8,534 nucleotides of DNA from a virus (taxonomy: Duplodnaviria > Heunggongvirae > Uroviricota > Caudoviricetes): the IMG/VR virus record IMGVR_UViG_2778261176_000015. One strand, written 5' to 3'. The position numbers were made by a program, and so were the translations under genes. Below, piece by piece: positions 1 through 8,534 of this stretch (position 1 is the stretch's first letter; every line of letters begins with the position of its first letter). The notes under the pieces were generated by a model. The model was not told where the DNA came from, made no database searches, and saw only the letters and a list, made by a program, of their open reading frames with translations.

Positions 1-219
1 TCACATCCACATAATTTGCTGCCCTGACGGCAACGGGTGCGGCCTTACGGCGTGGACTTCTCCCGGCTTCACGATGTATCTCTGTACCGACTCATAGGTG
101 ATGAACGTGGCGCTGCAATTCACGTTCTGACACTGGTGATAACGCTCTTTTGTCGTGTCAGTGATATAGCGGCTTGTACGCGCATGTGCGGCATGCTGGC
201 ATAAAGGACAATGAAACAT
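1..219 (-). CDS. ogr: Ogr/Delta-family zinc-finger late-gene transcription activator (72 aa)
   Basis: Translation MFHCPLCQHAAHARTSRYITDTTKERYHQCQNVNC... carries the CxxC-N22-CxxxxC zinc-binding pattern of P2 Ogr. ATG at 217-219, TGA at 1-3. SD-like GGAAGAGG lies 8 nt upstream. The ORF track's longer 97-aa form (from 294) has no better start context, so I take the internal Met. Confidence 0.88.
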   Translation of the reverse strand: MFHCPLCQHAAHARTSRYITDTTKERYHQCQNVNCSATFITYESVQRYIVKPGEVHAVRPHPLPSGQQIMWM

Positions 220-253
220 CGCGAGCACCTCTTCCGGTTTTGTTGATAGTGCC

Positions 254-282
254 ATTTTAGTTAATTTATCCTTATAAAACAA
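254..282 (-). promoter_or_regulatory. Candidate sigma70 promoter for ogr (TTGTTT-N17-TAAAAT on minus strand)
   Basis: On the minus strand the -35-like TTGTTT (277-282) and -10 TAAAAT (254-259) are 17 nt apart, about 35 nt upstream of the ogr ATG in the D-ogr intergenic gap. Hexamer match only. Confidence 0.3.
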
Positions 283-300
283 ACAGATAAACAAAATACA

Positions 301-1464
301 TCACTCATAATCTTCTGTTTCGTACTCCACATCAGAAAGCCTGACCTCAAGCTCTAAGGACGTCGTGAAGCCGCTATTATTCAGAAAATGTGTCACCTTA
401 GTGATTGTCCAGTCCTGCTCGTCTATGACGCGCTTAAAGCCTGACACTCTGACCGGTGTTTCCGTGTAAATATCTGCACGACCGGTAGCCAGGATGATGG
501 AGAACTCCGCAACGCCCCGTTGCAGTTTATCCCACTTCGCCTGAGCGGCACGCATAGCCTGCGCTTTTGTGGCATATACCGTGGTCAGGGCAAAAACGTT
601 GTCAGCTTCACCTGCCATGTATTCACCTTCGCGCGCTTCCGGTGCTTTTGGCGCTTTCTTCTGCGTGACCGGTTTCGCTTTCGGGTGCTCCAGTGCGCGC
701 AGGTGTTTCTCTTTCTTTTTGCGTTTCAGTTTTACCTTCTGCTTTTGTGGCTTCGGGTCTTTGGTGTGAAGCCACTTTGCCGTTACGCCGGTATAGGCTC
801 CACGGTCAGCAATCGCAAAATGATGACGGTCACCGTCGCTGCGGGTGATGGTAATCTGCGGGATTTTTTTACCGCTGGCCGTCACCCCCTGCCCCGCTTT
901 GAGAAACAACAGTTTTCCCATTTTTACCGACACCTCACCGCCGTTGCGTTCTGCAAGACGGGTCAGAAATTTCGCATCAGACTCCTGCGACTGGTCGATG
1001 TGCGGGATTTTAATTCCGGCCAGTGACGGAGCGACACTGGCTTCCAGCCTGTTACGGGAGGCTATCGCCTCAACAATCGCACCGAGCGTGGTGTCATGCC
1101 ATGAGCCTTCCCGGCGGGAATTGAGCGTCCCGCGAAAATCTGCACTCCGGGCACGGATGGTGACCACATCCGGCGCGCCCCGGTGTTCAACCTCATCAAC
1201 GGTAAATTTCCCTTTGCATACCAGGGCAAAACCTTTCCAGCCGATATACACCGTCAGGACAGCGCCACGAACCGGCAGCCCGACCTGCCCGTCGGCATCG
1301 TTCAGTTCAATATCAAGCTGGTCAGCCTCAAAGCCCCGGTTATCCGTCAGGGTCATGCTCATCAGACGGTCGCTGATATTGCCGGTAATATCCCTGCTGT
1401 CGAGCATCAGCATGTAATCCGGCGTCAGCGTACTGCCTGCATCAAATGTCAGCGTATCCAGCAT
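301..1464 (-). CDS. D: Tail protein gpD (phage late control D / baseplate hub-like family), 387 aa
   Basis: 387-aa ORF at the position and length I recall for P2 gpD. Its ATG (1462-1464) overlaps the gpU stop (TAATG), indicating translational coupling. Contains a Lys-rich low-complexity linker. Confidence 0.88.
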   Translation of the reverse strand: MLDTLTFDAGSTLTPDYMLMLDSRDITGNISDRLMSMTLTDNRGFEADQLDIELNDADGQVGLPVRGAVLTVYIGWKGFALVCKGKFTVDEVEHRGAPDVVTIRARSADFRGTLNSRREGSWHDTTLGAIVEAIASRNRLEASVAPSLAGIKIPHIDQSQESDAKFLTRLAERNGGEVSVKMGKLLFLKAGQGVTASGKKIPQITITRSDGDRHHFAIADRGAYTGVTAKWLHTKDPKPQKQKVKLKRKKKEKHLRALEHPKAKPVTQKKAPKAPEAREGEYMAGEADNVFALTTVYATKAQAMRAAQAKWDKLQRGVAEFSIILATGRADIYTETPVRVSGFKRVIDEQDWTITKVTHFLNNSGFTTSLELEVRLSDVEYETEDYE

Positions 1465-1943
1465 TATCCCGCCCCCGTCATACCCGTGAATTTAGTTGCC
1501 ATACTGCCCGCCTTACCGATGAGCGATTCCGCCTGTTTACCGATATCGCCATAAAGCGCGGCCAGTGATTCATCAACGCGGGTAAGTGACAGCGTAAAAT
1601 CAATTTTCCGGGGTGTGCCGTCGGCAAAGAAAATACTCCCTGTTTCACTCACCCTGCTGATGACATACATGCCGTAAATCATGCCGGTGCCATCCAGCAA
1701 CGGCCACGCCCGGCCTTCCTCTGCCATCAGCCTGAGCGTGGTCATCGTCAGCTTTCCGCCGGTCAGTTCGGGATAAAGCACACCGGCAAGCGTGATGTTT
1801 TCCTCGCCAACGCCGAGAAACTGGTAGGCATCCCGTTTACCGATACGGGAATTTGACGGCCAGCGATAATCAGATTCACGCTGCATGGTCTGGTGTGGCA
1901 ACGTCTGGCGCATAAAAACAAACATACCTAACGCGAGCATCAT
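1464..1943 (-). CDS. U: Tail protein gpU (P2 gpU family), 159 aa
   Basis: 159-aa ORF between T and D, matching P2 gpU in position and length. Strong SD GGAGGTGA 6 nt upstream of the ATG at 1941-1943. Confidence 0.88.
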   Translation of the reverse strand: MMLALGMFVFMRQTLPHQTMQRESDYRWPSNSRIGKRDAYQFLGVGEENITLAGVLYPELTGGKLTMTTLRLMAEEGRAWPLLDGTGMIYGMYVISRVSETGSIFFADGTPRKIDFTLSLTRVDESLAALYGDIGKQAESLIGKAGSMATKFTGMTGAG

Positions 1944-1957
1944 TTTTCGTCACCTCC

Positions 1958-4405
1958 TTAACCGTCATGCATCATGCTGGCACGGGCGCGCGCACGTTTA
2001 TCCCGCTCGTATTTTTCGAGCGCATCCTGTAACTGGCGGTCAAGCTGTGTCCCCGGCGCAGTACCGCCCGTCAGGTTGATGTGATATTCGTTTTTACTCT
2101 GGTCCACATAAGAGCGACCAGCCGGTGCCGTGACCGGCTGATAAGCCTGATAGCCTGCATAAGAGCTGGTCGCCGGAATATAACCGCCGGTGCCATACGT
2201 GGCGGCATGAGTCCTTGCGGCGGTCTGGTCAAGTGTGTCTGACTCTTTGTTGATAACACCGAGTTTTTCCAGTACCCAGTCAATACCGCTGCGCAGTTTG
2301 TTGAACGCATTAAGCGGCAGCATCAGCGCGTCAGCCAGTGCCTGCCCGAACATGACGCCCGTGTCACGGCAACGGTTCAGGGTGTCCTGGGTGGCTTTAA
2401 CCGGGGCAATCAGGTTTTTAAACCACTGCCACGCGGCCTGTAACTTTTCACCCAGCCAGTCAAACAGCGGCTTAAGTGGCGTGAACAGTTCCCCCACCGG
2501 CGCAAATGCCGCTTTCAGCCCTTCAACCACACCGCCAAAGAATGCGCTGACAGGCTCCCAGTATTTACGGATAAGTAACGCTCCGGCGACAATGGCGGCC
2601 ACCACGGCCACTACCGGCCAGCTAATCGCCCCGATGGCCGTCATAACGGCACTGCCAACCGTCGTGAAAATTGCCCCCATTGCGCCTGCTGCAGCGATGA
2701 TGGCATTGATGCCGGTGATAACCGGCCAGGCTACAAGACCAATTGCACCGATGATGCCAGTAAGCGCCAGTGCGCCACCGGCAATGATGCCGATGGTTGA
2801 CGCCAGTGATTTGTTTTTCTGGATCCAGCCGTCGAGTTTTAACACATACTTTGTGGCCGTCTGCGTGAGCTTACGCAGTGCGCCTTCCTGCTGGTCAAAC
2901 AGGTCAGTCCCCACCGCCTCATAAGCGGACTGAAACTCCTTAAAGTCACCGCCTAGGTTGTCCTGCATGATATTTACCAGCTCGGCGGTCTTCCCGTCTG
3001 AGGCTTTAAACGCAGCGGTCAGTTTGTCCAGCTTTCCGGTTGAGGCGGCAGTCATCAGCACGGCGGCGGCTGAGCTGGCCTCCTCCCCGAAAATAGTTTT
3101 CATGTATTCAGCCTGCTGGGCAGTACCGAGCCGGTTTTTCTCAAAACTGGCCTGCATTTCTTTCAGAATGGTAAATACTGGCCGGGTGTTTCCCTTGCTG
3201 TCTGAGGTTTTCACACCAAGCTCTTTCAGTGCATCCCATGCTTTTCCCGTCGGTGCCTGCAGACGGCTTAACACGGCACGGCTTCCCGTCCCCGCCATTG
3301 AACCGGTAATTTTTGCATCATGCAGCGCCCCGACCATTGCGGCGGTTTCTTCAATGCTGACACCGGCATTTTTTGCCACAGGTGCGGCATAGGTCAGCGC
3401 ATCGCTCATACCGTCAAAATCGGCGGCGGTTTTGTTCATCGTCATGGAGAGAACATCCCCGATATGAGCGACCTTATCGTTTGAAAGCTGAAAGGCGGAT
3501 TTCATCCCCATCAGCAGGGCGGCGTTTTCTTCCATCGTGCGGCGGTTCGCCAGTGCCATATTCAGCGTGACCGGCGTTGCCGCCTGAATAGCCGCAACAT
3601 CTCCACCCGCTTTCGCAATGATAATCTGCGCACCGGCCGCATCATCCGCTGAGGCGGCGGTGTTGTCACCGAGCTGGCGCGCCTGCTTGCGTAGTGCAGC
3701 CATTTCGGCGGAGTCTTTTGCCACTCCGAGCACGGCCTGCAATTCTGAGTTTTTCTGCGCAAACTCATAACCGGGCATCAGCAACTTAACTCCGGTCATC
3801 GTTCCCGCCGCCGCAATCCCCACACCGGCAGCGCCTACTGAGGCCATATTTCCGGCCAGTTCCTTTCCGGCCTGATAACGCTGTTTGACTGCGTTAAGTT
3901 TTGCCTGTTGCGCACTGACACGCGCCAGCGCGTCGCGCTGACGGTTAAGCTGTGCGGTGGTTTCACTGATACGGTTTTTCAGTCCCTGCTCATCATGTGC
4001 AAGATTGCGGGTATTAATTCCCACAGCGGCCAGTTCCCGCTGCTGGCGTTTAACGGAATCCGTCAGGCGGTTATATTTCGCCTGTAAGTCCTCCGCCGCT
4101 CGCTTTGCGGATTCCAGCACTTTCGCCTGAGCACGGGTCGGACGTTCGGTGTTTTTAAACTGTGTGGCAAGGGCTTCGGCTTCCTGCCGAGCCTTTTCAA
4201 GTGCATGACCAGTCACGGCGAGCTGTGCACTGGTCTTGCGAAATCCCTCAATACGGGATGCCTGACCGTTCAGCTCGCGCAGTGATTTTTGTGTTTCCCG
4301 GATATCCCCCGACAGCGACTTACTCGCTGTGCGGATGGATTTAAACGGGCGGGATGCCTGGTCAACAGCCCTGAGCAATACCTGTAATTTTACATTGTTA
4401 CTCAT
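1958..4405 (-). CDS. T: Tail tape measure protein gpT, 815 aa
   Basis: 815-aa ORF with an Ala/Gln/Arg-rich helical N-terminal half and a long Gly/Ala/Ile-rich hydrophobic segment (about aa 533-612), typical of tape measure proteins. Its ATG (4403-4405) overlaps the E' stop (ATGAGTAA). Confidence 0.9.
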   Translation of the reverse strand: MSNNVKLQVLLRAVDQASRPFKSIRTASKSLSGDIRETQKSLRELNGQASRIEGFRKTSAQLAVTGHALEKARQEAEALATQFKNTERPTRAQAKVLESAKRAAEDLQAKYNRLTDSVKRQQRELAAVGINTRNLAHDEQGLKNRISETTAQLNRQRDALARVSAQQAKLNAVKQRYQAGKELAGNMASVGAAGVGIAAAGTMTGVKLLMPGYEFAQKNSELQAVLGVAKDSAEMAALRKQARQLGDNTAASADDAAGAQIIIAKAGGDVAAIQAATPVTLNMALANRRTMEENAALLMGMKSAFQLSNDKVAHIGDVLSMTMNKTAADFDGMSDALTYAAPVAKNAGVSIEETAAMVGALHDAKITGSMAGTGSRAVLSRLQAPTGKAWDALKELGVKTSDSKGNTRPVFTILKEMQASFEKNRLGTAQQAEYMKTIFGEEASSAAAVLMTAASTGKLDKLTAAFKASDGKTAELVNIMQDNLGGDFKEFQSAYEAVGTDLFDQQEGALRKLTQTATKYVLKLDGWIQKNKSLASTIGIIAGGALALTGIIGAIGLVAWPVITGINAIIAAAGAMGAIFTTVGSAVMTAIGAISWPVVAVVAAIVAGALLIRKYWEPVSAFFGGVVEGLKAAFAPVGELFTPLKPLFDWLGEKLQAAWQWFKNLIAPVKATQDTLNRCRDTGVMFGQALADALMLPLNAFNKLRSGIDWVLEKLGVINKESDTLDQTAARTHAATYGTGGYIPATSSYAGYQAYQPVTAPAGRSYVDQSKNEYHINLTGGTAPGTQLDRQLQDALEKYERDKRARARASMMHDG

Positions 4406-4825
4406 TCGTGTTTCCGCTTCGCCGGAGCGCCTTTTCGCGCCATGTGATGAGTTCGGTCAGGCTCATGGGATACAGTTCTGATGGCGGCCAGTGAAATATC
4501 ACAGCCACATCCGCCATCAGGTCATCGACCGAGAGATTTTTCGGAAACGTCACTGCACCGAGTTCGGCGACAAAAAACCGACCACCTTACCGGCCAGCGC
4601 CACAAGGTCAGGCAGTTCCAGCGCGGCGACTTCCTGCTCGGTCAGCATCGGTGCCGTCATGCGCGGCAGCACTTTAATCAGTGCATCGACTTCGGAGTTT
4701 GCGACCGCAGCCAGACTGACACCGCGCAGCGTCCCCGCATTGGGTTTCATCAGCGTGACCTGTTCGATAACCTGCTCACCACGTTTGACCGGATTGTCCA
4801 GGGTAATGACATTTTCTTTGTTCAT
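4398..4825 (-). CDS. E+E': Tail assembly chaperone E+E' fusion produced by programmed -1 ribosomal frameshift (predicted 142 aa)
   Basis: Slippery heptamer T_TTT_TTG at 4571-4577 (minus strand) in the E frame. After a -1 slip the reading continues as VAELGAVTFPKNLSVDDLMADVAVIFHWPPSELYPMSLTELITWREKALRRSGNTNE to TAA at 4398-4400. That gives 85 + 57 = 142 aa, matching my recollection of P2 E+E'. Confidence 0.8.
4550..4825 (-). CDS. E: Tail assembly chaperone gpE (91 aa), zero-frame product
   Basis: 91-aa ORF directly upstream of T ending ...AGKVVGFLSPNSVQ. ATG at 4823-4825, TGA at 4550-4552. Position and length match P2 gpE. Confidence 0.85.
   Translation of the reverse strand: MNKENVITLDNPVKRGEQVIEQVTLMKPNAGTLRGVSLAAVANSEVDALIKVLPRMTAPMLTEQEVAALELPDLVALAGKVVGFLSPNSVQ
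4571..4577 (-). promoter_or_regulatory. -1 programmed ribosomal frameshift slippery heptamer (TTTTTTG)
   Basis: Plus-strand caaaaaa at 4571-4577 is TTTTTTG on the coding strand, in X_XXY_YYZ register with the E frame (GGT TTT TTG), 6 codons before the E stop. Confidence 0.75.
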
Positions 4826-4853
4826 GGTTTTCTCACTTCTGAATCAGGGTTAA

Positions 4854-4874
4854 CCGGTCAGCCAGGCTGACCGG
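4854..4874 (-). promoter_or_regulatory. Perfect 10-bp GC-rich inverted repeat (CCGGTCAGCC-a-GGCTGACCGG) in the FII-E intergenic gap; candidate RNA stem-loop
   Basis: Read directly: 4854-4863 and 4865-4874 are exact reverse complements, located 8 nt after the FII stop and about 30 nt before the E start. No U-run follows on the transcript strand, so not a canonical intrinsic terminator. Confidence 0.35.
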
Positions 4875-4881
4875 ATGAAAA

Positions 4882-5400
4882 TCACAGGCCGATATTGCGG
4901 CGGTGTTGCTCCAGCCGGTCGACGCCGTTCACCTTCTCAATCATGTTGATGGTGTCGATTTCGACCAGCTCCTTACCGTCCATCGTCAGCCGGAAATAGG
5001 TGCAGACCACGGAGATTTTCGACTCGGTATCTTCTCCCTGTTTCCCCTCGCCGGTGTCGATTTCTTTCTGACGTCCACGCATGACCACCTCGACGGCCAC
5101 CGTTTCGCCGGTATCGTCGCGCTGGTAAGAGCCTGCAAAACGAATCGGTACGGCATCCACACCGGTTGCGGCGTAAAGCTCCCAGATAACCGAATCCGGG
5201 AAGCCACCGAGCGACCACTCCATTGACAGCGCATCATCATCAAGGCCGAGGTCTACCGGGGCGCTGCCGTTCATCCCCGCACCGCGATAGTTTTCGAGCT
5301 TACGGGTCAGTTTTGGTAGCGTGACGGACTTCGCGACGCCCTGATAGCTGTAGCCGTTCAGAAAGACGTTCATTAACTTGAGTTTGCGCGGCATTGCCAT
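4882..5400 (-). CDS. FII: Tail tube protein gpFII, 172 aa
   Basis: 172-aa ORF immediately downstream of FI (12-nt gap with AGGAG SD). Position and length match P2 FII. Confidence 0.9.
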   Translation of the reverse strand: MAMPRKLKLMNVFLNGYSYQGVAKSVTLPKLTRKLENYRGAGMNGSAPVDLGLDDDALSMEWSLGGFPDSVIWELYAATGVDAVPIRFAGSYQRDDTGETVAVEVVMRGRQKEIDTGEGKQGEDTESKISVVCTYFRLTMDGKELVEIDTINMIEKVNGVDRLEQHRRNIGL

Positions 5401-5412
5401 CGGTCAGGCTCC

Positions 5413-6603
5413 TTAATTGCTGTTAACCGAGGTGACCAGATTTGCCAGGTATTTATCGGTAATACGCTGGCGCAGGGTCAGGTTTTCAAGAGGAGGCACC
5501 GGGGTATAGTCGTAGTCGATATACAGTTTTCCGGCCTTGAGGGTTTCCGCATCGTTGGATTCTTCACTGAACCAGCAGGTCGCATCCACGATATAGCCGT
5601 TTGTTTTCAGCTCTCGGAATTTGGCATTAATGCCATCAACGATGTCGCGAATCAGCGTTGCGGTGATGGGCTTGTCCACCGCCCACATGTGCGCCTCAGC
5701 CATCGTGTCGGCCAGCACCTGCGCGGTGCGGGTGTAGTTTTCAAAGAGGAACAGCGGGTCATCAGAGCAGGTACGGTTACCCCAGAAGCGGAAACCGTCA
5801 CGACGAATCAGCGTTGTGACACCTGACTCGTTCAGCAGGTCAGCATCGGTGCCGGACTCCTGCAAATCCCAGAATACAGAGGCGCTGATGCCGGTAACAC
5901 CGTTTACCCCGACGTTGGACAGCGTTTTATGCCAGCCCTGCTCCTGGTCAATTCTGGCACGCAGTCCCAGCGCACGGGCGGTGGCATACGCGGTGGCGGT
6001 GGTACTCGTGACCGTATCCCATGCGAGGAAATCCGGCCAGATGACCATCAGCTCACGCTGGCTGAAATTCTGGCGGTAGGCTTTCACCTCGGAAATGGTT
6101 TTACAGCCGCATGCACTGATATACCCGAAAGCGCGCAGCTTCTGACAGACTGATGCCAGTGCAACAGCCACCTCTTTGGTGTCCAGTCCCGGCACGCCGA
6201 GAATACGCGGTTTAACACCGGTTACCGACTCCGCCGCCAGCAGGGCTTTCAGTCCGGTGTACTGACCGTTTTCGTCGGTGGTGCCGATGATATTGGAAAC
6301 GGTCTGCGCGAGTTTCGTTTCCTCGTCGTCGCCGGTGCCGTCTTCCACACGTACGACAACGGTGACCGGTTTTGACTGGTCGGCGATGGCCTGCAACGAT
6401 GCCGCCAGCGTGCCTTTTTTACCGGCCTTTGCAATTGCACTCTGCACATTGGTAATCAGCACCGGTTTATTGAGGGGGAAGGTTTCCGCATCCGCATCGC
6501 TGGCCGTGCAGACCATGCCGACAATGGCAGTGGATACGGTGGAAATGACACGGGTGCCGTCGTTAATCTCCAGCACCTGCACGCCGTGATGATAGTCACT
6601 CAT
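5413..6603 (-). CDS. FI: Contractile tail sheath protein gpFI, 396 aa
   Basis: 396-aa ORF starting MSDYHHGVQVLEI..., which I recognise as P2 FI sheath. SD GGAG 8 nt upstream of the ATG at 6601-6603. Confidence 0.9.
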   Translation of the reverse strand: MSDYHHGVQVLEINDGTRVISTVSTAIVGMVCTASDADAETFPLNKPVLITNVQSAIAKAGKKGTLAASLQAIADQSKPVTVVVRVEDGTGDDEETKLAQTVSNIIGTTDENGQYTGLKALLAAESVTGVKPRILGVPGLDTKEVAVALASVCQKLRAFGYISACGCKTISEVKAYRQNFSQRELMVIWPDFLAWDTVTSTTATAYATARALGLRARIDQEQGWHKTLSNVGVNGVTGISASVFWDLQESGTDADLLNESGVTTLIRRDGFRFWGNRTCSDDPLFLFENYTRTAQVLADTMAEAHMWAVDKPITATLIRDIVDGINAKFRELKTNGYIVDATCWFSEESNDAETLKAGKLYIDYDYTPVPPLENLTLRQRITDKYLANLVTSVNSN

Positions 6604-6662
6604 CCGTTTAACTCCGTGGTTAATGGGTGAGTGATATTTTCAGTTGTGCCGGAGATGTCAGG

Positions 6663-7256
6663 CTATTTGTCCCGGTTGGCTAAGGGATGACACAATTTAT
6701 TCTTTGTCGCTGATGAGGGGAATTTTTTATAGAGCGTGGACAGGCCAATATCAAAAATCAGCGCCACACGTTGACGAGATTCCCCCGCAGCCAGCAACCG
6801 TCCGACCTGCTCCCACTCACTCGCGGTGAGTTTCGGACGTCTGCCACCAATACGACCTTTGGCTCTGGCTGCTTCCAGTCCGGCGCGTGTCCGCTCGACA
6901 ATGAGTTCTCGTTCCATTTCAGCCAGGGCACCCATCACATGAAAGAAAAAACGCCCCATCGGCGTGCTGGTATCAATGGCATCCGTCAGGCTGCGAAAAT
7001 TAATGCCGCGTTCGCGCAGCTCCTCAACCAGAATGACCAGATGCCGCATACTACGCCCCAGCCTGTCCAGCTTCCAGACTACCAGAGTGTCACCTGCTGA
7101 TAATGTTCTGAGCATTTTTTTCAGTCCCGGTCTGTCGGACTTCGTGCCGCTGATTTTATCCTCAAAAATCCGCTCGCATCCTGCGCACTCCATCGCGTTA
7201 CGCTGCAATTCCGTGTTCTGGTCATTTGTTGACACGCGTACATAGCCAATAAGCAT
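6663..7256 (-). CDS. Serine site-specific DNA invertase, Hin/Gin/Cin/Pin (Din) family, 197 aa
   Basis: N-terminus MLIGYVRVSTNDQ with the catalytic Ser, internal DTLVVWKLDRLGRS and MGRFFFHVMGALAEMERELIVERT motifs, and a C-terminal helix-turn-helix (GLSTLYKK). Start taken at the second ATG (7254-7256), which has AGGGGGA 5 nt upstream; the first ATG at 7262 abuts the SD with no spacer. Confidence 0.9.
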   Translation of the reverse strand: MLIGYVRVSTNDQNTELQRNAMECAGCERIFEDKISGTKSDRPGLKKMLRTLSAGDTLVVWKLDRLGRSMRHLVILVEELRERGINFRSLTDAIDTSTPMGRFFFHVMGALAEMERELIVERTRAGLEAARAKGRIGGRRPKLTASEWEQVGRLLAAGESRQRVALIFDIGLSTLYKKFPSSATKNKLCHPLANRDK

Positions 7257-7283
7257 GAGCATCCCCCTGAATAAAAACCGGAG

Positions 7284-7676
7284 ATGATGCCAGTTGCCCG
7301 TTATCTCTGCATTTTCATAAACGTTGGTTTGGGAGAAGCGGCTAAAAGGAATGTAGGGACAGGTGCGAATCAGCTACCTGATATGGGTAGTTTTATGCTT
7401 TCTGCTTCAGTTCCTGGATATCAAAAATTGCCATCCGGTTTAATTATTCAATGGGGGCCAATTGATGTTCCGCTGACGTCTCAGGACACAGTAACCTATT
7501 TTCCGATTGCATTTCCGAACAGATGTCTGCGGGTATTTGCGACTCAGGATTACACTCCCGGCAGTGCAAATGTTGGCTATATAGCTTGTGCCGGTTATAA
7601 CCAGGACCCGGTGAAATTTATTTCCAGAGCAGGCGTACCCGGTATCGGTGCTTCATTTTTCGCATTAGGGTGTTAA
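7284..7676 (+). CDS. Alternate (currently silent) tail-fibre C-terminal receptor-binding cassette; ORF fragment, about 130 codons
   Basis: Translation ...[29 protein letters not shown]...[23 protein letters not shown]... resembles phage tail-fibre tip domains. It points away from the late operon, and the nominal ATG has GGAG directly abutting it with no spacer, so it is probably expressed only after inversion fuses it to the constant fibre gene at the crossover site. Confidence 0.55.
7312..7337. other. 26-bp invertase crossover site (hix/gix/cix-like): TTCTCCCAAACC-AA-CGTTTATGAAAA on the minus strand
   Basis: Imperfect 12-2-12 dyad with AAACC/GGTTT-type inner arms and an AA/TT core at 7324-7325. 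It lies 56 bp upstream of the invertase start and inside the 5' end of the silent tail-fibre ORF, encoding IFINVGLGE. Resemblance to Din-family sites is from memory. Confidence 0.6.
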
Positions 7677-7702
7677 TTTCTTTTAACTTTATGGAGTGAA
7701 AA

Positions 7703-8143
7703 ATGAATTACATATATTCCGCGACTACAAACTCTTTCTATCCCTTGGAGATGAAAGAGGATTACACGCAAGCTGACTCATGGCCAGATGATGCTGTTGA
7801 AGTTGATGAGCAAGTGTATATTGAGTTTTCCGGATTACCGCCGAAAGGAAAAATCCGTATCGCTGGAGAAAATGGTTTTCCTGCATGGTCTGAAATTCCA
7901 CCACCAACACATGAGGAACAGATTGCTGCAGCCGAACTGAAAAAGCAGCAATTGATTAATCAGGCCAACGATTATATGAACAGTAAACAATGGGCTGGTA
8001 AAGCGGCTATTGGTCGTCTGAAAGGTGAGGAACTGGCGCAATATAATTTGTGGCTGGATTATCTGGACGCACTGGAGCTGGTCGATACTTCCAGTGCGCC
8101 AGATATTGAATGGCCTACTCCTCCGGCAGTTCAGGCCAGATGA
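7703..8143 (+). CDS. Tail fibre assembly protein (Tfa family), alternate-orientation copy, 146 aa
   Basis: GGAG SD 6 nt upstream of the ATG at 7703. C-terminus ...LWLDYLDALELVDTSSAPDIEWP matches the Tfa motif I recall from e14 TfaE (VDTSTAPDIEWP). It directly follows the alternate fibre tip cassette. Confidence 0.8.
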   Translation: MNYIYSATTNSFYPLEMKEDYTQADSWPDDAVEVDEQVYIEFSGLPPKGKIRIAGENGFPAWSEIPPPTHEEQIAAAELKKQQLINQANDYMNSKQWAGKAAIGRLKGEELAQYNLWLDYLDALELVDTSSAPDIEWPTPPAVQAR

Positions 8144-8153
8144 CATCCGGCGC
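8096..8153. repeat. Imperfect inverted repeat formed by the convergent 3' ends of the two tfa genes
   Basis: GCGCCAGATATTGAATGGCCT (8096-8116, plus strand) against GCGCCGGATGTCATCTGGCCT (reverse complement of 8133-8153), about 15 of 21 identical. Both encode APD(I/V)(E/I)WP. The two genes overlap by 29 bp (8115-8143). Confidence 0.4.
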
Positions 8154-8534
8154 GGTGCTGGTATCTGTTGCCGTCACCGCGTCAATGTAATCCAGCACAG
8201 TGTTAAGTCGGGAGGTCTCTGCCTGCATCAGCTTCCGCCCAGCCTGTAATTTCAGTTGAATCAGACTAATGGAAGCCATTGCAGTGTCAATCAGTGACTG
8301 ACGCTGTGCTTCTGCCGCGTCTACTGCGGCGTGATGCTGTGCCTCAGTATCGGTCACCCATTTCTCACCATCCCATTTATCGTATGGCGTTAATGGGGCG
8401 ATAGTGGTTGTATTTTCGGGGTAATCACCCGGAGTTGTGATTTCTTTGGCGTCTCCCGTTTCGGTGTTATAGACGATTTCTCCGCGATGGTCTGGCACAT
8501 ATTCCCATGAGTTTAAATCCGCAGAGCGGCAGAT
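8115..8534 (-). CDS. Tail fibre assembly protein (Tfa family), 5'-truncated by window end
   Basis: The reading frame is open to position 8534 (ICRSADLNSWEYVPDHRGEIVYNTETGD...), so the ORF track's Met at 8498 is a GTG and not the true start. It has the W-x-x-V-x-DHRG-x-x-VY motif seen in TfaE-like proteins and ends ...DTSTAPDVIWPELPEE with TAG at 8115-8117. Confidence 0.8.
   Translation of the reverse strand: MCRSADLNSWEYVPDHRGEIVYNTETGDAKEITTPGDYPENTTTIAPLTPYDKWDGEKWVTDTEAQHHAAVDAAEAQRQSLIDTAMASISLIQLKLQAGRKLMQAETSRLNTVLDYIDAVTATDTSTAPDVIWPELPEE

Follow-up and report, generated by a model that had tools for sequence, protein, structure and literature searches.

Host-range switching is a known function of the DNA inversion systems of phages Mu and P1 and of their relatives. 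Among characterised systems, the one that comes closest to the locus described here is found in the cryptic prophage e14 of E. coli K-12, as its P segment (stfP-tfaP-tfaE-stfE-pinE) with the invertase PinE. It consists of a constant fibre part followed by a tip, an assembly gene (tfa), a second and convergent assembly gene (tfa'), a second tip (tip') and a crossover site, and the invertase gene lies outside the segment. The G segment of Mu, with the invertase Gin, is laid out as S-U / U'-S'v with gin outside and with 26-bp gix sites, and the C segment of P1 with Cin is of the same kind. Multiple-inversion systems have more than two crossover sites and more than two arrangements, and in the case of the R64 shufflon the recombinase is the tyrosine enzyme Rci. 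For the invertase family it has been shown that recombination takes place in an invertasome formed on a Fis-bound enhancer, with cleavage at the 2-bp core and strand exchange by subunit rotation (PMC3798978). The enhancer of gin is located within the invertase gene itself (Kahmann 1985, cited in PMC3798978).

Inversion loci are also on record for P2-like phages, where an invertase and convergent tfa genes are likewise found between the fibre genes and FI. A "DNA invertase" is annotated in public records of Peduovirus magyaro 'Escherichia phage P2' (O157:H43 T22, KC618326) and of many E. coli prophages in RefSeq, and the arrangement is also annotated in several induced E. coli phages and in relatives from Klebsiella and Salmonella. 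In the P2-like prophages of EPEC E2348/69 (n=2) coexisting orientations were found by sequencing and PCR (PMC4272514). The iLund4u preprint lists an invertase, together with inversion of the adjacent genes, as frequent cargo of the Z/fun hotspot. The arrangement is thus real and already known, from public annotation as well as from experimental inversion in P2-like prophages, and no essential difference separates the element described below from the P2-like inversion loci on record.

The window, i.e., the whole stretch of 8,534 nucleotides that was analysed, is the 8.5-kb late-gene right-hand end of a P2-like (Peduovirus) prophage in reverse reading. The genes follow the order FI-FII-E/E'-T-U-D-ogr, with the Ogr-activated promoter PF upstream of FI (Table 1). 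This assignment is based on ORFs, Pfam domains, the RefSeq annotation of a relative, the P2 map and an alignment of PF. The relative, a prophage of E. coli CUPF09 (L001), is colinear with the window, with 201 mismatches over 8534 bp and no indels, and just six of these differences fall in 7001-8534. To the right it continues into the fibre gene H and then into I, J, W, V and the lysis and head genes, while its left end adjoins the chromosomal gene fieF. The full set of tail and late genes is intact in both.

Table 1. Features of the window, with positions counted from its first nucleotide.
Feature	Position	Strand	Basis and remarks
ogr		-	Part of the late-gene module
D	301-1464	-	ORFs and Pfam
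U	1464-1943	-	ORFs and Pfam
T, tape measure	1958-4405	-	ORFs and Pfam
E/E'	4398-4825	-	ORFs and Pfam; slippery run GGTTTTTTG
FII, tube	4882-5400	-	ORFs and Pfam
FI, tail sheath; conserved flank	5413-6603	-	Pfam Phage_sheath_1, Phage_sheath_1C and Gp18_domIII_N
P2 late promoter PF of the FI operon; backbone edge of the insertion	6604-6700	-	Alignment with P2
Gene of a small serine recombinase of 197 aa; DNA invertase, Pin/Gin/Cin/Hin subfamily	6663-7256	-	Pfam; alignment with Gin and PinE
Candidate recombinational enhancer; a pair of G-N13-C elements resembling Fis sites	7100-7165		Motif scan; alignment with gin and pinE
26-bp crossover site, invertase-proximal	7312-7337	+	12-bp half-site, TT core (7324-7325), 12-bp half-site
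Alternative C-terminal exon of H (tip B, Gp53-like_C), predicted silent	7326-7676	+	Pfam PF21882, E 1e-18
Cassette B, tail-fibre assembly gene for a protein of 146 aa, predicted silent in this orientation	7703-8143	+	Caudo_TAP, E 2e-38
Cassette A, tail-fibre assembly gene; 139 of its 200 codons, from the C-terminal end	8115-8534, running off the window edge	-	Caudo_TAP, E 1.5e-31

The border between the P2 backbone and the inserted DNA is found in the promoter region of FI. From about position 6695 down to the start of FI the alignment is near-identical to the annotated PF of P2, for which the P2 record gives both an activator-binding site and a transcription start, and blastn homology to P2 stops at about 6683. 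The earlier note on this DNA had placed the P2 gene G directly upstream of FI. This is wrong; the P2 record has the order G, the terminator of the V operon, the 1.6-kb non-essential fun(Z) on the opposite strand, the PF promoter and FI. Since fun(Z) and the terminator separate G from FI in P2, the invertase gene fills the known variable Z/fun slot of the P2 backbone. The 3' part of H plus G are replaced by the invertible segment.

The ORF at 6663-7262 on the minus strand matches the Pfam families Resolvase (E 3e-52) and HTH_7 (E 5e-13), and its product aligns residue for residue with Mu Gin (PDB 3UJ3/4M6F; E 5e-94 over residues 1-182). Its identity amounts to 85.6% with e14 PinE and to 79% with Gin. 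The protein has the N-terminal catalytic domain with a serine and an Arg/Asp cluster and the C-terminal helix-turn-helix that are found in Din-family recombinases. In the alignment the nucleophile Ser9 as well as R7, D64, R65, R68, H106, and M114 are invariant with PinE and Gin. The Din-family invertase that the earlier note had read here is confirmed by the Pfam domains and the 79-86% identity to Gin and PinE, and the enzyme keeps both its catalytic serine and its DNA-binding domain, the two features by which its integrity was to be judged. Translation is likely to start at the second ATG (7256), from which MLIGYVRVS is read, in agreement with Gin and PinE. A GGGGGA Shine-Dalgarno sequence is found 5-6 nt upstream of this ATG, and the RefSeq relatives are annotated with the equivalent start. 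None of the NCBIfam models gave an equivalog-level match to the fibre and tfa proteins or to the invertase, for which all scores were far below the cut-off. A terminator-like hairpin was also considered at 7276-7295 on the minus strand, in the gap that separates the invertase start from the crossover site, but its folding does not surpass that of shuffled sequence (z = -0.49) and it was rejected.

Unlike Gin and PinE, the invertase carries a C-terminal tail of 16 amino acids, which is there because the 3' end of the gene reads into the activator-site region of the P2 promoter PF. The stop codon (6663-6665) and the last ~12 codons are inside this region.

The basic positions of helix B and the Q, R, and L of helix 1 in the DNA-binding domain are reported to be uniquely conserved in Fis-dependent invertases (PMC3798978). 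In the present enzyme K46, K47, and R50 as well as Q149, R152, and L153 match Gin, and the residues reported to contact Fis and the enhancer are kept at an overall identity of 79%. By analogy with Gin, the candidate switch would depend on Fis and on an enhancer. Two G-N13-C elements are found in the invertase gene at positions ~101 and ~149-151, spaced by ~48-50 bp. They have AT-rich centres and are partly conserved with gin and pinE, and they make up a candidate enhancer, the motif being highly degenerate and loose and the scan non-discriminating.

Next to the invertase gene, but outside it, is a 26-bp site in which a 2-bp core is flanked by imperfect half-sites of 12 bp each. Its sequence is TTTTCATAAACGTTGGTTTGGGAGAA. 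With up to two mismatches to the Din-family consensus TTNNNNNAAACCNNGGTTTNNNNNAA allowed, no other place in the window matches, and 0.04 matches would be expected by chance. All 26 of its 26 positions agree with the pinE-proximal site in the e14 element of K-12, and the crossover site that had been placed at 7312-7337 is thereby corroborated. The core dinucleotide and the half-site sequences differ from those of Mu.

The window stops ~680 bp before the position of the partner site (~9212-9237 in window numbering, extrapolated from the CUPF09 prophage). In that prophage the best inverted repeat pairs the invertase-proximal site with 10613-10638 inside H. Read on the minus strand this partner is TTCTCGCATACC-TT-GGTTTGGGAGAA; it shares its TT core and inner half-site with the first site and differs from it in the outer half-site alone. 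The same TT core is carried by the inverted partner site in both colinear relatives, the CUPF09 prophage and that of strain EFF60 (L003). The second, inverted site inside a tail-fibre gene that the earlier note had predicted to the right is thus present in a colinear relative, at a distance of ~1.9 kb. In the window element the expected partner is a minus-strand sequence similar to TTCTCGCATACCTTGGTTTGGGAGAA within an H-type gene, with ~1.9 kb separating it from 7312-7337. The element is taken to be complete by comparison with its relatives, as neither its partner site nor the constant region of H would fall inside the window. A consensus scan of the 17.9-kb CUPF09 prophage at up to three mismatches gave no third crossover site, only the two already described. 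A shufflon-like multiple-inversion system, such as Min of p15B, the R64 shufflon or the three-site EPEC locus, can be dismissed because this relative has only two sites, which makes it a two-state switch, and because the recombinase is a serine enzyme. While the EPEC P2-like locus has three sites and four variants, the window element represents the simple two-site form.

The segment next to the crossover site contains the assembly genes of two cassettes. The two tfa genes are convergent and overlap by 29 bp, exactly as in e14, and the order of constant fibre part, tip, tfa, convergent tfa', tip' and site, with the invertase outside the invertible segment, is also that of e14. The assembly protein of cassette B is 61% identical to e14 TfaP, and that of cassette A is ~89-89.9% identical to TfaE; the complete 200-aa gene of cassette A is found at 9516-10118 in the CUPF09 prophage. 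The StfE-type tip is 53% identical to e14 StfE. Of the relatives that had been suggested for the cassettes, e14 TfaE and StfE are recovered, together with TfaP. The earlier note had also described a pair of convergent fibre-tip/tfa cassettes. This holds for one complete cassette and for the convergent tfa genes, but the second tip and the partner site are located beyond the right end of the window.

The two tips differ in their Pfam domains, tip A having a Collar domain and tip B a Gp53-like_C domain. The Gp53-like_C fibre-tip region covers 7338-7676 on the plus strand, and its exon is promoterless; the annotated start of the exon ORF at 7284 is probably an artefact. Judged from the sequence, the cassette at 7326-8143, with the Gp53-like tip and the 146-aa chaperone, is silent in the orientation of the window, and the Collar-domain, StfE-like tip with its TfaE-like chaperone is in the expressed position.

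The likeness to e14 is not complete. While e14 is a defective lambdoid remnant, the host of the window element is an intact-looking P2-like myovirus, and tip B, with its Gp53-like_C domain, is only weakly related to StfP. The invertible segment is ~1.9 kb, compared with 1797 bp in e14 and 3 kb in Mu. The layout is also that of Mu and of P1, but in sequence the fibres and chaperones have little in common with those of Mu, with a weak match to U' alone.

That this segment does invert is seen in the comparison of relatives. When the 1898 bp between the cores of the CUPF09 prophage are flipped in silico, the constant part of H (...AYLGLGE) becomes fused in frame to the otherwise silent tip (...ALGC*), giving an alternative fibre of 391 aa. 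The same prophage in strain EFF60 has a fused H gene (392 aa), annotated at 1179 bp, that ends in Gp53-like_C, and here the TfaE-type cassette adjoins the invertase. Both fused H genes are thus annotated in natural genomes, and the alternative fibre C-termini, each with its assembly gene, are joined in frame to a constant N-terminal part. The inverted form of the CUPF09 prophage aligns with the EFF60 prophage over 7000 bp at 98.5% identity and with no gap. In its native form the alignment falls into three blocks; the middle one, of 1905 bp, is reversed, and the block ends overlap within both 26-bp sites.

Both orientations are also found more widely. In complete E. coli genomes, the junctions covered at 80% or more number 121 in the flipped and 110 in the unflipped form. 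Three IMG/VR contigs (L011, L012, and L016) are 97.6-99.9% identical to the window and change partner between window positions 7315 and 7338. A 60-mer from the window end is found in seven IMG/VR contigs; none is colinear across the site and three show the flipped junction. A search with the 26-bp site gave three species-representative genomes, with 83-92% identity to the window. Near-identical prophages of different strains, as well as different contigs, hence carry either orientation, with breakpoints exactly in the 26-bp sites, and between CUPF09 and EFF60 the flip is precise.

Taken together, the locus is very probably a two-state site-specific inversion switch of the Pin/Gin type, acting on the tail fibre of a P2-like (Peduovirus) E. 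coli prophage. The proposal of a DNA-inversion host-range switch in the earlier note fared well on all four points, i.e., the partner site, both orientations, the intact invertase and the relatives of the cassettes. Since enzyme, sites and layout all belong to the Gin/Cin/Pin/Hin type, the established mechanism of that family is the best model. Dimers of the invertase would bind 7312-7337 and the inverted partner site inside H, and, as in the Gin, Hin, and Pin systems, the bound dimers would synapse on a Fis-bound enhancer within the invertase gene, forming a supercoiled invertasome. Cleavage at the central TT, rotation of the subunits and religation would then flip the 1.9-kb segment. This would consist of two convergent cassettes, each with a C-terminal fibre exon and its own assembly chaperone, and the cassette facing the constant 5' part of H would be translated as the fibre tip. 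A lysogenic population could in this way release virions of two receptor specificities. That the tips confer different host ranges is suggested by their unrelated domains and by the known function of the Mu and P1 systems. The rate of inversion and the distinct receptors of the two tips are, like the dependence on Fis and an enhancer, inferred.

It could be argued that the switch is a fossil, locked by a mutated partner site, by loss of the Fis sites or by residence in a defective prophage, and that the orientations differ between strains due to old events or to recombination between prophages. The partner site is indeed outside the window, the related e14 is a defective prophage, and decayed invertases occur among the relatives; in the O157:H43 T22 phage truncation has left an enzyme of 164 aa that lacks the helix-turn-helix, so the switch can be lost. 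The invertase ORF of the window is, however, intact with all catalytic residues, and its crossover site is without defect. Over 7 kb, all that sets prophages of 98-99% identity apart is an exact flip from site to site, and the window and the CUPF09 prophage have their complete tail and late gene set. A locked element is therefore very improbable.

Inversion might alternatively serve the host, in that a flipped fibre chimera would block the adsorption of other phages, besides or instead of changing the host range. In e14, inversion of the P segment driven by PinQ is reported to lead to a StfE2 fibre chimera by which the adsorption of T2 is blocked (PMC12529663), and the cassettes described here are close to those of e14 (TfaE 89%, StfE 53%, PinE 86%, identical crossover site). 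H, however, belongs to a complete Ogr-dependent late operon in an intact-looking prophage, and under Ogr-dependent late control it should be silent in the lysogen. We consider a host-serving role very improbable. It is likewise very doubtful that a StfE-like or Gp53-like chimera would be made at a low level in the lysogen and change the adsorption of competing phages, as a recombinase-activated defence resembling PinQ/StfE2 but carried on an intact P2-like prophage. On this doubtful reading the invertase gene, by running into PF, could have its transcription coupled to the tail operon.

The practical use of the preferred reading, a two-state fibre switch, does not extend beyond annotation and phage engineering, and no new question arises from it. 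RefSeq names the ORF at 7284-7676 "gp53-like domain-containing protein", but it is best regarded as a silent exon of the fibre gene and not as a separate gene. The annotated length of the fibre gene follows the orientation that happened to be captured, 1335 bp in CUPF09 and 1179 bp in EFF60, and short-read assemblies may break or be mis-joined at the invertible segment. P2-like prophages with a Pin-type switch would be able to yield virions with two receptor specificities.

The two cassettes of the inversion switch converge such that the 3' ends of their tail-fibre assembly genes share 29 bp (window 8115-8143), and tfaP and tfaE of e14 in E. coli K-12 have exactly the same 29-bp 3' overlap (L006 4518-4546). 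In RefSeq the silent cassette, which adjoins the invertase gene, is annotated as a separate gene (window 7284-7676 (+); L003 4450-4995 in the flipped relative from strain EFF60) starting at an ATG 5' of the crossover site. Depending on the orientation it is named either "gp53-like domain-containing protein" or "phage tail protein", and the annotated length of the fibre gene H likewise changes, 1335 vs 1179 bp. Both the free-standing cassette gene and the shifting length of H are annotation artefacts of invertible exons.

At its other end the invertase gene runs into the late promoter upstream of the tail sheath gene FI. Its stop codon (window 6663-6665) lies within PF, and the promoter DNA thus codes for a 16-aa C-terminal tail of the invertase, which Gin of Mu and PinE of e14 both lack. 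The gap between the invertase gene and the FI operon is too short for any terminator. A terminator-like hairpin with a T-run is found at window 7276-7295 (-), between the invertase start and the crossover site; it probably does not function as a terminator, its folding being no better than that of shuffled sequence (z -0.49).

Features of the window and of the related phage L002
Feature	Position	Strand	Remarks
ogr late-activator gene	window 1-294	(-)	window begins in this gene
Slippery run GGTTTTTTG	window 4569-4577	(-)	inside gpE/gpE+E' pair, 4398-4825
P2 late promoter PF	window 6604-6700	(-)	upstream of FI; activator-binding site, -35/-10 and transcription start conserved
Invertase of P2-like phage L002 (KC618326)	L002 6159-6653		annotated as 164 aa

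The mechanical ORF for ogr is 97 aa with a TTG start, and its RefSeq counterpart, OgrK, is 72 aa. In the colinear prophage of E. coli CUPF09 the prophage end adjoins the chromosomal genes fieF and pfkA (L001 263-1620), and this points to the integration locus. The slippery run lies just 5' of the E stop, where the overlapping E' frame begins. This arrangement agrees with P2, for which a programmed -1 frameshift is annotated.

The invertase of L002, the Escherichia phage P2 from O157:H43 T22, diverges in sequence from around residue 130 and is missing the HTH domain. Judged from its sequence, this copy seems to have been frameshifted or to have decayed, and the inversion switch is therefore probably locked in this phage.

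Follow-up and report, generated by a model that had tools for sequence, protein, structure and literature searches.

A pixR-identical crossover site beside a Pin-type invertase gene in the tail region of a P2-like prophage

The tail-fiber locus and its crossover site

The window, by which we mean the whole stretch of 8,534 nucleotides that was analyzed, covers tail genes of a P2-like prophage, with ogr, D, U, the tape-measure gene, E/E', tail tube and tail sheath on the minus strand. The features around the crossover site are as follows.

6663-7256, minus strand: serine DNA invertase of the Pin/Gin type, 197 aa, transcribed away from the site (assigned from its domains and its identity to PinE)
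7172-7235, minus strand: putative recombinational enhancer, two Fis-like G-N13-C 15-mers in the 5' coding region of the invertase gene
7284-7292, minus strand: extended -10-like motif TGGCATCAT (TGnCATnnT) in the invertase leader, noted for its conservation
7312-7337, minus strand: crossover site identical to pixR (unique match, published-site identity, inversion isomers)
7312-7323, read on the plus strand: outer half-site TTTTCATAAACG
7324-7325, read on the plus strand: 2-bp core TT (AA on the minus strand)
7326-7337, read on the plus strand: inner half-site GGTTTGGGAGAA, encoding G-L-G-E
7326-7676, plus strand: alternative tail-fiber C-terminal cassette, promoterless, Gp53-like_C (PF21882, 1.3e-18; ends FFALGC*)
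7703-8143, plus strand: tail-fiber assembly chaperone gene of the unjoined cassette (Caudo_TAP, 2.3e-38; annotated as tail fiber assembly protein)
8115-8534, minus strand: 3' part of a tfaE-like chaperone gene (ORF 8115-8498), running off the window end

The reading frame of the invertase is intact, with the catalytic Ser9 within MLIGYVRVS, and Pfam recognizes both a Resolvase (3e-52) and an HTH_7 (5e-13) domain. The protein is 86% identical to PinE of e14 over 181 aa and matches the Gin structure 3UJ3 at 5e-94. Its C-terminus is 13 aa longer than that of PinE (197 versus 184 aa); the PinE alignment stops at residue 181, and the remaining 16-residue tail, SATKNKLCHPLANRDK (6663-6713, minus strand), is without a PinE counterpart.

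In the orientation of the window the Gp53-like cassette at 7326-7676 is not joined to the tail-fiber gene H. The cassette proper begins at the inner half-site, whose 12 bp open the invertible segment. Each variable cassette has its own tfa chaperone gene, and the locus has two Caudo_TAP genes. The tfaE-like gene, which lies at 8516-9118 in the prophage of E. coli CUPF09 (L001; overall identity to the window 97.6%), is annotated there as tfaE (Caudo_TAP, 2.9e-31), and this chaperone belongs to the currently expressed, StfE-like cassette. The two tfa genes converge with a tail-to-tail overlap of 29 bp (8115-8143), as do tfaP and tfaE of e14 (L003, 2518-2546).

The initial annotation had described a 26-bp site with a 12-2-12 dyad and an AA core, and such a site is present exactly at 7312-7337: the minus strand reads TTCTCCCAAACC-AA-CGTTTATGAAAA, and the full 26-mer, TTCTCCCAAACCAACGTTTATGAAAA, occurs once in the window, at that position and on that strand. 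The dyad is imperfect, with the half-sites agreeing at 8 of 12 positions, and in this it resembles the published Din sites. When a degenerate Din consensus (TTN5AAACCNNGGTTTN5AA) was scanned allowing at most one mismatch, 7312-7337 was the sole match in the window and none of 200 dinucleotide shuffles contained a match; the site differs from the stricter TTCN4AAACCNANGTTTN4GAA at one position. Alignment to the Din-family site sequences printed in Table 3 of PMC3241671, which include pixR, gave 26/26 identity to pixR, compared with 21/26 for pixL, 20/26 for hixL, 19/26 each for cixL and cixR and 17/26 for gix. The pinE-proximal site of e14 in E. coli K-12 is likewise identical at 26/26 positions (NC_000913.3, 1209605-1209630; L003, 3606-3631) and lies 54 nt upstream of pinE. 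The earlier description of the site as hix/gix-like is therefore correct as to the Din family but not as to a generic hix or gix site; judged by its sequence it is pixR proper, which goes beyond mere likeness to hix or gix.

An A/T-rich imperfect palindrome could in principle arise in coding sequence by chance and have no role in recombination. Agreement between the half-sites at just 8/12 positions would be in keeping with this, and when the loose consensus is allowed three mismatches 0.23 matches are expected per window. A chance origin is ruled out, however, because the site is identical at 26/26 positions to a published site that is used experimentally. Arguing in the same direction are the empty result with 200 shuffles at one mismatch or fewer, the fact that the place of the site beside the invertase is conserved across genera and the fact that natural inversions end at it. 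We regard the chance reading, whose probability is negligible, as refuted by the K-12 e14 match, the published pixR match and the natural isomers described below.

With regard to its surroundings, the site lies upstream of the invertase gene, its near end 55 nt from the ATG at 7256 (56 bp had been given originally), and inside the mechanical ORF 7284-7676, which reads I-F-I-N-V-G-L-G-E across it. It had been placed in the 5' end of a silent fiber ORF. That it falls within coding sequence stands, but the part upstream of the core is DNA outside the invertible segment and is not fiber. The ORF as called has 130 codons and contains the Gp53-like C-terminal fiber domain; its ATG at 7284 is outside the segment.

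The partner site and inversion in E. coli prophages

A second crossover site is absent from the window, where searches with the exact site (up to 3 mismatches) and with the degenerate consensus recovered 7312-7337 only. The partner was taken instead from E. coli prophages that are 97-99% identical to the window, in which it lies beyond the point where the window ends. In L001 and in Ecol_656 (L002), both of which are 100% identical to the window over the 26-bp site and the 55-nt leader, the partner is located at 9613-9638, approximately 1.9 kb away, in inverted orientation and within gene H, and reads TTCTCCCAAACC-AA-GGTATGCGAGAA. The partner that the initial annotation implied thus exists, outside the window. 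The two sites are the only Din-consensus sites in the 15.9 kb of L001/L002 (0.11 expected by chance), and no further crossover sites, as would be found in a multi-segment shufflon, were detected in that interval. Both sites have the same inner half-site and AA core, and their outer half-sites are unlike.

At the partner, H is read GCA TAC CTT GGT TTG GGA GAA (L-A-Y-L-G-L-G-E), while the window cassette is read AAC GTT GGT TTG GGA GAA (N-V-G-L-G-E) at its own site, so that the frame across the core is identical in H and the cassette. Inverting the segment in silico produced an intact H ORF ending in the Gp53-like cassette of the window (...FFALGC*). Joining at the 2-bp core therefore keeps the fiber frame, and the in-frame exchange of fiber C-termini at a constant/variable junction, as originally proposed, is borne out in that the flip fuses the cassette to the constant part of H. 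The frame survives inversion because the inner half-site and core (GGTTTGGGAGAA/TT) are common to both sites and are read Gly-Leu-Gly-Glu in both.

Inversion at these sites occurs in nature, as seen in related E. coli prophages. Ecol_656 (L002) and strain 736 (L005), both from Puerto Rico, are 100% identical over 3000 bp of left flank and 1800 bp of right flank, and the 1902-bp segment in between is 100% identical only as the reverse complement (direct comparison gives 486/1902 positions), which is what identifies the difference as a natural inversion. The outer half-sites stay put in both isomers, and the exchange must therefore have taken place somewhere in the 15 bp that the sites share (C, the inner half-site and AA), a resolution that fits the AA core but is coarser than the core itself. 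We also constructed junction queries from the in-silico flip and searched them against E. coli genomes. The flipped junction between the constant part of H and the Gp53-like cassette was continuous in 27 E. coli records and that between the invertase and the StfE-like cassette in 765, and the arrangement of the window itself was carried by 93. EFF60 and strain 736 each have the two flipped junctions, and in these strains RefSeq annotates the fused H, with its Gp53-like end, as a 392-aa phage tail protein. There is precedent for such inversion: the P segment of e14 and the invertible loci of P2-like prophages in EPEC are phase-variable by sequencing and PCR (PMC4272514), and a 1797-bp segment of e14 is inverted by PinE, PinQ and PinR at TTGGTTTGGGAGAAGG repeats (PMC12529663).

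We favor the reading, at a probability of roughly 0.93, that 7312-7337 is the invertase-proximal, pixR-type site of a Pin-family inversion switch through which a P2-like prophage swaps its fiber ends. Our reasons for this are: (i) the identity of the site; (ii) the intact invertase gene adjacent to it; (iii) the inverted partner with the same core; (iv) the preservation of the frame and (v) the natural isomers. It is from the 97-99% identical prophages, in which the partner can be seen, that we infer the switch as a whole. By analogy with the scheme of synapsis, cleavage and subunit rotation described for Hin (PMC3798978), one invertase dimer would bind 7312-7337 and a second the partner in H, and the two sites would synapse on a Fis-bound enhancer. 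Staggered cleavage of all four strands at the AA core, offset by 2 nt and proceeding through phosphoserine links, would follow, and one pair of subunits would rotate by 180 degrees before the ends are rejoined. Inversion swaps the C-terminal receptor-binding part of H, together with the cognate chaperone gene, and leaves the frame unbroken. In the orientation of the window the Gp53-like cassette is uncoupled and the StfE-like cassette is expressed, and the expected outcome of switching is that host range or adsorption specificity would alternate, as is known for Mu, P1 and related systems.

The site might alternatively be a fossil, derived from pix but belonging to a switch that died when the invertase, the enhancer or the partner was lost, so that the orientation is now frozen. 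P2-like prophages are often defective, the partner is not within the window and the invertase gene of the window differs from that of L001 at 15 of 657 nt. Against this, the invertase has an unbroken ORF that retains Ser9 and both domains, and the site and leader show complete identity to those of L001 and L002. L002 also has an isomer, L005, with zero substitutions between them, which points to a recent inversion event. In addition, co-resident Pin-type invertases can act in trans on such sites (PMC12529663). We consider a frozen remnant very unlikely and retain the functional switch as our working model.

The occurrence of the arrangement in other genera was examined through an invertase-based scan of species-representative genomes, which gave 62 loci, of which 30 were analyzed. 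In 21 of these 30 the distance from the invertase start upstream to the beginning of a pix-like site is 79-81 nt; in 25 of the 30 the frame set by the inner half-site continues for over 100 codons without a stop, and in nearly all of them G-L-G-E or G-L-G-x is what the half-site encodes. At about 28 loci the inner half-site supplies the Gly-Leu-Gly-Glu codons at the constant/variable junction, and it does so in front of many unrelated cassettes, StfE-like and Gp53-like ones among them, so that conservation of the DNA site is tied to that of the peptide motif.

Fourteen draft contigs, spanning at least 8 genera, stop in the homologous site or no more than 24 nt from it, at 64-131 nt from the invertase start (L006, L011, L012, L013, L018, L028, L031, L032, L033, L034, L043, L045, L048 and L049, considered over their first 1-34 nt). 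In most cases the end falls within the 26 bp of the site, the contigs beginning with AAACCAAC.., CCCAAAC.. or AACGTTT... Assemblies are not expected to break at repeats as short as 15 bp or less unless the reads contained both orientations, and the breaks therefore suggest, indirectly, that switches of this type were active in the cultures that were sequenced. Two of the 14 contigs (716 and 1233 bp) contain little beyond the invertase gene.

Two further observations from the scan concern unusual loci. In L015 and L016 (E. coli ECMA0423 and Shigella flexneri SFBU1023) the invertase homologue is 82% identical, its upstream region includes a run of 17 C some 40-60 nt before the start of the gene (locus positions ~3940-3960) and a pix-like site was not found at the usual position. 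In Trabulsiella odontotermitis (NZ_JNGH01000101.1, 152481-166253; L010 and L024) a single contig has two oppositely oriented invertase homologues separated by about 5 kb, both of which are accompanied by a pix-like site, and this locus may be a more complex or doubled shufflon.

The invertase leader, the putative enhancer and the uncoupled cassette

The 5' coding region of the invertase gene contains two 15-mers of the Fis-like form G-N13-C. The first, GTGTCAACAAATGAC, occupies nt 22-36 of the gene (7221-7235 in the window) and the second, GCGCAGGATGCGAGC, nt 71-85 (7172-7186). They are spaced by 49 bp, and the center of the proximal one is 96.5 bp from the center of the crossover site; for hixL the enhancer is about 100 bp away (PMC3798978). 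In Din-family switches the enhancer has two Fis sites spaced by about 48 bp within the invertase gene. Synonymous codon entropy is lower over codons 8-29 than over codons 30-135 (0.61 versus 0.81; Mann-Whitney p=0.007, a statistically modest difference) and has its minimum at codons 8-11, within the first 15-mer. G1 is kept in 44/44 sequences for the first 15-mer and in 42/44 for the second, and C15 in 37/44 and 42/44, respectively. The first 15-mer is presumably homologous to the proximal Fis site of hin, and residues K46, K47, R50, Q150, R153 and L154 of the window invertase are what we take, from an alignment to the Hin sequence, to be the equivalents of the residues with which Hin makes its contacts. 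In Hin these are K47, R48, K51, Q151, R154 and L155, which contact Fis or the enhancer and are conserved in the invertases that depend on them (PMC3798978). Taken at the level of sequence, these features are suggestive, and only suggestive, of a putative Fis-bound enhancer close to the 5' end of the invertase gene, within its initial ~85 nt.

The leader between the site and the invertase gene is also conserved. TGGCAT is identical in 18/18 diverse invertase leaders (drawn from L007-L057), the T at the ninth position of the motif is invariant and TGGCATnnT lies 20-28 nt downstream of the site in all 18. It resembles an extended -10 element and is predicted to serve in a promoter; the -35 position that it implies, at about 7307-7312, would abut the outer end of the crossover site. 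A strict sigma-70 scan of 7100-7500 on both strands called no promoter. A sigma-54 reading of the motif (TGGCAT-N5-xxGC) was considered and set aside, the -12 GC being present in only about 11 of the 18 leaders when counted by eye.

Several other features of the leader were noted. A conserved run of T follows TGGCAT at a distance of ~8-10 nt, and on the other strand the ORF leading into the cassette opens with ATGCCA, the complement of TGGCAT. A terminator-like hairpin was called at 7276-7295 on the minus strand (AACTGG..CCGGTT followed by TTTATT), just upstream of the invertase ribosome-binding site and overlapping the TGGCAT motif. A conserved leader RNA hairpin or terminator was rejected after RNAalifold returned no consensus pairs for the 18 diverse leaders.

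These observations bear on the suggestion in the initial annotation that the site may overlap the invertase promoter and allow autoregulation. The site would then double as an operator, at which bound invertase would repress or otherwise modulate its own promoter. Overlaps of a comparable kind between site and promoter have been discussed for hin and cin. The idea would account for the invariance of TGGCATnnT in the 18 leaders and for an implied -35 element that touches the outer half-site, and it is also in keeping with the fixed spacing of 79-81 nt between site and invertase start in 21 of 30 loci. However, that spacing could equally be explained by the geometry of site and enhancer, the sigma-70 scan was negative in this region and TGGCAT may serve otherwise, its complement being the ATG of the ORF reading into the cassette. 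Autoregulation through the site is in our view possible but rather doubtful.

This last point raises the question of whether the uncoupled cassette is in fact silent. Translation of ORF 7284-7676 could yield a free receptor-binding fragment of 130 aa that has its own function, for example in blocking adsorption of other phages. An in-frame ATG followed by an open frame is present in the window, in e14 and in Shigella, RefSeq lists the ORF as a gene and the equivalent chimera of e14, StfE2, has been reported to block adsorption of T2 (PMC12529663). The ATG at 7284 does not hold up as a conserved cassette start, however. Only 13 of 31 sequences (the window plus the 30 loci) have an in-frame ATG upstream, the rest having stops or no ATG upstream of the site, which means that translating the uncoupled cassette on its own is not a general feature. 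Moreover, no promoter or ribosome-binding site was identified for ORF 7284-7676, and its ATG is the complement of the invariant TGGCAT, which may have been kept for the invertase promoter instead. Translation of a free fragment from this ORF is accordingly unlikely, and we continue to treat the cassette as silent in the orientation of the window. An extension of the same idea, which we consider quite unlikely, is that the invertase-proximal ORF is translated in either orientation and gives a free receptor-binding fragment on the host surface, resulting in superinfection exclusion or an adsorption block. If this were true, the switch would toggle a defence encoded by the prophage as well as the host range of the virion, and TGGCAT/ATGCCA would serve both strands.

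Known switches and the annotation of the locus

The closest known system is the P segment of e14, which is inverted by PinE in E. coli K-12. In addition to the identical 26-bp site, e14 has the site at the same position (54-55 nt) and in the same orientation relative to the invertase start, a partner that likewise has the inner half-site and AA core, a segment of similar length between the repeat arms (1797 nt versus 1872 nt in the type represented by the window) and a tfaE/StfE-like cassette with convergent, overlapping tfa genes. It differs in several respects: (i) the host element is lambdoid in the case of e14 and a complete-looking P2-like prophage here (ogr, D, U, T, E, FII, FI, H, I, J...); (ii) the outer half-site of the partner is GGTTTTCGAGAG in pixL and GGTATGCGAGAA in the P2-type H; (iii) the second cassette is the StfP C-terminus in e14 and Gp53-like_C here and (iv) the StfE-like cassette is at the invertase-distal end here, unlike in e14.

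Among P2-like elements, prophages of EPEC E2348/69, Peduovirus magyaro (KC618326) and Salmonella phage MET_P1_103_31 have the gene order seen here, namely FI sheath, invertase, cassette plus tfa, tfa plus cassette and H. The layout of the phage genomes KC618326 and OQ383618 is likewise the same. These phage records cover only 73-75% of the 1935-bp query at 92-94% identity, and this partial coverage indicates that the cassettes differ. Three repeats and four variants are present at one EPEC locus, compared with the two sites found here.

More distantly, Gin/gix (Mu G), Cin/cix (P1 C), Hin/hix (Salmonella H) and Min/mix (p15B) share the 12-2-12 architecture with AAACC beside the core, and in each case a serine invertase dependent on Fis and an enhancer is encoded beside one site (PMC3798978). 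In Mu, P1 and p15B, as here, it is the fiber C-terminus that is exchanged in frame, whereas Hin switches a promoter and not a coding end. The gix, cix, hix and mix sites match the window site at only 16-20 of 26 positions, the core of gix is GA and not AA, and Min has six sites where two are found here.

The site, the enzyme family, the mechanism and the occurrence of such switches in P2-like prophages are thus already known, and nothing at this locus departs from the known kind. All of this is published, and thousands of E. coli genomes contain it. The practical value of the finding is for annotation. The correct reading of ORF 7284-7676 is that of an uncoupled C-terminal fiber cassette and not of an independent gene, and assemblies of such loci can break or turn chimeric at the crossover site. 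The true fiber gene at this locus is one with two alternative 3' ends.

What the first reader, a model, noticed from the sequence alone, without database searches (positions are those of the whole stretch)
7284..8143. Silent alternate cassette is markedly AT-richer than the flanking tail genes and the active tfa
Sampled 60-nt stretches in 7381-7440 and 7701-7760 count about 37-38% GC, against about 52% in the minus-strand tfa (8341-8400) and higher in the tape-measure gene. This suggests the alternate fibre tip and tfa' were acquired separately from a lower-GC source, so the two receptor-binding alternatives have different origins. Such a tip could target a different surface receptor.
Basis: seen in the sequence. 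Interest (0 to 1): 0.45.

Follow-up and report, generated by a model that had tools for sequence, protein, structure and literature searches.

The report
AT-rich silent tail-fibre cassette, P2-like prophage
The AT-rich stretch is real, but it is the usual composition of swappable phage tail-fibre tip and chaperone modules: the tip currently in use is just as AT-rich, so this is an ordinary, already known invertible host-range switch in a P2-like E. coli prophage.

Summary
Observation confirmed. Window 7216-8065 is 43.8% GC against 55.0% elsewhere. No block-shuffle reached this step (0/200), and it sits at third codon positions (GC3 0.35-0.37 vs 0.63).

The region is the unexpressed half of a Mu-G-type invertible tail-fibre segment in a P2-like prophage:
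- a Gin-like invertase (80% identical to Mu Gin);
- a 26-bp crossover site (7312-7337);
- a gp53-like fibre-tip segment (to 7676);
- its Tfa chaperone (7703-8143);
- the converging chaperone gene of the active cassette, which runs off the window.

In five related E. coli prophages (92-99% identical across the switch), the active tip and the chaperone's first 70 codons lie beyond the window end. They are equally or more AT-rich (GC3 0.29-0.40). P2 H/G, the Mu G segment, and Klebsiella and Erwinia P2-like phages show the same dip.

The silent cassette is 98.5-99.3% identical to E. coli K-12 yfdL-yfdK (CPS-53) and to a Mu-like coliphage, with homology starting inside the crossover site. All named close homologues but one mislabelled entry are Escherichia. 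Modular exchange is supported; a lower-GC donor is not. Ordinary and already known.

The parts
6663..7256 (-). Din-family serine DNA invertase (Gin/Pin/Cin/Hin type), 197 aa. An alternative in-frame ATG lies at 7262.
   Evidence: Pfam Resolvase + HTH_7. 80% identical to Mu Gin over 181 aa, including the VRVSTNDQ catalytic-serine motif. PDB Gin 3uj3, E = 5e-94. phrog_125 DNA invertase.
7312..7337 (.). 26-bp crossover site TTTTCATAAACG-TT-GGTTTGGGAGAA, with central dinucleotide at 7324-7325. The inner half encodes G-L-G-E of the fibre.
   Evidence: 17/26 match to Mu gix, with the same AAAC..NN..GGTTT core. The inverted partner lies inside gene H in the 99%-identical L001 (27 nt, 81% complementary, 1872 nt apart). 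Half-sites are exchanged exactly at the TT between L001 and L008.
7326..7676 (+). Silent 3' gene segment for the alternative fibre tip B (116 codons plus stop; gp53-like C-terminal domain). It has no start codon of its own. The ATG at 7284 lies upstream of the crossover site.
   Evidence: Pfam Gp53-like_C, E = 1.3e-18. It is in the same codon phase as the site in H. In-silico inversion gives a 392-aa H that is 388/392 identical to the annotated H of E. coli strain 736. 98% identical to the YfdL-type fibre of phage 720R4.
7703..8143 (+). tfa' (= yfdK type), the cognate tail-fibre assembly chaperone of tip B, 146 aa. The first ~99 codons are AT-rich (42% GC); the last ~47 codons are 51% GC.
   Evidence: Pfam Caudo_TAP, E = 2.3e-38. 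phrog_188. 100% identical at protein level in phage 720R4. Annotated yfdK in K-12. GC values.
8115..8534 (-). The last 139 codons of the active cassette's chaperone tfa (tfaE type; 200 aa in relatives). The gene runs off the window end and overlaps tfa' by 29 nt. It is 52% GC.
   Evidence: Pfam Caudo_TAP. The full-length 603-nt gene is at L001 8516-9118. phrog_105.
7216..8065 (.). The low-GC tract itself (43.8% GC). It comprises the invertase 5' end and intergenic region, the crossover site, tip B, and the N-terminal two-thirds of tfa'.
   Evidence: Likelihood change-point scan and block-shuffle control.

Best explanation
WHAT IT IS
- Window 7284-8143 is the currently unexpressed half of a Mu-G-segment-type invertible tail-fibre switch. 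It sits in a P2-like (Peduovirus) prophage of E. coli.
- A Gin-like serine invertase (6663-7256, minus strand) recombines a 26-bp site at 7312-7337 with an inverted partner inside tail-fibre gene H, which lies beyond the window end.
- Inversion detaches the present tip from the constant 280-aa H shaft. It joins the shaft in frame, at the motif LGLGE, to the gp53-like tip encoded at 7326-7676.
- Inversion also places the matching chaperone tfa' (7703-8143) downstream in the late operon.

WHY IT IS AT-RICH
- The composition is not a mark of the silent state, nor of a special donor. It is the shared compositional signature of the hypervariable receptor-binding tip plus the adjoining variable N-terminal part of the Tfa chaperone.
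- These modules move between P2-, Mu-, P1- and lambda-like enterobacterial phages, and the crossover site serves as one module joint.
- GC returns to ~52% in the middle of the segment, where the two converging chaperone genes meet. That stretch covers tfa's last ~130 codons and tfa''s last ~47, including the conserved C-terminal Tfa domains.

SHOWN VERSUS INFERRED
- Shown: the anatomy, the in-phase fusion, natural genomes in both orientations, the equal AT-richness of the active cassette in relatives, and near-identity to CPS-53 and a Mu-like phage.
- Inferred: Fis/enhancer dependence, the actual switching rate in this strain, the receptor of each tip, and the ultimate cause of the AT bias.
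For: ANATOMY
- The ORFs and domains fit the model: Resolvase+HTH_7, Gp53-like_C and two Caudo_TAP.
- The invertase is 80% identical to Mu Gin.
- The crossover site and its partner are identified.
- The site is in the same codon phase in H and in the silent segment.
- The backbone is 96.7% identical to P2 from D to FI.

SWITCHING
- E. coli strain 736 carries a closely related prophage (backbone 97.3% identical) with the segment flipped. Its H is 388/392 identical to the in-silico inversion product.
- Half-sites are exchanged exactly at the central TT.
- Among 5426 E. coli genomes, 619 hold an invertase|gp53-type-tip junction and 346 an H-shaft|gp53-type-tip junction.
- Inversion in P2-like prophages of EPEC has been shown experimentally (PMC4272514).

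COMPOSITION
- L001 sub-regions (GC / GC3): tip A .453/.291; tfaA first 70 codons .410/.286; tfaA remainder .524/.527; tfaB last 47 codons .521/.438; tfaB first 99 codons .428/.384; tip B .462/.360; FI .560/.668.
- Four further relatives give active-tip GC3 of 0.29-0.38.
- The distal 800 nt of P2 H are .42-.46 GC against .54-.57 proximally. P2 G's first 80 codons are .358. The Mu G segment is .425-.472 against a .54-.555 baseplate.
- Tip/chaperone versus backbone in other phages: Klebsiella .45-.49 vs .55; Erwinia ENT90 .40-.46 vs .60-.65; Ralstonia .58 vs .64.
- The same cassette in the ON orientation in Mu-like phage 720R4 is .42-.45 GC against a .575 backbone.

MODULARITY
- Homology to 720R4 and to K-12 CPS-53 starts at 7319, inside the site.
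- The tip is fused at LGLGE to at least six different shafts.
- Cassette A also shows partial 91.6% matches to HK97/HK106 stf-tfa.
- The division of Tfa into a variable fibre-binding N-domain and a conserved trimerising C-domain is stated in PMC9608196, citing North et al. 2019.
Against: - The partner site, the H shaft and the active tip are not in the window. They are inferred from relatives that are 92-99% identical over the shared 1.9 kb. This genome could carry another tip A variant, although all five examined are AT-rich.
- Within the homologous Caudo_TAP region, the active tfa really is GC-richer (52%) than tfa' (about 42%).
- The junction counts include related gp53-type tips that share the first ~65 nt. 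They are not counts of this exact cassette.
- The cause of the AT bias in tip modules was not determined.
Confidence: 0.9

Rival explanations
1. The silent cassette alone was imported from a phage of a lower-GC host. It therefore differs in composition and origin from the active cassette and the tail genes.
For: - There is a real GC step at the cassette.
- The cassette is demonstrably a foreign module relative to the P2 backbone. P2 itself has fun(Z) at this position, and its homology to the window stops at 6683.
- tfa' is AT-richer than the visible part of tfa.
Against: - The active tip and the first 70 codons of the active tfa are equally or more AT-rich in all five relatives.
- The closest homologues down to ~67% identity are Escherichia wherever a name is given.
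- Across species representatives, only E. coli and one Enterobacter were found.
- The same dip occurs in P2, Mu, Klebsiella and Erwinia phages.
- In Ralstonia phages the homologous tip is 58% GC, so tip GC shifts with the carrier rather than pointing to one fixed low-GC donor.
Confidence: 0.06
2. The low GC reflects decay. As a silent, unselected copy, the cassette accumulates AT-biased mutations and is drifting towards a pseudogene.
For: - It is unexpressed in this orientation.
- K-12 CPS-53 holds a decayed version of such a segment, with a truncated tfa and no invertase.
Against: - Both reading frames are intact and in phase with the H shaft.
- The cassette is 99% identical to copies that are in the expressed orientation in strain 736 and in phage 720R4.
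- The expressed cassette is just as AT-rich.
Confidence: 0.02
3. The low GC is a by-product of amino-acid composition of beta-rich fibre tips (Asn, Ser, Thr, Gly, Ile, Tyr), not of history or mutation bias.
For: Fibre tips do have unusual amino-acid composition.
Against: GC1 and GC2 of tip B (0.52, 0.48) and tip A (0.53, 0.53) are not below the tail genes (GC1 0.54-0.67, GC2 0.37-0.46). The whole deficit is at GC3: 0.29-0.37 against 0.63.
Confidence: 0.02

Closest known systems
Phage Mu G segment (Gin; S/U and S'/U')
   Same: - The invertase is 80% identical to Gin.
- Both use 26-bp sites with the AAAC..NN..GGTTT core.
- Both have a constant fibre N-terminus outside the segment and two alternative C-termini inside, each followed by its own Tfa chaperone.
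- The chaperone genes converge, and the invertase gene lies just outside the segment on the fibre-gene strand.
- The segment is AT-richer than the baseplate genes.
   Different: - The carrier is a P2-type phage, not Mu.
- The segment is ~1.9 kb against Mu's 3 kb.
- The tips are much shorter (116 and 164 aa against ~320-335 aa) and belong to other families (gp53-like and Collar).
- The site matches gix at only 17/26.
E. coli K-12 cryptic prophage CPS-53 (KpLE1) genes yfdL-yfdK-tfaS
   Same: The silent cassette is 98.5% identical at DNA level over window 7319-8405. The gene order is the same: tip, tfa', converging tfa.
   Different: - In K-12 the tip is fused to a different, short shaft (211 aa YfdL).
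- The converging tfa is truncated.
- There is no adjacent invertase, so it is a frozen remnant.
P2-like prophages with invertible fibre segments (EPEC E2348/69 prophages; Peduovirus magyaro from E. coli O157:H43 T22)
   Same: The backbone, invertase position (between FI and the fibre genes) and segment architecture are the same. Inversion has been shown experimentally in EPEC (PMC4272514).
   Different: The tip and the N-terminus of tfa' differ. The L006 match breaks between 7386 and 7837.
Phage P2 H-G tail fibre genes (evidence for horizontal transfer of fibre genes; Haggard-Ljungquist et al. 1992, cited from memory and from the reference list of PMC13100340)
   Same: The tail backbone is 96.7% identical. 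There is the same GC fall in the distal fibre and in the chaperone N-terminus.
   Different: P2 has a single tip, no invertase, and fun(Z) in place of the invertase and the second cassette.

Membership tests
Din-family invertase switch of phage tail-fibre genes (Mu G / P1 C / e14 P type) | Small serine recombinase with an N-terminal catalytic domain (active-site Ser about residue 9) and a C-terminal HTH, encoded next to the segment. | tested here: met
   Pfam Resolvase + HTH_7. 80% identity to Gin, including MLIGYVRVSTNDQ. PDB Gin, E = 5e-94.
Din-family invertase switch of phage tail-fibre genes (Mu G / P1 C / e14 P type) | Two 26-bp crossover sites in inverted orientation flanking the segment, with an identical central dinucleotide. 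| tested here: met
   One site is in the window (7312-7337). The partner is outside the window but present in L001, L015, L016, L017, L006 and L012, all with central TT. For this very genome the partner could not be read.
Din-family invertase switch of phage tail-fibre genes (Mu G / P1 C / e14 P type) | A constant fibre N-terminus outside the segment and alternative C-termini inside it, in the same codon phase at the site. | tested here: met
   The site has codon phase 1 in both H and the silent segment. In-silico inversion yields an open 392-aa H.
Din-family invertase switch of phage tail-fibre genes (Mu G / P1 C / e14 P type) | Each alternative tip is followed by its own Tfa chaperone gene, and the two chaperone genes converge. 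| tested here: met
   Two Caudo_TAP genes converge, overlapping at 8115-8143.
Din-family invertase switch of phage tail-fibre genes (Mu G / P1 C / e14 P type) | Both orientations occur in nature. | tested here: met
   L001 vs L008. Junction counts are 619 vs 346 genomes. Switching within this strain was not tested.
Din-family invertase switch of phage tail-fibre genes (Mu G / P1 C / e14 P type) | A Fis-bound recombinational enhancer within the 5' part of the invertase gene. | not testable with these tools
   Only DNA similarity of the invertase gene to gin is available (72% over 545 nt). Fis binding cannot be assessed from sequence.
Genomic segment imported from a lower-GC donor lineage | Composition departs from the surrounding backbone. 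| tested here: met
   43.8% vs 55.0% GC; GC3 0.35-0.37 vs 0.63.
Genomic segment imported from a lower-GC donor lineage | Composition departs from the functionally equivalent resident copy (the active cassette). | tested here: not met
   The active tip and tfa N-part have GC3 0.29-0.40 in five relatives. The silent-vs-active difference has z = 1.67, in the opposite direction.
Genomic segment imported from a lower-GC donor lineage | The nearest homologues lie in lower-GC taxa. | tested here: not met
   Close homologues that carry a name are Escherichia. The GTDB scan found E. coli plus one Enterobacter. Phage homologues are mostly Enterobacterales phages, with a few from Ralstonia, Vibrio and Aeromonas phages.

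The most novel reading that the evidence does not exclude
Receptor-binding tip and chaperone N-domain modules of enterobacterial myo- and siphoviruses may form a distinct shared gene pool with its own low-GC3 equilibrium. In the E. coli, Klebsiella and Erwinia carriers examined it lies about 6-20 GC points below the backbone. It would be actively maintained rather than a leftover of history, for example by AT-biased hypermutation or diversification, by recombination-driven turnover, or by selection for H-NS-type silencing in lysogens. The crossover half-site GGTTTGGGAGAA would serve as a universal docking joint between shafts and tips.
Probability: 0.12. Interest if true: 0.4.

Novelty: already known. 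Interest (0 to 1): 0.12.

Why it matters
There is little new biology here. Invertible tail-fibre switches in Mu, P1, e14 and P2-like prophages are textbook. This exact cassette is already in RefSeq hundreds of times, including E. coli K-12 yfdL-yfdK.

Three points are practically useful:
1. A GC step at a fibre tip should not be read as evidence for a specific low-GC donor. It is generic to tip and chaperone modules, whether silent or active.
2. Truncated windows can create false 'silent vs active' contrasts.
3. The free-standing 'gp53-like domain-containing protein' CDS annotated in many genomes is a promoterless 3' gene segment. Its first 14 codons are not fibre sequence.

Tried and rejected
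- An AlphaFold2 monomer model of tip B was built from a 23-sequence alignment and gave mean pLDDT 40.4. It was too poor for a fold search, so no receptor class could be inferred from structure.
- Sequence and profile searches of the PDB gave only weak hints: gp92 short tail fibre 9zd7 (E = 4e-6), 4mtm (E = 1e-5) and R1/R2 pyocin fibres (E = 1e-3). An LPS-type receptor is therefore only a guess.
- The GTDB species-representative scan with tip B returned just three loci and no distant taxa.
- The 1992 P2 H/G paper (PMC206541) is not held, so it could not be checked for a statement on G+C. Two literature searches failed on term length.
- The promoter/terminator scan gave nothing above shuffle expectation for promoters.
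- Pseudogene decay and amino-acid composition were considered as causes of the AT bias and rejected (see rivals).

Full report
1. THE OBSERVATION

A sliding profile and a two-boundary likelihood scan put one coherent low-GC tract at 7216-8065. It is 43.8% GC against 55.0% for the rest of the window.

In a coarser-grid rerun, the log-likelihood gain was 19.0 nats (19.5). None of 200 shuffles of 30-nt blocks reached it; their mean was 5.2 and maximum 11.8.

The deficit is at third codon positions. GC3 is 0.354 in the tip and 0.374 in the first 99 codons of tfa', against 0.628 in the pooled tail genes (z = -5.8 and -5.1). GC1 and GC2 are not lowered.

2. WHAT THE REGION IS

The window is the tail-gene block of a P2-like prophage on the minus strand: ogr, D, U, T, E/E', FII, FI. 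It is 96.7% identical to phage P2 from 255 to 6683. Where P2 has fun(Z) and the end of G, this element carries the following parts.

- **Invertase.** A 197-aa serine invertase at 6663-7256 on the minus strand. It has Resolvase + HTH_7 domains. It is 80% identical to Mu Gin, including the catalytic-serine motif, and matches PDB Gin 3uj3 with E = 5e-94.
- **Crossover site.** At 7312-7337 lies TTTTCATAAACG-TT-GGTTTGGGAGAA. It matches Mu gix at 17 of 26 positions, with the same AAAC..NN..GGTTT core.
- **Tip B.** From the site, an open frame runs to 7676 and ends in a Gp53-like_C domain.
- **tfa'.** A Caudo_TAP chaperone gene follows at 7703-8143.
- **tfa.** A second Caudo_TAP gene converges on the minus strand from 8115. 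It overlaps tfa' by 29 nt and runs off the window.

The closest relative found is the E. coli CUPF09 prophage, L001. It is 99.0% identical over 6600-8534 and 97.6% over the whole window. It shows the rest of the segment:
- the converging tfa is 200 aa;
- upstream of it lies gene H (444 aa);
- the inverted partner site sits inside H at the motif LGLGE, 1872 nt from the first site.

Both sites are in the same codon phase. Inverting L001 in silico at the central TT gives a 392-aa H. That product is 388/392 identical to the annotated H of E. coli strain 736 (L008), which carries a closely related prophage (backbone 97.3% identical) with the segment flipped.

The half-sites behave as expected for a serine invertase. 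Outer halves stay with the invertase side (TTTTCATAAACG) or the shaft side (TTCTCGCATACC). The inner half GGTTTGGGAGAA stays with each tip.

Among 5426 complete E. coli genomes, an invertase|gp53-type-tip junction is found in 619 and an H-shaft|gp53-type-tip junction in 346. These counts include related gp53-type tips. Inversion in P2-like prophages has been demonstrated experimentally in EPEC (PMC4272514).

This is therefore a Mu-G-type host-range switch, and 7284-8143 is its currently unexpressed half. The ATG at 7284 lies upstream of the crossover site. The free-standing 'gp53-like' CDS in RefSeq annotations is an artefact of ORF calling.

3. WHY IT IS AT-RICH, AND WHETHER THAT IS SPECIAL TO THE SILENT CASSETTE

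It is not. L001 was split into equivalent sub-regions:

| Sub-region | GC | GC3 |
|---|---|---|
| H shaft | .521 | .570 |
| Active tip A | .453 | .291 |
| Active tfa, first 70 codons | .410 | .286 |
| Active tfa, remainder | .524 | .527 |
| tfa', last 47 codons | .521 | .438 |
| tfa', first 99 codons | .428 | .384 |
| Silent tip B | .462 | .360 |
| FI (backbone) | .560 | .668 |

The pattern runs low-high-low across the segment. The GC-normal island is where the two chaperone genes converge. The variable part of the active cassette has, if anything, lower GC3 than the silent one (0.289 vs 0.363, z = 1.67). Four further relatives, with three different tip A variants among them, give active-tip GC3 of 0.29-0.38.

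That is about 180 nt before this gene turns AT-rich and about 580 nt before tip A.

One fairness point. Within the homologous Caudo_TAP region, the active tfa is truly GC-richer than tfa'. The local contrast is therefore real, but it does not extend to the whole cassettes.

The same dip is general:
- The distal 800 nt of P2 H are 42-46% GC against 54-57% proximally. The first 80 codons of P2 G are 36% against 50% for its C-terminus.
- The Mu G segment is 42.5-47% GC against 54-55.5% for baseplate genes.
- A Klebsiella P2-like phage shows 45-49% against 55%, with the same central island.
- Erwinia ENT90 shows 40-46% against 60-65%.
- A Ralstonia phage shows 58% against 64%.
- Where this very cassette sits in the ON orientation, in Mu-like coliphage vB_EcoM-720R4, it is 42-45% GC against a 57.5% backbone.

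The pattern broadly follows the known Tfa architecture. The variable N-domain binds the fibre tip, and the conserved helical C-domain trimerises (PMC9608196, citing North et al. 2019). In the active tfa, however, the 52% GC stretch also covers its Caudo_TAP N-region.

4. ORIGIN

The cassette is a mobile module.
- It is 99.3% identical to 720R4 over window 7319-8534.
- It is 98.5% identical to K-12 CPS-53 yfdL-yfdK-tfaS over 7319-8405. In both, homology begins inside the crossover site.
- An alignment of protein homologues shows the same tip joined at LGLGE to at least six unrelated shafts.
- Cassette A is mosaic too, with 91.6% partial matches to HK97/HK106 stf-tfa.
- The two cassettes are non-orthologous. 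The tips are Collar vs Gp53-like_C. The chaperones are phrog_105 vs phrog_188, alignable only over the last 72 aa at 38%.

'Different origins' and 'probably different receptors' are therefore reasonable, and that is the point of such switches.

Nothing points to a lower-GC donor.
- Of the best 120 of 1012 protein hits, every entry with a source name is labelled Escherichia, apart from one Staphylococcus-labelled entry that is presumably contamination.
- A scan of one genome per species found only E. coli, plus one Enterobacter at 52%.
- Phage-collection homologues are mostly from E. coli, Klebsiella, Shigella, Cronobacter and Erwinia phages, with a few from Ralstonia, Vibrio and Aeromonas phages.

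P2-like prophages carry this cassette and close variants, and so do Mu-like phages and CPS-53.

5. RECEPTOR CLASS

This attempt gave no usable result. An AF2 monomer model of tip B was unusable (pLDDT 40). Sequence and profile searches of the PDB gave weak matches to a short tail fibre (9zd7), to the gp53-like structure 4mtm, and to R1/R2 pyocin fibre tips. Tip A matches the collar region of T4 gp37 and a short tail fibre. An LPS-type receptor for tip B is a guess only.

6. VERDICT

The GC step is real. The mechanism is a known invertase-driven tail-fibre switch, and the cassette is already known (K-12 yfdL/yfdK). AT-richness is generic to fibre-tip modules rather than diagnostic of a separate low-GC acquisition of the silent copy. 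The cause of that generic bias remains open. Candidates are a shared pan-phage module pool, mutation bias under rapid turnover, or selection. Interest is low.

Noticed in passing
L006 (KC618326, Peduovirus magyaro) about 4709-4750: The invertase-proximal crossover site is preceded by an extra half-site: TTTTCATAAACG-ggtc-TTCTCGCATACC-TT-GGTTTGGGAGAA. An H-shaft-type outer half sits next to the invertase-type outer half. It looks like the footprint of an earlier recombination that imported a tip together with a shaft-side half-site.
   Followed up: no
window 7276-7295, minus strand: A weak terminator-like hairpin (6 pairs, then a T-run) lies between the crossover site and the invertase start codon. 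It could limit read-through from the late fibre operon, across the antisense silent cassette, into the invertase gene.
   Followed up: no
window 7284-7325: The ORF that RefSeq annotates as a free-standing 'gp53-like domain-containing protein' starts at an ATG upstream of the crossover site. Its first 14 codons ([14 protein letters not shown]) are not fibre sequence, and a GGAG abuts the ATG with no spacing. It is probably an annotation artefact repeated in hundreds of genomes.
   Followed up: partly
L007 (E. coli K-12) 3705-5069: K-12 CPS-53 yfdL-yfdK plus a truncated converging tfa (291 nt) is a frozen remnant of the same kind of invertible segment. It has a different short shaft and no invertase nearby. 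Next to it lies a very AT-rich (25-34% GC) O-antigen-modification block, yfdG/H/I.
   Followed up: partly
window 6684-7262 compared with P2 (L003 1676-3572): P2 homology to the window ends at 6683. The invertase plus the second cassette occupy the slot between the fibre genes and FI where P2 carries the lysogenic-conversion gene fun(Z). This slot seems to be a cargo hot spot.
   Followed up: no
window 201-400: A second, shorter GC dip (37.5% GC) lies between ogr and gene D.
   Followed up: no
L002 (ON470603, phage vB_EcoM-720R4) record start: The deposited linear genome of this Mu-like phage begins in the middle of the invertible segment: the converging tfa is cut at base 1 of the record. This may be an assembly break caused by a mixed-orientation population.
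   Followed up: no
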